Assembly: GCA_043822065.1 (NCBI GenBank)
Contig: JBDRCC010000007.1
Location: 79,373 to 143,372 of the forward strand
DNA from: an archaeon
GTDB lineage: Archaea; Undinarchaeota; CAZHTU01; JBDRCC01
Length of the DNA: 64,000 bases
Direction of reading: 5' to 3'
A program made the translations under genes and the position numbers. Of the stretch, positions 1-64,000 are shown piece by piece (within the stretch, counting starts at the first letter, position 1; each line of letters starts with the position of its first letter). Under the pieces are notes generated by a model, which had not been told where the DNA came from, made no database searches, and saw nothing but the letters and a program-made list of their open reading frames with translations.

Positions 1-2
1 CG

Positions 3-386
3 GAGCCGACGCTCGATGATGTCCGGACACTCAGTGTGGATGACTTCCTCAACAGGAGGCTCCAGACCTTCGTTTTTAGGAACGGGATGGCGTTCTCCCA
101 GAAGCAGGCAAGGCAGTTCATAGTCCACGGCCATATCACTGTTGGCCCAAACACAGTTTCAATCCCAAGCTACACAGTCTCAAAAGGCGAGGAAAGCCAA
201 ATAACGTTCAATCCGAACGGCAAGGTGCAGAAGGGGCACGCAGCAGTGCCTGCCGTCGTGAAGCACGAAGAGAAAAAATCGGGAAAGGCAGACGCTTCAA
301 AGGCAGCGAAGAAGCTTGACGAAGTTGTCGAGACCGAAAAAGTGCTTGACAAGATAGCCGAAGTTGTGGAGGAGACCAATGAGTAG
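3..386 (+). CDS. rps4: 30S ribosomal protein S4 (uS4), 5'-truncated by window edge
   Basis: [30 protein letters not shown]4 motif; frame open from base 3; upstream of rps11-rpoD. Confidence 0.95.
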
Positions 387-774
387 TCCGAAGGAGCGCT
401 GGGGCATAGCCCACGTATTCGCGTCATTCAACGACACGATAATCACAATAACCGACATCAGCGGCGCCGAGACAATAGCAAGGTTCTCGGGCGGCATGAT
501 GGTCCGCTCCGACAGGGAGGAGTCCTCCCCGTACGCAGCAATGCAGGCAGCCCAGAGGGCAGCCGACGTTGCAAAAGAGCGCGGAATAACATGCATGAAC
601 GTAAAAGTCAGGGCGCCGGGCGGCCACCTTTCAAGGAGCCCAGGACCTGGGGCGCAGGCGACCATACGCGCACTCTCGCGCGCAGGCATAAAAATCGGCA
701 AAATTGACGACGTCACTCCGATACCGCACGACACTACCAAGGCGCCGGGCGGAAAGAGGGGGCGCAGGGTATGA
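379..774 (+). CDS. rps11: 30S ribosomal protein S11 (uS11)
   Basis: [45 protein letters not shown]; ATG at 379 preferred over GTG 364. Confidence 0.97.
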
Positions 775-1367
775 AGATAAAAATCCTCGACCAGTCGGAC
801 ACGAAAATAAGCTTCCAGCTTGAAGGCGCCACAACCGCGTTCGCAAACGCCCTCCGCCGGACGATGATTGCTTATGTCCCGACTTATGCTATAGATACTG
901 TAGTGTTTGTCCAGAACTCCTCCATCCTCTACGACGAGATAGTTGCCCACCGGCTCGGGCTGATACCCCTCAAGACCGACCTTTCAGCCGACCTACTGCT
1001 CTCCAAGAAGACCCAAACAGTCAAGTTCACCTTAGACAAAAAAGGCCCGTGTACGGTTTACTCCGCTGATCTGAAGACAAAGGACAAGGTTGTCAAGCCG
1101 GTGTACGAAAAGATGCCCATAGCAATGCTTGGCGCGGGGCATTCGCTTACCTTCGAGGCAGAGGCAATCCTTGGGATAGGAAAGGACCACGCCAAGTGGC
1201 AGCCGACCACAGTCTGCTACTACACCCAGCTGGAGGGCAAGAAGGACACATTCATATTCACCGTTGAAACATCCGGAGCACTTCCTCCGGAGAAGGTGGT
1301 GAAAACAGCCTCAAAGATACTCGAGCAGAAGGCAAAGGACTTTGAGTCTGCGATGAAGGAGCTATAA
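771..1367 (+). CDS. rpoD: RNA polymerase subunit D (Rpo3), short form without Fe-S domain
   Basis: [42 protein letters not shown]. Confidence 0.96.
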
Positions 1368-1374
1368 CTGCCGT

Positions 1375-1458
1375 GCGGGGGTTCCCGAGCGGCCAAAGGG
1401 GCAGGGCTTAGGACCCTGTGGCTTAGTGCCTTCGCGAGTTCGAATCTCGTCTCCCGCA
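1375..1458 (+). tRNA. tRNA-Leu(TAG)
   Basis: Acceptor GCGGGGG/CTCCCGC, anticodon arm CAGGG-CTTAGGA-CCCTG, long variable arm, TTCGAAT T-loop. Confidence 0.95.
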
Positions 1459-1477
1459 TCCTTCAAAAAAACAGAAA

Positions 1478-1840
1478 ATGAAACCGACTGGACCAACAAA
1501 CCCGGAAACAAAGAAGCTTGTTGAAGAGCTTGCCCAGCTTGGCAGAGACAGCAAGGTAAAGCTTTGGGCAGACCTATCCAGGCGCATCATAGTCTCAAGG
1601 CGCAGCAGGCCAGTGGTTAACCTCAGCAAGCTACAACGGTTTTATAACAAGGACGAGACAATAGTCGTCCCAGGCAAGGTCCTCGGCTCCGGCCAGCTGA
1701 CTAGCAAGGTCAACGTTGCGGCGCTTGAGTTTTCCGGCTCCGCGGCTGAAAAGATAAAAGCAGCCGGCGGAAGCGCAATGACAATTCCGGAGCTTGCGAA
1801 GTCCAAAAAGGACGGAAAAAGAATCAGGATAATAAAATGA
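1478..1840 (+). CDS. rpl18e: 50S ribosomal protein L18e
   Basis: TNP..LVEEL, VNLSKL, IVVPGKVLGSG, FSGSAAEKIKAAGG. Confidence 0.96.
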   Translation: MKPTGPTNPETKKLVEELAQLGRDSKVKLWADLSRRIIVSRRSRPVVNLSKLQRFYNKDETIVVPGKVLGSGQLTSKVNVAALEFSGSAAEKIKAAGGSAMTIPELAKSKKDGKRIRIIK

Positions 1841-2427
1841 GCGAACAAAAAGCAGAGCCACAAAAGCAGAAGCCTGCAGAGGCTAAGCCAGAAGCTAAAG
1901 GGGCTAAGCCAGCCGCAGCCCCAGCTCAGCCAAAGCCCGCTGCCGCAAAGCAGGAGAAAGCTGCAGCGCCAAGGCAGAAGCGGCAGAAGTTCCCGTTTGA
2001 CCAGAACTCTGTCCTCCTCGATGCTTCCGACGCAGTTTTGGGCAGGCTTGCATCCGTTGCTGCCAAGAAGGCTTTGGACGGGAAGAAGGTTTTCATAATC
2101 AACGCCGAGAACGCGATAATCTCCGGCGACAGGTACAAGACGCTTGCGATGTGGAAATTCCTCCGCGGCGAAATCGGCAGCAGGTACCACGGGCCGTATT
2201 TCCCACGGCGCCCGGACATGTTTGTCCGGAGGTCAATCCGCGGAATGCTCCCCTGGAAGCGCTCGCGCGGAAGGGACGCATACCGCCGCATACGCGTGTA
2301 CATCGGGGTGCCTGACGAGCTGCAGGGGAAAGTGGCAGCCAAGCCGGATGCAATCCTTGACAACCTCGGGACACTGAGGTTCGCGCGCATAGGCCCGCTC
2401 TGCAAGCAGCTGGGGTGGAAGCAATGA
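1837..2427 (+). CDS. rpl13: 50S ribosomal protein L13 (uL13) with N-terminal K/A/E/P/Q-rich extension
   Basis: LDASDAVLGRLASVAAK, INAENAIISG, GPYFPRRPD..RRSIRGMLP. Confidence 0.96.
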   Translation: MSEQKAEPQKQKPAEAKPEAKGAKPAAAPAQPKPAAAKQEKAAAPRQKRQKFPFDQNSVLLDASDAVLGRLASVAAKKALDGKKVFIINAENAIISGDRYKTLAMWKFLRGEIGSRYHGPYFPRRPDMFVRRSIRGMLPWKRSRGRDAYRRIRVYIGVPDELQGKVAAKPDAILDNLGTLRFARIGPLCKQLGWKQ

Positions 2428-2816
2428 TATTTACTGGAAAACGGAAGAAATCAATAGCCCGCGCATCAGTCACGAAGGGCAGCGGCTTGGTAAGGGTTAA
2501 CTCCCTGCCATTGCAGCTGTATATGCCTGACCTCGAGCGCCTCCGCATGCAGGAGCCACTCATACTCGCCGGCGAAGATGTCATAAACAAGCTCGAAATC
2601 AACGTCATCGTCACTGGCGGCGGAATAAGCGGCCAGACCGATGCGGCTCGGACTGCAATCGCCAAGGCGATTGTCGGCTTCACAAAAAACGAGGTCGTAA
2701 AGAAGCAGTTCAAGGAGTATGACAGGAGCCTGCTCGTAAGCGATATGAGGGGCAAGGAAACCTCAAAGCCGGGCGGCCACGGCGCAAGGAACAGGAGACA
2801 GAAGAGCTACAGGTAA
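2424..2816 (+). CDS. rps9: 30S ribosomal protein S9 (uS9)
   Basis: [40 protein letters not shown]. Confidence 0.97.
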
Positions 2817-2818
2817 AG

Positions 2819-3049
2819 ATGATAATACCAATACGCTGCTACACATGCGGGAAGCCGGTTGCGCACTTGTGGGAGGACTACAAGAGGCGCGTTGACGCCG
2901 GCGAAGACGCAAAAAAGGTCTTAGACGACCTTGGTGTTGATCGCTACTGCTGCCGCAGAATGCTCCTTACCCACGTAAATCTCATCGAGGAGGTAATGAG
3001 ATTCGGTCCCCAGGGATTCACCGAGGAGAAAACCCGTGAGGGGTCGTAG
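2819..3049 (+). CDS. rpoN: RNA polymerase subunit N (Rpo10)
   Basis: [12 protein letters not shown]...[18 protein letters not shown]. Confidence 0.98.
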
Positions 3050-3112
3050 GGTAGTTTGGTATCCTACCGGCATGGGGTGCCGGTGACCCGAGTTCAAATC
3101 TTGGCGGCCCCA
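3040..3112 (+). tRNA. tRNA-Pro(GGG)
   Basis: Acceptor GGGGTCG/CGGCCCC, anticodon arm CCGGC-ATGGGGT-GCCGG, TTCAAAT T-loop; overlaps last 10 nt of rpoN. Confidence 0.94.
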
Positions 3113-3122
3113 CTCGCATAAA

Positions 3123-3350
3123 ATGCCTGAAAACAAAAAAGAAAACATGAAAACCGAAGCAGAATACACAAAGTATGAAGTCGCTAGGATAGTCGGAGCC
3201 AGGGCGCTCCAGATATCCATGGGCGCGCCAGTCCTTGTAAAAGTCCCCAAGGCACTCTACGATTCTATAGATATCGCGAAATTCGAATTTGACCAGGGCG
3301 CAACACCTCTCACAATCAAGCGGATAATGCCCTACGGGGGCGCAGCATGA
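3123..3350 (+). CDS. rpoK: RNA polymerase subunit K (Rpo6)
   Basis: [22 protein letters not shown]; true start may be the second Met. Confidence 0.97.
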
Positions 3351-3940
3351 GCGAAGACCTTTTAGTTTCACTGGACAAGTACCTCGCAGCTGGCGTGCAC
3401 ATAGGCACCCAGCAGAGGGAGGCAGGCATGAAGCGGTTCATATACAACATACGCCCGGACGGCCTGTCAGTGTTCAACATCCAGCAGATAAACGACCGCA
3501 TCCGCGAGGCTGCGACGCTTCTGTCAAAATACGATGCGCCAAAAGTGCTTGTTGTTGTCTCAAGGGAGAACTCCAAAGACGCCGTTGCGAAGTTCGGCGA
3601 GATGACCGGCGTTAACGCGCTTGCGGGCAGGTTTATGCCAGGCACGCTTACCAACCCCAACTACAAGGAGTACATGGAGCCTCAAATCGTCCTTGTGGGG
3701 GACCCGAACCTCGACCAGAGGGTTATAGACGAGGCCACAAAGGTTGGAATCCCTGTTGTAGCTTTCTGCGACACGAACAACAGCCCGAAGAATGTGGACG
3801 TAATACTCCCTGGAAACAACAAGGGCAAGAAGTCAACCGCGCTAATGCTTTGGCTCATTGCGAGGGAGATGCTCAAGGCACAGGGAAAAATAAAGTCTGA
3901 CTCTGACATGAAGTACTCCCTGGACGACATCCAGGCGTAA
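3347..3940 (+). CDS. rps2: 30S ribosomal protein S2 (uS2)
   Basis: [38 protein letters not shown]. Confidence 0.98.
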
Positions 3941-3944
3941 TTAG

Positions 3945-4775
3945 ATGGAATCAATACAACGGCTTCCTGCAGTGGCAGGCCAGTTCTATACTGACAATCC
4001 AACCCAGCTCAGGCAGCAGATCCTCTCCTTTCTCCCGCAGTCAGTGAAGCCGACTGCGCTGGCAGTTATTTCCCCGCATGCCGGCTATATGTACTCCGGG
4101 CGGGTTGCGGGCTATTCTTTCAAGGCACTTGCCGAGGCTGACACCTACATCCTTTTAGGCCCGGTCCACCAGATGGCAAAAGCCCATTTTGGCATGTCGC
4201 TCAAGGACTGGTCAACCCCCCTCGGCACAGCGAGAATAGACGCGGGGCTTGCAAAAACCCTTGAACAAAAAACACAGATTGTCTGCGATGAAACCGCACA
4301 CCTCCGCGAGCATTCACTCGAGGTGCAGCTTCCATTTCTCCAGGTGACAAATCCCAAAATGAAGTTTGTCCCCGTTGCAGTCCATCCAACTTCAACCTTC
4401 AAGGAGGACGCGGCAGAGCTCGGCTCCGCAATCGGCGGGATAATCAAATCTTCAAAAAAGAGCATAGGCATAGTCACAAGCTCGGACTTTTCCCATTTCA
4501 TCCCAGAAGGCGAAGCAAAAGAGGTCGACCTTGGGGCGATAGACCTTATAACACGGCTTGATGCGGACGGCTTTTTGGACTACGTCGAGTCAAACAACGC
4601 GTCAATTTGCGGGTACGCACCCATAACTGTCATGCTTCACGCCCTAAAAACAATAGGTATTAAAAAGGGCGAGCTCCTTAAGTATGATACTAGCGCATCA
4701 GTGACTCACGATACCAGCAATGTCGTAGGGTACGCGTCAGTTAAGTTTGACAAGAGGAAAAATGGGCCTGTTTAG
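3945..4775 (+). CDS. amrB: MEMO1 family / AmmeMemoRadiSam system protein B
   Basis: RLPAVAGQFY, SPHAGYMYSG, EHSLEVQLPFLQ, SSDFSH, SICG, VVGYAS. Confidence 0.93.
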   Translation: MESIQRLPAVAGQFYTDNPTQLRQQILSFLPQSVKPTALAVISPHAGYMYSGRVAGYSFKALAEADTYILLGPVHQMAKAHFGMSLKDWSTPLGTARIDAGLAKTLEQKTQIVCDETAHLREHSLEVQLPFLQVTNPKMKFVPVAVHPTSTFKEDAAELGSAIGGIIKSSKKSIGIVTSSDFSHFIPEGEAKEVDLGAIDLITRLDADGFLDYVESNNASICGYAPITVMLHALKTIGIKKGELLKYDTSASVTHDTSNVVGYASVKFDKRKNGPV

Positions 4776-4929
4776 CAACATACTGCTCTTCATTGTCTTC
4801 GTCGTCTCGATAGTTAGCGGCTTTTACTACATCCGCGCCCACCTCTATGGCGAGGTGCGGCTTGAGCTTGCCGCGCTCTTTTTTGGAGGGCTCATCGCCT
4901 TCATAATTCTGACGCTGCTCCTTCTTTAG
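4762..4929 (+). CDS. Small two-TM membrane protein, unknown function
   Basis: 55-aa ORF with two hydrophobic stretches filling the amrB-RNase J gap. Confidence 0.55.
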   Translation: MGLFSNILLFIVFVVSIVSGFYYIRAHLYGEVRLELAALFFGGLIAFIILTLLLL

Positions 4930-4965
4930 AAAAGCATTATAAGCTTGCGCTCTTTTACGTATAAC

Positions 4966-6324
4966 ATGGTAGAAATAATACCTCTTGGCGGATATGAGGA
5001 AGTCGGGCGCAACTCGACCGCTGTCAAGTACAAGGACGAAATAGTCATATTTGATTTCGGCTTCCACATGGAGCGCATAGCCTCGATGGGCGAGGACACC
5101 CACGTCCAGATACGGGACATGTCAATTTCCGAATTGCACGAGATAGACGCGATACCTGATGACAAGTGCATCCTGCCCATGAAGAACAAGGTAGTTGCAT
5201 TAGTCTCAAACCATGGCCACCTTGACCACATAGGCGCAATGCCCCAGCTCGCGCCCCAATACAAGGCGCCGATAATCGGGAGCCCATTCACCACCGAGCT
5301 CATAGAGGGCATGTTTGCTGACGCAGCCGTCAAGAACCGAAACAAGCTTGTTACCATGCACCCAGGCGAGCAGGTCGAGCTCTCAAAAAACCTGACCCTT
5401 GAATTTGTGCATACGACCCACAGCATACCTGATACTGTCTTTTCCGTCCTCCACACTCCCGACGGCCCGCTCGTTTACTGCAACGACTTCAAGCTCGACA
5501 ACCACCCGACCGTCGGCGAGAAGCCAGACTACAAGCGTATACGGGAGCTCGGCGACGAGGGCGTCAAAGCTACCATAATCGAAACCGTCAGGATTGACAG
5601 GGAGCGGAAGACTCCGAGCGAAGCAGTCGCCCGCGCACTTTTGGAGGATGTCCTCCTCGGCAGGGAGCACGAAAACGCACTCTTCATAACGACGTTTGCT
5701 TCCCACATACACAGGATAATGATAATCCTCGAGACTGCAAAGAAAATGGGGCGCATTCCGGTCCTCCTCGGGCGCTCGATGTCACGATATTCTGCAATAG
5801 CCGAGCGGCTTGGAATAATGAAAATTCCAAAAGGCGTAGAAGTCGTCGGCAAGGGCAAGGCTATTGACGCCAAGCTAAAGAAATGCGCAAACGATATGGA
5901 CAACTACATTTTCATATGCACTGGCCACCAGGGCGAGCCCAATTCCGTCCTTGACAGGATAGCAAGCAAGAAATTTTCCTACAAAGTCCGCCCTGGGGAT
6001 GAAATCGTGTTCTCAAGCTCAGTAATACCATCGCCAATAAACGAGGACAACCACTACCGCCTGTCGACCAAGCTCAAGGCGCAGGGCGGCCGGCTCTTCC
6101 GCGACGTCCACGTGTCCGGACACGCCTCAAAGGAGGACCACCGCGACCTTCTCATGATGTTCCGCCCCGAGAACATAGTACCCTGCCATGGCGACCTCAA
6201 GAAGCTTGCCGCTTACGCGGAGCTTGCCTCTGAAATGAACGCAGTAAAGAACGAGATGGGCAGGGAGTACAAGCTCGGCCAGAATGTTCACCTTTTGCAC
6301 AACGGCCAAAGGCACGAACTCTAG
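4966..6324 (+). CDS. rnj: Ribonuclease J (beta-CASP metallo-beta-lactamase)
   Basis: IIPLGGYEEVGRN, HGHLDHIG, HSIPD, DFKLD, TGHQGEP, HVSGHAS, PCHGD. Confidence 0.95.
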   Translation: MVEIIPLGGYEEVGRNSTAVKYKDEIVIFDFGFHMERIASMGEDTHVQIRDMSISELHEIDAIPDDKCILPMKNKVVALVSNHGHLDHIGAMPQLAPQYKAPIIGSPFTTELIEGMFADAAVKNRNKLVTMHPGEQVELSKNLTLEFVHTTHSIPDTVFSVLHTPDGPLVYCNDFKLDNHPTVGEKPDYKRIRELGDEGVKATIIETVRIDRERKTPSEAVARALLEDVLLGREHENALFITTFASHIHRIMIILETAKKMGRIPVLLGRSMSRYSAIAERLGIMKIPKGVEVVGKGKAIDAKLKKCANDMDNYIFICTGHQGEPNSVLDRIASKKFSYKVRPGDEIVFSSSVIPSPINEDNHYRLSTKLKAQGGRLFRDVHVSGHASKEDHRDLLMMFRPENIVPCHGDLKKLAAYAELASEMNAVKNEMGREYKLGQNVHLLHNGQRHEL

Positions 6325-6325
6325 A

Positions 6326-7981
6326 ATGTCCCTCGAAAAAGACATCCGGATAGCTGCCCTTAAAAATGCAGCTTCCCACAGCGGCAAAGCAGACCCGGGC
6401 GCCGTCATTGGCTATATTCTCGCAGGCAGCCCCGAATACCGCACAAAATTCAAGGAGATAGTCCTAGACCTCCAGCGAATTGTAAAGGATGTCAACAAGC
6501 TTACCGTAACTGCCCAGGTGAAGGAGCTTTCTTCCCTTGGCGTCAGCCTTGAGCGGAAGGTCGAGGAGAAAAAAGGCCTTCCAGAATTACCCGACCGCGG
6601 CCCTGTCAGAATGCGATTTGCCCCGTCCCCTTCCGGTCCCCTCCATATCGGGCACGCAAGGACGATACTCCTTAACGACGAGTACGTCCGCAAGTACGGC
6701 GGCAAATTTATCCTTCGGTTTGAGGACACGGACCCAAACAACATACTTCCCGAAGCCTACGACTGGATACCGGAGGAAATCGCCTGGCTGGGCGTTAAAA
6801 TACACGAGACCTACTACCAGTCAGACCGGCTCGAGGAGTACTACAAGGTCGCAAAGAAGCTTTTGGATGCGGGCCACCTGTACGTGTGCACCTGCAAGTC
6901 CGAGGATCACAAGTCTCTTTTAGACGCAGGCAAGCCCTGCCCCTGCCGCGGGCTTTCGAAGGACAAAAATCTTGAGCGCTGGCAGAAGATGTTCTCTTCC
7001 TACAAGAGCGGCGACGCAGTCATCCGGGCGAAGACCGACCTCAAGCACAAGAACCCGGCACTCCGGGATTTCCCACTTCTGAGAATTCTCGATGTAAAAC
7101 ACCCGCGGGCCGGTGACAACTTCAAAGTGTGGCCTCTGTACAACTTCTCCTGCGCCGTTGACGACCATGACATGAAAATCACCCACATCCTCCGCGGAAA
7201 GGACCACCTTACAAACACCGACCGCCAGGAATTCATCTACGACTGGCTCGGCTGGATGAAGCCATGGTTCTTCCACCACGGAAGGCTCAAAATCGGGGAC
7301 CTCGAGCTCAGCAAGACAAAGACCAAGCAGAAGATACGCGAGGGACAATATACTGGCTGGGACGACGTCCGGCTCGGGACCCTCAAGGCGCTCGCTGCAA
7401 GGGGCATCAGGCAGGAGGCAATCCGCCAGACAATCCTTGACATGGGGCTGAAGGCCGTCGACGTAAACCTCTCCTGGAAGAACCTGTTCAACTACAACCG
7501 CCACCTGATAGAGGAGAGCGCCAACCGCTATTTTTTCGTCCCAGACCCCATGCAGATTGAGCTGCACCACCCAGACACTGCAGAAGTTTCGCTCCCGCTC
7601 CACCCCGACTACCCAAAGCGCGGCTCAAGGGTGTTCCACCTGTCTCCAGCAGACGGCAAGCTGAAGCTCTTCATATCCGCCCAGGACTACAAGCTTTTGG
7701 AGAAGGGGCCACTCCGGCTCATGAACCTCTTAAACATAAAGCTCGTCGGAAAGGGCAAAATCCACGCAGAGCTTGGCGAGAAGCTCGACAAGAAAATCCA
7801 GTGGCTCCCCGGCGGCATCCAGGTCACGCTCCAGACGCCGGAGGGCGAGATAACCGGGATTGGCGAGGAAACCCTGTCAGCCCTGAATGTTGGTGCCATA
7901 GTCCAGTTCGTCAGGACTGGCTACGCCTGCCTGTTCAAGAAGCAGAAGGACATGCTAATTTTCAGGCTAACCCACCCATAA
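6326..7981 (+). CDS. gltX: Glutamate--tRNA ligase
   Basis: MRFAPSPSGPLHIGH, LRFEDTDP, THILRGKDH, GWDDVRLGTL; ATG 6326 right after rnj stop. Confidence 0.97.
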   Translation: MSLEKDIRIAALKNAASHSGKADPGAVIGYILAGSPEYRTKFKEIVLDLQRIVKDVNKLTVTAQVKELSSLGVSLERKVEEKKGLPELPDRGPVRMRFAPSPSGPLHIGHARTILLNDEYVRKYGGKFILRFEDTDPNNILPEAYDWIPEEIAWLGVKIHETYYQSDRLEEYYKVAKKLLDAGHLYVCTCKSEDHKSLLDAGKPCPCRGLSKDKNLERWQKMFSSYKSGDAVIRAKTDLKHKNPALRDFPLLRILDVKHPRAGDNFKVWPLYNFSCAVDDHDMKITHILRGKDHLTNTDRQEFIYDWLGWMKPWFFHHGRLKIGDLELSKTKTKQKIREGQYTGWDDVRLGTLKALAARGIRQEAIRQTILDMGLKAVDVNLSWKNLFNYNRHLIEESANRYFFVPDPMQIELHHPDTAEVSLPLHPDYPKRGSRVFHLSPADGKLKLFISAQDYKLLEKGPLRLMNLLNIKLVGKGKIHAELGEKLDKKIQWLPGGIQVTLQTPEGEITGIGEETLSALNVGAIVQFVRTGYACLFKKQKDMLIFRLTHP

Positions 7982-8016
7982 ATAGATTTATATATTGCAA
8001 ACTCAAATAAGCCCTT

Positions 8017-8589
8017 ATGGGAGTATTCAGCCAGTCAGTTCCAATGCAATTTGATGCGGCATTTGTAGGTCCGGTGCATTATTTCTTGAAGGTATTCATC
8101 AACACTCAAGTGTATGGCAAGGATATTGATCCGCACACCCTGACCAAAATCCTCCTCAAGGAAAAGCGCCTTTCCGAAGCCCACTCAAAGAAGGAGATCT
8201 ACTATCTTGTATACGTCCGCGAGGGCACAAACTTAGATAAAAAGAATGTCATCAACCTCCTCTCGTTCGGGAAGGATGGAAGCCTCATAGAGCACTTCAG
8301 GGAGGATTCTACCAAGCACATAATCGACTTTGAAGCGGAAGCCATTACCGCGCCATTCGGCTTATTTTCCCTCTTGGAAAGGGGCCCGCCCGCAGATACT
8401 CACCACCCATTCACAGTGGACCTCCTAACGGCTGTTGTTGAAGAGTCGGTCCGGCTTTGCGTGGATAAAACCCACCCAGAGCTTGTGCTTGAAGCCTTCA
8501 TGGGCGGCAAAAAAGCGAAGCATGCGCTGGGCGCCTGCCCAGGCGTACAGTCCATCATAGACCGTTATGCGCCCCGCTGGGTGAAATAA
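8017..8589 (+). CDS. Hypothetical protein
   Basis: 190-aa ORF preceded by TATA-like TTTATATA; no motif recognised. Confidence 0.7.
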   Translation: MGVFSQSVPMQFDAAFVGPVHYFLKVFINTQVYGKDIDPHTLTKILLKEKRLSEAHSKKEIYYLVYVREGTNLDKKNVINLLSFGKDGSLIEHFREDSTKHIIDFEAEAITAPFGLFSLLERGPPADTHHPFTVDLLTAVVEESVRLCVDKTHPELVLEAFMGGKKAKHALGACPGVQSIIDRYAPRWVK

Positions 8590-8622
8590 GTTTTTATCCT
8601 GTGTCATCCAATAATAATCAAC

Positions 8623-9081
8623 ATGATGTTCGAAGCCTCCGTGCAGTATGGGAATGAAACTGCCTACGCCATGGTCCTTTATCACGGTCGGGAGCTCTGG
8701 AAAAAGATACACAATGAGAAGCTTCTTGGCGATTTCCCTGACCCGCACCTGGTTGCGTATGCCGCAATTTTCGTTTTCAAAGGCCTCAAAAAGGCATCCT
8801 CCGAGATGAATTTCTTCGCATTTGACGAGCACTGCGGCCTTTTAGAGCGCATCAGGGAAGCCAAGCCGCCGCGGAAGGGGCCGAGTTCGGCAGAGCTGAT
8901 AGAAAACGCCCTGCGCGGGTACGAGGCTGGTAACGCCGAGAAAATGGCGTATGATGCTGCCAAGAAGATAACACATTTCATCGTTGACGAGCTCAAATTG
9001 GAAGGCGCGGAAGTGGTCAAGGAAGCGCTCTTCGATAACCTGCTCGACAAGGGCTATATTAGGAAAGGCTTCCTCCTGTAG
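8623..9081 (+). CDS. Hypothetical protein
   Basis: 152-aa ORF, helical character, no motif recognised. Confidence 0.7.
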   Translation: MMFEASVQYGNETAYAMVLYHGRELWKKIHNEKLLGDFPDPHLVAYAAIFVFKGLKKASSEMNFFAFDEHCGLLERIREAKPPRKGPSSAELIENALRGYEAGNAEKMAYDAAKKITHFIVDELKLEGAEVVKEALFDNLLDKGYIRKGFLL

Positions 9082-9093
9082 CCGCCCAATCTC

Positions 9094-9107
9094 AAAACCT
9101 TTATAAA
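9094..9107 (+). promoter_or_regulatory. BRE/TATA promoter of rpl7ae-rps28e-rpl24e
   Basis: AAAACC-TTTATAAA about 65 nt upstream of the ATG; SD GGAGGTGA at 9161-9168. Confidence 0.55.
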
Positions 9108-9173
9108 GTTAGGATGAAATATAGACCACACTTCAAGCCATAAATGCGTGATGAACCGTTGGAGGTGAATAAT

Positions 9174-9704
9174 ATGGCAGATGTACCAGAAGCATTAGTT
9201 AATGAGTCCTTGAAAGTCCTTGAAATCGCCAGGAACACTGGAAAGATTTCACGCGGGACGAACGAGGCAACAAAGCAGATTGAATCAGGCAAGGCTAAGC
9301 TAGTTTTAGTGGCGACCGACGTCCAGCCGAAGGAGATAATTTCATTCCTTCCGGGGCTGTGCGCCGAGAAGAAGGTCCCCTGCATTAGCGTCCCGAGCAA
9401 GCAAGAACTCGGCAAGGCAGGTGGGCTTGACGTACCTGCAGCATCGATAGCAATAATCGACGCAGGCAACGCAAAGAAAGAGCTTACCCAGCTTGTAGAG
9501 AAGCTTGCCGCCGGCAAATCGAAGCCGACGGAAGAGGCTCCAAAGCAGGCAGAGGCGAAGCCAGCCGAGAAAAAGGCTGAAGCCAAGCCGGCTGAAAAGC
9601 CAGCCGAGCATAAGCCAGCCGAAAAACCGGCCGAGAAAAAGGCTGAAGCCAAGCCGGCTGAAAAGCCAGCAAAAAAGGAAGAGACGCCTAAAGAGAAGAA
9701 ATAA
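9174..9704 (+). CDS. rpl7ae: 50S ribosomal protein L7Ae with repetitive C-terminal tail
   Basis: [42 protein letters not shown]; SD before ATG 9174. Confidence 0.96.
9564..9670 (+). repeat. 41-bp perfect direct repeat inside the rpl7ae tail
   Basis: GCCGAGAAAAAGGCTGAAGCCAAGCCGGCTGAAAAGCCAGC at 9564-9604 and 9630-9670 (66-bp in-frame offset). Confidence 0.9.
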
Positions 9705-10003
9705 TGGCAGACGACCAGAAACCTGCTGAGAAACCAGCTGAGAAACCCGAACCCGCCCAGAAGCGGGGGCGCCCTGAAAGGGGCAAGGAATCAGTTGGCG
9801 CTCTGAGGTACCCTGCGCAGGTCCTGAACATAATCGGCAGGACCGGCACGACTGGGGACATAACCCAGGTCAGGGTCAGGGTTCTCGACGGCTACGACAA
9901 AGGGAAGATTATGCGCAGAAACGTCAAAGGGCCAATCCGGGTAAACGACGTACTCCTTCTCAGGGAGACTGAGATGGAAGCCCAGAAGCTCAGGCAGGTA
10001 TAA
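9704..10003 (+). CDS. rps28e: 30S ribosomal protein S28e with N-terminal extension
   Basis: [48 protein letters not shown]. Confidence 0.97.
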
Positions 10004-10004
10004 A

Positions 10005-10343
10005 ATGCCGAGGCACCAGAGATGCTCATTCTGCGGCAGGGACTTTGAGCCAGGCACTGGGATAAATCTCGTCACGAACGACGCGATTGTCCACCCCTTC
10101 TGCACGAGCAAGTGCAGGAAGAACTACGCCCTTGGGCGAAACCCCATTCGCGTAAGGTGGACTCTCAGGTACAAGCAGTTCCGCGAGGAGACCCTTGGTA
10201 TCCGCAAGGCATCCGAGCAGAAGGCTGAGGCTAAGAAGGCCGAGCCGCCGAAAGCGGAGAAGCCAGCCGTAAAGAAGCCGGCAAAAGAGAAGACGGTTTC
10301 CCAGCGCAAACTCAGAAAGAAGGAATCAAGGCAGAAGAAATAG
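10005..10343 (+). CDS. rpl24e: 50S ribosomal protein L24e with C-terminal tail
   Basis: CSFCGRDFEPGTG..FCTSKC..RNPIRVRWT. Confidence 0.96.
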   Translation: MPRHQRCSFCGRDFEPGTGINLVTNDAIVHPFCTSKCRKNYALGRNPIRVRWTLRYKQFREETLGIRKASEQKAEAKKAEPPKAEKPAVKKPAKEKTVSQRKLRKKESRQKK

Positions 10344-10346
10344 TGC

Positions 10347-11237
10347 ATGCCTTTAGAGCGCTATAGCCGGGTTCTCTCCGGGAACGAGCTTCCAAACTTC
10401 AAAATCTCGCGCGAGCAGGGCGACCTATCCCAAAAGGCAGGCGAGGCGGAGATACTTCTCCACTCCTGCGCCCTCTGCGAGCACAACTGCAGGGTCGACC
10501 GCCATACTACGGCCGGGGTCTGCGGTGTGGGCGCAGAAATGCGGGTCGCATCCGACTTCATTCACCTCGGCGAGGAGCCCGAGCTTGTCCCGAGCTACAC
10601 TATATTCTTTGCAGGCTGCAACATGAAGTGCCAGTACTGCCAGAACGCTGACATCTCGCAAAACGCGCTGGCAGGCCACCCAGTCAAGCCGTGGTCCCTG
10701 GCTTATATGATCGACAGCCATCCGACGGCAAAGAACGTCAATTTCGTCGGCGGCGAGCCCACCCCCCACCTCGCAGGCATACTTCGCGCCCTGACCGAAG
10801 TCAAGTCAAACATCCCGGTCGTCTGGAACTCAAACATGTACCTTAGCGAAAAGGGCATGTCCCTCCTCGACGGGGCGGTCGACGTCTGGCTTACCGACTT
10901 CAAGTACGGCAACGACAAGTGCGCAAAGCGGCTGTCCAAGGTTGGCAATTACTGGAAAGCCGTCACGCGCAACCACAAGCTGGCTGAAACGACCAAATAC
11001 CCAAGCGAGCTGCTTATCCGCCACCTTGCCCTGCCGGGGCATCTTGAATGCTGCACCAAGCCAATCATCGACTGGATTTCAGAGAACCTAAACAACCCCA
11101 GAATCAACATCCTGGACCAGTACCGCCCACAGTACGAAGCACATAAATATAAAGAAATCAATAGACCTCTGAAGCCGGAGGAGCATGGCGAAGCGGTGCG
11201 CTACGCCAAAAAGCTCGGCTTAACCAACATAGTATAA
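10347..11237 (+). CDS. Radical SAM protein, PflX family
   Basis: CALCEHNCRVDR..GVCG, HLGEEPELVPSYTIFFAGCNMKCQYCQN, GGEPTP, DFKYGND, RHLALPGH. Confidence 0.9.
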   Translation: MPLERYSRVLSGNELPNFKISREQGDLSQKAGEAEILLHSCALCEHNCRVDRHTTAGVCGVGAEMRVASDFIHLGEEPELVPSYTIFFAGCNMKCQYCQNADISQNALAGHPVKPWSLAYMIDSHPTAKNVNFVGGEPTPHLAGILRALTEVKSNIPVVWNSNMYLSEKGMSLLDGAVDVWLTDFKYGNDKCAKRLSKVGNYWKAVTRNHKLAETTKYPSELLIRHLALPGHLECCTKPIIDWISENLNNPRINILDQYRPQYEAHKYKEINRPLKPEEHGEAVRYAKKLGLTNIV

Positions 11238-11260
11238 TCCAACAATCCTAAAACGACTTT

Positions 11261-11348
11261 GCGGGAGTGGCGGAGTCTGGAAAACGTGCCCGGTTCAGGG
11301 CCGTGTGGCTTAGTGCCTACGAGGGTTCAAATCCCTTCTCCCGCACCA
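11261..11348 (+). tRNA. tRNA-Leu(CAG), CCA encoded
   Basis: Acceptor GCGGGAG/CTCCCGC-A-CCA, anticodon loop TTCAGGG, variable arm TGGCTTAGTGCC shared with the other tRNA-Leu. Confidence 0.94.
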
Positions 11349-11361
11349 TATCTCTCTGCGT

Positions 11362-12117
11362 TCAGCGGCTCTTCCAATCCGAGACGAAGCGCTCTAGCTT
11401 CCTGAAGTCCTTTTCTGTGTCTTCGATTGCGGTTGGCACGTATTTCGCAGTCCTGCTGGCGTCGCCCAGCTCCCCTTTAATCATCTCCCCCCACTTTTTC
11501 ATTTCGCTTATGTCTTGCCTCGCCCTGCCCAGGATGAACTCCGCGCCAAGCCCGAGCTCCTTCGCGAGCACCAATGAGTTGTAGAGCCCGCATTTCGAAT
11601 CATCATAAAAGTCGTCCATCTCGCCCACAAACTCGCCGTGGTCCAGCCGCGGGCGCAGGAACTCTCGCATCATCTTCAGGCATTTAGGCTGAACCCTGCC
11701 GTACCCTTCCGCAAGCCTGAAGCAGATGTCGAAGTCGCAGTGCTTGCGCGCCCAGATGTCCACCATCATCCGCATCGCAGTCTTTTTGTCCAGCGAACGC
11801 TTCCTGCGGAGCTCCATGGCGGTGCATTCCAGGGAGAACAGCTCCTCTACCCTGCTTATCATTGCCTGGCTTTCCGCCCCTGGCGCTAAAAACCTGCCGA
11901 TGTCCAGTCTCATCTTCCCGGCTTCCTTTCCAAACTCGCTGCAGCTTGCGCTTCGCATGCACTCAAACTTCTCGTCGTACTTGTATACTACGCGGAAAAA
12001 GCGTAGAAGAAGGTCAGCCAGCTCATGCGCTTTGGCGGCAGGTATGTCATAAAGCTCCAGCGCGTCGCCCATCACAAAATTTACGTGGGTGCGGCACTTT
12101 TTCTCAGCCCCGTCCAT
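11362..12117 (-). CDS. Hypothetical helical protein, possible class I isoprenoid/terpene synthase fold
   Basis: Acidic motifs YKYDEKFE and GEMDDFYDDSKCGLYN with RKHCD between them; confidence refers to the fold guess. Confidence 0.5.
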   Translation of the reverse strand: MDGAEKKCRTHVNFVMGDALELYDIPAAKAHELADLLLRFFRVVYKYDEKFECMRSASCSEFGKEAGKMRLDIGRFLAPGAESQAMISRVEELFSLECTAMELRRKRSLDKKTAMRMMVDIWARKHCDFDICFRLAEGYGRVQPKCLKMMREFLRPRLDHGEFVGEMDDFYDDSKCGLYNSLVLAKELGLGAEFILGRARQDISEMKKWGEMIKGELGDASRTAKYVPTAIEDTEKDFRKLERFVSDWKSR

Positions 12118-12224
12118 ATTACCAAAATGGCAGGCATATTATTAATACCTTGTGCCGGTCTGTCCGACTCAAAACAAAGTACCCACTCCAGGTGGGTTCT
12201 GCCATCCTGGCGTGTTCTGGCACC

Positions 12225-12449
12225 CTATTTTGTGGATTTCTTCTTCTCTGTGATGCCAAAAAGGTCGTACCACATCATCAGGCCGCTTCCAAGAAGGAGC
12301 ATGCTGACGAGGTAGTACGCCACCGGCATCAAAGTTATTGCGCCGCCCGCGTTCCACTGCACTGCAAAGCCCTTCACAAATAGGGCTATGCCAGCAGTCC
12401 CCAAAACAGTCATACTAAGGAAATGGCCCTTATTCTTGGTATTGTACAT
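12225..12449 (-). CDS. Small two-TM membrane protein
   Basis: 74-aa ORF, two hydrophobic helices, basic C-terminus. Confidence 0.65.
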   Translation of the reverse strand: MYNTKNKGHFLSMTVLGTAGIALFVKGFAVQWNAGGAITLMPVAYYLVSMLLLGSGLMMWYDLFGITEKKKSTK

Positions 12450-12532
12450 AATTCTATTTCCAAAAGCATCCCTTCTTATAAACCTTTGCCTGAGAGCAAA
12501 GTTATATACCGTGGCGCAATGGTAATTTTTAA

Positions 12533-13210
12533 ATGGAATCTTCCGAGGTCTTACGAAAATTGCAGTCCCTATCTGACCCGAAAAACGTTGCAGGCATGGC
12601 GCGGTTTGGGATTAGCTCCAAGAACACGCTTGGAGTCCCCGTCCCGGAGCTTCGCGCAATCGCAAAGCAGGCAGGGAAGGACCACAAGATTGCTCTTAGG
12701 CTTTGGAAGTCCGGAATCCACGAGGCGCGGATTCTGGCGAGCATGGTGGAAGAGCCGGCGAAGGTGACAGAGGCGCAGGCCGATGCATGGGTTGCCGGAT
12801 TCGACTCCTGGGATGTGTGCGACCAGTGCTGCATGAACCTCTTCTGGACGCTGCCCTTTGCGAATAAAAAAATATTCGAATGGGCGAAGCGGGACGAGGA
12901 GTACGTCAGGCGGGCCGCGTTCGCCCTCATCGCCAGCATTTCCGTGAAAGACAAAAAGATGCCTGGCAGTGAAATCGAGCGGTTTTTCCCGTTGATAAAG
13001 GAGTACTCCACAGATTCTCGGAACTACGTCCGGAAGGCCGTAAACTGGGCGCTGCGGCAGATCGGAAAAAGGAACTCAAAGCTGAACCTGAAGGCGGTCG
13101 CGGTCGCGAAGGAAATCCAGAGAATAGACTCGAAATCTGCGAAGTGGGTTGCGGCTGATGCCCTGCGGGAATTGACCAGCGGGGCGGTCCAAAAACGGCT
13201 TAAAAAATAG
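12533..13210 (+). CDS. DNA alkylation repair protein (AlkD-like HEAT-repeat glycosylase family)
   Basis: GMARFGI..LGVPVPELR, LWKSGIHEARILA, SWDVCD, RNYVRKAVNWALRQIGKRN. Confidence 0.88.
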   Translation: MESSEVLRKLQSLSDPKNVAGMARFGISSKNTLGVPVPELRAIAKQAGKDHKIALRLWKSGIHEARILASMVEEPAKVTEAQADAWVAGFDSWDVCDQCCMNLFWTLPFANKKIFEWAKRDEEYVRRAAFALIASISVKDKKMPGSEIERFFPLIKEYSTDSRNYVRKAVNWALRQIGKRNSKLNLKAVAVAKEIQRIDSKSAKWVAADALRELTSGAVQKRLKK

Positions 13211-13265
13211 ACCTACCAAAAGCTATTTATGTGCGGGTTTCTTTTCTTGTATGGGGTGAACCAAA

Positions 13266-13694
13266 TTGCCAGCTAAAAAGAAAGCCGCAAAGCCGAAAAA
13301 AGCGGCCGCAAAGCCAAAGAAAAAGGTTGCAAAATCTGCACCAAAGCCAAAGGTAGCACCACTTGCGCCGAGGCCAGCCTTCGCAAGGCCAGCTCAGGTC
13401 CAGGCGCCGGCAGCACCTGCAGGACCGCAGGCTCCAGCAAGCAAAGAGTATGTGGGGGACGTCGCAGCATATTTCGGCGGCGTGAGCGTCATAGCGATTG
13501 ACCTGACCGCCGGCCTGAATGTAGGCGACGAGATATGGGTTGAACGCGGGGACAACCTGAGCTTTAGGCAGAGGGTTGACTCAATGCAGATAGACAGGGT
13601 GCCAGTCCAATCCGCGACGAAAGGCCAGTCCGTCGGCATAAAAGTTAGCCAGAAAGCAGCCCCTGGAAACAAGGTTTACAGAATCACTAAGTGA
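13266..13694 (+). CDS. Translation-factor-like / U32 peptidase C-terminal beta-barrel protein with K/A/P-rich N-terminus
   Basis: TTG start with SD GGGGTGA; YVGDVAAYFGGVSV, LNVGDEI, FRQRVDSMQIDRVPVQSATKGQSVGIKV. Confidence 0.75.
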   Translation: MPAKKKAAKPKKAAAKPKKKVAKSAPKPKVAPLAPRPAFARPAQVQAPAAPAGPQAPASKEYVGDVAAYFGGVSVIAIDLTAGLNVGDEIWVERGDNLSFRQRVDSMQIDRVPVQSATKGQSVGIKVSQKAAPGNKVYRITK

Positions 13695-14388
13695 CCTTAA
13701 TGCCCATGCTCTGCAGGGCGGTTTTTGCCTTGCCGGCTGCAAGGCCCTTGTGAAGCCTTACGGCAGTTTTTAGCTCATGCACGTTTTCGTGCAGCGAAAG
13801 GTGCTCTAGCACGTAAAGCGAGATTCCAAGCATCTCCTCCGCGGTGAATATGCCGTGGTGGGTCTCTTTCGCCCCGAACAGCTTGGTTTCGATTTTGCCG
13901 ATGAGCCCGGTGCCGTCTTTAAGCTTGTCTGCGAGCAGCTCCTCTGCGATTTCTTTCCTGACGTCCCACATTACATAGAACAGGTACATCCCGGCAGTTA
14001 TCCTGGCAGCCTTCATCATGGACTCCGGCGCCGCAAGGAACTCCTCTAGAACATATATGTCTCCAATATCGCTGCCTGAAATCTTTTCTTTTGGTATTAT
14101 AAGTATCTCGACCGGTCGTCTGGAGCTGGTCATCATCCACTCCTTGAATGCCTCCCACGAGCTGCGCCTGCCGCCGATTTTCATCTTTTTGAGGTAGAGG
14201 CTGAGCCTGAGCTGGTCCATCATGTTCCGGCTCTTGATAATTTTTATCTCCCCCCTGTTGGGGTAGTACTGCTCCAGTCGCACTCTCTCTGCTTTGCCAG
14301 TCTTGGGGTTAGTAAGTGTGAGGGGGTGCGCATATGCCTCCCTAAGCACGTCGCAAATCTCTGAGTAAAGCTCGTTTGCAGTTTCCAT
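13687..14388 (-). CDS. Hypothetical protein
   Basis: 233-aa ORF divergent from infB; HENVH near C-terminus. Confidence 0.7.
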   Translation of the reverse strand: METANELYSEICDVLREAYAHPLTLTNPKTGKAERVRLEQYYPNRGEIKIIKSRNMMDQLRLSLYLKKMKIGGRRSSWEAFKEWMMTSSRRPVEILIIPKEKISGSDIGDIYVLEEFLAAPESMMKAARITAGMYLFYVMWDVRKEIAEELLADKLKDGTGLIGKIETKLFGAKETHHGIFTAEEMLGISLYVLEHLSLHENVHELKTAVRLHKGLAAGKAKTALQSMGIKVT

Positions 14389-14468
14389 GCGTTGCCTAAA
14401 TACTGAGTTCTATTTAACCTTTACTTGATAGGCAAATTATAAAAGATACGCAGGGCTAGTTCTGGGAT

Positions 14469-16220
14469 ATGATACGCCAGCCAATTATTTCCATACTTGG
14501 CCATGTCGACCACGGGAAGACGTCGCTCCTAGACTGGATACGCGGCTCGTCTGTTGTTGACAAGGAGGCTGGCAAGATAACCCAGCACGTTTCTGCCACT
14601 GAGGTGCCATTTGACGCCCTTAAGCGGATATGCTCAAGCATATCATCCGGCAAGTTCAGCGTCAAAGTCCCCGGCCTGCTCTTCGTTGACACTCCCGGGC
14701 ACGAGGCGTTCACCACCCTGCGGCGCAGGGGCGGCGCGCTTGCAGACATAGCCGTGCTCGTTGTCGACATAAACGAGGGCGTAATGCCCCAGACCGAGGA
14801 GAGCATAAGCATACTCAAGCACACGAAGACGCCGTTTGTCGTTGCAGCCACCAAAATAGACCTTCTGCCCGGCTGGAAGGAGAAAAAAAACTGCACTTTC
14901 TCCGAAGCGCTTTCGGCCCAGAAAGATTCGGTAAAAGAGGAGCTTGACAAGAAGCTATACCTGCTCGTTGGGAAGCTGAGCTCGTACGAGATATCCTCCG
15001 AGCGCGTTGACCGGGTTAACGATTTCACGAAGGAAATATGCATTGTTCCCGTTTCCTCGAAGCATGGCGTGGGAATCCAGGACGTCCTTACGCTCCTCTT
15101 GGGTCTTTCCCAAAAATTCCTGCAGGAGCAGCTCAAGGTCGAGGTCTCCGGCCCTGCCAAGGGCTCAGTGCTGGAAGTAAAAGAGGAGAAAGGCATAGGA
15201 TCGACTGCGGACGTCATAGTCTACGATGGAGTCCTGAAAAAGGGAGACCGCATCGTCCTGATGTCGAAAAACGGCCCGGTTGAGACGCGCGTCAGGGCGC
15301 TTTTCAAGCCTGCGCCAATGACTGAGACAAAATTCGGCAAGCAGTACCAGTCTGTTGACTCTGTATCTGCGGCAAGCGGGGTCAAGCTTTCAGCCCCGGG
15401 CATAGAGGACACGCTCGCAGGTTCGCCCCTGCGGGTGGTCGCCGGTGACAGCGAGGAGCTCAAGACGCAGATTTCCACTGAATTTGAGCACATAAGGATT
15501 GAGACAGAGGACCTCGGGTGTGTCCTAAAGGCGGACACCTATGGCTCCCTTGAGGCGCTGATTGCCTTCCTGAGCGAGAACCAGATTCCAATCCGGTACG
15601 CAGACATAGGCGCGGTTTCGAAGAGGGGAATTGCCGAGGCGGAAACGGTTGCGATTGCAGACCCGTTCCTCGGCGTGGTGTTTGCTTTCTGTGTTGACGT
15701 TCTGCCGGATGCGCGCGAGAAGGCGAAGAACTCAGGGATAAAAATATTCGAGGAGAACATCATCTACAAGCTGGTGGACGAATACAAGGCGTGGAAAGAC
15801 GCAGAGATGGTGCGCCAGAAGTCAAAGAAGCTTGACGGAATACCAAAGCCGGCGTACATCAGGTTCCTGCCCGGCTACGTCTTCCGCCAGAAGGATCCTG
15901 CTGTCTTTGGGATTGAGATTCTTGAGGGCACCCTCTTGCCCAAAACCCAGCTGACGAACGCCTCAGGCAAGGTGGTCGGCACCGTAAAAGAGATGCAGCA
16001 CGAGGGTGAAACCATCCAGTTCGCGTCCTCCGGCCAGAAGGTAGCGCTTTCCCTTGAGGGCCCAACTATAGGCCGGCACATAAAAGAGGGGGAGTATTTC
16101 CTATCATACGTCACCGAAACCCAAATGGAAACTTTAAAAAACAACAAGAACCTACTCTCAGAGAGCGAAATTGCAGCTCTTAAACGAGTTATAATTTTAG
16201 CGCTTGATCAAAATGACTGA
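14469..16220 (+). CDS. infB: Translation initiation factor IF-2 (aIF5B)
   Basis: IRQPIISILGHVDHGKTSLLD, EAGKITQH, DTPGHEAF, GVMPQTEES, KADTYGSLEAL. Confidence 0.97.
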   Translation: MIRQPIISILGHVDHGKTSLLDWIRGSSVVDKEAGKITQHVSATEVPFDALKRICSSISSGKFSVKVPGLLFVDTPGHEAFTTLRRRGGALADIAVLVVDINEGVMPQTEESISILKHTKTPFVVAATKIDLLPGWKEKKNCTFSEALSAQKDSVKEELDKKLYLLVGKLSSYEISSERVDRVNDFTKEICIVPVSSKHGVGIQDVLTLLLGLSQKFLQEQLKVEVSGPAKGSVLEVKEEKGIGSTADVIVYDGVLKKGDRIVLMSKNGPVETRVRALFKPAPMTETKFGKQYQSVDSVSAASGVKLSAPGIEDTLAGSPLRVVAGDSEELKTQISTEFEHIRIETEDLGCVLKADTYGSLEALIAFLSENQIPIRYADIGAVSKRGIAEAETVAIADPFLGVVFAFCVDVLPDAREKAKNSGIKIFEENIIYKLVDEYKAWKDAEMVRQKSKKLDGIPKPAYIRFLPGYVFRQKDPAVFGIEILEGTLLPKTQLTNASGKVVGTVKEMQHEGETIQFASSGQKVALSLEGPTIGRHIKEGEYFLSYVTETQMETLKNNKNLLSESEIAALKRVIILALDQND

Positions 16221-16719
16221 ATTTAAACTTTCAGTGTCCGGCAAAGACGGGAAGGCATACAAGAAGCAGCTTTCCGGCAGCGACGCCGATGCACTCATTG
16301 GCAAAAAACTCGGCGAAACAATAAGCGGAGACATGTTAGGCCTCCCTGGGTACGAGCTCAAGATAACCGGCGGCTCGGACAAGGACGGCTTCCCAATGCG
16401 CCCCGGATTCCATGGTAGCAGGGTCGTAGAGCTTCTGCTTGCAGAGGGGCCAGGCTTCAGGCCGGCAACCAAAGGCGCAAGGAGGAAGAAGCGGGTCCGC
16501 GGAGACACGGTATCCGAATCAATCTGCCAGATAAACTTCAAAGTCACAAAGCAGGGCGGCAAAACACTCAGAGTGCTCCTTGGCGGAGATCAGGGCGCGG
16601 CTGAAAAGTCTCGGGACGAAGTTCTTGAAGAGAAGAAGAGGCAGATACAGGAGGCTTTGCTTAAGGTTGGTGAGGCAACAGCTGCCGAAGCGAAGAAAAA
16701 GGCCGCCGGGGGTGGCTAA
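16213..16719 (+). CDS. rps6e: 30S ribosomal protein S6e with C-terminal extension
   Basis: LKITGGSDKDGFPMR, GARRKKRVRG, QINFKV. Confidence 0.96.
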   Translation: MTEFKLSVSGKDGKAYKKQLSGSDADALIGKKLGETISGDMLGLPGYELKITGGSDKDGFPMRPGFHGSRVVELLLAEGPGFRPATKGARRKKRVRGDTVSESICQINFKVTKQGGKTLRVLLGGDQGAAEKSRDEVLEEKKRQIQEALLKVGEATAAEAKKKAAGGG

Positions 16720-16725
16720 TCATTC

Positions 16726-17940
16726 ATGACCCAGCCGGACGTTAGCATCGGTCTGGTAGGTCACATTGACCACGGCAAAACAACACTTACCGAAGCCCTA
16801 AGCGGCGTTTGGACCGATACTCATTCTGAAGAGCTAAAAAAAGGCATAACAATCAAGCTAGGCTACGCAGACACTACGTTCTACAAATGCAAAAAGTGCG
16901 ACGCGCCCGTCTGCTACTCTCCGACCAAGAAGTGCGAGGCGTGCGGCGGCGTGTGTGATGCAGTGCGGACAATATCCTTTGTCGATGCCCCTGGGCACGA
17001 GACGCTCATGGCGACAATGCTGTCCGGTGCCGCGATAATGGACGGCGCAGTCCTTGTCATAGCTGCGAACGAGCCCTGCCCGTCGCCGCAGACGAAGGAG
17101 CACCTAATGGCGCTCGACATCATCGGCAAGGAGAAGGTAGTTATAGTCCAGAACAAAATCGACCTTGTTACCAAGGAGCAGGCTATGGAGAACTACAAGC
17201 AGATAAAGGCGTTCGTGAAGGGCACCGTTGCTGAGAACTCCCCTATAATCCCAATCTCAGCCCAAAAGCGGCAGAACATCGATGCAGTCATAATGGCAAT
17301 CGAGACGCACATCCCCACCCCGAAGCGGGATGTGAAGTCCCCTCCAAAAATGCTCATCGCAAGGAGCTTTGACATAAACAAGCCAGGCACGAAGCCGAAA
17401 GACCTAAAGGGCGGCGTGCTCGGCGGCGCGCTTATTGCCGGCGAGCTGAAAGTCGGGCAGACAATAGAGATACTTCCCGGCGTGAAGCTCGGCGAAGGCA
17501 AGTGGCAGCCGGTAGAGACGGAAATTGACACGCTCTTTGCCTCAGGCAAGCCCCAGTCATCGGTGCACGCCGGCGGCTCAATAGGCATTGGGACCAAGCT
17601 TGACCCTGCCATGACGCGGTCAGACAACCTCTCCGGCAACCTGCTTGGCATTAAGACAAAGCTCCCGCCGCTCAGGACCGAACTTGACCTAAAGCCATCT
17701 CTCCTGAAAAAAGTAATCGGGCTCAAGGACGAGATTGACGTTGCACCTATCCGGACCAATGAGCCACTTATGCTGACCGTAGGCTGCACAATAACTGTGG
17801 GCGTAACTGTGAAGGCTGACAAAAACTCAATCAAGCTGAAGCTGAAGCTCCCCGTCTGCGCTGAAAAGGGCGACCGGGTAGTCATCTCGCGGCAGATTGA
17901 GCACAGGTGGCGGCTCGTTGGATACGGAACGATACTATGA
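16726..17940 (+). CDS. eif2g: Translation initiation factor 2 gamma subunit
   Basis: [27 protein letters not shown], Zn knuckle, [28 protein letters not shown]. Confidence 0.98.
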
Positions 17941-18353
17941 ACTGGCAGATATATGCTATACTCTCCTTAGTCCTCCTTGGTGCGTTCTACACGAGCATGA
18001 AGTTCGCCTTAGCGGCTGGCATAAACCCACAGCTTGCTGCAGTTGTCCTGCAATTTGCTGCGCTTGTATCGGTCGGGATTTATTTCATAGCCAACCGGGC
18101 TAGCATCCCGCTCCAGTACACCCAGACAAGCCTCACGTATGCTGTCCTTGCAGGGGTGTTCGTCGGCGCTGCCAACCTGGTGCTTTACCTTGCACTCAGC
18201 AGCGGGCCGGTCTCAAAAATAAGCCCAATAACCGGGATGGCCGTAATGATACCTGCTGTAGTCGGCATCCTTTACTTCAAGGAGCCCGCCAGCCTTAAGG
18301 TAATGGCTGGGCTTCTCTGCGCCGTTGCAGGCATTCTGCTCCTCTCTACATAG
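17937..18353 (+). CDS. EamA/DMT family membrane protein (single domain)
   Basis: About five TM helices, [22 protein letters not shown]. Confidence 0.85.
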
Positions 18354-18731
18354 ATGGTGAAGCTACTACTAGACACAAACTTTCTCATGGTGCCTTTCCA
18401 GTTCGGGGTGGACATCTATTCTGAGTTCGACAGGATACTCCACGAGCCGTATACCATGTTTACCATCACTGCGGTGGAAGACGAGCTGGTCCGGCTTTCA
18501 AAGACCAAGCCCGCAGCAGCAGCCGCGCTGAAATTAGCAAAACTTAAAAAGGTGCGCATTATTCAGAATCCAGCAGATTCTCCGCAAGGGACAGACCCAA
18601 AAATCCTGGCTGCCGCGGAGTCAGAGGGTGCGGCGGTATGCACCAATGACTCTGCCCTCCGGAGGCAGGCTCGGGTGAAGGGCCTGAGGGTCATAACCCT
18701 TCGGCAGATGTCGCATTTAGTGGAGGCATAA
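18354..18731 (+). CDS. PIN domain nuclease (Fcf1/Utp24-like)
   Basis: LLLDTNFLMVPFQFGVDI, VCTNDSALR; conserved position near eif2g. Confidence 0.9.
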   Translation: MVKLLLDTNFLMVPFQFGVDIYSEFDRILHEPYTMFTITAVEDELVRLSKTKPAAAAALKLAKLKKVRIIQNPADSPQGTDPKILAAAESEGAAVCTNDSALRRQARVKGLRVITLRQMSHLVEA

Positions 18732-19249
18732 TGGCAAAATCACAGAAGAACCCTGAAAAATGGCCAGAATCCGTGGAGGTAGTCGTCACTATGCCTAAGG
18801 GCTCAAGGAACAGGTACTCTGTCCTTAAGTCTGCGGTCAAGGTCGAAAAGGTTTTCCCCCTCCCAAGCGTTGTCGAAACCGGGTTCATCTCCGGCACAGA
18901 GTCTGATGACGGAAACCCCTTAACAGCATTTGTCCTGGTGGATGAGCCAACCTTCCCTGGCTGCATAATCTCTGCGAGGCCAGTCGGCGTTTTGAAGCTT
19001 GCAAAAAAGGACATGTACATTGACCTAATCCTGCTGGTCCCCACTGCAGACCGGAGGTACGATTCGATCACGGAGCTGGAGGATGTCCAGGAGAGCGTAA
19101 AGAAGGACATTTCCAACTGGTTCCTTGGCGTCTCAAAAATGCTTGTTGCGCCGCTCGATACCGCGCCAGCCATCCAGGGCTGGGTGGGTTCGGCTCAAGC
19201 CAAAAACTCTATAAAGCATGCCGCGGATTTATTCAAGCGACGTCATTAG
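18731..19249 (+). CDS. ppa: Family I inorganic pyrophosphatase homologue, catalytically degenerate
   Basis: PKGSRNRY, GFISGTESDDGNPL, TFPGCIISARPVGVL; catalytic acidic residues replaced. Confidence 0.8.
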   Translation: MAKSQKNPEKWPESVEVVVTMPKGSRNRYSVLKSAVKVEKVFPLPSVVETGFISGTESDDGNPLTAFVLVDEPTFPGCIISARPVGVLKLAKKDMYIDLILLVPTADRRYDSITELEDVQESVKKDISNWFLGVSKMLVAPLDTAPAIQGWVGSAQAKNSIKHAADLFKRRH

Positions 19250-19257
19250 GTGTTACT

Positions 19258-19917
19258 ATGTATGAACTAGTTACAGTACAGGATAACGTAAGGGTTCCGC
19301 CAGACAAGTTTGGCACCGACCTGAAGGGCACGATAATAAGCGTGCTGAAGCGCCAGTACGAGGGCTACCTTAACAAGGACCTCGGGCTCGTCGTCAGCGT
19401 GGCTGACGTTGACACAATCGGCGAGGGCGAGATACGCCCTGGCGACGGAAGCGCATACTATGACACAGTCTTCAAGATACTCACATTCAAGCCGGAGATG
19501 AACGAGCTCGTCCTCGGGAAAGTGATAGAAATCGTCGAGTTCGGCGCGTTCGTAACATTGGGTGCGATTGACGGCCTCATTCACGTTTCACAGGTCACGG
19601 ACGACTTCCTTTCATATGACGACAAGGGCAGGCGCCTCGTCGGCAAGGAGAGCAAGAAGTCAGTCAGCGAGGGGGACTTCCTCCGCGCGAGGATTGTCGC
19701 ACTCTCAATGAAAAAGTCACAGAGCCAGAAAGTAGGGCTCACCATGCGCCAGAGCGGGCTTGGCAAGCTCCAGTGGATTGAGGAGGAGCGGAAGAAGGCG
19801 AGCAAGGAAAAGGCAGCGCCAGCCGAAACGAAGGATAAGCCAAAAGACAAGGCAAAGGACAAGCCGAAGGAGAAGCCGAAAGAGAAGGCTAAAGACTCCC
19901 CAAAGGGGAAGAAATGA
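19258..19917 (+). CDS. rpoE: RNA polymerase subunit E' (Rpo7) with KDKP-repeat tail
   Basis: VRVPPDKFG, IRPGDGSAYY, EFGAFVTLGAIDGLIHVSQVTDD, GLTMRQSGLGK. Confidence 0.97.
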   Translation: MYELVTVQDNVRVPPDKFGTDLKGTIISVLKRQYEGYLNKDLGLVVSVADVDTIGEGEIRPGDGSAYYDTVFKILTFKPEMNELVLGKVIEIVEFGAFVTLGAIDGLIHVSQVTDDFLSYDDKGRRLVGKESKKSVSEGDFLRARIVALSMKKSQSQKVGLTMRQSGLGKLQWIEEERKKASKEKAAPAETKDKPKDKAKDKPKEKPKEKAKDSPKGKK

Positions 19918-20096
19918 TTAAGGCATGCAAGAACTGCCACGTGCTCACCGAAGAGTCAGTATGCCCAGTTTGCAAGTCGCAGGAGTTCAGCCCGAAGTGG
20001 AAGGGCTTCATCACAGTCATTGACGCCGACAGGTCAGAGGCGGCAAAGCGCATGGGCGTTACAATGCCCGGCAAATATGCATTAAAGATTGGTTAA
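19914..20096 (+). CDS. spt4: Transcription elongation factor Spt4 (RpoE'')
   Basis: ACKNCH..CPVC..WKG..SEAAKRMG..PGKYALKI. Confidence 0.96.
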   Translation: MIKACKNCHVLTEESVCPVCKSQEFSPKWKGFITVIDADRSEAAKRMGVTMPGKYALKIG

Positions 20097-20097
20097 A

Positions 20098-20574
20098 ATG
20101 GAGCTACAGATAACTAACAAAAAGGAAAACAAGCTGCTGAACAGGACCGAAATTGAAGGCACGGTAACGTTCGACGCGGCAATACCTGCGAAATCCGAGG
20201 TAAGCACAAAAATCTCCGCCACCCTTGGCGGAGACAAGAACCTTGTTGTTTTGGACCACATCTACCCCCAGTTTGGGGCAAGGCAGGCAAGGATAATCGC
20301 CAAAGTCTACAAGGACAAGAAATCACTCGACGCTTATGAGCCAAAGCCAAAGGCGGCAGCCCCGAAGAAGGAGGGCGCGCCAGCCGAAAAGCCGGCAGAA
20401 GCCAAGGCAGAGGCCCCAAAACAGGAAGCGCCCGCTGAGAAGTCGGCAGAAGCGAAAAAGGATGCTCCCACGGCGGAAGCTCCAAAACAGGAAACCCCTG
20501 CTGAAAAGCCGCCGGAGAAGAAAACCGAGGCTCCAAAGGCGGAAGCCCCAGCGGAGAAAAAGGAGGCTAAATAA
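20098..20574 (+). CDS. rps24e: 30S ribosomal protein S24e with long K/A/E/P tail
   Basis: [21 protein letters not shown] followed by degenerate EAPKQE repeats. Confidence 0.93.
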
Positions 20575-20771
20575 TGGCTGAAGACAAGAAAGGCGGAAGC
20601 AAGAAGTCAAAGTCTGAAAAGTGGAAATTCTACAAGGTCGAGGGCGACCAGGTCTTACGGACAAAGAAGTCATGCCCCCGCTGCGGCCCGGGCGTGTACC
20701 TTGCAGAGCACAAGAACAGGATGACCTGCGGCAAGTGCAACTACACAGAATTCAAGGCCAAAAACCAATAA
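20574..20771 (+). CDS. rps27ae: 30S ribosomal protein S27ae
   Basis: [28 protein letters not shown]. Confidence 0.97.
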
Positions 20772-20832
20772 AGTTTTATATTCTGCCACTACTACCTTAT
20801 TAACTCCTACGCGGAGTGCACCCTTCGGCTTT

Positions 20833-20960
20833 GGGGCTGTGGGGTAGGCAGGCATCCTGGCTGGCTCCAGTCTCTAGAAATTCACGAGCCTTCGGGCGAT
20901 GATGAAAGAATGGAGCGAGGATACCAGCAGATTCGGGTTCAAATCCCGACAGCCCCACCA
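20833..20960 (+). tRNA. tRNA-Trp(CCA) with 52-nt intron at position 37/38, CCA encoded
   Basis: Acceptor GGGGCTG/CAGCCCC-A-CCA; GCTGG-CTCCAG|intron 20871-20922|A-CCAGC; TTCAAAT T-loop. Confidence 0.92.
20871..20922 (+). ncRNA. Probable box C/D-like guide RNA in tRNA-Trp intron
   Basis: GCC-TTCG-GGC hairpin, ATGATGA box, then TGGAGC complementary to the tRNA's GCTCCA anticodon region. Confidence 0.65.
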
Positions 20961-21077
20961 CTCCCTATCCCTTTCTTTTAAGAAAAGAAAGGTCTAAGGG
21001 TCACCCCAAAGAAAAACATAGACAATACCAAAAGAAAACTACTCTAGGATTCGCTCCGCTCATAATATTAGTAGCAT

Positions 21078-21824
21078 ATGAAGCCGCCTGACAAACTTAT
21101 ACAAACGGACAAAAGTGAAAGAGATGAGTTTGGACTTTTTGAGAAATACGCCGACCTCAGGGAAAAGAAGGTAATTGAGATTGGGTGCGGGTATGGTAAA
21201 TACACGGTCCGCCTTGCGCCTCTTGTCAAGTCGATTTCCGCGATAGACATGTCCGAAAAGGAGCTTGCGAGGGCTATTGCAATTACCCCCGAGCGGCTCA
21301 AGTCGAAGATTCAGTACAAGCACGTGTCTGCGGCCGACCTTCCATTCGCGGACGCGTCTTTTGATACTGCATTTCTTGCGTTTGTCTTCCATGAAATCCC
21401 CCACGAGGAGCAGGAGAAAGCTTTAGCTGAGATTCTCAGGGTCCTTAAGCCAGGCGGGCAGGCCGTCCTAATCGACCCGACCCCTTACTCGCCGTTCCAT
21501 AAATTCGTCCGGATTTTCAAGCCGGAAGAGGACCACGGCTGGAGGGTGGAGCGCTCGAATGCGAGGATTGTCCAGGCTGTTGAGCAGGGCATGTTCAAAA
21601 AGGAGCAGGCACTGGAATTCCACAAGACTTTTGAGTACGAAAGCAGGGATGCTGCATACACTGCAATTCTCGGTAACTGGGCGCGGGTTGCAACTCCGAA
21701 AGATAACTCAGAGCGGGAGGTGTGGAAACGGAAGATTGACGCTATACTGGGTGACGCCATAAAGCAGCAACCAGTCCGCCTCTATGAGCACTGCCAGCTG
21801 ATAACTCTAAGAAAGCTTAAATAA
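21078..21824 (+). CDS. Class I SAM-dependent methyltransferase
   Basis: VIEIGCGYG, IDMS, ADLPFADASFD, LAEILRVLKPGG. Confidence 0.92.
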   Translation: MKPPDKLIQTDKSERDEFGLFEKYADLREKKVIEIGCGYGKYTVRLAPLVKSISAIDMSEKELARAIAITPERLKSKIQYKHVSAADLPFADASFDTAFLAFVFHEIPHEEQEKALAEILRVLKPGGQAVLIDPTPYSPFHKFVRIFKPEEDHGWRVERSNARIVQAVEQGMFKKEQALEFHKTFEYESRDAAYTAILGNWARVATPKDNSEREVWKRKIDAILGDAIKQQPVRLYEHCQLITLRKLK

Positions 21825-21845
21825 TGCATAATCGAATACTTAGGC

Positions 21846-22694
21846 ATGGGTTACGCCCTTTATTTTGACAAGAGCGCCTGGAAAAATAACTGTGTTACAG
21901 TATATCCTGTCTGTAAGGACAAACAGTGTGACGCCCCTGCTGGCGAGCTCTGTAAGCTCTTTGCAAGCGAGGTAATTGATGGCGTGAGTATAGGGCAAAT
22001 CAGTTACTTGACGTTTTTTGGCCCTGTACAACCTGGTAAGTCAGAGCCGACGAGCATGACGTTTACCTGTCCAAAGTATTCTTCTGGCATCTCTTGCGCA
22101 CATTTTCTTCAGCAGGAAGGGTGGGAATGGTTTGCGAGACGGGCAGGCATAAGCCCCTTCGACTATAATCGCGGCGACCAAGGTGATGGCCGACCTACTG
22201 CGCCTTTCTATTGCAACAGCTTTGATTCTAATCATAAGCAGGAGATGAAAATCGCAGTAAACCCCCATTCCAATTTAGAGCATTACATCCTTGCGGGGTT
22301 TTGGCTGGCTAATCCAGCCCTGAAGCAGTACCTTGTGTCCAAGTATCACACCGAGGACCTAGAATTTTCCATGGTCGAGGAAACCTCGGCGGAGCTAACT
22401 GGGAAGTTTTTTGAGGATAACAGGCGTAAAGTAAAAAAGATTGCCAAGCTCCAGGGTGCCAGTGATGGCTCCAATAGATGCCCTGGAGTCCGTAATGTTG
22501 AAGACTACAAAGCAGAGATATACTCACATGGTATTATCAACAACAAAGAAATTAATGCCTGTGGCTTCATGCTCTCTGAGCTGCCGCGGATGTCAGGCTG
22601 TTATGGCAAGGTTTATACTAATAACGTCGAAACCCGTTGCGGTGGGAATTACAAAACAAAATCTAAAATGCGGCTGATTTGCAGCAAAGCCTAA
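21846..22694 (+). CDS. Hypothetical Cys-rich protein
   Basis: 282-aa ORF, many Cys, visibly AT-richer than flanking genes. Confidence 0.7.
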   Translation: MGYALYFDKSAWKNNCVTVYPVCKDKQCDAPAGELCKLFASEVIDGVSIGQISYLTFFGPVQPGKSEPTSMTFTCPKYSSGISCAHFLQQEGWEWFARRAGISPFDYNRGDQGDGRPTAPFYCNSFDSNHKQEMKIAVNPHSNLEHYILAGFWLANPALKQYLVSKYHTEDLEFSMVEETSAELTGKFFEDNRRKVKKIAKLQGASDGSNRCPGVRNVEDYKAEIYSHGIINNKEINACGFMLSELPRMSGCYGKVYTNNVETRCGGNYKTKSKMRLICSKA

Positions 22695-22751
22695 GCAAAA
22701 GTAAATATTATATACCGTCTGCTTTTAGTAGAGCACAAGGGGGTTAACCTA

Positions 22752-24722
22752 ATGGAATACTTTGCATACACACCGATTGCAGGGCTCCTCGCCATAGTCT
22801 TTGCGGGGTACCTGTCTTACATGGTTCTGAAAAAGGAGGAGGGCACTCAGAAGATGAGCGAGCTTTCCCATGCAATTCAGGAGGGCGCACTGGCTTACTT
22901 GACGCGGCAGTACAAAACACTGGCAGTCTTCATAGCAATTGTTGCAGTAATATTCGCGTATGCATTGTCGCCCATTGTCGCATTAGTATACCTTATAGGG
23001 ACCCTTTGCTCAATCGCCGCAGGATTCATAGGCATGTACGTCGCTACAAGGGCGAACACCAGGACGACAAACGCCGCGAGGACGAGCCTAAATTCCGCCC
23101 TCCAGATTGCATTCCGGGGCGGCTCTGTGATGGGAATGTCCGTCGTTGGGCTAAGCCTATTGGGGATTGGCGTGACCTTCTATGTCTTTAGGGACATACA
23201 GGTGGTCACCGGCTTCGCATTCGGTGCGAGCTCAATCGCACTTTTCGCCAGGGTCGGCGGGGGAATATTCACCAAAGCAGCTGACGTAGGTGCAGACCTC
23301 GTTGGCAAGATTGAGGCCCACATACCAGAGGACGATCCGAGGAATGCCGCAGTAATCGCAGACAATGTCGGCGACAACGTAGGCGACGTCGCAGGTATGG
23401 GCGCAGACCTGTTCGAATCATATTCCGGCTCAATAATCTCTGCTGTGGTGCTTGGCTCTACTGCAATGGTTATCGGGCAGTTCGGGGTAAACTCCGTTTT
23501 CTTCCCATTCTCGATAGCCATCATGGGCGTGCTTGCATCGATAGCTGGTGTCTTTGTAGTCCGGACAAAAGAGGGTGCAGACCCCCAGAAGGTTCTTAAC
23601 AACGCAACATTCTCAAGTGCGATAATCCTGGCAATCGGCGCGTACTTCCTCTCCAGATACCTCCTTCACAGCATTAGCCCGTTTATCGCCGTGGTCGCAG
23701 GGCTTGTTGCGGGAGTAGTCATCGGCCTGCTTACCGAATACTACACGTCAGCGGACTACAAATATGTCAAGGCGATAGCCAAAGCCGCCGAAACCGGCGC
23801 TGGCACAAATGTCATTCAGGGAATCGCCGTCGGCATGCAGAGCACCGCGCTTCCTGTGCTCTCAATCTGCGCAGCTATCCTGCTGTCCTACCATGTCGCA
23901 GGAATATACGGCATTGCAATGGCCGCGGTCGGAATGCTTTCCATAACCGGGATTGTTGTTGCGGTCGACTCGTACGGCCCGATTGCAGACAACGCTGGCG
24001 GGATTGCAGAGATGGCCGGGCTCCCGAAGTCCGTCCGGGCAAGGACAGACAAGCTCGACGCACTTGGCAACACGACAGCCGCAATCTCAAAGGGATTTGC
24101 CATCGGCTCTGCCGCGCTTACCGCACTCGCGCTGTTCATAGCGTTCGCACAGACTGCAAACATCAGCGTGATAAGCGTGCTGGACCCGACCGTCCTTGTC
24201 GGAATGCTCATTGGAGGCATCCTGCCATTCGTCTTCAGCTCAATGGCTATGAAGGCGGTGGGAAACGCCGCATTCGAGATAATCGAGGAGGTCAGGCGCC
24301 AGTTCAGAGAGATAAAAGGCCTGATGGAAGGAAAGACAAAGCCTGACTACGCCAGATGTGTTGACATATGCACAAAGTCCGCACTACGCGAGATGATTGC
24401 GCCCGGTGCGATGGCTGTTCTTGCCCCCCTTGCAATGGGCTTCCTCCTTGGCAAGGAGGCGCTCGGCGGCATGCTTGCCGGCGCTACAGTCACCGGCGTC
24501 ATGCTAGCAATATTCATGGCAAACGCCGGCGGAGCCTGGGACAACGCCAAGAAGTACATCGAATCCGGGCACCTTGGCGGAAAGGGGACGCCAACACACG
24601 ATGCCGCCATAGTCGGCGACACAGTCGGCGACCCGTTCAAGGACACAGCAGGGCCATCGCTGAACATCCTAATCAAGCTGATGGCTGTAATCGCCCTCCT
24701 GGCGGCGCCTCTGCTGGCTTAG
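22752..24722 (+). CDS. hppA: K+-dependent, probably Na+-translocating membrane pyrophosphatase
   Basis: [68 protein letters not shown]. Confidence 0.96.
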
Positions 24723-24783
24723 AAAAAACTATTAAAACAGCAGAAAACTAAGGCTGGATACTGCCAAGTCTTTCAGCCATTTT

Positions 24784-24854
24784 GCGGTGGTGATGTAGTC
24801 GCAGCATTCGAGCCTTCCAAGCTCGCCGCCCGGGTTCAAATCCCGGCCGCCGCA
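24784..24854 (+). tRNA. tRNA-Gly(TCC)
   Basis: Acceptor GCGGTGG/CCGCCGC, anticodon arm CGAGC-CTTCCAA-GCTCG, CCGGG-TTCAAAT-CCCGG. Confidence 0.9.
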
Positions 24855-24860
24855 CTCCTT

Positions 24861-25484
24861 TTACAGATAATACGACGGGTCTGCAACCCGATCCATGTTT
24901 GGGTCTATCTTGCGCTCGGTGTACTCTTTGGCGTAGTCTATAAGTTCTTCTAAGAAGTTTATCTCTGTGTCCACTCTCTTGATAAACGCCTTTGGCGCCC
25001 CCGTCTCTAAGAGCTTAATGTGCAATTTTGACTTAAGGTAAAGCCCAAACCCAAAACTGTTCTGTATGGCCCTTACGTCCTTTTCAGCATATTCACCCGA
25101 ATCCATGAACTCGCCGATATCCTTCAAAAGCTTTTGCATGACCGTGACATCCGCAAGGAAAAACTGGGCGCCCCGCAAGAGGGTTTCTACTGCGGCGTAA
25201 ATCCCGCCCTTTGGGATTGTATGCCTTTCTGTTTTTGATATTCTCACGACCGAATCCTCTCTAAGGTAGGCGAGCGTGTCCTCCACGTTCTTCGCCCGCT
25301 TCTCTATCCCCCCACGGTAGTCCTTCTCGTTTAGGTATGCAAGGTCATCTATCCAGCCCTCGAACAGCCTCTTGAGATAGGGCGGCAGCTCGGCAACCCG
25401 CCGGATATCCTCGTACGGGCGTCTGGCGAAATCCTCCAGGCCATTAGTCAACCCAATCTTCGGTGCTGAGAGCGACGGCGACAT
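24861..25484 (-). CDS. Hypothetical helical protein
   Basis: Start moved to MSPSLSAPK (25484) to avoid overlap with the ICMT gene; TATA-like element just upstream. Confidence 0.65.
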   Translation of the reverse strand: MSPSLSAPKIGLTNGLEDFARRPYEDIRRVAELPPYLKRLFEGWIDDLAYLNEKDYRGGIEKRAKNVEDTLAYLREDSVVRISKTERHTIPKGGIYAAVETLLRGAQFFLADVTVMQKLLKDIGEFMDSGEYAEKDVRAIQNSFGFGLYLKSKLHIKLLETGAPKAFIKRVDTEINFLEELIDYAKEYTERKIDPNMDRVADPSYYL

Positions 25485-25519
25485 AAAGAAAATATTGCAG
25501 GCGGAGTATTTATATCTAG

Positions 25520-26023
25520 CTAAATAATGGTCTTTTTCCTGTACGCAGCCCAGTCCTTTTTGTACCTCACTGCAAGATACTTCTCTTCCTGGAGCGTCCA
25601 GTAGAGCATGAAGCCTATCCAAATGGGCGAAGTATAGAGCGCCATCATGCTTCCAAATACCATCGGCACGCCTGCCACCATGAGTATTGAGCCATAGTAT
25701 GTCGGGTGGCGCACGAGCTTGTAGATGCCGCTTGTTATCAGCTTCTTCGGATCCCTGAATGGTATATGGGTGTAGCTCAAGACTACCAAAAGTATGCCAA
25801 CCGTGCCGAGCAATGTGCCAGCGTCCTGCATGAGCGCGCTTCCGCCCTTCGTGCTGTCAAAAAACACCATTGCGAACCAGGCAATCCAGCCGCCGAAGAC
25901 AACGTACTTGACGTTCTTGTCGTACCTGGCGGACGGGTTTCCTGTGTGCTCCTGCCTGTGGTAATAGGCGTGTACGCAGTAGCATGCCAGGCAGACTGCG
26001 AATGCGGCGTAGAACAGCATCAT
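25520..26023 (-). CDS. Isoprenylcysteine carboxyl methyltransferase / PEMT family membrane protein
   Basis: LITSGIYKLVRHPTYYG, EEKYL..RY..W..Y. Confidence 0.88.
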   Translation of the reverse strand: MMLFYAAFAVCLACYCVHAYYHRQEHTGNPSARYDKNVKYVVFGGWIAWFAMVFFDSTKGGSALMQDAGTLLGTVGILLVVLSYTHIPFRDPKKLITSGIYKLVRHPTYYGSILMVAGVPMVFGSMMALYTSPIWIGFMLYWTLQEEKYLAVRYKKDWAAYRKKTII

Positions 26024-26046
26024 GTCCTAACTAAAAAACAGGATTA

Positions 26047-26976
26047 TTATATACCCTTCGGCTTTCTGCCGAGCTTCCTAATCGAGGCGACAAAGAAGCC
26101 TGAGGTGTTGTTGTCCTGCGGCCATATCCGCAGGCACCTTTCGACCGTTGGGTTGTACTTTTCCCCCTCGAACTCAAGCACCGGTTCGCTTCTCTTAAGC
26201 CCGGGCAGGATTATCTCTTCTAGTTCTGATTTCTTGTGCCGCTTAAGGAGCCAGCTGACAACCGCCTCGTCCTCCTGCGGGTCGACGCTGCAGGTCGAAT
26301 AGACAAGCCGCCCGCCCTTTTTCAGCAGGCAGTAAGCCGAGTGCAGGATGCTCTTCTGGTCGTCCGAAAGCCTTTTTGCGAGTTCAGGCGACCACGTCTC
26401 GGCAGTTTCAGGGGACTTCTGCAATATGCCTGTGCCGGTGCAGGGCGCGTCAGCAAGCACCCGGTCGAACTGGATGTCCGTTAGCTGCTGGACTGAGCTC
26501 ATCTCCACTACGCAATTTGTAACTTTCATCCTCTCGACGTTCCTCCTCAGTATGGCAATCCTGTCCTGCCTGACGTCAAGCGCGACTAGTGCGCCCGTGT
26601 TCCCCATATACTGGGCTATCTGGGTGGTTTTTGCACCAGGGGAGGCGCACGCGTCAAGGACATTCTCACCCGGCATCGGACCGAGGACTACCGCAGGTAT
26701 CATGCTTGCGGCTTCCTGGACAAAAAAGTGCCCCTCTTTGTGGCCAGGTACGTTGCCGATGTCCTGGCGTTCGCCTTTCTTGTGGGCTATCCAAAAGCCT
26801 TCAGGGCACCATGGGACTGGGTCAAGATTCCATTCCGCCTCAATGGCACCCTTTAATTTTTTAGCAGATGTGGCTATGGTGTTGACCCGTATGGATTTTC
26901 TCAGCGGCTGGGCTATTGCAGATGAAAATTCTTCCCATGAGGTGAGCTTTTCGTATCTCGCTTTAAATTCTTCCAT
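26047..26976 (-). CDS. RsmB/NOP2/NSUN family RNA m5C methyltransferase
   Basis: SIRVNT, VQEAASMIP, LDACASPGAKTTQ, DAPCTGTG, LVYSTCS, GFFVA. Confidence 0.94.
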   Translation of the reverse strand: MEEFKARYEKLTSWEEFSSAIAQPLRKSIRVNTIATSAKKLKGAIEAEWNLDPVPWCPEGFWIAHKKGERQDIGNVPGHKEGHFFVQEAASMIPAVVLGPMPGENVLDACASPGAKTTQIAQYMGNTGALVALDVRQDRIAILRRNVERMKVTNCVVEMSSVQQLTDIQFDRVLADAPCTGTGILQKSPETAETWSPELAKRLSDDQKSILHSAYCLLKKGGRLVYSTCSVDPQEDEAVVSWLLKRHKKSELEEIILPGLKRSEPVLEFEGEKYNPTVERCLRIWPQDNNTSGFFVASIRKLGRKPKGI

Positions 26977-26978
26977 AC

Positions 26979-27449
26979 TCACTTGCGAAGCCTGGATGCA
27001 AACTCTCTGACCTTTGCCGTGTAGTTGCCCTCTGCGACCTCTTTGGCAGTTAGGTACAGGCTTGATATAGGGGGCTTCCCCAGCGTGGTTTCCATGTCAC
27101 TAAAAACGCGCTGCTCCGAAGCGCTTCCCTGGGTTGCGAAGAATGCAACTTTTTTGAGCTTCCCCCTGTTTTGGCTGATGTACGTCCTCACTGGGCTTGC
27201 CATCCGCCCGGCCCAGACTGGGGTGCAGAGAACCACAATATCATACTTTGATGGGTCCTTCTTCTGGCTGTTTATCAGCGGCAACTTCCTTGCCACGGCT
27301 TCCCTGCCCGATTTAAGATAGCCAATCAAGCCTGCGCGGCTCGCCGGGTCAGTTATCTCTTCAAGGTCTGAGCGAAGGGCTTTTGCAACTTCCTGCGCGG
27401 CTTTTTTCGTGAAGCCGGTTCTCGAATAAAAAACTGTCAGGGCTTTCAT
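26979..27449 (-). CDS. Flavodoxin-like protein
   Basis: VFYSRTGFTKK, YDIVVLCTPVWAG, VAFFATQG. Confidence 0.88.
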   Translation of the reverse strand: MKALTVFYSRTGFTKKAAQEVAKALRSDLEEITDPASRAGLIGYLKSGREAVARKLPLINSQKKDPSKYDIVVLCTPVWAGRMASPVRTYISQNRGKLKKVAFFATQGSASEQRVFSDMETTLGKPPISSLYLTAKEVAEGNYTAKVREFASRLRK

Positions 27450-27499
27450 GGATTCGCTAAATCCAAACTCTTTTAATAATGTTCTGACTAACTCTCGCT

Positions 27500-28867
27500 A
27501 TGCCTACTCCGGAACCTTTTAAGATAAAAATGGTGGAGTCCATAAAGCTCCTCCCGCGCGAAGAGCGCGAGAAAAAAATAAAAGACGTCGGATACAACGT
27601 CTTTATGCTGAGAATCGATGACATCTTCATCGATTTGCTTACCGATTCCGGCACCTCTGCCATGAGCGACATGCAGTGGGCTGAGATGATAAAAACCAAG
27701 CAGACTTATGCCGGGACAGACGCCTACTACTGCCTTGGCGACTCGATAAAAGAGATATTCGGCTTTGAGATGTACCTGCCGGTCCACCAGGGCAGGGCGG
27801 CAGAAAACGTGCTTTTCTCGACCGTTGTCCGGAAGGGCGACTTCGTGCCTAACAACATGCACTTCGACACGACAGAAGCGAACGTCCGCCACAACGGCGG
27901 CATACCTGTCAATCTGGTCAACGACGGCGCCTATGACACCTCAAAGATTGCGGATTTCAAGGGAAACATGGACGTCGCGAAGCTCGAGGGGCTCATCAAG
28001 GAGAACGGGAAGGAAAAAATCCCATTCATCATGCTGACGATAACCAACAACACCGGAGGCGGTCAGCCGGTCTCAATGGAGAACATACGGGCTGTCCGGA
28101 AAGTAGCGGATAAGCACGGCATCCCGTTCTTCTTCGACGCGTGCAGGTTTGCCGAGAACGCCTACTTCATCAAGACGCGGGAGAAAGGCTATGCTGGCAA
28201 GTCCATCCGCCAGATTGTCAGGGAGATGTTCTCATATGTTGACGGCTTCACGTTCAGCGGCAAGAAGGAGGCGCTGACAAACATCGGCGGCCTTCTCGGC
28301 TTCAGGGACGAGAAGCTTTACGAAAAGTGCAGGAATGAGCTAATCATTGTCGAGGGCTTCACGACCTACGGCGGGCTTGCATGCCGCGACCTTGCAGCAA
28401 TGGCGCAGGGACTTAAGGAGTCGACTGAGGACTCATACCAGGAGTACAGGCACGCCCAGGTGGAATACCTTGGAAACCTCCTGAAGAAGGCAGGCGTCCC
28501 GATAATAGAGCCAATCGGTGGGCATGCGGTTTATATCGACGCGAAAAAGTTCCTCCTGCACATCCCTCCTGAGCAGTTCCCGGGGCAGGTTCTAACCTAC
28601 AGCCTCTACGTAGAGTCTGGAGTGCGCGCGGTTGAGCTGGGTTCGTCCGCATTCGGCTACTGGGACGAGAAAGAGAATTTTATCCCTGCAAAGCTCGAGA
28701 CAATGCGGCTTGCAATCCCGCGCCGGGTTTACACGAACTCGCACCTGGAATACGTTGCAGAAGCAATAATAACGCTTTACAAGAAGAGGGGCCAGCTCAA
28801 GGGCCTGAAGCGGATTTATGCGCCAAAGCTCCTTGGCCACTTCACAGCCAGGTTTGAGCCTCTGTGA
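27500..28867 (+). CDS. tnaA: Tryptophanase (PLP beta-eliminating lyase)
   Basis: EPFKIKMVE, IDLLTDSGT, HQGRAAE, HFDTT, GGQPVS, DACRFAEN, SGKKE; VRAVELGS and HFTARF favour TnaA over TPL. Confidence 0.88.
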   Translation: MPTPEPFKIKMVESIKLLPREEREKKIKDVGYNVFMLRIDDIFIDLLTDSGTSAMSDMQWAEMIKTKQTYAGTDAYYCLGDSIKEIFGFEMYLPVHQGRAAENVLFSTVVRKGDFVPNNMHFDTTEANVRHNGGIPVNLVNDGAYDTSKIADFKGNMDVAKLEGLIKENGKEKIPFIMLTITNNTGGGQPVSMENIRAVRKVADKHGIPFFFDACRFAENAYFIKTREKGYAGKSIRQIVREMFSYVDGFTFSGKKEALTNIGGLLGFRDEKLYEKCRNELIIVEGFTTYGGLACRDLAAMAQGLKESTEDSYQEYRHAQVEYLGNLLKKAGVPIIEPIGGHAVYIDAKKFLLHIPPEQFPGQVLTYSLYVESGVRAVELGSSAFGYWDEKENFIPAKLETMRLAIPRRVYTNSHLEYVAEAIITLYKKRGQLKGLKRIYAPKLLGHFTARFEPL

Positions 28868-28885
28868 TTCTTAAAAAATAGAAAA

Positions 28886-28905
28886 TAGGGGGCGTTCGCC
28901 CCCTA
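28886..28905. terminator. Hairpin between convergent genes, U-tract on minus strand
   Basis: TAGGGGGC-GTTC-GCCCCCTA preceded by AAAAAATAGAAAA. Confidence 0.65.
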
Positions 28906-28913
28906 CCGAATTT

Positions 28914-29840
28914 TTAGCAGGTGCAGACTACAGGCGGCTTGTTCTGGTAGGAGAAGTCAGTCAGCGTCTTTCCGACACAGTAGACTCCGGTCTTGCCAAT
29001 CAAGCTTTCCATCTCAGTGCCCTCAAATACGCACTGGACGCTCTCGCCCAAGTTGTTTTTGCCCTTGTCGCACCTTGCCGGGCAAGGCGTAGCACTGGGC
29101 TTTACTGGCTGGCATCCGCATCCTTGTTTGCTGTTTGGCCCGTAAAGCGTGAGCTCTCCAGGGCATGTTCCGCTGAGAGGCGCCTTGTTTGCGTATTCCG
29201 CCTTAACAAAGCACGCGCCAGGGGTCGTCTGCGGCCCGAAAAGCGTGTATGGCGGCTCGCAGGCAAACGGGCAGATTTCCGCCACTGCTGCGGCTGCCGG
29301 CTGGGCCGGAGCCGATGGCTTGAAGAATATGTTGTATACCTTCAGGGAAATCTTAAGGAAGCTGAGCTTTATCTTCCCCGTTATCGTCCGCGCCTTTATC
29401 TCTATCTTTTTCGTGTTCAGCGCAGTTATGAGCGCGTTCGCCGGGTCTGGGGAGTTCATTATCTGGCCAAGGGTGTCCTCCTTAATGGTCATGGAGTACG
29501 CCCACTGGTCGACGGCCCCCGGGCCGATGTCGGTCACCTTGCCATCAGAGCCGATTATCATGTACCCCGTTTCAACCGCACCTGTTGCGGACACAAAGTC
29601 GAGCTTTATCCTGCCCTTTGGCAGCGCCTTTGCCACCATCTGGTTCGACATAAGCCCGTTGTTGATTTTTGCAGTAACTGCGTTCTTCAGAGTGACGTCC
29701 GCCTCGATGTCGGCAAGCGCCGCAGCTATATCTGCAATATTCGAACTGAAAAGCTTGTCTAGCGTCTCATCAACAGTCGCAGCAAGGGCGATGTTGGATA
29801 CCAGGACCAAGCCCAATACAAAACCTAAAAACCTTTTCAT
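28914..29840 (-). CDS. Secreted protein with SCP2-like domain and two 6-Cys modules
   Basis: Signal peptide MKRFLGFVLGLVLVSNIALA; SMTIKEDTLGQIMNSPDP..ALNTKKIEIKA; 12 Cys in C-terminal third. Confidence 0.65.
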   Translation of the reverse strand: MKRFLGFVLGLVLVSNIALAATVDETLDKLFSSNIADIAAALADIEADVTLKNAVTAKINNGLMSNQMVAKALPKGRIKLDFVSATGAVETGYMIIGSDGKVTDIGPGAVDQWAYSMTIKEDTLGQIMNSPDPANALITALNTKKIEIKARTITGKIKLSFLKISLKVYNIFFKPSAPAQPAAAAVAEICPFACEPPYTLFGPQTTPGACFVKAEYANKAPLSGTCPGELTLYGPNSKQGCGCQPVKPSATPCPARCDKGKNNLGESVQCVFEGTEMESLIGKTGVYCVGKTLTDFSYQNKPPVVCTC

Positions 29841-29947
29841 AATACCACCATAGCCCATAATCGCGCCTTGGTATAAAAATGAAACGCTTTGGCAGGATAT
29901 TATAATTTTAAATACCAGTTAGCGTTTCCTGTGGTTAGGAGGTTCAA

Positions 29948-30657
29948 ATGAACTACGAGACAGCATTCAAGAAACCAGTTACTGACGTCAAGAAGCTGGT
30001 GATAGGCGTGATCCTTGGCATGATACCGGTAATCCACTGGATTGCCAAGGGGTTCTACCTGAACTGTTCAAATGTCGGGAAGGTGAAAACGGGCGATAAG
30101 ATGCCGGAGTGGACCGACTCCCAGCTCTTTTCATCACCGGTCTTCTGTCAAGCATAATAGCCTTCATCTACATGCTGCCTGCAACCGCAGTAATCGCAGT
30201 TGGTGCAGGCATGGGCCTCATGACCCTGATGAGCGGCCTCCTTGCAGCAGGCGTCCCGTCGCAGTTCATGGGCATTATCCACGGAGGCCAGGCGAACGCG
30301 CAGGCAATGTTGCCGTTCTTCCAAAGCAACCTGATGGCGCTTCTACCTGCGGCAGTGGGATTTGTGCCGTACATGGTAGTAGGCTTCCTGCTGATGATGG
30401 TCGCGCTTTACTTCACACCGATGGCCGTCCTGAGCTATGTTGCTAGCGGAAATTTCGGCGACGCGTTTGCGCTGAAAAAGGTCTATGCTCGCGCCATGAA
30501 CACAGAATACTTTGTTACTTGGCTTATAGTGCTGATTGGCGTTACTGCAGTGCTCGGCTCAATACTGCGTTTTGTCCCAGTCATAGGCTTTGGGCTTGCA
30601 ATGTTCGTGGGCGGAGTCATCAGCTACTCGCTGTTTGGCCAGATATACAAGAAATAA
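29948..30657 (+). pseudogene. DUF4013 family membrane protein split by a 1-nt frameshift
   Basis: AFKKP..KLVIG..IPVI..GF..MPEWTD in one frame continues as LPALFITGLLSSIIAFIYMLP in another at ~30118. Confidence 0.75.
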
Positions 30658-30666
30658 CCAGATGTT

Positions 30667-30698
30667 GGAGCAACTTTGGTTGCTCCCTCCTCTATTTT
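30667..30698 (+). terminator. Hairpin plus pyrimidine/U tract
   Basis: GGAGCAAC-TTTG-GTTGCTCC then CTCCTCTATTTT, 10 nt after a stop codon. Confidence 0.55.
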
Positions 30699-30738
30699 TA
30701 GACGAAAGGGATATTAATCCGTTTGAGATATTCTCATC

Positions 30739-30981
30739 ATGGTGAACGCTACCGCCTCCGGCCTCCTTGGGAGCCTGATGAGCCCGTCAGCGACTCCGTT
30801 TTCTATATTCCTGCTTGTCCTTGGGCTAATCCTCCTCGTCTGGGGCGTTGCCTGGAACCTAAAAAAGTTTCTCTATGGGGACAACATAAGCCTGTTAGAG
30901 CCGGACGACGTCCTTGTCTACGTTGGCATGATTCTCTGCTTCACAGCCTTCCTCATGATATTTGGCAAAGGCTGGTTCTAA
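30739..30981 (+). CDS. Small two-TM membrane protein
   Basis: 80-aa ORF with two hydrophobic helices. Confidence 0.65.
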   Translation: MVNATASGLLGSLMSPSATPFSIFLLVLGLILLVWGVAWNLKKFLYGDNISLLEPDDVLVYVGMILCFTAFLMIFGKGWF

Positions 30982-31089
30982 TCCGGCGCTCAGCAGTTTG
31001 CAGAATCTGAAATACTTAAAAATTTCCGGAAACCCTCGATAGCAAGGCTTATATACGCCGGTAGTTTTTGCCTTGGTAGGTGATGCAGG

Positions 31090-31761
31090 ATGGCAATCCC
31101 AATAGTTGAGCAAACTGTCTTCAGTCTACAGGCAGCACTGCTTAGTCTTTGGGCGTCCTTCCTCGAAGTGTTTCCGGGAATCATCGCGGCACTAGTTGTA
31201 TTAGTGATCGGTGGTCTTATCGGCCTGCTCTTCGGGAAGATACTTACGAAGGTCCTGCAAGAGGCCAAGATTGATGAATGGCTTAAGTCGCACGGCGTGG
31301 CAAAGGCGCTCGAGGGCATGTCGCTCTCTGGTGTCCTTGGCAGCGTGCTCAAGTGGTACATCATTGTTGTCTTCCTCGGCGAAGCCGCGGCGCTGGTTAA
31401 ACTGGCAGCCATACAGGTCTTCATGCTGAGGATGGTAAGCTATGTACCCTCCTTGATCGGGGCGTTCATCATACTTCTGCTTGGTCTCCTTATCGGCGAA
31501 TACGCAAAGAACAGCGTCATAAAGAAGATGGACTTCAAGTACGCAAAGGAGCTTGGCAAGTTTGCCAAATTCCTGATAGTGTATTTCTCCATCGTCATCG
31601 GTCTCCAGACCGCACAGTTTGACGCTGGTATTCTCGAGGATGCCTTTAGGATAGGCTTCACTGCCATAGTAATCATCGTGGCAGTGGTCTTCGGTGCGAC
31701 ATTCGCTTGGACCTTCAGAAAGGATGCCGAAAAGTTTTGGAATGAAGTCAAGAAGATGTAA
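31090..31761 (+). CDS. TM-helix repeat protein (CmpX / MscS N-terminal-like)
   Basis: Repeated FPGIIAALVVLVIGG / YVPSLIGAFIILLLG units; no MscS pore domain seen. Confidence 0.8.
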   Translation: MAIPIVEQTVFSLQAALLSLWASFLEVFPGIIAALVVLVIGGLIGLLFGKILTKVLQEAKIDEWLKSHGVAKALEGMSLSGVLGSVLKWYIIVVFLGEAAALVKLAAIQVFMLRMVSYVPSLIGAFIILLLGLLIGEYAKNSVIKKMDFKYAKELGKFAKFLIVYFSIVIGLQTAQFDAGILEDAFRIGFTAIVIIVAVVFGATFAWTFRKDAEKFWNEVKKM

Positions 31762-31776
31762 ATCTTCTGCTTAACT

Positions 31777-31806
31777 GGAGGGAGACATCCCTCCTCCTTA
31801 TTTTTT
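31777..31806 (+). terminator. Hairpin plus U tract
   Basis: GGAGGGA-GACA-TCCCTCC then TCCTTATTTTTT. Confidence 0.6.
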
Positions 31807-31842
31807 ATCTTGCCCCACGGGGCGGTATAATGCGCGTAAACG

Positions 31843-32352
31843 CTAAACCAGGCTTGAAACGATGCTCTCGCCCTTATTCTTCTTTCTCCGGTACATGGCG
31901 AATGCCTCCGAGTCCCACCGGTTCAGGTCGTAGCTCCCTGCCTGCCTAATCTCAGGGTATACGAAAAAATCCTTTAGGAGCGGGTATTTCCGGTACAGGC
32001 GCGCCCTCCTGTCCTCCATTCTCTTTGCGAGCCTTTGCACCTTTCCCTTGTTCTGGGAGTAGACGTTTGCGAATATGTAAAGCTCCGTCGGTGAAAACCT
32101 GTTGCCGTACTCGAACGGGCTCCTCTTCCTGAAGTGCACAATTTTCGTCCTCGTAAGCCCAAGGCCGCTGACCAGCCTTCCGTTTGACACGCCAGACGAT
32201 AGCTGGATGTTTTTGAACCCGAAGTCCTTCTCGAATATGCTCTTCAGCAGCCCAATCCTCCTGTTCCTGTGAAAGCTGCCCTTAAACGCCTGCGAGTCCT
32301 TGAAGCTGACCAGCCGCGTGACGTATGTTATATGCAGAACGTACCATACCAT
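31843..32352 (-). CDS. Hypothetical basic protein
   Basis: 169-aa R/K-rich ORF divergent from the radical SAM gene. Confidence 0.65.
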   Translation of the reverse strand: MVWYVLHITYVTRLVSFKDSQAFKGSFHRNRRIGLLKSIFEKDFGFKNIQLSSGVSNGRLVSGLGLTRTKIVHFRKRSPFEYGNRFSPTELYIFANVYSQNKGKVQRLAKRMEDRRARLYRKYPLLKDFFVYPEIRQAGSYDLNRWDSEAFAMYRRKKNKGESIVSSLV

Positions 32353-32448
32353 TTTGCTCTTTTAAAGATGTCCCTGTTTTTATACTTAATTATTATCGGC
32401 AAGCTCCTCTGACTCCGGGTTTATATCCCGTTAAAAAATTTATGAAGC

Positions 32449-33540
32449 ATGACCCACCTGGCGCTTCAGGAAAGGATAAAGATACTTGCTGAGGCAAGCA
32501 AGTACGACACCTGCTCAGTGTCGGGGATATGCCACACCTGGGGACCGGACGGGCGCTGCATCGACCTTTACAAGACGCTCTCAAGCAACTGCTGTTCCGG
32601 CGAATGCACATACTGCCCGAACCGCTGCGGCAGGGACACCACCCGCACAAGCCTGTCCAAGGACGAGATAAAAAAGATTACCTGGGCGCTCTATAGGGGC
32701 AACTCAATCGAGGGCCTCTTCCTCTCATCTGGCATAGTTGGGGACGCGCACCAGACGACAGATTTCCAGATAGATGTCGCCAGAGAGCTCCGCCAGGAGG
32801 GGTTTGCCGGCTACATCCACATAAGGCTGATGCCTGGCGTTGCAAAAAGCCAGATAGACGAGATATCCCACTATGCGGACAAGTTCGGGATAAATATCGA
32901 GACGACGTCCAGCTCCCATTACTCTGAAATTTGCCCGAATTTTGACTACGGAATAGACGCAATGCGGCGGATGCGGTACACCGAGGACATAATCAAAAGA
33001 CGCAGGCGCGAGGGGAGGATTGTCGGGGCGAACGACACCCAGTTTGTCGTGGGTGCGGCAGGCGAGTCCGACTGGGAGTACCTGAAAAAGACCGAGCGGC
33101 TAATCTCTGATTTCAGCCTCCGCAGGCCGTATTTCATGGCGTTCAATTCAGTGAAGCATACTCCCTTGGAAAAAGAGGCATCAGTCCCGCTTTGGAGGGA
33201 GCACAGGCTTTACCAGTCATTCTTCCTCCTTAAGGAATATGGGTTCAAGGCGTCAGAGTTCAGGCAAGTCCTTGCTGGAGGTAACCTCCAGAACACAGAC
33301 CCGAAAGTGCTTCTCGCAGGCGACCTGACCGTCGACATAAACTCTGCGGATGAGGCCGAGCTCCTCCGCGTCCCAGGAATCGGGCCGCGTTCAGCATACA
33401 GGATTATCAATTCAAGGCCAGTCCACAGCTTTCAGGAGCTAAAGAACCTCGGGGTCGTGCTTAAGCGCGTCGCACCGTACATCGAGCTGAACGGAAGCCG
33501 GCAGGAGAGGATTTCAAAATGGCTGCAGTCAGCGTGCTAA
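32449..33540 (+). CDS. Putative DNA modification/repair radical SAM protein with helix-hairpin-helix (TIGR03916-like)
   Basis: ILAEASKYD, GICHTWGPDGRCIDLYKTL, CSGECTYC, IEGLFLSSG, REHRLYQ, ELLRVPGIGPRSA. Confidence 0.9.
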   Translation: MTHLALQERIKILAEASKYDTCSVSGICHTWGPDGRCIDLYKTLSSNCCSGECTYCPNRCGRDTTRTSLSKDEIKKITWALYRGNSIEGLFLSSGIVGDAHQTTDFQIDVARELRQEGFAGYIHIRLMPGVAKSQIDEISHYADKFGINIETTSSSHYSEICPNFDYGIDAMRRMRYTEDIIKRRRREGRIVGANDTQFVVGAAGESDWEYLKKTERLISDFSLRRPYFMAFNSVKHTPLEKEASVPLWREHRLYQSFFLLKEYGFKASEFRQVLAGGNLQNTDPKVLLAGDLTVDINSADEAELLRVPGIGPRSAYRIINSRPVHSFQELKNLGVVLKRVAPYIELNGSRQERISKWLQSAC

Positions 33541-34295
33541 TGCTCAAGAGGGTGTCCGCGCTCGCGCAGGCGGTCGAGCTTGCGAGGGAATATCCAGTCC
33601 GGGTAACCGGGATAGACTTTCCCTGGGGGCGCGGGGATTTGCTTTCTGAATTCGACATCGAGCTCGGCTTCGAGCCCTCAGACGCCGAGCTTCCCGGGCA
33701 CTGGGTCGCGACAGTAAACCAGTGGTGCAAGATAAACACGCGGGGCTTTTTTGACATGTGCCTGCGGAACCGGGACCTTGATCCGAATCTCCTTGTGCGC
33801 GCGATTTTAAAAAATTACCAGGACACTAAGCAGCTCATGGTCAGTGGGGGGGACCTCGAGCTAAGGATACGCAAGGCGTTTCTTGAAGCCGGGCGGGAAA
33901 ACCACCGGCTGAAGCAGTTTGTCCGGCCGCAGCACGACAGGGTGAACATGATTGCAAACCTCAAGTGCAGGCACAGGTTGTTCGACCTGTTCGGCAACTG
34001 GCTGAAGGCGCGGAACCCATGCCTGCACGTCTACGTCCAGTGGGGCGGGCTTGTCTGGAAGGACGGAATAACTTACCCTGAATCAAAAATCGAGCTTCCC
34101 CTCATCGGCGAGAACCGGGAGATGAAGGCGATTTACCGCGCATTTTTTGAGGCGAACTACATACCTGAAAGGAGGAACAAGCGGGCTGCGATGCAGCACG
34201 TCCCCTTGAAGGCTGTGTCACTTTCGGATGAAACAAAATGGCAGAGGCACCTTGCCGAAGTTGGAATCGAGAACAAGCTTACAAACTACCTTTGA
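33519..34295 (+). CDS. DUF4130 / TIGR03915-like partner protein
   Basis: GRENHRLKQFVR, IYRAFFEANYIPERRNKRAAMQHVP; overlaps radical SAM stop. Confidence 0.75.
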   Translation: MAAVSVLMLKRVSALAQAVELAREYPVRVTGIDFPWGRGDLLSEFDIELGFEPSDAELPGHWVATVNQWCKINTRGFFDMCLRNRDLDPNLLVRAILKNYQDTKQLMVSGGDLELRIRKAFLEAGRENHRLKQFVRPQHDRVNMIANLKCRHRLFDLFGNWLKARNPCLHVYVQWGGLVWKDGITYPESKIELPLIGENREMKAIYRAFFEANYIPERRNKRAAMQHVPLKAVSLSDETKWQRHLAEVGIENKLTNYL

Positions 34296-34334
34296 CTAGT
34301 AAGCTTTAATAATAGCTCGCTATTTACCTAAAAC

Positions 34335-35585
34335 ATGTACGAAATAAGGGAAGTCAGGGCGCGCCAGATTCTTGATTCGCGCGGGAACCCGACGGTAGAG
34401 GTTGATGTCAGGACCAGCAAGGGGTTCGGGCGCGCTGCCGTCCCCTCCGGCGCATCAACCGGCTCGTACGAGGCAGTCGAGCTGAGGGACAAGGGAAAAT
34501 CATATGGCGGAAAATCTGTCCTGAACGCAGTCGAGAACGTCAACAAGGTCATCGCGCCCAAGCTTATGGGGCATGCCGCCACAGACCAGAAGGACATCGA
34601 CGCCCTGATGGCCGAGCTTGACGGGACGGACAACAAGGGCAAGCTTGGCGCGAATGCAATACTCGGGGTTTCCATGGCAGTCGCAAAAGCCGCGGCGGAC
34701 GCTGGCAAGGTTCCGCTGTACAAATACCTCTCCGAGACGATGCAGTTTTCCATGCCCGTGCCGTTCATGAACGTAATCAACGGCGGGAAGCACGCCGGCA
34801 ACAGCCTTGACATTCAGGAGTACATGATTGCGCCAATCGGGGCAAAATCCTTTTCGGAGGCGGTCATGATGTGCTCCGAGGTTTACCATTCCCTCAAACT
34901 GATGCTTAAGATGATGTACGGCCCGCCGGCGACCAACGTCGGCGACGAGGGCGGCTTCGCCCCGCCGATTTCTGACTATGCCGAGCCGCTAAACATAATG
35001 CTTAAGGCGGTTGAGCAGTGCGGCTACGGCGGGAAAGTGAAGCTCGCCTTGGACGCGGCATCCAGCGAATTCTTCTCCAAAGGCAAATACACCATAAGCG
35101 GCAAGCCGTATTCCGGGCCGGAGCTCGTTGACTTCTACACAAGCCTCTGCAAGGAATACCCAATAATATCCCTCGAGGACCCGTTCTCGGAGGATGACTG
35201 GGGCGGCTTTTCCAGCATCACTAAAAAGCTCGCCGGCAAGGTTGCAATAGTCGGGGACGACCTTTTTGTCACGAACCCATCGCGCCTGCAGAAGGGGATA
35301 GGCAAGGGCGCGGCAAACTCACTTCTCCTCAAGGTCAATCAGATTGGCACCGTTACGGAAGCCAAGGACGCGGCAAAGCTCGCGTTTGGCAGCAAATACT
35401 CAGTGATGGTCTCCCATCGCTCAGGCGAGACCGAGGACACGTTCATATCCGACCTGGCAGTTGGCATTGGCGCAGACCGGATAAAAAGCGGTGCGCCGGC
35501 AAGGGGGGAGCGGACTGCAAAATACAACCAGCTCCTGCGGATAGAGGAATCCTTAGGCAAATCGCAATACGGATTAAAGCTGTAG
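34335..35585 (+). CDS. eno: Enolase
   Basis: ILDSRGNPTVEV, VPSGASTG, VGDEGGFAP, VGDDLFVTN, VSHRSGETED, ERTAKYNQLLRIEE. Confidence 0.98.
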   Translation: MYEIREVRARQILDSRGNPTVEVDVRTSKGFGRAAVPSGASTGSYEAVELRDKGKSYGGKSVLNAVENVNKVIAPKLMGHAATDQKDIDALMAELDGTDNKGKLGANAILGVSMAVAKAAADAGKVPLYKYLSETMQFSMPVPFMNVINGGKHAGNSLDIQEYMIAPIGAKSFSEAVMMCSEVYHSLKLMLKMMYGPPATNVGDEGGFAPPISDYAEPLNIMLKAVEQCGYGGKVKLALDAASSEFFSKGKYTISGKPYSGPELVDFYTSLCKEYPIISLEDPFSEDDWGGFSSITKKLAGKVAIVGDDLFVTNPSRLQKGIGKGAANSLLLKVNQIGTVTEAKDAAKLAFGSKYSVMVSHRSGETEDTFISDLAVGIGADRIKSGAPARGERTAKYNQLLRIEESLGKSQYGLKL

Positions 35586-35598
35586 CATTGGTAGAACC

Positions 35599-36306
35599 AT
35601 GGCTTCAAAAAAGAAAAAAGCAAAAAAGGCAAAGCAAAAAATCAAAAAGCCGCTCCGGCGGAGAACGGCGAGGCAGCCTGTGCTGCGGACTGGGGACGCC
35701 ACGCTTCAGAGAAGCGTCCAGAAGCGCGTTGATTCCCTCCACAAGCTGACTTTAGGCTTTGCGCGGAAGCTCCGCGACATCGAGTTCTCTCTGGAAAACG
35801 ACATTTCCGTGCACAAAAAATCAACCGATGCCGGGCTGAAGTCCCTTGGCGCCGATTTTGACGATAAGCTCGCCCTCCAGGCCCGCGAGTTCCACAAGAG
35901 CATTTTTAAGCTAAATGATGACGTCCAGCGGCAGATTATCGACGTCGAGGCAAACCTGTCAAACCGGCTCCGGGAGTTTGAGCACCTGATAGAGGACGTT
36001 TCGATAAAGCTCCAGCGCGACATAGACGTCCGCCAGCGGCTTGAGGGGATATCGCCGAACATTCCGGGGCGGCTCTCCGACCTTGAGCGGCAGATAGAGA
36101 CCTCCCAGCACCTCATGACCGAGGTTGTCGAGCTTATCAACAAGTTCCGCTCCCAGTTCGACATGCGAAAGGTTGACAGCAGGATAAGCCAGATAGAGAA
36201 CCGGGTAAACGACCTTGACCTTAAGGAGATTAAGGCGCTTACGGCAAAGCTCGAGGAGATAAGGGGCGAGCTTAAGAAGGCGATTTCTTCACAAGGGAAG
36301 CTCTAA
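35599..36306 (+). CDS. Coiled-coil protein with highly basic N-terminus
   Basis: MASKKKKAKKAKQKIKKPLRRR then heptad-like helices. Confidence 0.75.
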   Translation: MASKKKKAKKAKQKIKKPLRRRTARQPVLRTGDATLQRSVQKRVDSLHKLTLGFARKLRDIEFSLENDISVHKKSTDAGLKSLGADFDDKLALQAREFHKSIFKLNDDVQRQIIDVEANLSNRLREFEHLIEDVSIKLQRDIDVRQRLEGISPNIPGRLSDLERQIETSQHLMTEVVELINKFRSQFDMRKVDSRISQIENRVNDLDLKEIKALTAKLEEIRGELKKAISSQGKL

Positions 36307-36641
36307 CTGAACCTTTTTTTCTCGTAAAAGACGTAGTTCAGGAGGCTCATTATCTCAAACCCGAGGACAAGGAAAACGAACAGTATAATTGTGAGCCTCC
36401 ACACCATTGGGTACATGTAAAGGAAGTTGCTGTATAGGAAGTACAGAAGTACGGCAGGGATATACAGGACTACGATGCCAATAAACAGGTATGCCATTTT
36501 CGTATGCTCAAGCATCAGCCTCTTTTCCCGCACGCTCAGCTTTCTGCTTTTGGCCCATTTGTCCCAGTAAAGGTAGTACATCAGCGCCGGAATGGCCACC
36601 GCGAACGTAACTACGAGCATTGTCAGTATCTTCATCGGCAT
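36303..36641 (-). CDS. Three-TM membrane protein
   Basis: 112-aa ORF with three hydrophobic segments. Confidence 0.7.
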   Translation of the reverse strand: MPMKILTMLVVTFAVAIPALMYYLYWDKWAKSRKLSVREKRLMLEHTKMAYLFIGIVVLYIPAVLLYFLYSNFLYMYPMVWRLTIILFVFLVLGFEIMSLLNYVFYEKKRFS

Positions 36642-36678
36642 AAATATCCTTAAATAGAACTTCTTTTTATATCTTTAT

Positions 36679-37272
36679 ATGGCAAGCAAGGACGACCTGT
36701 CAAGGCTGACGCAATCAATAATTCTCGCCAAAAACGAGCTGTCAACCGCCATCTCGCAGGAAACGAAATCCCTCGACGACAGGATGGATAAGCTCTCCAG
36801 GAAGATGGAGCAGCTCAAGGCACAGCAGGCAGAGCTTGACAAAAGGGTCAAGGCAGTGGACCGGGACTCAAAGAAGAACTCAAAGATAATCGAGTCCCAG
36901 GTCGAGGACTACCTCCCAACGCAGGTCACCCATCTTAACGCCCAGGTTGCAAGCTTGAATGAACGGGCAGGAGGCCTGCAGTCAAAGATGGAGACCGTAA
37001 AGACAATCCTTGACAAAGTGGTGGACATGCTAAAATCAGGCACCGGGCCGTCGTCTGACCTCATGGAGCGCGTGGATGCCCTGGAAGGCCGCTGGGCGGA
37101 ATTCGAGTCGCTTAACCTGCTGCCGCTTATAGACAAGCTGGAGTCCATACAGGAAGACATACGCAGCGCGCATTCCAGCCTTCCTGCGAGGGACATCAGC
37201 GAGCTTGACATCCGTATGAGCACGATGGAGTCCAAGATTGCGGGGAAAGCCCAAAACAGGGACAGCGAGTAG
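36679..37272 (+). CDS. Coiled-coil protein, probable paralogue of 35599..36306
   Basis: Heptad pattern throughout; C-terminal halves align by eye. Confidence 0.75.
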   Translation: MASKDDLSRLTQSIILAKNELSTAISQETKSLDDRMDKLSRKMEQLKAQQAELDKRVKAVDRDSKKNSKIIESQVEDYLPTQVTHLNAQVASLNERAGGLQSKMETVKTILDKVVDMLKSGTGPSSDLMERVDALEGRWAEFESLNLLPLIDKLESIQEDIRSAHSSLPARDISELDIRMSTMESKIAGKAQNRDSE

Positions 37273-37311
37273 GCAACTTATTTATATCCTGGTTCCAATA
37301 CCCAGTATTAA

Positions 37312-40200
37312 ATGGCAGACTTCCAAAAGATAGAAAAGAAGTGGCAAAAGCGCTGGAAGGAGTCAAAAATTTTTGAGGGGCAGCCCGACCCATCGCGAAA
37401 AAAGTTTTTCATAACTGTCCCTTACCCCTACGTCAGCGGCCCCTACCACATCGGGCACGGGCGGTCATACATAATCGGCGACGTTTTCGCCAGGTACAAG
37501 CGGCTGAAGGGGTACAACGTCCTTTTCCCTATGGCGTATCACGTCACCGGCACGCCAGTCCTTGCGGTTTCACAGGGCATAAAGTCGTCAGACCCGAAAT
37601 TTGTCAGCCAGATGAGGGAGTACATCGCAATCCACACCCAGAACCCGCAGGAGGTTGAAAAGATACTGAACTCGTTTACCGACCCATGGAGCGTCTACGA
37701 ATACTTCTCAAACACAATGCGCGTCGACTTTGAGAGCATCGGGATGGGCGTCGACTGGAGGCGCGACTTTACCACAGGGGACAAGATATACAACCAGTTC
37801 ATCTGGTGGCAGTACTTCAAGTTCAAGGAGAAGGGCTACCTCGTCAAGGGGAGCTACCCGATTCTCTACAGTATAGCTGACCAGAACGCAGTCGGTGAGG
37901 ACGACATAAAGGATGGGGACATCGACAAGGTCTCAATCAGCGAGTTCAGCCTCCTCAAGTTTAAGTTTGACGGCGCCTACATTGTTGCCGCAACCCTGCG
38001 CCCAGAAACGGTTTTCGGCCAGACAAACATGTGGGTCCACCCTGACGTTGAATACGTCAAGGCACAGTTCGGCAAAGAGGCGTGGGTGCTCAGCCAGCCC
38101 TGTTTTGACAAGCTGAAGTACCAGGGAAAAGAAGGCAAAATTACAGGAAAAATAAGGGGCAGCGAGATGCTTGGCAGATACTGCCACGCGCCAGGCGTTG
38201 AGCGGGACATAATAATCCTCCCTTCTTACCACTGTGACCCGGATGTCGGCACCGGGCTCGTCACATCCGTCCCATCCGATGCGCCATTCGACTGGATGGG
38301 CCTGCATGACTTGCAGAAGGACAGAAAGCTTGCTGAGAAATTCGGATTGAGCTATGAAAAAATCAAGGCGATAAAGCCAATCCCGATAATCAAGTCCAAA
38401 GGATATGGTGACCTTCCAGGGGTGGAGATATGCGAAAAGATGAAGATACGCTCCCAGGCGGAGTTTGAAAAGCTGACCGAGGCGACCAACGAGATATACA
38501 AGCTCGGCTTCCACACTGGGGTTATGATGGATGCCTGCGGCGAATATGCAGGCATGTCGGTCCAGGAGGCAAAGGACAAGGTCAAGGCAGACCTTGAGTC
38601 AAAGGGCCTTGCTGACACCATGTATGAAGCTTCCAGGAAAGCAGAGACGAGGGGCGGCGGGAAGGTCATCGTGGCGAAGCTGGACGACCAGTGGTTCCTT
38701 GACTACAAGGCAGGGAGCTGGAAAAAGCTGGCATCAGACTGCCTCAAGCAGATGGTTATATACCCTGAAAAATACCGCGGGCTTTTCGAAGTCACGTTTG
38801 ACTGGCTTGACAAGAGGCCTTGCGCAAGAAAGCGCGGTCTTGGGACGCAACTGCCGTTCGACACCCACTGGGTGATTGAGTCTCTAAGCGACTCGACGAT
38901 TTACATGGCGTTTTACACAATCGCAGGTATAATAAAACAGAACAAAATCCGGCCAGAGTGCCTGATACCTGAAGTATTCGATTTCGTCTTCCTTTCGAAG
39001 GGCAGCCTTGCTGACGTTTCAAAGCGCAGTAAAATAGGCGAGACGGTCTTGCAGGCGATGCATGCCGAATTCAATTACTGGTACCCGATGGACCTGAGGC
39101 ATACTGCGATAATGCACATAAACAACCACCTCAGCTTCTCCATCTTCCACCATGCCGCAATATTCCCTGCGAAGCTCTGGCCCAAGGCGTTTACCCTTAT
39201 AGAGCCGGTTATAGCCGAAGGAAAGAAAATCGGCAAGTCCAAGGGCAATGTCATCCCCCTTGCTGTGGTCAGCAGAAAATATGGCGCCGACCTATTTAGG
39301 CTTTACATGATAAACAACGCCGAGTTTGGGACCACGGTCGACTGGAGGGAGCCCGAGGTAATCGCAACCAAGAAACAGCTTGAAAAGTTCTACTCGTTTG
39401 TCCTGGATGCGGTCGAGCTTTCAAAAAAAGCAAAGAAATCTGAATCCGTACACGCAAAGGCAGCGCTGTCCTTCTTCAACCGTCAGCTGAGGGAGATTGA
39501 GTCCCACCTTGACGGATACAACCTGCGGAAGTACACGCAGTCCGCTTTCTACTCGCTGTTCAACTACATGCAGTCCATGCAAAAGCTCCTGACCGAAGCG
39601 GAGCAGGGCTATGTCTTTAAGGAGATACTGCCTAAATGGGTGGTTGTCCTTTCCCCGGTTATGCCCCACTTTGCGGAGGAGGCATGGGAGCTCCTCGGCA
39701 ACAAGCCCTTCGCGTCCCTCTCCGCATGGCCGGTTGCGGACGGCAAGCTCATAGACGAAGGCGCTGAAATCGCAAGCCAGACTATCACGAATACCCTATC
39801 CGATACTGAGATTGTCATGAAACTGGCTAAAATCGAAAAGCCGTCCAAGATAAGCCTTTTCGTTGCCCATGACTGGAAGTTTAGGCTCTTTTCCAGCATC
39901 AAGGCGGCGATGGAGAATACAAGGAACCCAAAGGACATACTCGACCTGCTGATGAAAGACACAGAGCTAAAGAAGCACTCGAAAGACATGCCAAAAATAG
40001 TCTTCTCCGTACTCAAGGACCCATCAAAGATACCGCCTATAATCCTTGACCAGAAGGCAGAGCTCAAGGCAGTAGAGTCGTCAGTCGCGCTTCTCAAGGA
40101 AAAGTATGGCTGCCAGGCATCAGTTCAGCTTGCTGAAAAATCGTCCGAGCCAAAGGCAAACTCAGCCCTTCCAGGCAAGCCTGCGATACTGGTTGCCTAA
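37312..40200 (+). CDS. leuS: Leucine--tRNA ligase (archaeal type)
   Basis: PYPYVSGPYHIGH, ATLRPETVFGQTN, GTGLVTSVPSDAPFD, IESLSDSTIYMAFY, KIGKSKGN. Confidence 0.97.
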   Translation: MADFQKIEKKWQKRWKESKIFEGQPDPSRKKFFITVPYPYVSGPYHIGHGRSYIIGDVFARYKRLKGYNVLFPMAYHVTGTPVLAVSQGIKSSDPKFVSQMREYIAIHTQNPQEVEKILNSFTDPWSVYEYFSNTMRVDFESIGMGVDWRRDFTTGDKIYNQFIWWQYFKFKEKGYLVKGSYPILYSIADQNAVGEDDIKDGDIDKVSISEFSLLKFKFDGAYIVAATLRPETVFGQTNMWVHPDVEYVKAQFGKEAWVLSQPCFDKLKYQGKEGKITGKIRGSEMLGRYCHAPGVERDIIILPSYHCDPDVGTGLVTSVPSDAPFDWMGLHDLQKDRKLAEKFGLSYEKIKAIKPIPIIKSKGYGDLPGVEICEKMKIRSQAEFEKLTEATNEIYKLGFHTGVMMDACGEYAGMSVQEAKDKVKADLESKGLADTMYEASRKAETRGGGKVIVAKLDDQWFLDYKAGSWKKLASDCLKQMVIYPEKYRGLFEVTFDWLDKRPCARKRGLGTQLPFDTHWVIESLSDSTIYMAFYTIAGIIKQNKIRPECLIPEVFDFVFLSKGSLADVSKRSKIGETVLQAMHAEFNYWYPMDLRHTAIMHINNHLSFSIFHHAAIFPAKLWPKAFTLIEPVIAEGKKIGKSKGNVIPLAVVSRKYGADLFRLYMINNAEFGTTVDWREPEVIATKKQLEKFYSFVLDAVELSKKAKKSESVHAKAALSFFNRQLREIESHLDGYNLRKYTQSAFYSLFNYMQSMQKLLTEAEQGYVFKEILPKWVVVLSPVMPHFAEEAWELLGNKPFASLSAWPVADGKLIDEGAEIASQTITNTLSDTEIVMKLAKIEKPSKISLFVAHDWKFRLFSSIKAAMENTRNPKDILDLLMKDTELKKHSKDMPKIVFSVLKDPSKIPPIILDQKAELKAVESSVALLKEKYGCQASVQLAEKSSEPKANSALPGKPAILVA

Positions 40201-40553
40201 AAGGCAGATAGGAGCGCTTCGTCCTCTTGCTTAAGCCGGAGTTCACTTACCGAGACAATTTCACCCTCTGTCTTCAGGTTTCTAGCCTTCAGCGCGGCGA
40301 AGACTACAGAGTAAACGAGCTTATTGTCCGGGAATACCAGCGAATACGCACGGGCACCGTCTCCGTGCATTAAGAATATGGCGCCTTTTCGTCCCCTGGT
40401 AGAGATGTCAAGCCTTGGCGGCCTCTGCTGGCTGAGCTGGCTGCTTATCCCATGCATATCTAGCTCAGCCCGCAGGTTAATCGCCTGGAATAGCTCTGCC
40501 ATTGACGGGTAATTAAGGTGGGTGTTGAAGCTCAGTTTTATAGCTAATGGCAT
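40197..40553 (-). CDS. Hypothetical protein
   Basis: 118-aa ORF convergent with leuS. Confidence 0.6.
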   Translation of the reverse strand: MPLAIKLSFNTHLNYPSMAELFQAINLRAELDMHGISSQLSQQRPPRLDISTRGRKGAIFLMHGDGARAYSLVFPDNKLVYSVVFAALKARNLKTEGEIVSVSELRLKQEDEALLSAF

Positions 40554-40592
40554 AATGGTGTTATGGCGCAGGTGCTTTTAAACCTTGACATC

Positions 40593-40958
40593 TCATTCCT
40601 GTATGGTGTCAGGTCCCTTGAACTTTGTAACTTTGTCTGCCTCAATTAGTGGGTCGCAGACGCATTCTGCGTCGCAGGGGAAGACAATGTAATCTCCATA
40701 CACGGCCACATTGTAGCCCCGGAATTTTTCCAGGGATTTTCCCTCAACCCGCACACTAGTCCCCCGTATGTAGTAATCCCCTAGGCAGCCGAGGAGCCTT
40801 CCGTCAAACTTGCCCTGTATTAGGGTTCCCACGGTCTGGACTTTTGGGATTTCGCTGCTGGCGTTCTGCTGGAGATAAACTGGATCGTAATACTTGTAGT
40901 CCTTAACCGACACGCATCCAGCGGCAATAAGCACTATTACAAGCAGAGCCCACTTCAT
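40593..40958 (-). CDS. Putative lipoprotein
   Basis: MKWALLVIVLIAAGC lipobox-like start; four further Cys. Confidence 0.7.
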   Translation of the reverse strand: MKWALLVIVLIAAGCVSVKDYKYYDPVYLQQNASSEIPKVQTVGTLIQGKFDGRLLGCLGDYYIRGTSVRVEGKSLEKFRGYNVAVYGDYIVFPCDAECVCDPLIEADKVTKFKGPDTIQE

Positions 40959-40988
40959 AGAATCCCAGAAAACCCCAGGCAATATAAA

Positions 40989-41528
40989 CTATTCGGTTAC
41001 GACAAGCGTTCCCTTTTCGGAATGCCCAAACTCATTGCAATAGTATGTGAATGTCCCTGCATTGTCCGCCTTGAACTCGACCACGGTCATGTCCATCCTG
41101 TCCTTCCCCGCCGGCACCTGGACATAGACGCCGTATTCGTCAAGTGCGAAGCTGTGGGCTGTGTTGTAGTCGCCGCTCGCTATCTTCAGGCGTACGATAT
41201 CCCCCATTGAGACGCGTATCCGGTCTGGGGTGAACCTGAACTTCCTGATAAGCAGAAGGGTTTCACCGGCGGAGGCGGCTTCGTCTGGCTCGTTGCCAGA
41301 AGCAAGCACCACGAAAGGCGCCGGCTGGGATGCCCCGAACTCAGACTCAATCTCCGCGAATGTCTTTTTGTCTTCCACCTGTGCCGATGGCTGGTCTGAT
41401 GCCTTTAGCTCTACGCCAGAGCCAAATCCGTCAACAGTTGGAAAAGCGCCAAAATCAAAGCCCTTGACGTAGCCCCCAAAAAGGACTAAAAGACCCACCG
41501 TCATGAGCACCCACCATGCCTGTTTCAT
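40989..41528 (-). CDS. Membrane-anchored cupredoxin-domain protein
   Basis: FRFTPDRIRVSMGDIVRL, AHSFAL, FKADNAGTFTYYCNEFGH..KGTLVV. Confidence 0.85.
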   Translation of the reverse strand: MKQAWWVLMTVGLLVLFGGYVKGFDFGAFPTVDGFGSGVELKASDQPSAQVEDKKTFAEIESEFGASQPAPFVVLASGNEPDEAASAGETLLLIRKFRFTPDRIRVSMGDIVRLKIASGDYNTAHSFALDEYGVYVQVPAGKDRMDMTVVEFKADNAGTFTYYCNEFGHSEKGTLVVTE

Positions 41529-41571
41529 AATTCTCTATTGCCCGGATGTTCTTTATAAACCTTGCGTTTGC

Positions 41572-42159
41572 TTATCTGCCTTTCCCTCGGCTCTCTTCGT
41601 ATATCCTCAATAACTCTGATACCACATTCTCAGGAGGCGTTAACTTCTCCTTGTTTTTCTCCAGCTCTTCCACATAATTAGCAACTGCTACCATCCAATC
41701 CCTGACACCACGCAGGGCGAAATCAAGCATATCCTCATTGAACTTCACACTAATTATTCCCGCATTTATCTTACTGGAAACATCTCTCATCTTTTTGATA
41801 TTGTCGTACCTCAATACATCTGTTGTCTCCACTTTTGAATCTACACCGTACATATAAATCTGCGCAAAAAACAATTCGATTAGATTTGCATAGCTCTTGA
41901 AGATGAAAAGCGCCTTGTAGTAGGGTGTCAAATCATCAGTCCATGGCTTCCATTCTGTCTGGAACTGATTTTGGAGCTGAAGTAAAATTGGAATTTCCTC
42001 AATTGTCATTATTTCTTTAATAAAATCGTGGACTGTTTCCATAGAGGAACGGATATTTTCGCCGACCGCCACAATGTCTGAAGTACTGCGCTTTTTTTTC
42101 TTCCAATGCCCCACCATACTCGAAGCATAAGCCTCAAGTAGGTCAGATGTCTTAGCCAT
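41572..42159 (-). CDS. Hypothetical protein, AT-rich
   Basis: 195-aa ORF directly downstream of tRNA-Ala. Confidence 0.7.
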   Translation of the reverse strand: MAKTSDLLEAYASSMVGHWKKKKRSTSDIVAVGENIRSSMETVHDFIKEIMTIEEIPILLQLQNQFQTEWKPWTDDLTPYYKALFIFKSYANLIELFFAQIYMYGVDSKVETTDVLRYDNIKKMRDVSSKINAGIISVKFNEDMLDFALRGVRDWMVAVANYVEELEKNKEKLTPPENVVSELLRIYEESRGKGR

Positions 42160-42243
42160 GCTTTATTATTCTCTCTTTTAGTTTATAATCCTTTAGGTTC
42201 AGTATAGTTTTTTGCATCAGCTTTTTTAGAAAAAAAGCTGAAG

Positions 42244-42317
42244 TGGACCCGTCGGGATTTGAACCCGAGGCCTCCTGCTTGCAAAGCAGGCGCGCTACCA
42301 GTCTGCGCCACGGGCCC
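42244..42317 (-). tRNA. tRNA-Ala(TGC)
   Basis: Reverse complement GGGCCCG/CGGGTCC-A with G3:U70, anticodon arm CCTGC-TTTGCAA-GCAGG. Confidence 0.95.
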
Positions 42318-42350
42318 ATCAAGCAGACTAAGCAGAAGTCGATACGAGTG

Positions 42351-42707
42351 TTACTTCTTTGCTTCTTTCTTTTCCGGCTCTTTCTTGGCGGGCTCCTTCT
42401 TCGCTGCGTCCGCGCCTGCCGGCTTGGCCTCGCCCGGCTTGGCTTCTGCTGCACCTTCCGCCGGCGCTGCGCCCGGAGCTGCCCCTGCTGCCGCGGCCTT
42501 TGCCGCTGCCTCGGCTGCCTTCTTGACCGCCTCTTCAGCCTTCTTGCTAGCGTTTGCCTTGAGCTGAGCTTCGTGCTCGCGCCTTATTTTGTCGAGCTGA
42601 TCCTTTGAGAAGACCTTGTGTGCGTAAGGGTTGCACCTCTTGCAGAGGCTAAGCCTGTTAACAAGCTTTTCCGCCCCGCAACATATGCATCGCTCTTTGG
42701 TCTTCAT
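42351..42707 (-). CDS. Small zinc-finger protein with A/K/E/P tail
   Basis: MKTKERCICCG..CKRC then AAKAAAAGAAPGAAPAEG..KKEPAKKEPEKKEAKK; start placed at 42707. Confidence 0.75.
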   Translation of the reverse strand: MKTKERCICCGAEKLVNRLSLCKRCNPYAHKVFSKDQLDKIRREHEAQLKANASKKAEEAVKKAAEAAAKAAAAGAAPGAAPAEGAAEAKPGEAKPAGADAAKKEPAKKEPEKKEAKK

Positions 42708-42741
42708 AAGGTACTCAATATACTCAATTAACCTTATATAT

Positions 42742-43797
42742 ATGTTTCCATTACCAAACGGTATGCGGTCGAATATGTGGCAGCTCGACTTGTCCAATAA
42801 AATTTCTGGGCGGACTTGGTGGTGGTGGTTCTGGATACTCTTCATCCACAACAAGCGCCAGCCTTCACGGCCTGACCAGCTTATGGTTCTGTGGTCCACC
42901 CGCGATGTTGACAGCATAAAAGTCAACGACATGCCCATCACAATAGACCGGTCAGCCCAGACTCCCTCCAAATTCCACGGTGCGGTCGCCGCCTGGAACT
43001 GCATGGGCGGAAAAATGGCTAACGATTTTATTCTGGAGGAGTGCGATTTGGAAATCCGGGGCAAAGCACTTTCCTGCAGCACAAAAAATGACTACTCTTT
43101 CGCAGAAACCAAGAACGGCTTTTCCGCTAACCTAGCAAAAACCGGGCTGCCGCACTCGTTCAGCATGGAGTACGAGCCGGGCCTTCCGCTGGTTGAAAGC
43201 AGCTATTACCCCATAGGAAAATACGGCTTTGACATACACGCGGTCGAGCGCATGAAGCTGTCTGGAAAGCGTGCCGGGAAAAAAATAAGCGGAACCGCAT
43301 ACTTTCAGAGGGTTACAGTAAATGCCCCCGCAATACCCTGGTACTGGGGGGTAAACCACTTTGAAAACGGAAGCGTCCTGCTTTACAACTCGCCGCATAT
43401 GGGCGTTGACCTCATGGCTTCAATCCAAAAGAAGTTCCACCCGCTCCGGCACGGCATACTTGCGCTTCCCGGGCATGTCAGCCTCTTTGACCCAGATTCC
43501 AAGAGCTGGTCCAAGTACGGCAACGTAAAGGTCGCATACTCCAAAAACGGCATGGGCCTCCCTGTCTGGGAGGTGTATGCCAACCGCAGAGGAAATCGCA
43601 TCCGCTTTACTGTTGACAGCTATGCGCATGCATACTGGAAATTCCAGCTTCCGCAGACCTTTGGCGGCCTTTTCTACTATAACGAGTATCCGGTGGAGGT
43701 GGCTGACTTTAAGCTAACTGGCGAGAAAGAGTTGTCACTCTCAGATCTTGGGTATGGGTACGGCAATTCGGAGCACTCTGTCGGGCTCTTATTATAG
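42742..43797 (+). CDS. Aromatic-rich beta protein, possibly tocopherol cyclase / CrtC / lipocalin-like
   Basis: TWWWWFW, SGTAYFQRV..IPWYWG..HFENGS, YYNEYP; start codon uncertain (42742-42775). Confidence 0.55.
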   Translation: MFPLPNGMRSNMWQLDLSNKISGRTWWWWFWILFIHNKRQPSRPDQLMVLWSTRDVDSIKVNDMPITIDRSAQTPSKFHGAVAAWNCMGGKMANDFILEECDLEIRGKALSCSTKNDYSFAETKNGFSANLAKTGLPHSFSMEYEPGLPLVESSYYPIGKYGFDIHAVERMKLSGKRAGKKISGTAYFQRVTVNAPAIPWYWGVNHFENGSVLLYNSPHMGVDLMASIQKKFHPLRHGILALPGHVSLFDPDSKSWSKYGNVKVAYSKNGMGLPVWEVYANRRGNRIRFTVDSYAHAYWKFQLPQTFGGLFYYNEYPVEVADFKLTGEKELSLSDLGYGYGNSEHSVGLLL

Positions 43798-45762
43798 CTA
43801 AAGCTTGAGGAGCCTGTCTTCCAGTATCTCTCTCAAATATCGCAAAACTTCGCCCTCAGCCAGTATATACTCCTCGCCTATCGTGTTCTGGCATATTTTC
43901 AAGCCCTCGGTGACAAACTCTTTGAAAATCGGCTCCATACCATCGCCTATGTAGCCCAGGAGGTCCGCCCTTATCAGCCACATCGCAAGTATAATCTTCT
44001 GGACGCGTACGTCGGTCGCCATGAACGCTGCGCGGAAGAACTCTTTCCATTTTTTCTTCCGTAGGGTGGATAGGATGGTTTTCATCCGCTCAAAGCCTAT
44101 TATATCCTCGACAGCCAGGAAGCATGTCTTGTCCAGGTTTTTTGCGTGTGTTGGGGAGAACCGCTTCTCGTTGTCCTCCATGAGCTTTTTGTACACATAG
44201 TACGAGCAGTAAATGTCGTAGAGCCTGTACCTCTTTTTCACCCACTCGAACTTATCTCTGTCGTCTCTGAGCAGGCGCGCTATAGCCTGTGAGGCGGCAT
44301 CGCCTTTCTTAGCGTGGGCGTGCATGCTCCTGGCAAAGAGGCTGTAGGTCTTGCCAAGGAACCGGATGTAGAATGCGAGCTTGTCCTTTTCCTCGTCGCT
44401 CCTCCCCTTTATGCGGCTTATTATCTCGCGCAGGACCTCCTCATTTTCCACCATTACTTCCCACCTCTCGGCATGCTTCCGTTGCCTGAAGAGGCATAGT
44501 CCAATGTCATCAAGCACCCGCGCCGTTATCTCGAGCTTTTTGAGCTTTGTCTTGAAGCCTATCTTGCTGAGCTTTTTTCTCGCTTCGCTGAGTATTGCCA
44601 TCGCGCCGCCGAAGTCATCCGCCTTTATGCGTGCGCTCGCGTCATTCAGCTGGAGCTCAAGGGATGTCAGGTCGGTGATTGGGCGTATCTCCAGGTCGGC
44701 TGGCGCCTCGGCTTCCTCCTCCTCTGAAGGCTCCTTCCACTTAAAGCCTGGGAAGTACTCAGGCGCCGCGCTTGTGCCCTGCTCTATGTACTCCATCCAG
44801 TTTTCTCCTTCCTCTGCTGCAGCGGTGTGCTTTGTCTCCTTTACAGTCCGGGAAATCTCCTCTGCCTTGGAGAAGTCTTCTATCGCCATCTTCAGCAGCT
44901 CCGCCCGGCCTCTGCCGCCTTTCGCCCTTGCCTCATAATCCCAGAGGTCCTCCCTCGCCTTACCCGCGCAGTAGTAGGCGCACACCGCGGCGCTCTTTAT
45001 CTGAGCATCATCCAGCGTCTCCCTGACCGCGATGCTTTCCTCCATAGCCTGTATGAACTTCTTGGTCTCGTCAAAAATCCTGCCTGCGGTCTCGTACCGC
45101 CTCGTTATCTCCTCCGACTTCTTCTCCATCCTGAATTTTGAGAGGTAGCTGTAAGCCCTGCCGAGGTTAAGCCCGACGAAGAACATGTAGACCGACTTCG
45201 GGTCCTCCGGCACCACGACTGGGGCAAGCGTACCCTCAGACAGCGGCTTTTGGTCGAAAAGGAACTTTGCTGCCTCCACAAAGCTGTCCCTTGCCCGAAG
45301 GTAGCTCTCCTCCGCCTGCTTGTAGAGGCCCCGCGACTCTTTCGCCCTGCCATCCCTGATGTAGAATTTCCCTAAGCCGTAATGGAGCTGGAGGATGTAT
45401 GCTGCGCGGATGCTGTAAATCCCCTTGTCCCGCTCTGTCAGGTACTTGAGGCGCTCCCCCATTTTTACGTACTTGTCAAAAATCTTGCTGTCCGAGGTGG
45501 TTATGGCGGCGTCCTCAAACTCAAAGTCGGCTATGAACTTTACAAGAACCTTCGCAAATTCAGGCATGTAGACCAGCGTCAGGTACTTCTCCCATGCCGC
45601 CCCGCCCCTTTGCCCGCTTGCGATGCAATGGAGGAGCGGCTGCAGCTGGTATTCTGCTTGTAAAACTCCAGGCAGTTCCCTCGGCTGCTTCACATTGTGC
45701 ATGTCCGACAAGCGCTCGATTATCCTGCTTATCTCTGCGCTGGACCTGTTCTCATCAAGCAT
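43798..45762 (-). CDS. Large helical-repeat (TPR-like) protein
   Basis: LHYGLGKFY, LNLGRAYSYL, YYCAGKARE, LDDIGLCLFR, FLGKTYSL helix pairs. Confidence 0.7.
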   Translation of the reverse strand: MLDENRSSAEISRIIERLSDMHNVKQPRELPGVLQAEYQLQPLLHCIASGQRGGAAWEKYLTLVYMPEFAKVLVKFIADFEFEDAAITTSDSKIFDKYVKMGERLKYLTERDKGIYSIRAAYILQLHYGLGKFYIRDGRAKESRGLYKQAEESYLRARDSFVEAAKFLFDQKPLSEGTLAPVVVPEDPKSVYMFFVGLNLGRAYSYLSKFRMEKKSEEITRRYETAGRIFDETKKFIQAMEESIAVRETLDDAQIKSAAVCAYYCAGKAREDLWDYEARAKGGRGRAELLKMAIEDFSKAEEISRTVKETKHTAAAEEGENWMEYIEQGTSAAPEYFPGFKWKEPSEEEEAEAPADLEIRPITDLTSLELQLNDASARIKADDFGGAMAILSEARKKLSKIGFKTKLKKLEITARVLDDIGLCLFRQRKHAERWEVMVENEEVLREIISRIKGRSDEEKDKLAFYIRFLGKTYSLFARSMHAHAKKGDAASQAIARLLRDDRDKFEWVKKRYRLYDIYCSYYVYKKLMEDNEKRFSPTHAKNLDKTCFLAVEDIIGFERMKTILSTLRKKKWKEFFRAAFMATDVRVQKIILAMWLIRADLLGYIGDGMEPIFKEFVTEGLKICQNTIGEEYILAEGEVLRYLREILEDRLLKL

Positions 45763-45809
45763 GCGTAGAATAGCGCGCTCTTAGTATAAATAGTTTAAAG
45801 AAAGAAGGA

Positions 45810-45883
45810 TGGGCCCAACGGGAATTGAACCCGCGACCTACCGGTTAAGAGCCGGTCGCTCTACCAGCCTGAGCTATGGACCC
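45810..45883 (-). tRNA. tRNA-Lys(CTT)
   Basis: Reverse complement GGGTCCA/TGGGCCC-A, GCTC/GAGC D-stem, ACCGG-CTCTTAA-CCGGT. Confidence 0.93.
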
Positions 45884-45927
45884 ATAAGTGGAATTCAGTA
45901 TACTGAACTAAGTTTATAACTTTTCTC

Positions 45928-46422
45928 TTATTTCTTTTTTGCAGCCTGAGGCTTCTTTTGGGAGATTTTGCCGCCGGCTACGAGGGACGGGTTGGCTTTG
46001 GCTATCCTTTCAAGGGTTTGGTCGTCAAGCTGCGGGCTGAACTCGTTGCTCGCCGGAACCTGCCCAAGCAGGAACCCGCTCGGGTTTGTCTCGGCAAGCG
46101 CCCTGAGCAAATCAGGGTACGGCTTCCTCGGCGGCTCCTTCGGCACAATTTTGCCCTCCTTTACCCTCTGAACATACTCCTTGTCCGCACTAAGCATTTC
46201 TGCCCTTACTTTGGATATTTTGTCGGCAAGCTCGAATGGCGCCTTTGTAGCCTTTATGGCGTCCAAAAATGACGCAACAAAGCTGATAAGGGACCAGAAT
46301 GAAAGCGCGAAAATGGCAAAAACAAGCGCAGACTGCCATATGGGCAGAAGAAGATATGCATAAGTCGCGTAGGCGGCTAAGACCGCCAATATTATGCTAG
46401 TTGCTATTGATAGTACTCTCAT
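45928..46422 (-). CDS. Hypothetical membrane protein
   Basis: Two N-terminal TM helices; start overlaps rpl37e stop. Confidence 0.7.
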   Translation of the reverse strand: MRVLSIATSIILAVLAAYATYAYLLLPIWQSALVFAIFALSFWSLISFVASFLDAIKATKAPFELADKISKVRAEMLSADKEYVQRVKEGKIVPKEPPRKPYPDLLRALAETNPSGFLLGQVPASNEFSPQLDDQTLERIAKANPSLVAGGKISQKKPQAAKKK

Positions 46423-46607
46423 TAAACGAGTCTGACCTTGTTAAGGTCCTTGTTCTGCCAATCATAGTTTCTGAGCTTTTTGCTCCTTCCGTAGCCGCAA
46501 GCCGCGCAGATGCTCTTCTTTTTGTGGTATGCGTGCCTGCCGCACCGCCTGCAGACTATGTGCAAACTGTTCTGCCGCTTTCCGAACGATGGAGTTCCTT
46601 TGCCCAT
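46422..46607 (-). CDS. rpl37e: 50S ribosomal protein L37e
   Basis: [31 protein letters not shown]. Confidence 0.98.
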
Positions 46608-46834
46608 TATTGCACCGTTTCGGGCGAGATGTAAACTACAGTGTCGCCCCTCAGCAGGACCCTGCCGAGCTTTATATGCCCGCCGTTGCTCATGTCTTCG
46701 GCGTCGTCAAGCACGAGGTTCATGTGGATGTCAAAGGCTTTTAACTTGCCCCTGAAGTCCTTATTGTCCTTGAGCCGGACTAGTACATTGCTCTCAATCG
46801 CCGTCTTCAAAAAATCAAAAGGTCGGTCGGACAT
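46607..46834 (-). CDS. Sm-like archaeal protein (SmAP1/LSm)
   Basis: [32 protein letters not shown]; upstream of rpl37e. Confidence 0.96.
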
Positions 46835-46940
46835 GGTGGTATAGATTATCCGAGTTGGTATTTAAAGGTTTTGCAATCCAGAAAATCCCCGGGCACAAAT
46901 CAAAAACCATTTAAACGTGCCGCCCTAATTCTATCGCACA

Positions 46941-47330
46941 ATGGTATGGCAAGGAAGGTCACTTAGAAAGCCGTCCGGCGCAAGGATTCGCTCCGCCCGG
47001 AAGAAGAGGCGGTTTGAGTACGGCAGGGAAGCCACAGAAACCAAGATAGGCGAAAGGAAAATCAAGTCAATCCGCTCCCGTGGTGGCAAGACAAGCACCA
47101 TATACCTCCAGGCAAAGTACGTCAATGTTTACAATCCAAAGACGAAGAAATGCATAAAAAGCACAATCAAGAGCGTCCTCGAGAACCCTGCTGACCCGCA
47201 CTATGTAAGGCGGAATATCATCACAAAGAACGCCGTTCTCGACACCGAAGCAGGCAAGGTCAAAGTCACGAACCGGCCGGGCCAAGAGGGCTGCGTTAAC
47301 GCGATACTGCTCGAGCCAAAATCGAAATAA
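46941..47330 (+). CDS. rps8e: 30S ribosomal protein S8e
   Basis: WQGRSLRKPSG..RKKRRFEYGR, RRNIITK, VTNRPGQEGCVNA. Confidence 0.98.
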   Translation: MVWQGRSLRKPSGARIRSARKKRRFEYGREATETKIGERKIKSIRSRGGKTSTIYLQAKYVNVYNPKTKKCIKSTIKSVLENPADPHYVRRNIITKNAVLDTEAGKVKVTNRPGQEGCVNAILLEPKSK

Positions 47331-47743
47331 TGCCAGACTGCATATTCTGCAAGATACTCGCTGGGCAAATCCCTGCGCACATGATTTACACTAACGACTC
47401 AGCCGCGAGCTTTCTAGACATAAGCCCCGCGGCGGAGGGTCATTCGCTTGTAGTCCCCAAAAAGCACTATGAGACGCTCTCAGACATTCCCTCTGAAGAG
47501 TTCAAAAACCTGATGTCTGCTGTCAAAAAGGTTGCTAACGCCGTTGTTGCTTCCACAGCGTCTACGGGGTTCAATATTATCCAGGCCAACAAGCCCTCTG
47601 CCGGGCAGGTTGTGCCGCACGTGCATTTTCATGTAGTCCCAAGGAAAGACGGCGACGGCCTGCAGATGGACTTCAACCGCAAAAGCCCCACGCCGGAGCA
47701 GCTCAAGTCGACTGCGGGCAGAATCCGGCAGGCAATCCAATAA
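47330..47743 (+). CDS. HIT family hydrolase
   Basis: DCIFCKI, GHSLVVPKKH, AGQVVPHVHFHVVPR. Confidence 0.96.
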   Translation: MPDCIFCKILAGQIPAHMIYTNDSAASFLDISPAAEGHSLVVPKKHYETLSDIPSEEFKNLMSAVKKVANAVVASTASTGFNIIQANKPSAGQVVPHVHFHVVPRKDGDGLQMDFNRKSPTPEQLKSTAGRIRQAIQ

Positions 47744-47765
47744 GATTTGTCATTGTGCGGCAGGA

Positions 47766-48038
47766 CTATTCATATATAGAATAGTTCGTGACCTTTCTGA
47801 CCCTCAGCTCTTCGGTCTTCAGCACTTTTTCGCCCTTGTGCAGCTTTACGCCCTTGTAGGGGTTCGCAGGGCAGTCGTAGCAAGCCTCAGAAATCTCATA
47901 GTCATAAGAGGGCTCGTCCTCAAAGCACCCCGACGGCATGCCTATGTGCATCCTGCCGCGGGAGCAGGAGCACTCAAAGGGCCTGAGCATGAACTCCTTG
48001 GCATGCCCGTGCTTGTCCGCCTTGTAACGCGTTACCAT
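47766..48038 (-). CDS. Small putative metal-binding protein
   Basis: 90 aa with CSC, GC and CYDCP. Confidence 0.6.
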   Translation of the reverse strand: MVTRYKADKHGHAKEFMLRPFECSCSRGRMHIGMPSGCFEDEPSYDYEISEACYDCPANPYKGVKLHKGEKVLKTEELRVRKVTNYSIYE

Positions 48039-48105
48039 AATTAAAATCTAGTTTTTGCCCTTAATAACCCTTTCTAAGCCTGCTATAAAAGTATAAAACC
48101 AGCCT

Positions 48106-49185
48106 ATGATTTATACCCTTGGAATGCAGCAGGACATACTGAAAAAATCGAGGTCCGCACGGCTCCCGCCAGGCTCGCTCGTTCAGCCCGGCGCTGGGAA
48201 AGGTATCAGCTCGAAAATTACGCTATTTGAGTACAACGGCAAGACTTATTCTGAGCGGGTTGTAAACTCTGCAGACGAATGCTTCCCCTCAAAAAAATCC
48301 TCAAACGTCAGCTGGATAAATGTCGACGGCCTGAACCCGGACGTGATAAACTCTCTTGGCAAGAGCTTTGGCATTCACCCAATGGTCCAGGAGGACATAT
48401 TGGACACAGGCCAGAGGCCCAAGACTGAGGTTTTTGACAATTACATTTATATGGTATTCAAGCAAATCCACTTCGATGCGACTGCGAACAGGATAAACGA
48501 CGAGCAGATAAGCCTTCTAATCGGATCCAATTTTGTCATCTCTTTTCAAGAGGTGCCGGGTGACGGGTTTGACCCTGTTCGGGACAGGATTCGAAAGAAC
48601 ACGGGCAGGATTCGCTCAATGGGCGCGGACTATTTGGCATACTCGCTCCTTGATGCCGTGGTCGACGAGTACTTCAGGATACTAGAGGTCCTTGGCGAGA
48701 AGATTGATGTCCTAGAAGAGGAGCTTGTGCGCAACCCGACCCCCAAGACACTGCGGACAATATATTCCCTCAAGCGGGAGATGCTTTTCCTGAGGAAGGC
48801 GGTTTGGCCCCTGAGGGAGGTAATCCTCGGCGTAGAGCGCGGTGGGGAGAGGATAATACGCAAGCCGACGTTCGTTTACCTCCGGGATTTGTACGACCAC
48901 ACAATCCAGGTCATAGACACCATAGAGACCTTCAGGGACATACTCTCCGGCATGTTGGACATATACCTGTCTAGCATAAGCTACAAGCTGAACGACATAA
49001 TGAAGGTCCTGACGATAATCGCAACAATCTTCATCCCGCTGACTTTCATAACCGGCATCTACGGCATGAACTTCCACTACATGCCTGAAATTGATTGGCA
49101 CCTTGGGTACCAGTTCAGCCTCTCCCTTATGCTGGTGGTTGGCCTCGTAATGGTGGCATACTTCAAAAAGCGCCGCTGGATGTGA
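48106..49185 (+). CDS. corA: Magnesium/cobalt transporter CorA
   Basis: WINVDG, IHPMVQEDI..QRPK, YLRDLYDH, FITGIYGMNF..MPE; start may be 48124. Confidence 0.96.
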   Translation: MIYTLGMQQDILKKSRSARLPPGSLVQPGAGKGISSKITLFEYNGKTYSERVVNSADECFPSKKSSNVSWINVDGLNPDVINSLGKSFGIHPMVQEDILDTGQRPKTEVFDNYIYMVFKQIHFDATANRINDEQISLLIGSNFVISFQEVPGDGFDPVRDRIRKNTGRIRSMGADYLAYSLLDAVVDEYFRILEVLGEKIDVLEEELVRNPTPKTLRTIYSLKREMLFLRKAVWPLREVILGVERGGERIIRKPTFVYLRDLYDHTIQVIDTIETFRDILSGMLDIYLSSISYKLNDIMKVLTIIATIFIPLTFITGIYGMNFHYMPEIDWHLGYQFSLSLMLVVGLVMVAYFKKRRWM

Positions 49186-49189
49186 GCCC

Positions 49190-49223
49190 TTAAAAAATAA
49201 GGGGCGGGCAGACTCACCCGCCC
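49190..49223. terminator. Hairpin between convergent genes, U-tract on minus strand
   Basis: AAAAAATAA then GGGCGGG-CAGACTCA-CCCGCCC. Confidence 0.55.
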
Positions 49224-49232
49224 GCCAACTGT

Positions 49233-49523
49233 TTATCTCCCGAACACCCACGCAATCAGCAACACCATCGGCGACATGAAAAAGGCAAGTATCTTGCCGA
49301 TGAGTATCGCATACACTGGGTCTATGCCTGCCGACACAAGCATAAACACCCCGGCTGCGGAAACGAACTCGTAGCAGGGCGAGACGACCCCGCTGAATGC
49401 CATATGCAGGACCTGCACTGCAATGCTGCTTCCTATCAGCAGTATCATGTAAAAGTGCAGCAGGGGATCGTCGGAGAACAGTACCAGTGCTATCACGATT
49501 TGCACGAATATAGCAGATATCAT
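49233..49523 (-). CDS. Small multi-TM membrane protein
   Basis: Hydrophobic ORF; GGGGGTGAGG SD-like element before MISAIF. Confidence 0.6.
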   Translation of the reverse strand: MISAIFVQIVIALVLFSDDPLLHFYMILLIGSSIAVQVLHMAFSGVVSPCYEFVSAAGVFMLVSAGIDPVYAILIGKILAFFMSPMVLLIAWVFGR

Positions 49524-49604
49524 TCCCCTCACCCCCACATCACTATAAAACATATATCTCTTTAAAGAATGGCTTTAAATATATAAAGAGATTATAACTT
49601 CTTG

Positions 49605-50579
49605 ATGAAACGCAAGATTCAGGAGATAGGAGGATCATTCCTCATTTCAATACCCAAGAACTGGGCAAAGCTGCACAAGCTCGCCAAAGGCGCGGACCTA
49701 GAAATAGAGCCTAATGAGAAGGGCCAGCTTGTTGTTGCGCCCATCATAGAGAAGGCAGCCCTGCGCAAGGTGCGCAAGTCGCTGAAGTACTCTCCCCATA
49801 TGGGGACTGAGCTCTTCAGGGCTTACTTCTCCGGCGCAAGCGAGATAGAAATCACGTCGGAAAACCCGTTCACGCCGGACCAGAGGGCGGAAATCAAGGA
49901 GTTTGCCGACTCGATTCTGTCAGTGGAAATTGTCGAGGAGGACGTCCGAAAAGTACTCCTCCAAAACTACGGCTACGAGCTCATGCCGATTGACCAGTCG
50001 CTAAAGCGCCTGTTCCAGCTGAGCTATTCAATGCTGAACGACGTTATGAAGGAGAAAATCACCAAACAGCTCCTGCACTCGCTGTCCGAGCGGGAGCGGA
50101 CAGTAGACAAGTTTTATTTCATGATAGTGACGCACGTCAACCGGCTTGCCGTGCTTGGCGCATATGACAAGGAGATAAGCTACGCAAAGGCGCTGCACTA
50201 CAGGATAGCAGCAGCCAGGGTGGAGATGATTTCCGACAAAATTGTTGAGATGTCCGAGCTATTTTACAATTCCCCCCAAGATATAAAGTCGGAGATGGTG
50301 CCTATTCTGGAGGAGGTAAGCCGGAAAGTCCTCGAGTTCTACAAGAGCTCCTTTGACGTGTTCCTGTCAGGCGAATACAGGAGCAGCGGAGAGCTCTGGA
50401 ACAGGATGGACGACCTGCTGGCCGAGATTGACGTCTGCCTGGAGGGCACAACCGCCCGCTGCTGTTCCGGCAGGAAGTCAAAAGCGGAGCGCAGGACCTA
50501 CTGCAGCATGCGCAAGATACTAAACAACCTGAAAGACATTTTGCGCTTTGCAAAGGACATAGCCGACCTAGCCATTTGA
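49605..50579 (+). CDS. AbrB-PhoU family phosphate uptake/transcription regulator
   Basis: [18 protein letters not shown] AbrB domain; ERTVDKFYF and RVEMISDK PhoU-like helices. Confidence 0.85.
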
Positions 50580-50646
50580 GTGCGAACGAAAGATATTTAA
50601 GAGCATTTCCTATTTTCCTAAGACCGCTTCATTAGGGGGTAAACCA

Positions 50647-51891
50647 ATGGTGAAATTTCAAAAGATTGCTCCTCCCAAAGAGGGGAAACCGATTACTTAC
50701 AGGGGAGACAAAATTGTCGTTCCGGACAATCCAATAGTGCCGCACATTGCTGGCGACGGGATTGGCCCGGACATCTCGAATGCTATGAGGATAGTCGTCG
50801 ACGCCGTAGTGAAGAAGGCATACGGCGGAAAAAAGAGGATTTCCTGGTTTGATGTTTACGCTGGCGAGTCCGCAATGGGCATGTACGGCACGCCGCTGCC
50901 CAAGGACACAGTTAATGCAATCAAGGAGTACAAGGTCGCGATAAAGGGTCCGCTCACTACTCCCGTCGGCGGCGGGATCAGGAGCCTTAACGTCTCCATG
51001 AGGCAGATGATGAACCTATACTCCTGTGTGCGCCCGGTCAAGTGGATAAAGGGCGTGCCCGCACCGGTCAAGGAGCCGGAAAAGCTGAACGTCGTCATAT
51101 TCAGGGAGAACACCGAGGACGTTTACGCCGGCATAGAGTGGAAGCAGGGCAGCAAGGAAGTGAAAAAGGTCATCAGCTTCCTCAAGAACCAGATGAAAGT
51201 CAATGTACGGTCCGACTCCGGAATCGGCATAAAGCCAATCTCGATTACCGGGACCAAGCGGCTTGTGCGCGCGGCGATAAAGTACGCGATAAAGCACAAC
51301 AAGAAATCCGTGACCATAGTGCACAAGGGGAACATTATGAAGTTCACCGAAGGCGCCTTTAGGGAGTGGGGATACGAGCTTGCTAAGGAGGAGTTCTCCA
51401 AGCAGGTTATTACCGAAGAGGACGTCAACAAGAAATACGGCGGGAAAATCCCTGCCGGCAAAATACTCTTAAATGACAGGATTGCGGACGCTATGTTCCA
51501 GCAGATCCTTCTCAGGCCGGACGAGTACGAAGTCATCGCACTCCCGAACCTGAACGGCGACTATCTGTCCGACGCCTGCGCAGCGCAGGTCGGCGGGCTT
51601 GGCATGGCGCTCGGCGCGAACATCGGGGACACCATTGCCCTGTTTGAAGCGACCCACGGCACCGCGCCGAAGTATGCCGGCCAGGACAAGGTAAACCCAG
51701 GCTCCATAATACTGTCTGCAAAGATGATGCTTGAGCACCTTGGCTGGAAGGAAGCAGCAGAGCTGATAATCCCTGCAATGGAAAAGACAATCGCGCAGGG
51801 CTATGTTACCTACGACCTTGCCCGGCAGATGGCAGGGGCGAAAGAGGTAAAGTGCTCGGAGTTTGCCAAGAAGATTGTCTCGAACCTGTGA
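50647..51891 (+). CDS. icd: Isocitrate dehydrogenase (NADP+, E. coli type)
   Basis: [75 protein letters not shown]. Confidence 0.97.
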
Positions 51892-51965
51892 GGGGCAAAT
51901 GAGGCTCTTACCTGTTTTTTCGTCGACGTTTTTTCCAGAGAAAAAAGGTCGTGTGAGGTGCTAAA

Positions 51966-53897
51966 ATGAAGGGAACGCTGGCTGAAAAGATACTGAAGGC
52001 GCACGTCGTCGATGGAAAGTTTGAGCCCGGGGCGGAAGTCGGCATACGGATTGACCAGACGCTGACCCAGGACGCAACCGGTACCATGGCCTACCTGCAG
52101 TTCGAGGCCATGGGGCTGCCGAAGGTGAAGACCGAGCTGTCCGTCTCCTATGTTGACCACAACACCCTCCAGACGGACTTCATGAACGCAGACGACCACA
52201 AGTACCTGCAGTCAGTCGCCGCAAAGTACGGCATAATCTTCTCGAGGCCTGGCAACGGCATTTGTCACCAGGTCCACCTCGAGCGGTTTGGCGTTCCCGG
52301 AAAAACTCTCCTTGGCTCTGACAGCCACACCCCCACAGGGGGAGGGCTCGGCATGATTTCAATCGGTGCCGGAGGGCTCGACGTCGCCGTCGCAATGGGC
52401 GGCGGCTCGTTTTACCTCAAGGTCCCGAAGGTCATGGGGATAAAGCTCAAGGGCAGGCTGAAGCCTTGGGTCTCCGCAAAGGATGTGATACTTGAAGTCC
52501 TCAGGCGGGTTGACGTGAAGGGCGGGGTCGGTTACATCCTCGAATACTTCGGGGACGGAGTTAAAACACTTACAGTGCCCCAGCGCGCGACCATAACCAA
52601 CATGGGCGCGGAGACTGGCGCGACGACCTCAGTTTTCCCTTCGGACGAAGTCACAAAGAAATTCATGAAGTCGCAGAGCAGGCTCAAGCAGTGGAAGGCG
52701 TTGAAGGCGGACAAGGGCGCGGAATACGACGAAGTTATTGAAGTCGACCTTTCAAAGGTCGAGCCGCTTGTTGCCCAGCCGCACAGCCCCGGGAAAGTGA
52801 CCACGGTGCGCGAGCTTGAGGGCATGCCAGTCGACCAGGTCGCAATAGGCAGCTGCACAAACTCATCCTATACCGACCTTTCCATCGTCGCTGCAACCCT
52901 GAAAGGCAAGACAGTTTCGCCCAACACAAGCCTGTGCATATCGCCAGGCTCAAGGCAGGTCATGAACACGATTGCAAAGCAGAGCTCGCTCAGCGCGCTC
53001 GTTTTAGCAGGGGCGAGGATGCTCGAGTGCACCTGCGGGCCGTGCATAGGCATGGGGCAGGCGCCGCCGAGCGCTGGCGTCTCTGTCAGGACGTTCAACC
53101 GGAACTTCGAGGGCAGGAGCGGGACCAAGGACGCGAAGGTCTACCTTGTCAGCCCCGAGACCGCGGCTGCAACCGCACTAAAGGGAAAGCTCACCGATCC
53201 GAGGAGGCTCGGCAAGTACCCGACTGTCAAGATGCCTGACAAGTTCGAGATTGACGACAGCATGCTGCTCAAGCCGCCCAAGGGCGGCAAGTCAGTCGAG
53301 ATAATCCGCGGGCCGAACATAAAGCCCCTTCCAATCAAGGAGGAGCTCCCGGACACGCTGTCCGGCGAGGTACTGCTCAAGGTTGAGGACAACATAACCA
53401 CAGACCACATAATGCCGGCAGGGGCGAAAATCCTTCCGCTTAGGAGCAACATACCCGCAATCAGCGAGCATGTATTCGAGCAGGTCGACAAGACATTTGC
53501 AAAGCGCGCCAAGGAAAAGGGCGGCGGAGTCATTCTCGGCGGGGAGAACTACGGCCAGGGCTCGTCAAGGGAGCATGCCGCGCTTGCACCGATGTACCTC
53601 GGAGTGAAGGCAGTAATCGCAAAATCCTTTGCGAGGATACACAAGGCCAACCTTGTGAACTTTGGCATACTTCCTGTGATCCTCAAGAACCCGGCAGACT
53701 ACGAAAAGATTTCACAGGGCGACATGCTGGAGATTCCAGGCGCCAGGAAATCCGTTGAGGGCGGAAGCAGGGAGCTCAAGGTCGTCAACAGGACCAAGAA
53801 CATCGAGATTCCAGTCGTGGCTGACTACTCAGAGCGCGAGAGGGAGATACTTTCCGTTGGTGGCCAGCTCAACTATACAAAGGCTAAAGCGAAATAG
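51966..53897 (+). CDS. Aconitate hydratase
   Basis: TQDATGTMA, DHN, GNGICHQ, GSDSHT, IGSCTN, CGPCIG, FNRNF, TTDHI, NYGQGSSREHAA. Confidence 0.94.
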   Translation: MKGTLAEKILKAHVVDGKFEPGAEVGIRIDQTLTQDATGTMAYLQFEAMGLPKVKTELSVSYVDHNTLQTDFMNADDHKYLQSVAAKYGIIFSRPGNGICHQVHLERFGVPGKTLLGSDSHTPTGGGLGMISIGAGGLDVAVAMGGGSFYLKVPKVMGIKLKGRLKPWVSAKDVILEVLRRVDVKGGVGYILEYFGDGVKTLTVPQRATITNMGAETGATTSVFPSDEVTKKFMKSQSRLKQWKALKADKGAEYDEVIEVDLSKVEPLVAQPHSPGKVTTVRELEGMPVDQVAIGSCTNSSYTDLSIVAATLKGKTVSPNTSLCISPGSRQVMNTIAKQSSLSALVLAGARMLECTCGPCIGMGQAPPSAGVSVRTFNRNFEGRSGTKDAKVYLVSPETAAATALKGKLTDPRRLGKYPTVKMPDKFEIDDSMLLKPPKGGKSVEIIRGPNIKPLPIKEELPDTLSGEVLLKVEDNITTDHIMPAGAKILPLRSNIPAISEHVFEQVDKTFAKRAKEKGGGVILGGENYGQGSSREHAALAPMYLGVKAVIAKSFARIHKANLVNFGILPVILKNPADYEKISQGDMLEIPGARKSVEGGSRELKVVNRTKNIEIPVVADYSEREREILSVGGQLNYTKAKAK

Positions 53898-53948
53898 CTG
53901 CAAGCCGCCAACTAAAAGCTTAAAAATGGATTGAGCCTTACGCTAAAG

Positions 53949-54419
53949 ATGAATACGACAGCAATACAAACCTATGTTGCATTGCTAGCAGTATGGTTTT
54001 TACTGGCTGGCGTAAACAGCCAGACAATCGCGTTTGGGATGTTCTCCTGCTTCATCATAGTCTATTCCACTGGTGCAAAGATTTTCAATAAGGGCGTATT
54101 GTGCAAGCTCCACCTAAAGCGGCTTTTCTGGTTCCTGAGGCACCTTCCATACTATATATGGGCTGAGATAATGTCTCACCTGCTCGTCCTAAGGATGATT
54201 TATCTAGGGGGCATAAAGCCGGAGATCATCGAGGTTCCCCTCCATACTCGAGAGGATCTGACGATAACTGCCACTGGAAACTCGGTGACAATGACGCCAG
54301 GGACTCTTACCCTTGTAGCTGACCAGAACAAGCTCTGGATTCACACCATCGACTCTGACCAAGACGTGGTTGCCGTCACCAAGAAGTTTGAGCAGAATTT
54401 TGAGGGGATGCTCGAATGA
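53949..54419 (+). CDS. mbhA: Mbh subunit A (MnhE/MrpE-like)
   Basis: IKPEIIEVPL, GNSVTMTPGTLT, LWIHTID. Confidence 0.88.
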   Translation: MNTTAIQTYVALLAVWFLLAGVNSQTIAFGMFSCFIIVYSTGAKIFNKGVLCKLHLKRLFWFLRHLPYYIWAEIMSHLLVLRMIYLGGIKPEIIEVPLHTREDLTITATGNSVTMTPGTLTLVADQNKLWIHTIDSDQDVVAVTKKFEQNFEGMLE

Positions 54420-54661
54420 TGCTTGAAGCCGTTATTGTGATACTCGTGCTTGCGGCAATACGAGCGGTAATAGGCCCGACCGTGCCCGACCGGGTTGTTT
54501 CGCTTGACTCAGTCGGCTCTATAATGATATTCATTCTTGCGTTCATCGCGTATGCGTACAAGGAGTGGTACTTGGTCGACATAGCCCTCGTATATGCGTT
54601 CCTTTCGTTTGTGGCGGTAATCGCAATCTCGCGTTACTTGCGGGGTGATTGGAGTGCTTGA
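54416..54661 (+). CDS. mbhB: Mbh subunit B (MnhF/MrpF-like)
   Basis: RAVIGPTVPDRVVSLD, DIALVYAFLSFV. Confidence 0.92.
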   Translation: MMLEAVIVILVLAAIRAVIGPTVPDRVVSLDSVGSIMIFILAFIAYAYKEWYLVDIALVYAFLSFVAVIAISRYLRGDWSA

Positions 54662-54959
54662 ATACCTCTTGTGGCTTGCGGCATTTTTCATGTTCTCGGG
54701 AGCCATAGGCATGCTCCGCTTCCCGGATGTCTACAACAGGATACACTCAAGCACACTGATAACCGTCGGCGGGGCAATGCTCGGCATTTTCGTGCTTGCG
54801 ATAAAATCCTACCCGCTTTCACCGCAGACCTCGATAAAGATGCTCCTATTGATAGCCCTTCTAATCCTGACATCGCCGGTGTCCAGCCACGCAATTGCGA
54901 ACGCTGCGTACAAGTCCGGCATAAAGCCAGTGGGGGTGAAGAGAAGTGCTCCTGCTTAG
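54645..54959 (+). CDS. mbhC: Mbh subunit C (MnhG/MrpG-like)
   Basis: GMLRFPDVYNRIH, TSPVSSHAIANAAY. Confidence 0.92.
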   Translation: MIGVLEYLLWLAAFFMFSGAIGMLRFPDVYNRIHSSTLITVGGAMLGIFVLAIKSYPLSPQTSIKMLLLIALLILTSPVSSHAIANAAYKSGIKPVGVKRSAPA

Positions 54960-55188
54960 CCTTTACTATGTTGCCGTTGTCGCTATGATTGTGATGGCAG
55001 CCATAGCCATACACGCCAAGGACCTTCTCTACGCAGTCATAATCATGGGCGGCTCGCTTGTCATGCTCTCAATAGTTTTCCTTATGCTCAAGGCCCCGGA
55101 CGTTGCAATCACCCAGGCAGCGGTCAACGGTGCTCTCGGCACGGCGCTCTACGTCTTTGCAGTCCTTAAGACCAGGAGGGACGAATGA
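54946..55188 (+). CDS. mbhD: Mbh subunit D (DUF4040)
   Basis: KDLLYAVI, LKAPDVAITQAAV. Confidence 0.9.
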   Translation: MLLLSLYYVAVVAMIVMAAIAIHAKDLLYAVIIMGGSLVMLSIVFLMLKAPDVAITQAAVNGALGTALYVFAVLKTRRDE

Positions 55189-55463
55189 GGCGCGAATCCT
55201 ATCTTGTGCTCCTGCTTGTCTTTGCAGCCCTTTTCGCATACTACTCTGTTCAGTTCCCAGCCTTCGGCTCTTCAGAGTACCTTGGCAGGGACAGGACTGT
55301 TGCGGGGCACTACCTCGAGAACACACTAACCGACACTGGCTCGTGGAACGTTGTCAGCGCAGTCGTCTGGATGTACCGGGGCTACGACACGATGGGCGAA
55401 GTCACAGTGCTGTTTACCGCGGCGCTTTCAGTCTCCTTCCTGTGGAGGATGATGCAGAAATGA
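55185..55463 (+). CDS. mbhE: Mbh subunit E
   Basis: HYLENT..TGSWNVVSAVVWMYRGYDTMGEVTVLF. Confidence 0.9.
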   Translation: MRRESYLVLLLVFAALFAYYSVQFPAFGSSEYLGRDRTVAGHYLENTLTDTGSWNVVSAVVWMYRGYDTMGEVTVLFTAALSVSFLWRMMQK

Positions 55464-55873
55464 TAATCCTCAGGACAATCGGCAGGATAATGTTCCCGTT
55501 CATCCTTGTGATGGGCGTAGCGATGGGCGCGTATGGCCACCTTACTCCGGGCGGGGCATTCCCAGCGGGAGTCATAGTGGCGACCGCTTTCCTCCTATAT
55601 TATATTACTCAGGCAGGCAGCCTGCCTGGTGACCTTGGCGCCAAGCTCTCTGACGAGTACAATGTATCGTCCGCAGGCGTCATGGGCATAATGCTCGTTG
55701 TCCTGTCCGGGCTGGTCATCCTTATGGTCAGGCCGGAGCTTGCAATAAGGTACCCCGGCGAGCTGTTCTCTGCGCTCACCGTCTTTGGGCCCAACACCTG
55801 GGGGATACTCTCAATTGGCTTGGAGCTGATTGTGCTTATACTGTGCTTCATGCCAAAGGAGCAGGAAAAATGA
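55460..55873 (+). CDS. mbhF: Mbh subunit F (MnhB/MrpB-like)
   Basis: ILRTIGRIMFPFI, GHLTPGGAFPAG; ATGA-coupled start at 55460. Confidence 0.9.
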   Translation: MIILRTIGRIMFPFILVMGVAMGAYGHLTPGGAFPAGVIVATAFLLYYITQAGSLPGDLGAKLSDEYNVSSAGVMGIMLVVLSGLVILMVRPELAIRYPGELFSALTVFGPNTWGILSIGLELIVLILCFMPKEQEK

Positions 55874-56220
55874 TAGAGTACTCTGCCTGCTTCATCCTGA
55901 TGCTCATCGGGCTGTACGCCCTCCTCATGAAGGAGAATGTTGTAAAGAAGATAATGGGGCTTTCAATCTTCGGCTCCGGGATAAACCTTCTCTTGATAAC
56001 CCTTGGGTTCAGGCACACCTTCGAGACTGCGGTTATACCAATCATCGGCCCGGAGGTCTCGTACGCCGCGCTGGTCGCGCAGTCAGTCGACCCGCTTCCT
56101 CAGGTCCTTGTGCTGACCGCAATAGTCATAGACGTGAGCGTTGTCGCTCTGGCTCTTTTCCTCGGCATAAACGCCTACAAGCAGTTTGGTACGCTTAGGA
56201 TGGAGGAGTGGAAGGAATGA
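55870..56220 (+). CDS. mbhG: Mbh subunit G (MnhC/MrpC-like)
   Basis: NVVKKIMGL, VDPLPQVLVLTAIVI. Confidence 0.93.
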   Translation: MIEYSACFILMLIGLYALLMKENVVKKIMGLSIFGSGINLLLITLGFRHTFETAVIPIIGPEVSYAALVAQSVDPLPQVLVLTAIVIDVSVVALALFLGINAYKQFGTLRMEEWKE

Positions 56221-57662
56221 TTGACATAATCCTCGTCCCGTGGTTCGGAGCGTTTGCGACAGGAATTGTCTGCAGGTTTACGAAGAAGTTCGGCTACGTG
56301 CCGGTGCTTACATCGCTAATCGCGCTCCTGCTCACGATATGGCGCGCCCCAGCTTTCCTGACTGGCGTAGTGACCCTTGAGATATGGGCGCAGGCGCCTT
56401 ACGGAATCGCGCTTGAGGCGGACGCATTCAACGGGACAATGGCGCTCCTTGCCGGGCTCATATTCACCCTTGTCGCCATATACTCTGTGCGGTACATCGG
56501 CGAGGACGAGAAATACGTCCAGTTCTATGCCCTCTACCAGCTTTTTGTCGCAGGCACCCTTGGCATAATACTTACCGGCGACATCTTCAACATGTTCGTC
56601 CTGCTTGAGATTGCGTCAATAAGCTCGTATGCACTCGTCTCATACGCCCTTGACAAGGAGTCGGTCGCCGGCGGGCTCAGGTACATGCTCATAAGCGCCC
56701 TCGGCACGAGCATATTCCTCCTTGGCGTGACTTTCCTCTACGCGCTTGCGGGCACGCTTAACATTGCCCACCTCGTTGTCATGCTCCAGGGCGTCAACAC
56801 TCCTGTGCTGTTCGCGGCGTTCTCTTTCCTGTTCATAGGTGTTGGCGTAAAGGCTGCAGTCATCCCGCTCTACCTGTGGAAGCCTAAGGCGATTTCGGCA
56901 ACGCCAATACCTGTTGCTACCTTAGTCTCAGGCATCTCAACCGCGACAGCGGTTTACATCCTAATGCGCCTGACCTACACAATATTCTCGGTCTATTCAG
57001 GGATAATCTCCAGCATCCTGCTGTATGCGGGCGTCCTGACGATGCTTCTCGGAGCCTTTATGGCGCTCCTTGAGCCAGACGTCAAAAAAGTCCTTGCATA
57101 TTCCGGCATCAGCCAGGTCGGTTATGCATTCCTCGCTATTGGGTTTGCAACAGCTTCCGGAATCTTTGCAGGCATATTCCACATAATCAACGTCGTCCTT
57201 GGGGAGGCGCTCATATTCCTTTCCCTTGGCTACGTAATACTCCACACTGGTGAAAAGAACCTGCACAAACTTGGGGGGCTTGCCCCGAAGATGCCGCTCG
57301 CGGCTGCAGCATTCCTTTTCGGCTCGCTTTCTGTGGTCGGGGTTCCGCCCCTGAACGGTTTTGCGAGCAAGTGGTTGATATACCTTGAGGGCATAAGCAC
57401 CAACCACATCCTGGCGACCGCGGTCGCGCTTGTCGTCTCGGCGCTCACCCTGGGCTATTACATGAAGGCGTTTTCAGCCATATTCCTCGGGCCCGGCAAG
57501 TGGGCTGATTTCAAATCGGATTGGAGGCTTGACTACCCCATTCTCATACTCCTTGCATTGTGCCTGGTAATCGGCATTTATCCGCCGATAATCTATCCGC
57601 TACTTCAGCCAGCCACTGACGCACTGCTTACGGTTTCAGGCTACCTGGGGGTGCTGGCATGA
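56217..57662 (+). CDS. mbhH: Mbh subunit H (MnhD/MrpD antiporter-like)
   Basis: TGDIFNMFVLLEI, GVKAAVIPL, KKVLAYSGISQVGY, GVPPLNGFASKW. Confidence 0.93.
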   Translation: MIDIILVPWFGAFATGIVCRFTKKFGYVPVLTSLIALLLTIWRAPAFLTGVVTLEIWAQAPYGIALEADAFNGTMALLAGLIFTLVAIYSVRYIGEDEKYVQFYALYQLFVAGTLGIILTGDIFNMFVLLEIASISSYALVSYALDKESVAGGLRYMLISALGTSIFLLGVTFLYALAGTLNIAHLVVMLQGVNTPVLFAAFSFLFIGVGVKAAVIPLYLWKPKAISATPIPVATLVSGISTATAVYILMRLTYTIFSVYSGIISSILLYAGVLTMLLGAFMALLEPDVKKVLAYSGISQVGYAFLAIGFATASGIFAGIFHIINVVLGEALIFLSLGYVILHTGEKNLHKLGGLAPKMPLAAAAFLFGSLSVVGVPPLNGFASKWLIYLEGISTNHILATAVALVVSALTLGYYMKAFSAIFLGPGKWADFKSDWRLDYPILILLALCLVIGIYPPIIYPLLQPATDALLTVSGYLGVLA

Positions 57663-57958
57663 TAGGTATTGGGTACTACATGCTGGTTGTCTTCGGGCTG
57701 GTCTTTGTCATAGGCGGCTCGCTTTACCTCTTCATGTGCAAGCGCCCGACTGGTGCGAAGGGCAAGCAGACCTACCTCGGGGGGGAAGACCTCGAATGGA
57801 CAGGCACAGGTGCGAACTACTACCAGCAGTTTGAGAAGTCGCTGAAGCGGATTTATCCTGCGCTGGAATGCTTCCACAAGGAGGACGCAACATACTACAT
57901 CTTCCTTTTGTGTCTTACCCTCGCCGCACTGCTTCTCGGAGGCTACCTATGGATATGA
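57659..57958 (+). CDS. mbhI: Mbh subunit I
   Basis: TM - KQTYLGGE - amphipathic helix - FH..Y - TM; position between H and J. Confidence 0.75.
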   Translation: MIGIGYYMLVVFGLVFVIGGSLYLFMCKRPTGAKGKQTYLGGEDLEWTGTGANYYQQFEKSLKRIYPALECFHKEDATYYIFLLCLTLAALLLGGYLWI

Positions 57959-58386
57959 CCAAATATCTGGCAAAGTCCCCCTGGCTTTTAGTTTGGGAGA
58001 CTGGCGGGTGCAACGGCTGCATAATTGAGACGCTGGCGTCGGTCACGCCAAGGTTCGACGTTGAGCGATTTGGAATACTCGCAAAGGGCACGCCAAGGCA
58101 CGCGGACATATTCATGGTTCACGGCACTCCGACGCGCCAGAACGCAAAGCGGCTCAAGCGGCTTTACGAGCAGATGCCAGACCCGAAGGTCGTTGTCGCA
58201 GTCGGCGCATGCGCGTCAGGCGGCGGCGTTTTCAAAGGATGCTATGGCACCCACGGGCCAGTTGAAAATGTCATACCCGTCGACGTTTACGTCCCTGGCT
58301 GCCCGCCAAAACCGGAAGCCATAATACTCGGCGTGGTCAAGGCAATAGACGTCCTAAAAAAGAGAGGTAAAAATGCCAAAAAATGA
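57949..58386 (+). CDS. mbhJ: Hydrogenase small subunit (MbhJ/NuoB-like)
   Basis: TGGCNGC, DVERFG, PRHAD, VGACASGGG, PVDVYVPGCPP. Confidence 0.95.
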   Translation: MDMTKYLAKSPWLLVWETGGCNGCIIETLASVTPRFDVERFGILAKGTPRHADIFMVHGTPTRQNAKRLKRLYEQMPDPKVVVAVGACASGGGVFKGCYGTHGPVENVIPVDVYVPGCPPKPEAIILGVVKAIDVLKKRGKNAKK

Positions 58387-58807
58387 ATCGTCTGCGATGA
58401 AGTACTTGCGCGGCATAGCCAAGAACGCAAAGGGGGACTTTGCTGTTGTCGCACCAGAAAACCTGCGGAAAGCAGTCCAGAAGCTAAAGGACAACGGCAT
58501 GTACCGGCTCATATGCATCACCGGCGTTGACACCGGAACTGCAGTTGATGCCATCTACACGCTCTCCTTCGACGGCACAATGTTCAACCTCAAGGTTCCG
58601 CTCAACCACAAGAAGCCGGAAGTCGAATCCATATCCGACCTCCTCCCAGCGGCTTCGCTCTATGAGCTGGAGCTGATGGAGATGCTCGGCGTCAAAGTGC
58701 TGAACCATCCAATGCCTGAAAAGCGCATGTTCCTCCCCGAGGACTGGAAACAGGGCCCGCCGCTGAGAAAAGCATTCATCCAGAAACTGGCAGGAGGGCA
58801 AAAATGA
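58373..58807 (+). CDS. mbhK: Mbh subunit K (NuoC-like)
   Basis: LICITGVD, ESISDLLPAASLYELELMEMLGV..HP..FLPEDW..PPLRK. Confidence 0.93.
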   Translation: MPKNESSAMKYLRGIAKNAKGDFAVVAPENLRKAVQKLKDNGMYRLICITGVDTGTAVDAIYTLSFDGTMFNLKVPLNHKKPEVESISDLLPAASLYELELMEMLGVKVLNHPMPEKRMFLPEDWKQGPPLRKAFIQKLAGGQK

Positions 58808-59976
58808 TAGAGAAAGAGTACTCCTACTTCCTTCCGATCGGGCCGCAGCACCCAGCGCTAAAGGAATCCATGCACCTGACCTTCAAGATGGAGGCGGAAG
58901 AGATAAAGGACATGGACTTCAACGTCGGTTACGTTCACCGCGGGATAGAGGGCGGCATGATGACCCGCTCTTACGACAAGAGCCTGTACCTTGCGCAGAG
59001 GATATGCGGAATCTGCAACCAGATACACGCAAGCGCCTACTGCCTTGCGGTCGAGAGGCTTGTTCCAACCTTCCAGGTTCCAAAGCGCGCAGAGTACATA
59101 CGGACCGTGCTCAATGAGCTGGAGAGGATCCACAGCCACATGCTATTCGTTGGAGTTGCAGCCCACGAGTTCGGTTTCGACACAGTTTTTATGTACACCT
59201 GGCGTGACAGGGAACTGATAATGCAGCTAAAGGAGAAGATTACTGGCAACCGCGTCACGAACGATATGAACTGCGTCGGTGGAATGAGGCGCGACATACC
59301 CAAAGAGCTGGAAAAAGAGCTTGAGGACGCAGTCGAGTACTTCTCAGAGCGTGCGGACTACTACGTTCGCGTATTTACCAAGGACATTTCCGTCCAGAAG
59401 AGGACAAAAGGGATTGGCGTCCTGAGCAAAAAAGATGCGCGGCGGCTGAACGCAGTCGGGCCGACTGCAAGGTCGTCTGGCATCGACTATGATATCCGCT
59501 CGGCGGATCCATATGAGGTATACAAGTATATCAAGTTCAAGCCGGTAATCCTCGAGGACGGCGATGTTTTTGCAAGGGTTGCCTCAAGGATTCTCGAGGT
59601 AAAGCAGGCGTGCGACGTCATAAGGCAGTGCCTGCCGCTCCCGGAGGGCAAGCTAAAGGAAGTCTTCCCAAGGAACGTCCCGCCAGCAGAGGCAGTTGCC
59701 TCCGTAGAGGCGCCGAGGGGGGAACTATTTTACTATGCGAAGTCAAACGGCACAAACATACCTGAGCGCATAAAGGTCAGGACGCCGACTTACGCCAACT
59801 TCCTCGCCCTCAAGCAGTTCACGGTTGGCTACAAGCTCGCAGACATACCACTCCTTGTCGCAAGCATTGACCCGTGCCTCTCCTGCACAGACCGGGTAAC
59901 GGTTGTTGACGAGAAGTCCACGCGGGTGCTTACGCATGCAGACCTCCAGGATATCGCAAAGGAGGAGTACAGATGA
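58804..59976 (+). CDS. mbhL: Group 4 [NiFe] hydrogenase large subunit
   Basis: IGPQHP, GYVHRGIE, L1 QRICGIC, EAPRGE, L2 DPCLSCTDR plus C-terminal extension. Confidence 0.95.
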   Translation: MIEKEYSYFLPIGPQHPALKESMHLTFKMEAEEIKDMDFNVGYVHRGIEGGMMTRSYDKSLYLAQRICGICNQIHASAYCLAVERLVPTFQVPKRAEYIRTVLNELERIHSHMLFVGVAAHEFGFDTVFMYTWRDRELIMQLKEKITGNRVTNDMNCVGGMRRDIPKELEKELEDAVEYFSERADYYVRVFTKDISVQKRTKGIGVLSKKDARRLNAVGPTARSSGIDYDIRSADPYEVYKYIKFKPVILEDGDVFARVASRILEVKQACDVIRQCLPLPEGKLKEVFPRNVPPAEAVASVEAPRGELFYYAKSNGTNIPERIKVRTPTYANFLALKQFTVGYKLADIPLLVASIDPCLSCTDRVTVVDEKSTRVLTHADLQDIAKEEYR

Positions 59977-60821
59977 TTGAGGGAATCCTGCTGATAGCCC
60001 TTGCAATCCCTGCCGGGCTGGTCCTTCAGGGAATAGACCGGAAGCTCACGGCCAGGATGCAGAACAGGATAGGTCCGCCAATCCTGCAGCCCTACTACGA
60101 TTTTATGAAGCTAATCCAGAAACGGGACATAATACCGGACAATGTGGGGGTTTTCTTCACAATTTTTCCGATACTGACCCTCGTAGCATCGCTTTGCGTA
60201 CTGCCATTCCTATCACTTATCTCATTCAAGGGCGACATAATAGTTACCCTCTACCTCCTGCTGATGATTTCAGCCTTCCTCGCCCTCAGCGGATTCGCAA
60301 GCGGCAGCCCGTTCGGCACGATTGGCGCATGGAGGGAGATAATGATGGTCATAGGCTACGAGCTCCCCCTTGTTGTTGCAGTTGTCGCAGTAATAATGGA
60401 CGCTGGCTCGCTTTCGCTTTCCCAGATAGCATCCTCTGCCCACTTCCTGCCGTTTGCTTTCGCAGCCTTCCTGATTTCGACGCAGGCAAAGCTTGCCAGG
60501 TCACCATTCCACATCCCGGATGCAGAAACCGAGATAGTTGCAGGCATACACACTGAATACTCCGGCGTCCGCCTTGCCATGCTGAACCTGTCCGCGGCAG
60601 TCGACCTGTTCATAATGGTAGTTCTTGCCGTGATGCTTTTCCTCAGCCCGCCTACCTGGTACTACTTTGCAGGCTACAGCCTTGCGATTCTTTTCGTCCT
60701 GACCACAGTAAAGGTCATAACCGGAAGGCTCAGGATAGACCAGATGATACGCTTTTTCTGGTTTATTGTCGGGCCAATCGCGCTGATAGACCTGCTCCGC
60801 GTGCTTTTCCTCGCCGCTTAA
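59973..60821 (+). CDS. mbhM: Mbh subunit M (NuoH-like)
   Basis: GIDRKLTARMQNRIGPPILQPYYDFMKL, YELP, PFHIPDAETEIVAG..TEYSG. Confidence 0.94.
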   Translation: MIEGILLIALAIPAGLVLQGIDRKLTARMQNRIGPPILQPYYDFMKLIQKRDIIPDNVGVFFTIFPILTLVASLCVLPFLSLISFKGDIIVTLYLLLMISAFLALSGFASGSPFGTIGAWREIMMVIGYELPLVVAVVAVIMDAGSLSLSQIASSAHFLPFAFAAFLISTQAKLARSPFHIPDAETEIVAGIHTEYSGVRLAMLNLSAAVDLFIMVVLAVMLFLSPPTWYYFAGYSLAILFVLTTVKVITGRLRIDQMIRFFWFIVGPIALIDLLRVLFLAA

Positions 60822-60873
60822 TCGAAAACGCTCACCGCGAACATATTAAAACCACTTAGACCTAATTTCGGCT

Positions 60874-61188
60874 ATGGAAACAATCGACACTATCAGGAAG
60901 ATAAGGGAAGCTGAAGCGGCTGCCAGGAAGGACATAGAGAATGCCAATCGGCAGGCGGCAGAAATTGTTGCCAGCGCCGATATTGATATAGCCCGGCTCA
61001 AAGGCTCTGCTGCAAAGGATGCCAGCGCCCAGGCTAAAAAGCTGTTTGCAGAACATACTAAAGCGGGCAAGGCGGAAGCTGGCAAGGTGCGTACGCGCTC
61101 AAAAAAGGAGCTCGAGTCAATTAGAAAGAAGGCCAAGGCAAGGCTCCCTTTGGTTGTTTCCTCTCTCGCGGAGCAGGTGGTAGCTTGA
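60874..61188 (+). CDS. atpH: A1AO ATP synthase subunit H (G-like stalk)
   Basis: IRKIREAEAAARKDIENA..A..I helical pattern; first gene before subunit I. Confidence 0.8.
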   Translation: METIDTIRKIREAEAAARKDIENANRQAAEIVASADIDIARLKGSAAKDASAQAKKLFAEHTKAGKAEAGKVRTRSKKELESIRKKAKARLPLVVSSLAEQVVA

Positions 61189-63101
61189 TTCGCCCTGCCA
61201 GGATGAGCAGGTTTGACGCAGTAGTTTTAGAGCAGGATCGGGACAGAGTTGTAGATGCGCTTCACGAAAACGGGATAGCCCAGATTGAGGACCAGAGCCA
61301 GAGGCTAAGGGGAAAAGAGTGGTCCGAGCTGGCGCGCGCAGGCGCTTCCGAGAGGAGCTCAAACGCATCTTCTCGCCTTTTGAGGGTGAAATGGCTGCAC
61401 GACTTTCTTTCTTCTGCAACCACGCAGCCTCCTGGCAAGTTTGACGTGCTGATGCAGTACTTAAAGCCGGACATTCCTACTCCTAAAGAAATACCGAAGC
61501 GCGGTGTCTTTCGCATGGTCGATTCCCTCCTTGCTGAGGCAGAGCCAAAAATAAAGTTGCTTGAAGGGAAGCATTCTGCAATTCAGTCCGAGAAGGCTAA
61601 GCTCCAGAAGACAATCGATGATGCGGAAAGGATAAAGGGCATACCGTTCGACGTGAGCTGGCTTGGCGAGTCAGAATATACCCTGACCGAGGCAGGAGTC
61701 ATCTCCAAGGAGCATCTCCCTGACCTAAAAGACCTGCCTGGGGAGGTAGCTATTGACAGCTCTGGCGAGTCTGCGGCAATACTCATTTGCTACCTCAAAA
61801 TCGACAGGGAAGCCGTGTCAAAGCAGCTAAGGAAGACTGGCTTTTCCCAAGTGCTCCTCTCCGGCTCTGGAACGCCTGCTGAACTCATAGAGCGCTCCAG
61901 AAGCCGCCTCGGCGAACTTGAATTAAACGAGAAAACCCTCCTTGCAAAGATTTCATCCACTGGAAAAAAGTATCTTGACGGGCTTGCGGCCTGCAGGGAG
62001 CTCCTGGAGATTGAAAAGGCCCGCGGCGAAATATCGTCCGCCTTTGCGAAGACCGAGAAAACCGTCCTCCTAAGCGGTTTTGTCCCCTCCGGCCAGGCGG
62101 AGAGCCTAAGGGAAATTGTGAAGAAATCTTCTTCTGACAGGTACTATTTTGCACATTCCGATGCGGACGACGCCCCCGTGCTGCAGAGCAACCCAAGGTT
62201 TCTGAAGCCTTTCGAGCAGCTAACTGAGATGTTTGCAGTCCCAAAATACAACGAGATAGACCCGACCTTCCTGCTTGCGCCTACCTTCGTAATCTACTAC
62301 GGCCTTATGCTCACAGATGCAGTATATGGCGTAATTCTCTTTGCCCTGAGCGTCCTCCTGCTCAAGACCTATGGAAAGGCCAACAAGGCGGCAAAGGACT
62401 TCAGCTGGGTGCTAATCGCGTGCGCAGTATCCACTATAATATTCGGCGTCCTTACCGGCGGCTACCTGGGCGACATAATGGCGTATCTATTTGGCGCAAA
62501 CCCAGCAGACCTGGCGTTATGGGTTGACCCGCTTACTGACCCGATAGTCATCCTGAAGCTTGCAATCATTATCGGGATACTCCATGTCGACACCGGCGTT
62601 TTTGTCAGCCTCTTGGAAAACCTTCGCCAGAAAAACTTCCGGGCGGCTGCCGTCGACAACGCAGTATGGTTCATACTGCAGGCTGGGATTCTTATGTACT
62701 ACCTCGGGATGCGGGCAGGGCTTGTTCTCATGGGCATTAGCGTGCTCCTGCTGTTCTACGGCTACAAGGTGATGGGGATAATGCACATAACCGGGTTTAT
62801 GGGCGATATCCTTTCCTATGCTAGGCTTTTGGCGCTGGCTCTTGCGACCGGAGGGATAGCCATGACTGTCAACCTGCTGGCAAAGATGGTCTTTGCAGTC
62901 CCTTACGTTGGAATAGCCCTCGCAGCCGTGGTCCTGCTGGTCGGCCACACCTTCAACTTCATCATGAACGCATTAGGCTCTTTCATCCACAGCCTCCGCC
63001 TGCACTACGTTGAGTTTTTCGGGAAATTTTACTCGGGCGGCGGAAGCAAGTTTTCGCCATTTAGGGCGGAGCGCAGGCTGACGAAATTGGAGGCTCGTTA
63101 A
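61185..63101 (+). CDS. atpI: A1AO ATP synthase subunit I (a)
   Basis: RPARM, PFEQLTEMFAVPKYNEIDPT, YGLMLTDAVYG, DILSYARLLAL, IHSLRLHYVEFFGKFY. Confidence 0.96.
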   Translation: MIRPARMSRFDAVVLEQDRDRVVDALHENGIAQIEDQSQRLRGKEWSELARAGASERSSNASSRLLRVKWLHDFLSSATTQPPGKFDVLMQYLKPDIPTPKEIPKRGVFRMVDSLLAEAEPKIKLLEGKHSAIQSEKAKLQKTIDDAERIKGIPFDVSWLGESEYTLTEAGVISKEHLPDLKDLPGEVAIDSSGESAAILICYLKIDREAVSKQLRKTGFSQVLLSGSGTPAELIERSRSRLGELELNEKTLLAKISSTGKKYLDGLAACRELLEIEKARGEISSAFAKTEKTVLLSGFVPSGQAESLREIVKKSSSDRYYFAHSDADDAPVLQSNPRFLKPFEQLTEMFAVPKYNEIDPTFLLAPTFVIYYGLMLTDAVYGVILFALSVLLLKTYGKANKAAKDFSWVLIACAVSTIIFGVLTGGYLGDIMAYLFGANPADLALWVDPLTDPIVILKLAIIIGILHVDTGVFVSLLENLRQKNFRAAAVDNAVWFILQAGILMYYLGMRAGLVLMGISVLLLFYGYKVMGIMHITGFMGDILSYARLLALALATGGIAMTVNLLAKMVFAVPYVGIALAAVVLLVGHTFNFIMNALGSFIHSLRLHYVEFFGKFYSGGGSKFSPFRAERRLTKLEAR

Positions 63102-64000
63102 TGGTGTCTGAAGGGGCCGTGCTTGCGGCGCTTGGGGCGGCAATAGCAGTCGGCGGCGCAGGTCTCGCAAGTGGCATGGGTGCTGGCATCAGCGGAGCGG
63201 CGGGCGCGTCAGTGGTAGCTGACGACCCAAAGAAGTTCGGCCTTGCGATAATATTTCAGGCAATTCCGCAGACCCAGGGCTTTTACGGCTTCCTCATCGG
63301 CATTCTCATACTGTTCGGCACAGGAATCCTTGGCGGGGCTGGCGTCGAGGTGCCTATTGCAGTCGGGCTTGCGTGCGTCGGCGCAGGGCTCGCAGTCGGC
63401 ATATCCGGATTCTCCGCAATCGGCCAGGGGATAGTCTCCGGTGCTGCTGTCTCCGAGGCAGCCAGGCGCCCGGGGATGTTCGGCAAGGGGATGGTCTTTT
63501 CCGTACTTCCTGAAACCCAGGCAATATACGGCCTTCTCATTTCAATATTAATCCTATTTTTTACTGGGGTTATCGGCGGTGCAGGGATGCCTGACATCCC
63601 CCTCGCTGCCGGGTTTGCAGCAATAGGCGCAGGGCTCGCAGTCGGGCTTGCCGGGTTGTCGGCAATCGGACAGGGAATTGCCGCGGCGGCAGGCGTCGGA
63701 GCGACTGCTGAGAAACCAGAGGCGTTCGGGAAGTCAATGGTATTTTCCGTACTTCCGGAGACCCAGGCGATATACGGGCTGTTAATCTCAATTTTGATAC
63801 TTTTCTTTACAGGAATTATCGGCGGAAATTACCTTCCGCAGATGGAGCTACCAATTGGAATCGCCGCAATAGGCGCAGGCATGGCAGTTGGTTTTGCAGG
63901 GCTTTCTGCCATAGGGCAGGGCATTGCGGCGGCAGCAGGCGCAGCAGCCACTGCGGACAAACCCCATATGTTCGGCAAATCAATGGTCTTCTCCGTACTG
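63101..64000 (+). CDS. atpK: A1AO ATP synthase subunit K (c), at least four fused hairpins, 3'-truncated by window edge
   Basis: Hand translation from ATG 63101: 300 codons with no stop; PQTQGFYG, then SAIGQG...VLPETQAIYG twice and a fourth SAIGQG...MVFSVL. Confidence 0.94.
   Translation, partial: MVSEGAVLAALGAAIAVGGAGLASGMGAGISGAAGASVVADDPKKFGLAIIFQAIPQTQGFYGFLIGILILFGTGILGGAGVEVPIAVGLACVGAGLAVGISGFSAIGQGIVSGAAVSEAARRPGMFGKGMVFSVLPETQAIYGLLISILILFFTGVIGGAGMPDIPLAAGFAAIGAGLAVGLAGLSAIGQGIAAAAGVGATAEKPEAFGKSMVFSVLPETQAIYGLLISILILFFTGIIGGNYLPQMELPIGIAAIGAGMAVGFAGLSAIGQGIAAAAGAAATADKPHMFGKSMVFSVL
63370..64000 (+). repeat. ~246-bp tandem intragenic repeats in atpK
   Basis: GGCGCAGGGCTCGCAGTCGG at ~63380 and ~63626; TTTTCCGTACTTCCnGAnACCCAGGCnATATACGG at ~63497 and ~63743; third copy in progress at the end. 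Confidence 0.85.

Follow-up and report, generated by a model that had tools for sequence, protein, structure and literature searches.

The atpK locus at the end of the window

The window, the whole stretch of 64,000 nucleotides that was analysed, comes from an Undinarchaeota genome bin (G000), and its last base is also the end of its contig (C7). A Mrp/Mbh-type group-4 [NiFe] hydrogenase cluster (53931..60821, + strand; Pfam and NCBIfam matches) precedes the ATP synthase genes, in the order MrpE-, MnhB- and MrpD-like, then NuoB-, NuoC-, NuoD/NiFe large- and NuoH-like; the large subunit has both CxxC nickel-binding motifs. Directly downstream lies atpH (60874..61188, +), which encodes the stalk subunit H of 104 residues. 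The NCBIfam matches of AtpH (AhaH, E 1e-7; PRK08404, E 4e-9) are each below the curated cut-offs, and homologues are found at the same position in G001, G008, G027 and G029. The next gene, atpI (61185..63101, +), encodes a stator a subunit of 638 residues (PF01496, E 1.8e-24), ordinary in length and family, which matches the AtpI of relatives with phmmer E-values of 1.8e-61 to 5.9e-127. In the AtpI tree G000 is on a long branch (1.02) and groups weakly (SH-aLRT 81) with G027 and the Methanococcales; the AtpI query retrieved no relative among the genome contigs searched.

The remaining 300 codons of the window (63101..64000, +) are the 5′ part of atpK, the gene for the c/K rotor subunit of an A-type ATP synthase. 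As the first-pass annotation of this DNA had reported, the reading frame begins at the atpI stop and runs to the end of the window without a stop codon; its ATG overlaps the TAA of atpI and is preceded by a GGAGG 9–13 nt upstream. PF00137 matches four stretches of the translation (E 1.5e-56; 188.9 bits against a gathering cut-off of 24), a match well outside chance expectation, which bears out the four c-subunit hairpins originally proposed.

Hairpin 1 (63110..63340, +) is a ‘blank’ cap with the motif PQTQGFYG, in which an Ala replaces the helix-1 Gln and Gln57 (codon 63269-63271) replaces the ion-binding Glu; it retains Thr58, Gln59 and Tyr62, which align with Thr64, Gln65 and Tyr68 of the Enterococcus hirae K subunit NtpK. 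Hairpins 2 (63353..63583, +; Gln109, Glu138 at 63512-63514, followed by TQ..Y) and 3 (63599..63829, +; Glu220 at 63758-63760) are complete, both with the motif Q...PETQAIYG. Hairpin 4 (63845..64000, +) is represented by helix 1, with its Gln, the loop and the start of helix 2, and breaks off after ...FSVL, directly ahead of the PET. The hairpin motifs are as first annotated. The further statement that hairpins 2–4 are alike at the DNA level with a period of about 246 bp was right as to spacing (81–82 residues, or 243–246 nt, between motifs) and only partly right as to likeness: nucleotide identity is moderate (70% for hairpins 2 and 3, 75% for 3 and 4, 61% for 2 and 4), and Tandem Repeats Finder (minimum score 30) found no 246-nt array within the window. 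The clearer period, which appears on the contig that carries the rest of the gene, is 489 nt, or two hairpins (76% matches, 2.7 copies).

Continuation of the gene and number of hairpins

The full repeat number lies beyond the window, as had been recognised. The gene resumes on another contig of the bin, C17, the end of which (reverse strand) is identical to the last 88 nt of C7 (63913..64000, +). The overlap is unique to these two contig ends and keeps the reading frame. A simple join gives a protein of 812 residues with 10 hairpins, nine of which have the Glu, while hairpin 1 has Gln; the signatures are A.PQTQ..Y for hairpin 1, Q...ETQ..Y for hairpins 2–9 and Q.PETF..L for hairpin 10. The last hairpin, which lies on C17 and depends on the join, thus has Gln and Glu and lacks the Gln and Tyr needed for a further site. 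The genes atpE and atpC follow atpK on C17. Since C7 has no atpE or atpC and C17 no atpH or atpI, the two contigs hold complementary halves of the conserved order H-I-K-E-C; given the join, G000 shares the order I-K-E-C with six of nine loci of relatives, the other three being L048 (I and C, with no match to E), L013 (a short locus with the end of I only) and L051 (I only). PF00137 matches 11 stretches in the bin, all on C7 and C17. It is very probable that this, the only c/K gene found in the bin, lies in an atpH-I-K-E-C cluster running from C7 into C17 and encodes at least 10 hairpins, one blank, eight complete and one capped. The head subunits A, B and D (PF00006, PF01813) were not found in the bin, which is 82% complete, so that their absence from the organism does not follow; A and B were above the cut-off in four of five relatives tested.

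The manner in which the contigs end bears on the count. The assembler used k=141, and five of the six contig-end overlaps found are exactly 141 nt; only that between C7 and C17 is 88 nt. The terminal 141-mer of C7 (63860..64000, +) and the first of C17 (63913-64053 in joined coordinates) bound a shared segment of 194 nt that requires at least two entries and at least two exits, and we infer that the assembly graph branches at this exact repeat at the break. An exact repeat of 110 nt between hairpins 5 and 7 was passed by the assembler, as expected for this k. A second entry is represented by a Logan contig from sequencing run X1. Over 63794-63823 and 63860-63980 this contig matches the window exactly; the differences, 13 substitutions and two indels, are all within 63824-63859. 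The variant keeps the reading frame and corresponds to none of the assembled copies, and its last difference falls one base before the terminal 141-mer of C7. A repeat node with a second entry suggests that one 489-nt two-hairpin unit is probably missing from the join. The reading preferred here, to which we assign a probability of roughly 0.6, is that one such unit or more has been lost and that the true gene has 12 hairpins and 11 Glu sites.

The main alternative, possible but rather doubtful, is that the simple join is right, with exactly 10 hairpins, nine sites and 812 residues, and that the other route into the node stems from a strain or relative present in the same metagenome. The exact overlap of 88 nt speaks for it, as do the frame and the alternation of hairpin types, both of which the join keeps (hairpin 4 is 91% identical to hairpin 6 and 87% to hairpin 8). 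Run X1, which shared 0.18 of sampled words, is not necessarily the assembled sample. Moreover, hairpin numbers in complete genes are not confined to 6, 12 and 13: six of the 131 database proteins with the same end caps have 7, 8 or 9, so that an off-modal count such as 10 is conceivable, although none of the 131 among the matches listed has 10. The graph itself argues against this alternative, as a lone strain bubble at k=141 would have broken C7 to the left of the variant as well, or been popped, whereas C7 includes its own linker and ends with the first 141-mer that is shared in full; for C17, too, a second exit is required. Comparison with reads across the repeats, the check suggested by the first-pass annotation, yielded three short contigs from X1 (depth 2–7, a contig-based depth that is not a copy number) and none from X2 and X3, runs of the same sample or study; no read or contig bridges base 64000.

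It is very improbable that C7 and C17 carry pieces of K genes from different strains or organisms that were binned together. In favour of such a chimera, both contigs end in the repeat node, so that the graph does not fix how entries and exits pair. Against it stand their GC contents (0.529 and 0.524), the low contamination of the bin (0.05), the restriction of PF00137 to these two contigs, the complementary gene complements described above and the presence on C17, right after atpC, of the NuoI-like gene that the C7 hydrogenase cluster lacks.

The danger that the repeats are an assembly duplication, raised at the outset, has nothing in its favour beyond the repetitive nature of the gene and its place at a contig end, and can be set aside with near certainty: hairpins 2–10 share 57–82% of nucleotides pairwise (21–61% at third codon positions, 53–91% at the protein level), copies thus differing in 18–43% of their nucleotides and in the majority of third codon positions, with frame and motifs kept, and many independent database proteins, including those from closed genomes of cultured methanogens, have the same architecture.

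Predicted Na+ sites and the rotor ring

The best match among solved structures is E. hirae NtpK (PDB 2BL2, E 1.1e-20), a protein of two hairpins and one site. Hairpins 1 and 2 of the G000 protein align along its whole chain with the Na+ ligands in register: I55, T58, Q59 and Y62 fall on L61, T64, Q65 and Y68, Q109 on Q110 and E138 on E139. The last helix of NtpK (ETYAIL) also resembles the terminal PETFAIL. The two proteins differ in that middle hairpins are absent from NtpK, whose ring consists of 10 subunits, and in that NtpK has 0.5 sites per hairpin as against 0.9 in G000. The Na+ ligands of NtpK are listed in PMC2359735, and a Na+ motif of helix-1 Q/E with helix-2 E[STQ][STQ]xxY is given in a preprint (10.64898/2026.10.01.756066). 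Every Glu of the joined protein has a full ligand set, hairpins 2–9 carrying Q...ETQ..Y, hairpin 10 drawing T/Q/Y from hairpin 9 and hairpin 1 providing T/Q/Y for hairpin 2. The Glu sites of hairpins 2–10 are therefore putative Na+-binding sites as judged from the sequence motif, and the Na+ signature read from Q, E, T and Y in the first pass holds residue by residue, with a second Gln added.

By analogy with NtpK, hairpin n would contribute the Thr, Gln and Tyr of its helix 2 to each site and hairpin n+1 the Gln and Glu, such that a chain of H hairpins would have H-1 sites and a single blank junction where its last hairpin meets the first. The chain probably forms the complete rotor ring by itself, as has been proposed for Methanopyrus kandleri, and would turn against AtpI. 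P0273, a protein of 970 residues and 12 hairpins that is the closest complete relative among proteins of at least 948 residues, is 63% identical to the C17 part of the G000 protein. Its predicted fold (mean pLDDT 88.9, pTM 0.89) consists of 12 helical hairpins with kinked or broken helices (46 segments in DSSP). Indirect support for a ring made by one chain comes from this modelled 12-hairpin fold, from a length ceiling of about 1190 residues and from modes at 6 and at 12–13 hairpins in related proteins.

How many ion sites a rotor ring has determines the ion/ATP ratio and hence the lowest membrane potential at which ATP can be synthesised. If the chain alone makes the ring, simple arithmetic would give about 3.0 Na+ per ATP for 10 hairpins (9/3) or 3.7 for 12 (11/3). 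These values fall within the range of ratios that the preprint (10.64898/2026.10.01.756066) infers for E. hirae (3.3) and M. kandleri (4.3). The earlier suggestion of added Na+ sites per ring and ATP synthesis at low driving force is conjectural.

If two or more chains made the ring, it would contain 20–24 hairpins and 18–22 sites, require 6–7 Na+ per ATP and be a true adaptation to low driving force, as first suggested. This is unlikely. A ring of that size has a precedent in the solved E. hirae K-ring of 10 two-hairpin subunits, or 20 hairpins (same preprint), and the adjoining Mbh-type hydrogenase hints that the organism lives by low-energy fermentation, where many ions per ATP might be an advantage. 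However, a search of proteins from 948 to 2705 residues found none above 1186, the modes at 6 and 12–13 fit a ring of about 12–13 hairpins made of two chains or one, the a subunit is ordinary, and a monomeric rotor is the published interpretation of the M. kandleri protein with its 13 hairpins, as the title of a work in the reference list of PMC2359735 indicates.

A capped series of archaeal rotor subunits

The G000 protein opens with a blank hairpin, continues with N complete ones and ends in a capped one. Hairpin 1 lacks the helix-1 Gln and the Glu and keeps TQ..Y, and hairpin 10 is capped, given the join. E. hirae NtpK (N=0) stands at one end of the series, followed by Methanocaldococcus (N=1), and at the other end are proteins of 12–13 hairpins in the Undinarchaeota, Thermoplasmatota and Nanobdellota. 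Both end caps are present in 131 of 156 database proteins scored. Their hairpin counts are 5 (nine proteins), 6 (91), 7 (three), 8 (two), 9 (one), 12 (14) and 13 (11), with none at 10 or 11 among those listed, in a census skewed by length windows and by one source that comprised the best 120 of 271 matches. Overall the proteins found grade from 4 to 13 hairpins, with 15 in proteins named as Asgard.

The 3-hairpin proteins of the Methanocaldococcus jannaschii type (15 Methanocaldococcus/Methanothermococcus-type genes and that of G039) share a first hairpin x...PQTQ..Y, a middle Q...PETQ..Y and a last Q...PETF..F, and the blank hairpin 1 of G000 (A.PQTQ..Y) is of this type, as the first-pass annotation had supposed. 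They have one middle hairpin as against eight, probably ten, in G000, in which the additional middle hairpins make the chain long enough for most or all of a ring. The 12-hairpin capped K genes of other uncultured archaea, among them those of the same phylum (G005/P0278), of two Thermoplasmata loci (L019, L045) and of P0273, have the same caps and the same alternating two-hairpin middle unit; that of G005 consists of a first hairpin, 10 middle hairpins and a last hairpin, with 11 Glu. They differ from the G000 gene in that repeats group within each gene, in that the G000 AtpI is distant from theirs and in that the simple join counts 10 hairpins in G000.

The K protein of M. kandleri, for which a 13-hairpin monomeric rotor was proposed by Lolkema and Boekema (2003; listed among the references of PMC2359735), is likewise the product of one gene with roughly enough hairpins for a ring, all bearing motifs of the Na+ type. 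The type was seen here in G029, the protein of which shares 99.4% identity with a protein labelled Methanopyrus sp. KOL6. All 13 of its hairpins are complete, with no blank junction, whereas in G000 hairpin 1 is without Glu and helix-1 Gln and in hairpin 10 the Glu is not followed by the Gln and Tyr. These end hairpins, together with the grouping of repeats within genes, indicate that the amplification in G000 was separate from that in Methanopyrus.

In the hairpin tree, hairpins 4, 6 and 8 group to the exclusion of all others (SH-aLRT 88), and hairpins 5 and 7 do likewise (97). Across genes, first hairpins group together (74) and last hairpins together (85); middle hairpins group within their own gene and end hairpins with the ends of other genes. 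Hairpin 1 is 80% and 78% identical to the first hairpins of 6-hairpin genes and 72% to that of the 3-hairpin gene of L030, and hairpin 10 is 70% identical to the last hairpin of the 4-hairpin gene of L048 and 69% to the last hairpins of 3-hairpin genes. For the middle hairpins, hairpins 2 and 3 of a 4-hairpin gene in G027 are among the closest matches outside the gene (77–82%). By its sequence the gene resembles two NtpK-like end hairpins between which ion-binding middle hairpins have been amplified, which agrees with the amplification in a V-type-like ancestor first proposed. It may have arisen by tandem amplification of a two-hairpin middle unit in a 4-hairpin-like ancestor, with ongoing gene conversion.

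Archaeal c subunits with only 1, 2, 3 or 13 hairpins are given in the review PMC9171764 (2022) and also in the preprint (10.64898/2026.10.01.756066). A search of the literature outside supplementary files and subscription journals found no paper on c subunits with 4–12 hairpins; the c-subunit alignments in Additional File 1 of PMC2359735 and in the supplements of the preprint may list such forms. The question, put at the first reading, of whether c subunits with four or more hairpins are already well described is thus answered differently by databases and by literature: forms of 5–15 hairpins are common in sequence databases, this phylum included, and no paper describing them was found. The series of many-hairpin archaeal rotors encoded in one long chain is widespread and apparently undescribed. 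Rotors with 6–13 ion sites were reportedly discussed by Müller in J Bioenerg Biomembr in 2004.

A broader interpretation, which is put forward tentatively, is that the capped series represents a general, hitherto undescribed hard-wiring of the archaeal rotor. A ring of about 12–13 hairpins would have been fused many times independently into two chains (6 hairpins each) or one (12–13) by two-hairpin amplification, with exactly one blank site in each chain, and G000 would have a single-chain rotor of 12 hairpins and 11 Na+ sites, transcribed inside a Na+-pumping Mbh hydrogenase cluster. The series would then follow a simple rule, sites equalling hairpins minus one per chain, and a genetically fixed ring stoichiometry would make the ion/ATP ratio readable from sequence. 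It would also offer natural single-chain rings for structural work. The Undinarchaeota are a DPANN phylum usually regarded as host-dependent. The Mbh-type hydrogenase beside atpK appears to point to Na+-based energy conservation in a small-genome archaeon, and, if the interpretation is true, this member of the phylum would possess a minimal Na+ respiratory chain of two enzymes.

The rotor gene and its operon

The frame that opens at 63101 and runs without a stop for 300 codons to the window end (64000) is the 5′ part of a real rotor gene, atpK, which encodes the c subunit (K) of an A-type ATP synthase. Its ATG overlaps the TAA of an upstream 638-amino acid ORF matching the V/A-type a subunit (AtpI; PF01496), and a small ORF 5′ of the latter resembles archaeal subunit H, with scores under the curated cut-offs. 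PF00137 (ATP synthase subunit c) matches the frame in four stretches (E = 1.5e-56). The four hairpins described in the first-pass annotation are confirmed in most particulars: hairpin 1 (PQTQGFYG) has neither the Glu nor the helix-1 Gln, Q...PETQAIYG is present in the next two, and hairpin 4 is truncated at FSVL by the window end. Only the DNA-level likeness of hairpins 2–4 has to be softened, as they are alike but moderately so (61–75% nucleotide identity), and TRF called no tandem array of hairpin period inside the window.

Base 64000 is also the end of the contig, C7, whose final 88 bases match the end of a second contig of the genome, C17, on the opposite strand (100% identity) and no other place in the genome. 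Continued into C17 across these 88 nt, the open frame encodes 812 amino acids with ten hairpins (h1–h10), the signatures being A.PQTQ..Y in the first, Q.PETQ..Y in eight and Q.PETF..L in the last; the extension past 64000 and count of Glu residues proposed in the first pass therefore finds Glu missing from the first hairpin only. The genes atpE (PF01991) and atpC (PF01992) follow on C17, and the order I-K-E-C is found in six of the nine relatives' loci examined (the others have I and C with no E match, L048; are too short beyond the end of I, L013; or have I only, L051). The two contigs are nearly equal in GC content (C7, 0.529; C17, 0.524), and no other contig of the bin carries PF00137. An assembly duplication of the repeats is ruled out by the pairwise divergence of h2–h10 (57–82% identity in nucleotides, 21–61% at third positions and 53–91% in protein), which, with the protein conserved, indicates old copies under purifying selection. 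An exact 110-nt stretch common to h5 and h7, offset by 489 nt, looks like a gene-conversion tract.

The atpH-I-K-E-C genes are embedded in an Mbh-type hydrogenase cluster, with Mrp-like, NuoB-, NuoC-, NuoD/NiFe- and NuoH-like genes upstream (53931–60821); the [NiFe] hydrogenase large subunit keeps both CxxC motifs. There is no NuoI-like gene in the C7 part of the cluster; a NuoI/HycF-like 2x[4Fe-4S] subunit (118 amino acids; minus strand, 8369–8725 of the C17 locus L018) is encoded only after atpC. The genes for head subunits A and B (PF00006) and D (PF01813) were not found in this bin, which is 82% complete; where atpF-A-B-D might be expected after atpC, there are genes for a ferredoxin-like protein, malic enzyme and fumarase. 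Four of five relatives tested have A and B, on a separate contig in G001; in G005, G008 and G027 both follow C on the same contig. Isocitrate dehydrogenase and aconitase are encoded upstream (50647–53897), and malic enzyme and a two-subunit fumarase downstream (L018, 5164–8036), a notable central-carbon set for a ~1-Mb genome of a DPANN phylum.

A capped series of hairpins

A hairpin profile, made from the ten hairpins and applied to the whole set of loci and proteins collected, revealed a recurrent architecture: a first hairpin without Glu and helix-1 Gln and with TQ..Y, N complete hairpins, and a last hairpin that keeps Gln and Glu and then has F/Y..F/L. The series comprises Enterococcus hirae NtpK (N = 0), 15 three-hairpin genes of the Methanocaldococcus/Methanothermococcus type and G039 (N = 1), G023, G027 and G033 (N = 2), G012 (N = 3), and G008, G010, G014, Thermoplasmata loci and ~484-amino acid proteins carrying the names of cultured Methanocalculus, Methanofollis, Methanolinea and Methanomicrobium (N = 4). 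The present gene, by the simple join, has N = 8, and G005 and the Thermoplasmata locus L019 have N = 10. By contrast, all 13 hairpins are complete in the Methanopyrus type (G029, whose K protein shares 99.4% identity with a protein named Methanopyrus sp. KOL6). For G008, G012 and G014, genomes of the same phylum as the window, the K proteins match at 100% identity proteins or loci under the names Candidatus Undinarchaeota, Undinarchaeales or archaeon UBA543, so that the window most probably comes from an undinarchaeote (kingdom Nanobdellati) belonging to a different order.

In an alignment with NtpK (2BL2; E = 1.1e-20), I55, T58, Q59 and Y62 fall on L61, T64, Q65 and Y68, Q109 on Q110 and E138 on E139; Tyr68 is presumably a Na+ ligand. 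L61, T64, Q65, Q110 and E139 are given as the Na+ ligands of NtpK in the relevant passage of PMC2359735. Each Na+ site would thus take T, Q and Y from hairpin n and Q and E from hairpin n+1, so that the first hairpin would need no Glu and the last no Q or Y, and a chain of H hairpins would have H-1 sites.

PF00137 is present in 35 of the 40 relatives, with 1 to 13 hairpins per frame. A word-indexed protein search gave 271 matches at 297–947 amino acids, of which the best 120 were used, and 37 at 948–2705, none longer than 1186; in a 50%-identity library the family is reduced to few representatives (27 proteins at E ≤ 1e-30). Both caps occur in 131 of the 156 proteins scored, with 5 (9 proteins), 6 (91), 7 (3), 8 (2), 9 (1), 12 (14) or 13 hairpins (11), counts that come from length-banded lists including the best 120 of 271; MAG assemblies, moreover, may collapse such repeats. 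The three scored proteins that have 10 or 11 hairpins are without the blank first cap and resemble fragments. Five have 15 hairpins with Glu in all (P0122 and P0301–P0304; ~1108–1147 amino acids, 32–35% identical to the present protein), two being named Promethearchaeota (Asgard). The modes at 6 and 12–13, along with the lack of longer chains, would suit a ring of ~12–13 hairpins composed of either two chains or a single one.

In the passages on hairpin number, PMC9171764 (2022) lists '1, 2, 3, or even 13 hairpins', PMC2359735 (2008) names duplications, a triplication and the 13-hairpin protein, and a preprint (10.64898/2026.10.01.756066, October 2026) says that numbers 'can vary widely', with M. 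kandleri the sole named case. No paper on c subunits with 4 to 12 hairpins was found, and supplementary alignments may hold such forms. Such proteins, which the first pass had asked might already be described, are nevertheless abundant in sequence databases, so a many-hairpin rotor is not unique to this genome.

Hairpin number and origin of the repeats

Six exact contig-end overlaps were found in the genome, five of exactly 141 nt and only that of C7 and C17 of 88 nt. The five indicate an assembly at k = 141 in which adjacent unitigs share one branching 141-mer; C7 and C17 are therefore not adjacent in the graph, and a short unbinned unitig lies between them. The five 141-nt pairs (C7 start/C18, C5/C16, C20/C11, C19/C1 and C14/C13) are branch points at which the bin could be scaffolded further. 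In joined coordinates, which continue window numbering into C17, the last 141-mer of C7 is 63860–64000 and the first of C17 is 63913–64053, so the 194-nt stretch 63860–64053 requires at least two entry paths and at least two exits, which is characteristic of an exact repeat exceeding k in length.

The one public sequencing run with part of this genome's DNA yielded three short contigs, two of which are 100% matches to atpI. The third agrees exactly with the window at 63794–63823 and 63860–63980, and its differences (13 substitutions plus one insertion and one deletion) all fall within 63824–63859, the h3–h4 linker, the final one exactly one base before the terminal 141-mer of C7. This variant is in frame, matches no assembled copy (best match C7 itself, 92%) and provides the repeat node with a second entry. 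Both branches are most simply explained together by one extra two-hairpin unit of 489 nt, with a predicted unitig of ~577 nt compared with 2348 nt for the smallest contig of the bin; alternatively, the second path would come from a co-occurring strain. No read or contig from the public sequencing data bridges base 64000. The gene has at least 10 hairpins and most likely 12, with a probability of roughly 0.6 for 12 or more; exactly 10 is rather doubtful, and any other number would be surprising.

In a quick-method tree of 160 hairpins (75 columns), h4, h6 and h8 form an exclusive clade (SH-aLRT 88) and h5 and h7 a second (97). The first hairpins of different genes cluster together (74; a set of 17 rows), as do the last (85), and the G005 repeats cluster with one another and with those of the congener G012. 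The best outside matches of the middle hairpins include h2 and h3 of a four-hairpin gene in G027 (77–82%). The make-up of the gene is thus one first hairpin, then four or five two-hairpin units, then a last hairpin; the repeats apparently either were amplified in this lineage or have been homogenised through gene conversion. The G012 and G005 operons (L052 and L046; genus g6) are otherwise similar with 5 and 12 hairpins, respectively; either hairpin number is quick to change or short-read assemblies have collapsed repeats.

In the two relatives from the same order, G001 and G002, the c genes encode a single hairpin. The present AtpI matches the AtpI proteins of multi-hairpin genomes better (E = 1e-117 to 1e-127) than those of G001 and G002 (6e-94 and 2e-61). 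It forms a long branch with weak support in the AtpI tree, and thus no transfer is claimed.

Rotor variants and energy coupling

In Thermoplasmata K subunits of ~590–650 amino acids (P0012, P0026–P0031, P0058 and others), six c hairpins are joined to PKD-type domains (PF00801, PF18911, PF22352), which are N-terminal to the hairpins in the loci examined (L020–L024); this fusion would put an extracellular-type domain on a rotor subunit. In some long K genes (Thermoplasmata L045, P0005 and P0018/P0019/P0021), patterns of 6+3+3, 6+3 and 4+3 hairpins with internal 'last'/'first' caps suggest that entire capped genes were fused end to end, which would give several blank junctions per chain. One G023 contig (C22; L049) carries several distinct c genes, encoding 4, 3 and 2 hairpins, in a genome with 14 PF00137 stretches in all, which may mean a heteromeric ring or several ATPases.

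By family, motif and operon place the present gene encodes a c subunit. Its motif and the adjacent Mrp/Mbh-type [NiFe] hydrogenase suggest Na+ coupling, and the census points to a monomeric ring, as does the predicted single-chain fold of P0273 (970 amino acids; mean pLDDT 88.9, pTM 0.89), the closest complete relative among proteins of 948 amino acids or more. The model has twelve helical hairpins, with helices kinked or broken (46 helix segments by DSSP). Such a ring would translocate 3.0 or 3.7 Na+ per ATP and, at an assumed 50 kJ/mol, need ~173 or 141 mV, which is not the low-driving-force design considered in the first pass. Such a design would require a ring of two chains (at least 6 Na+ per ATP, ~86 mV).
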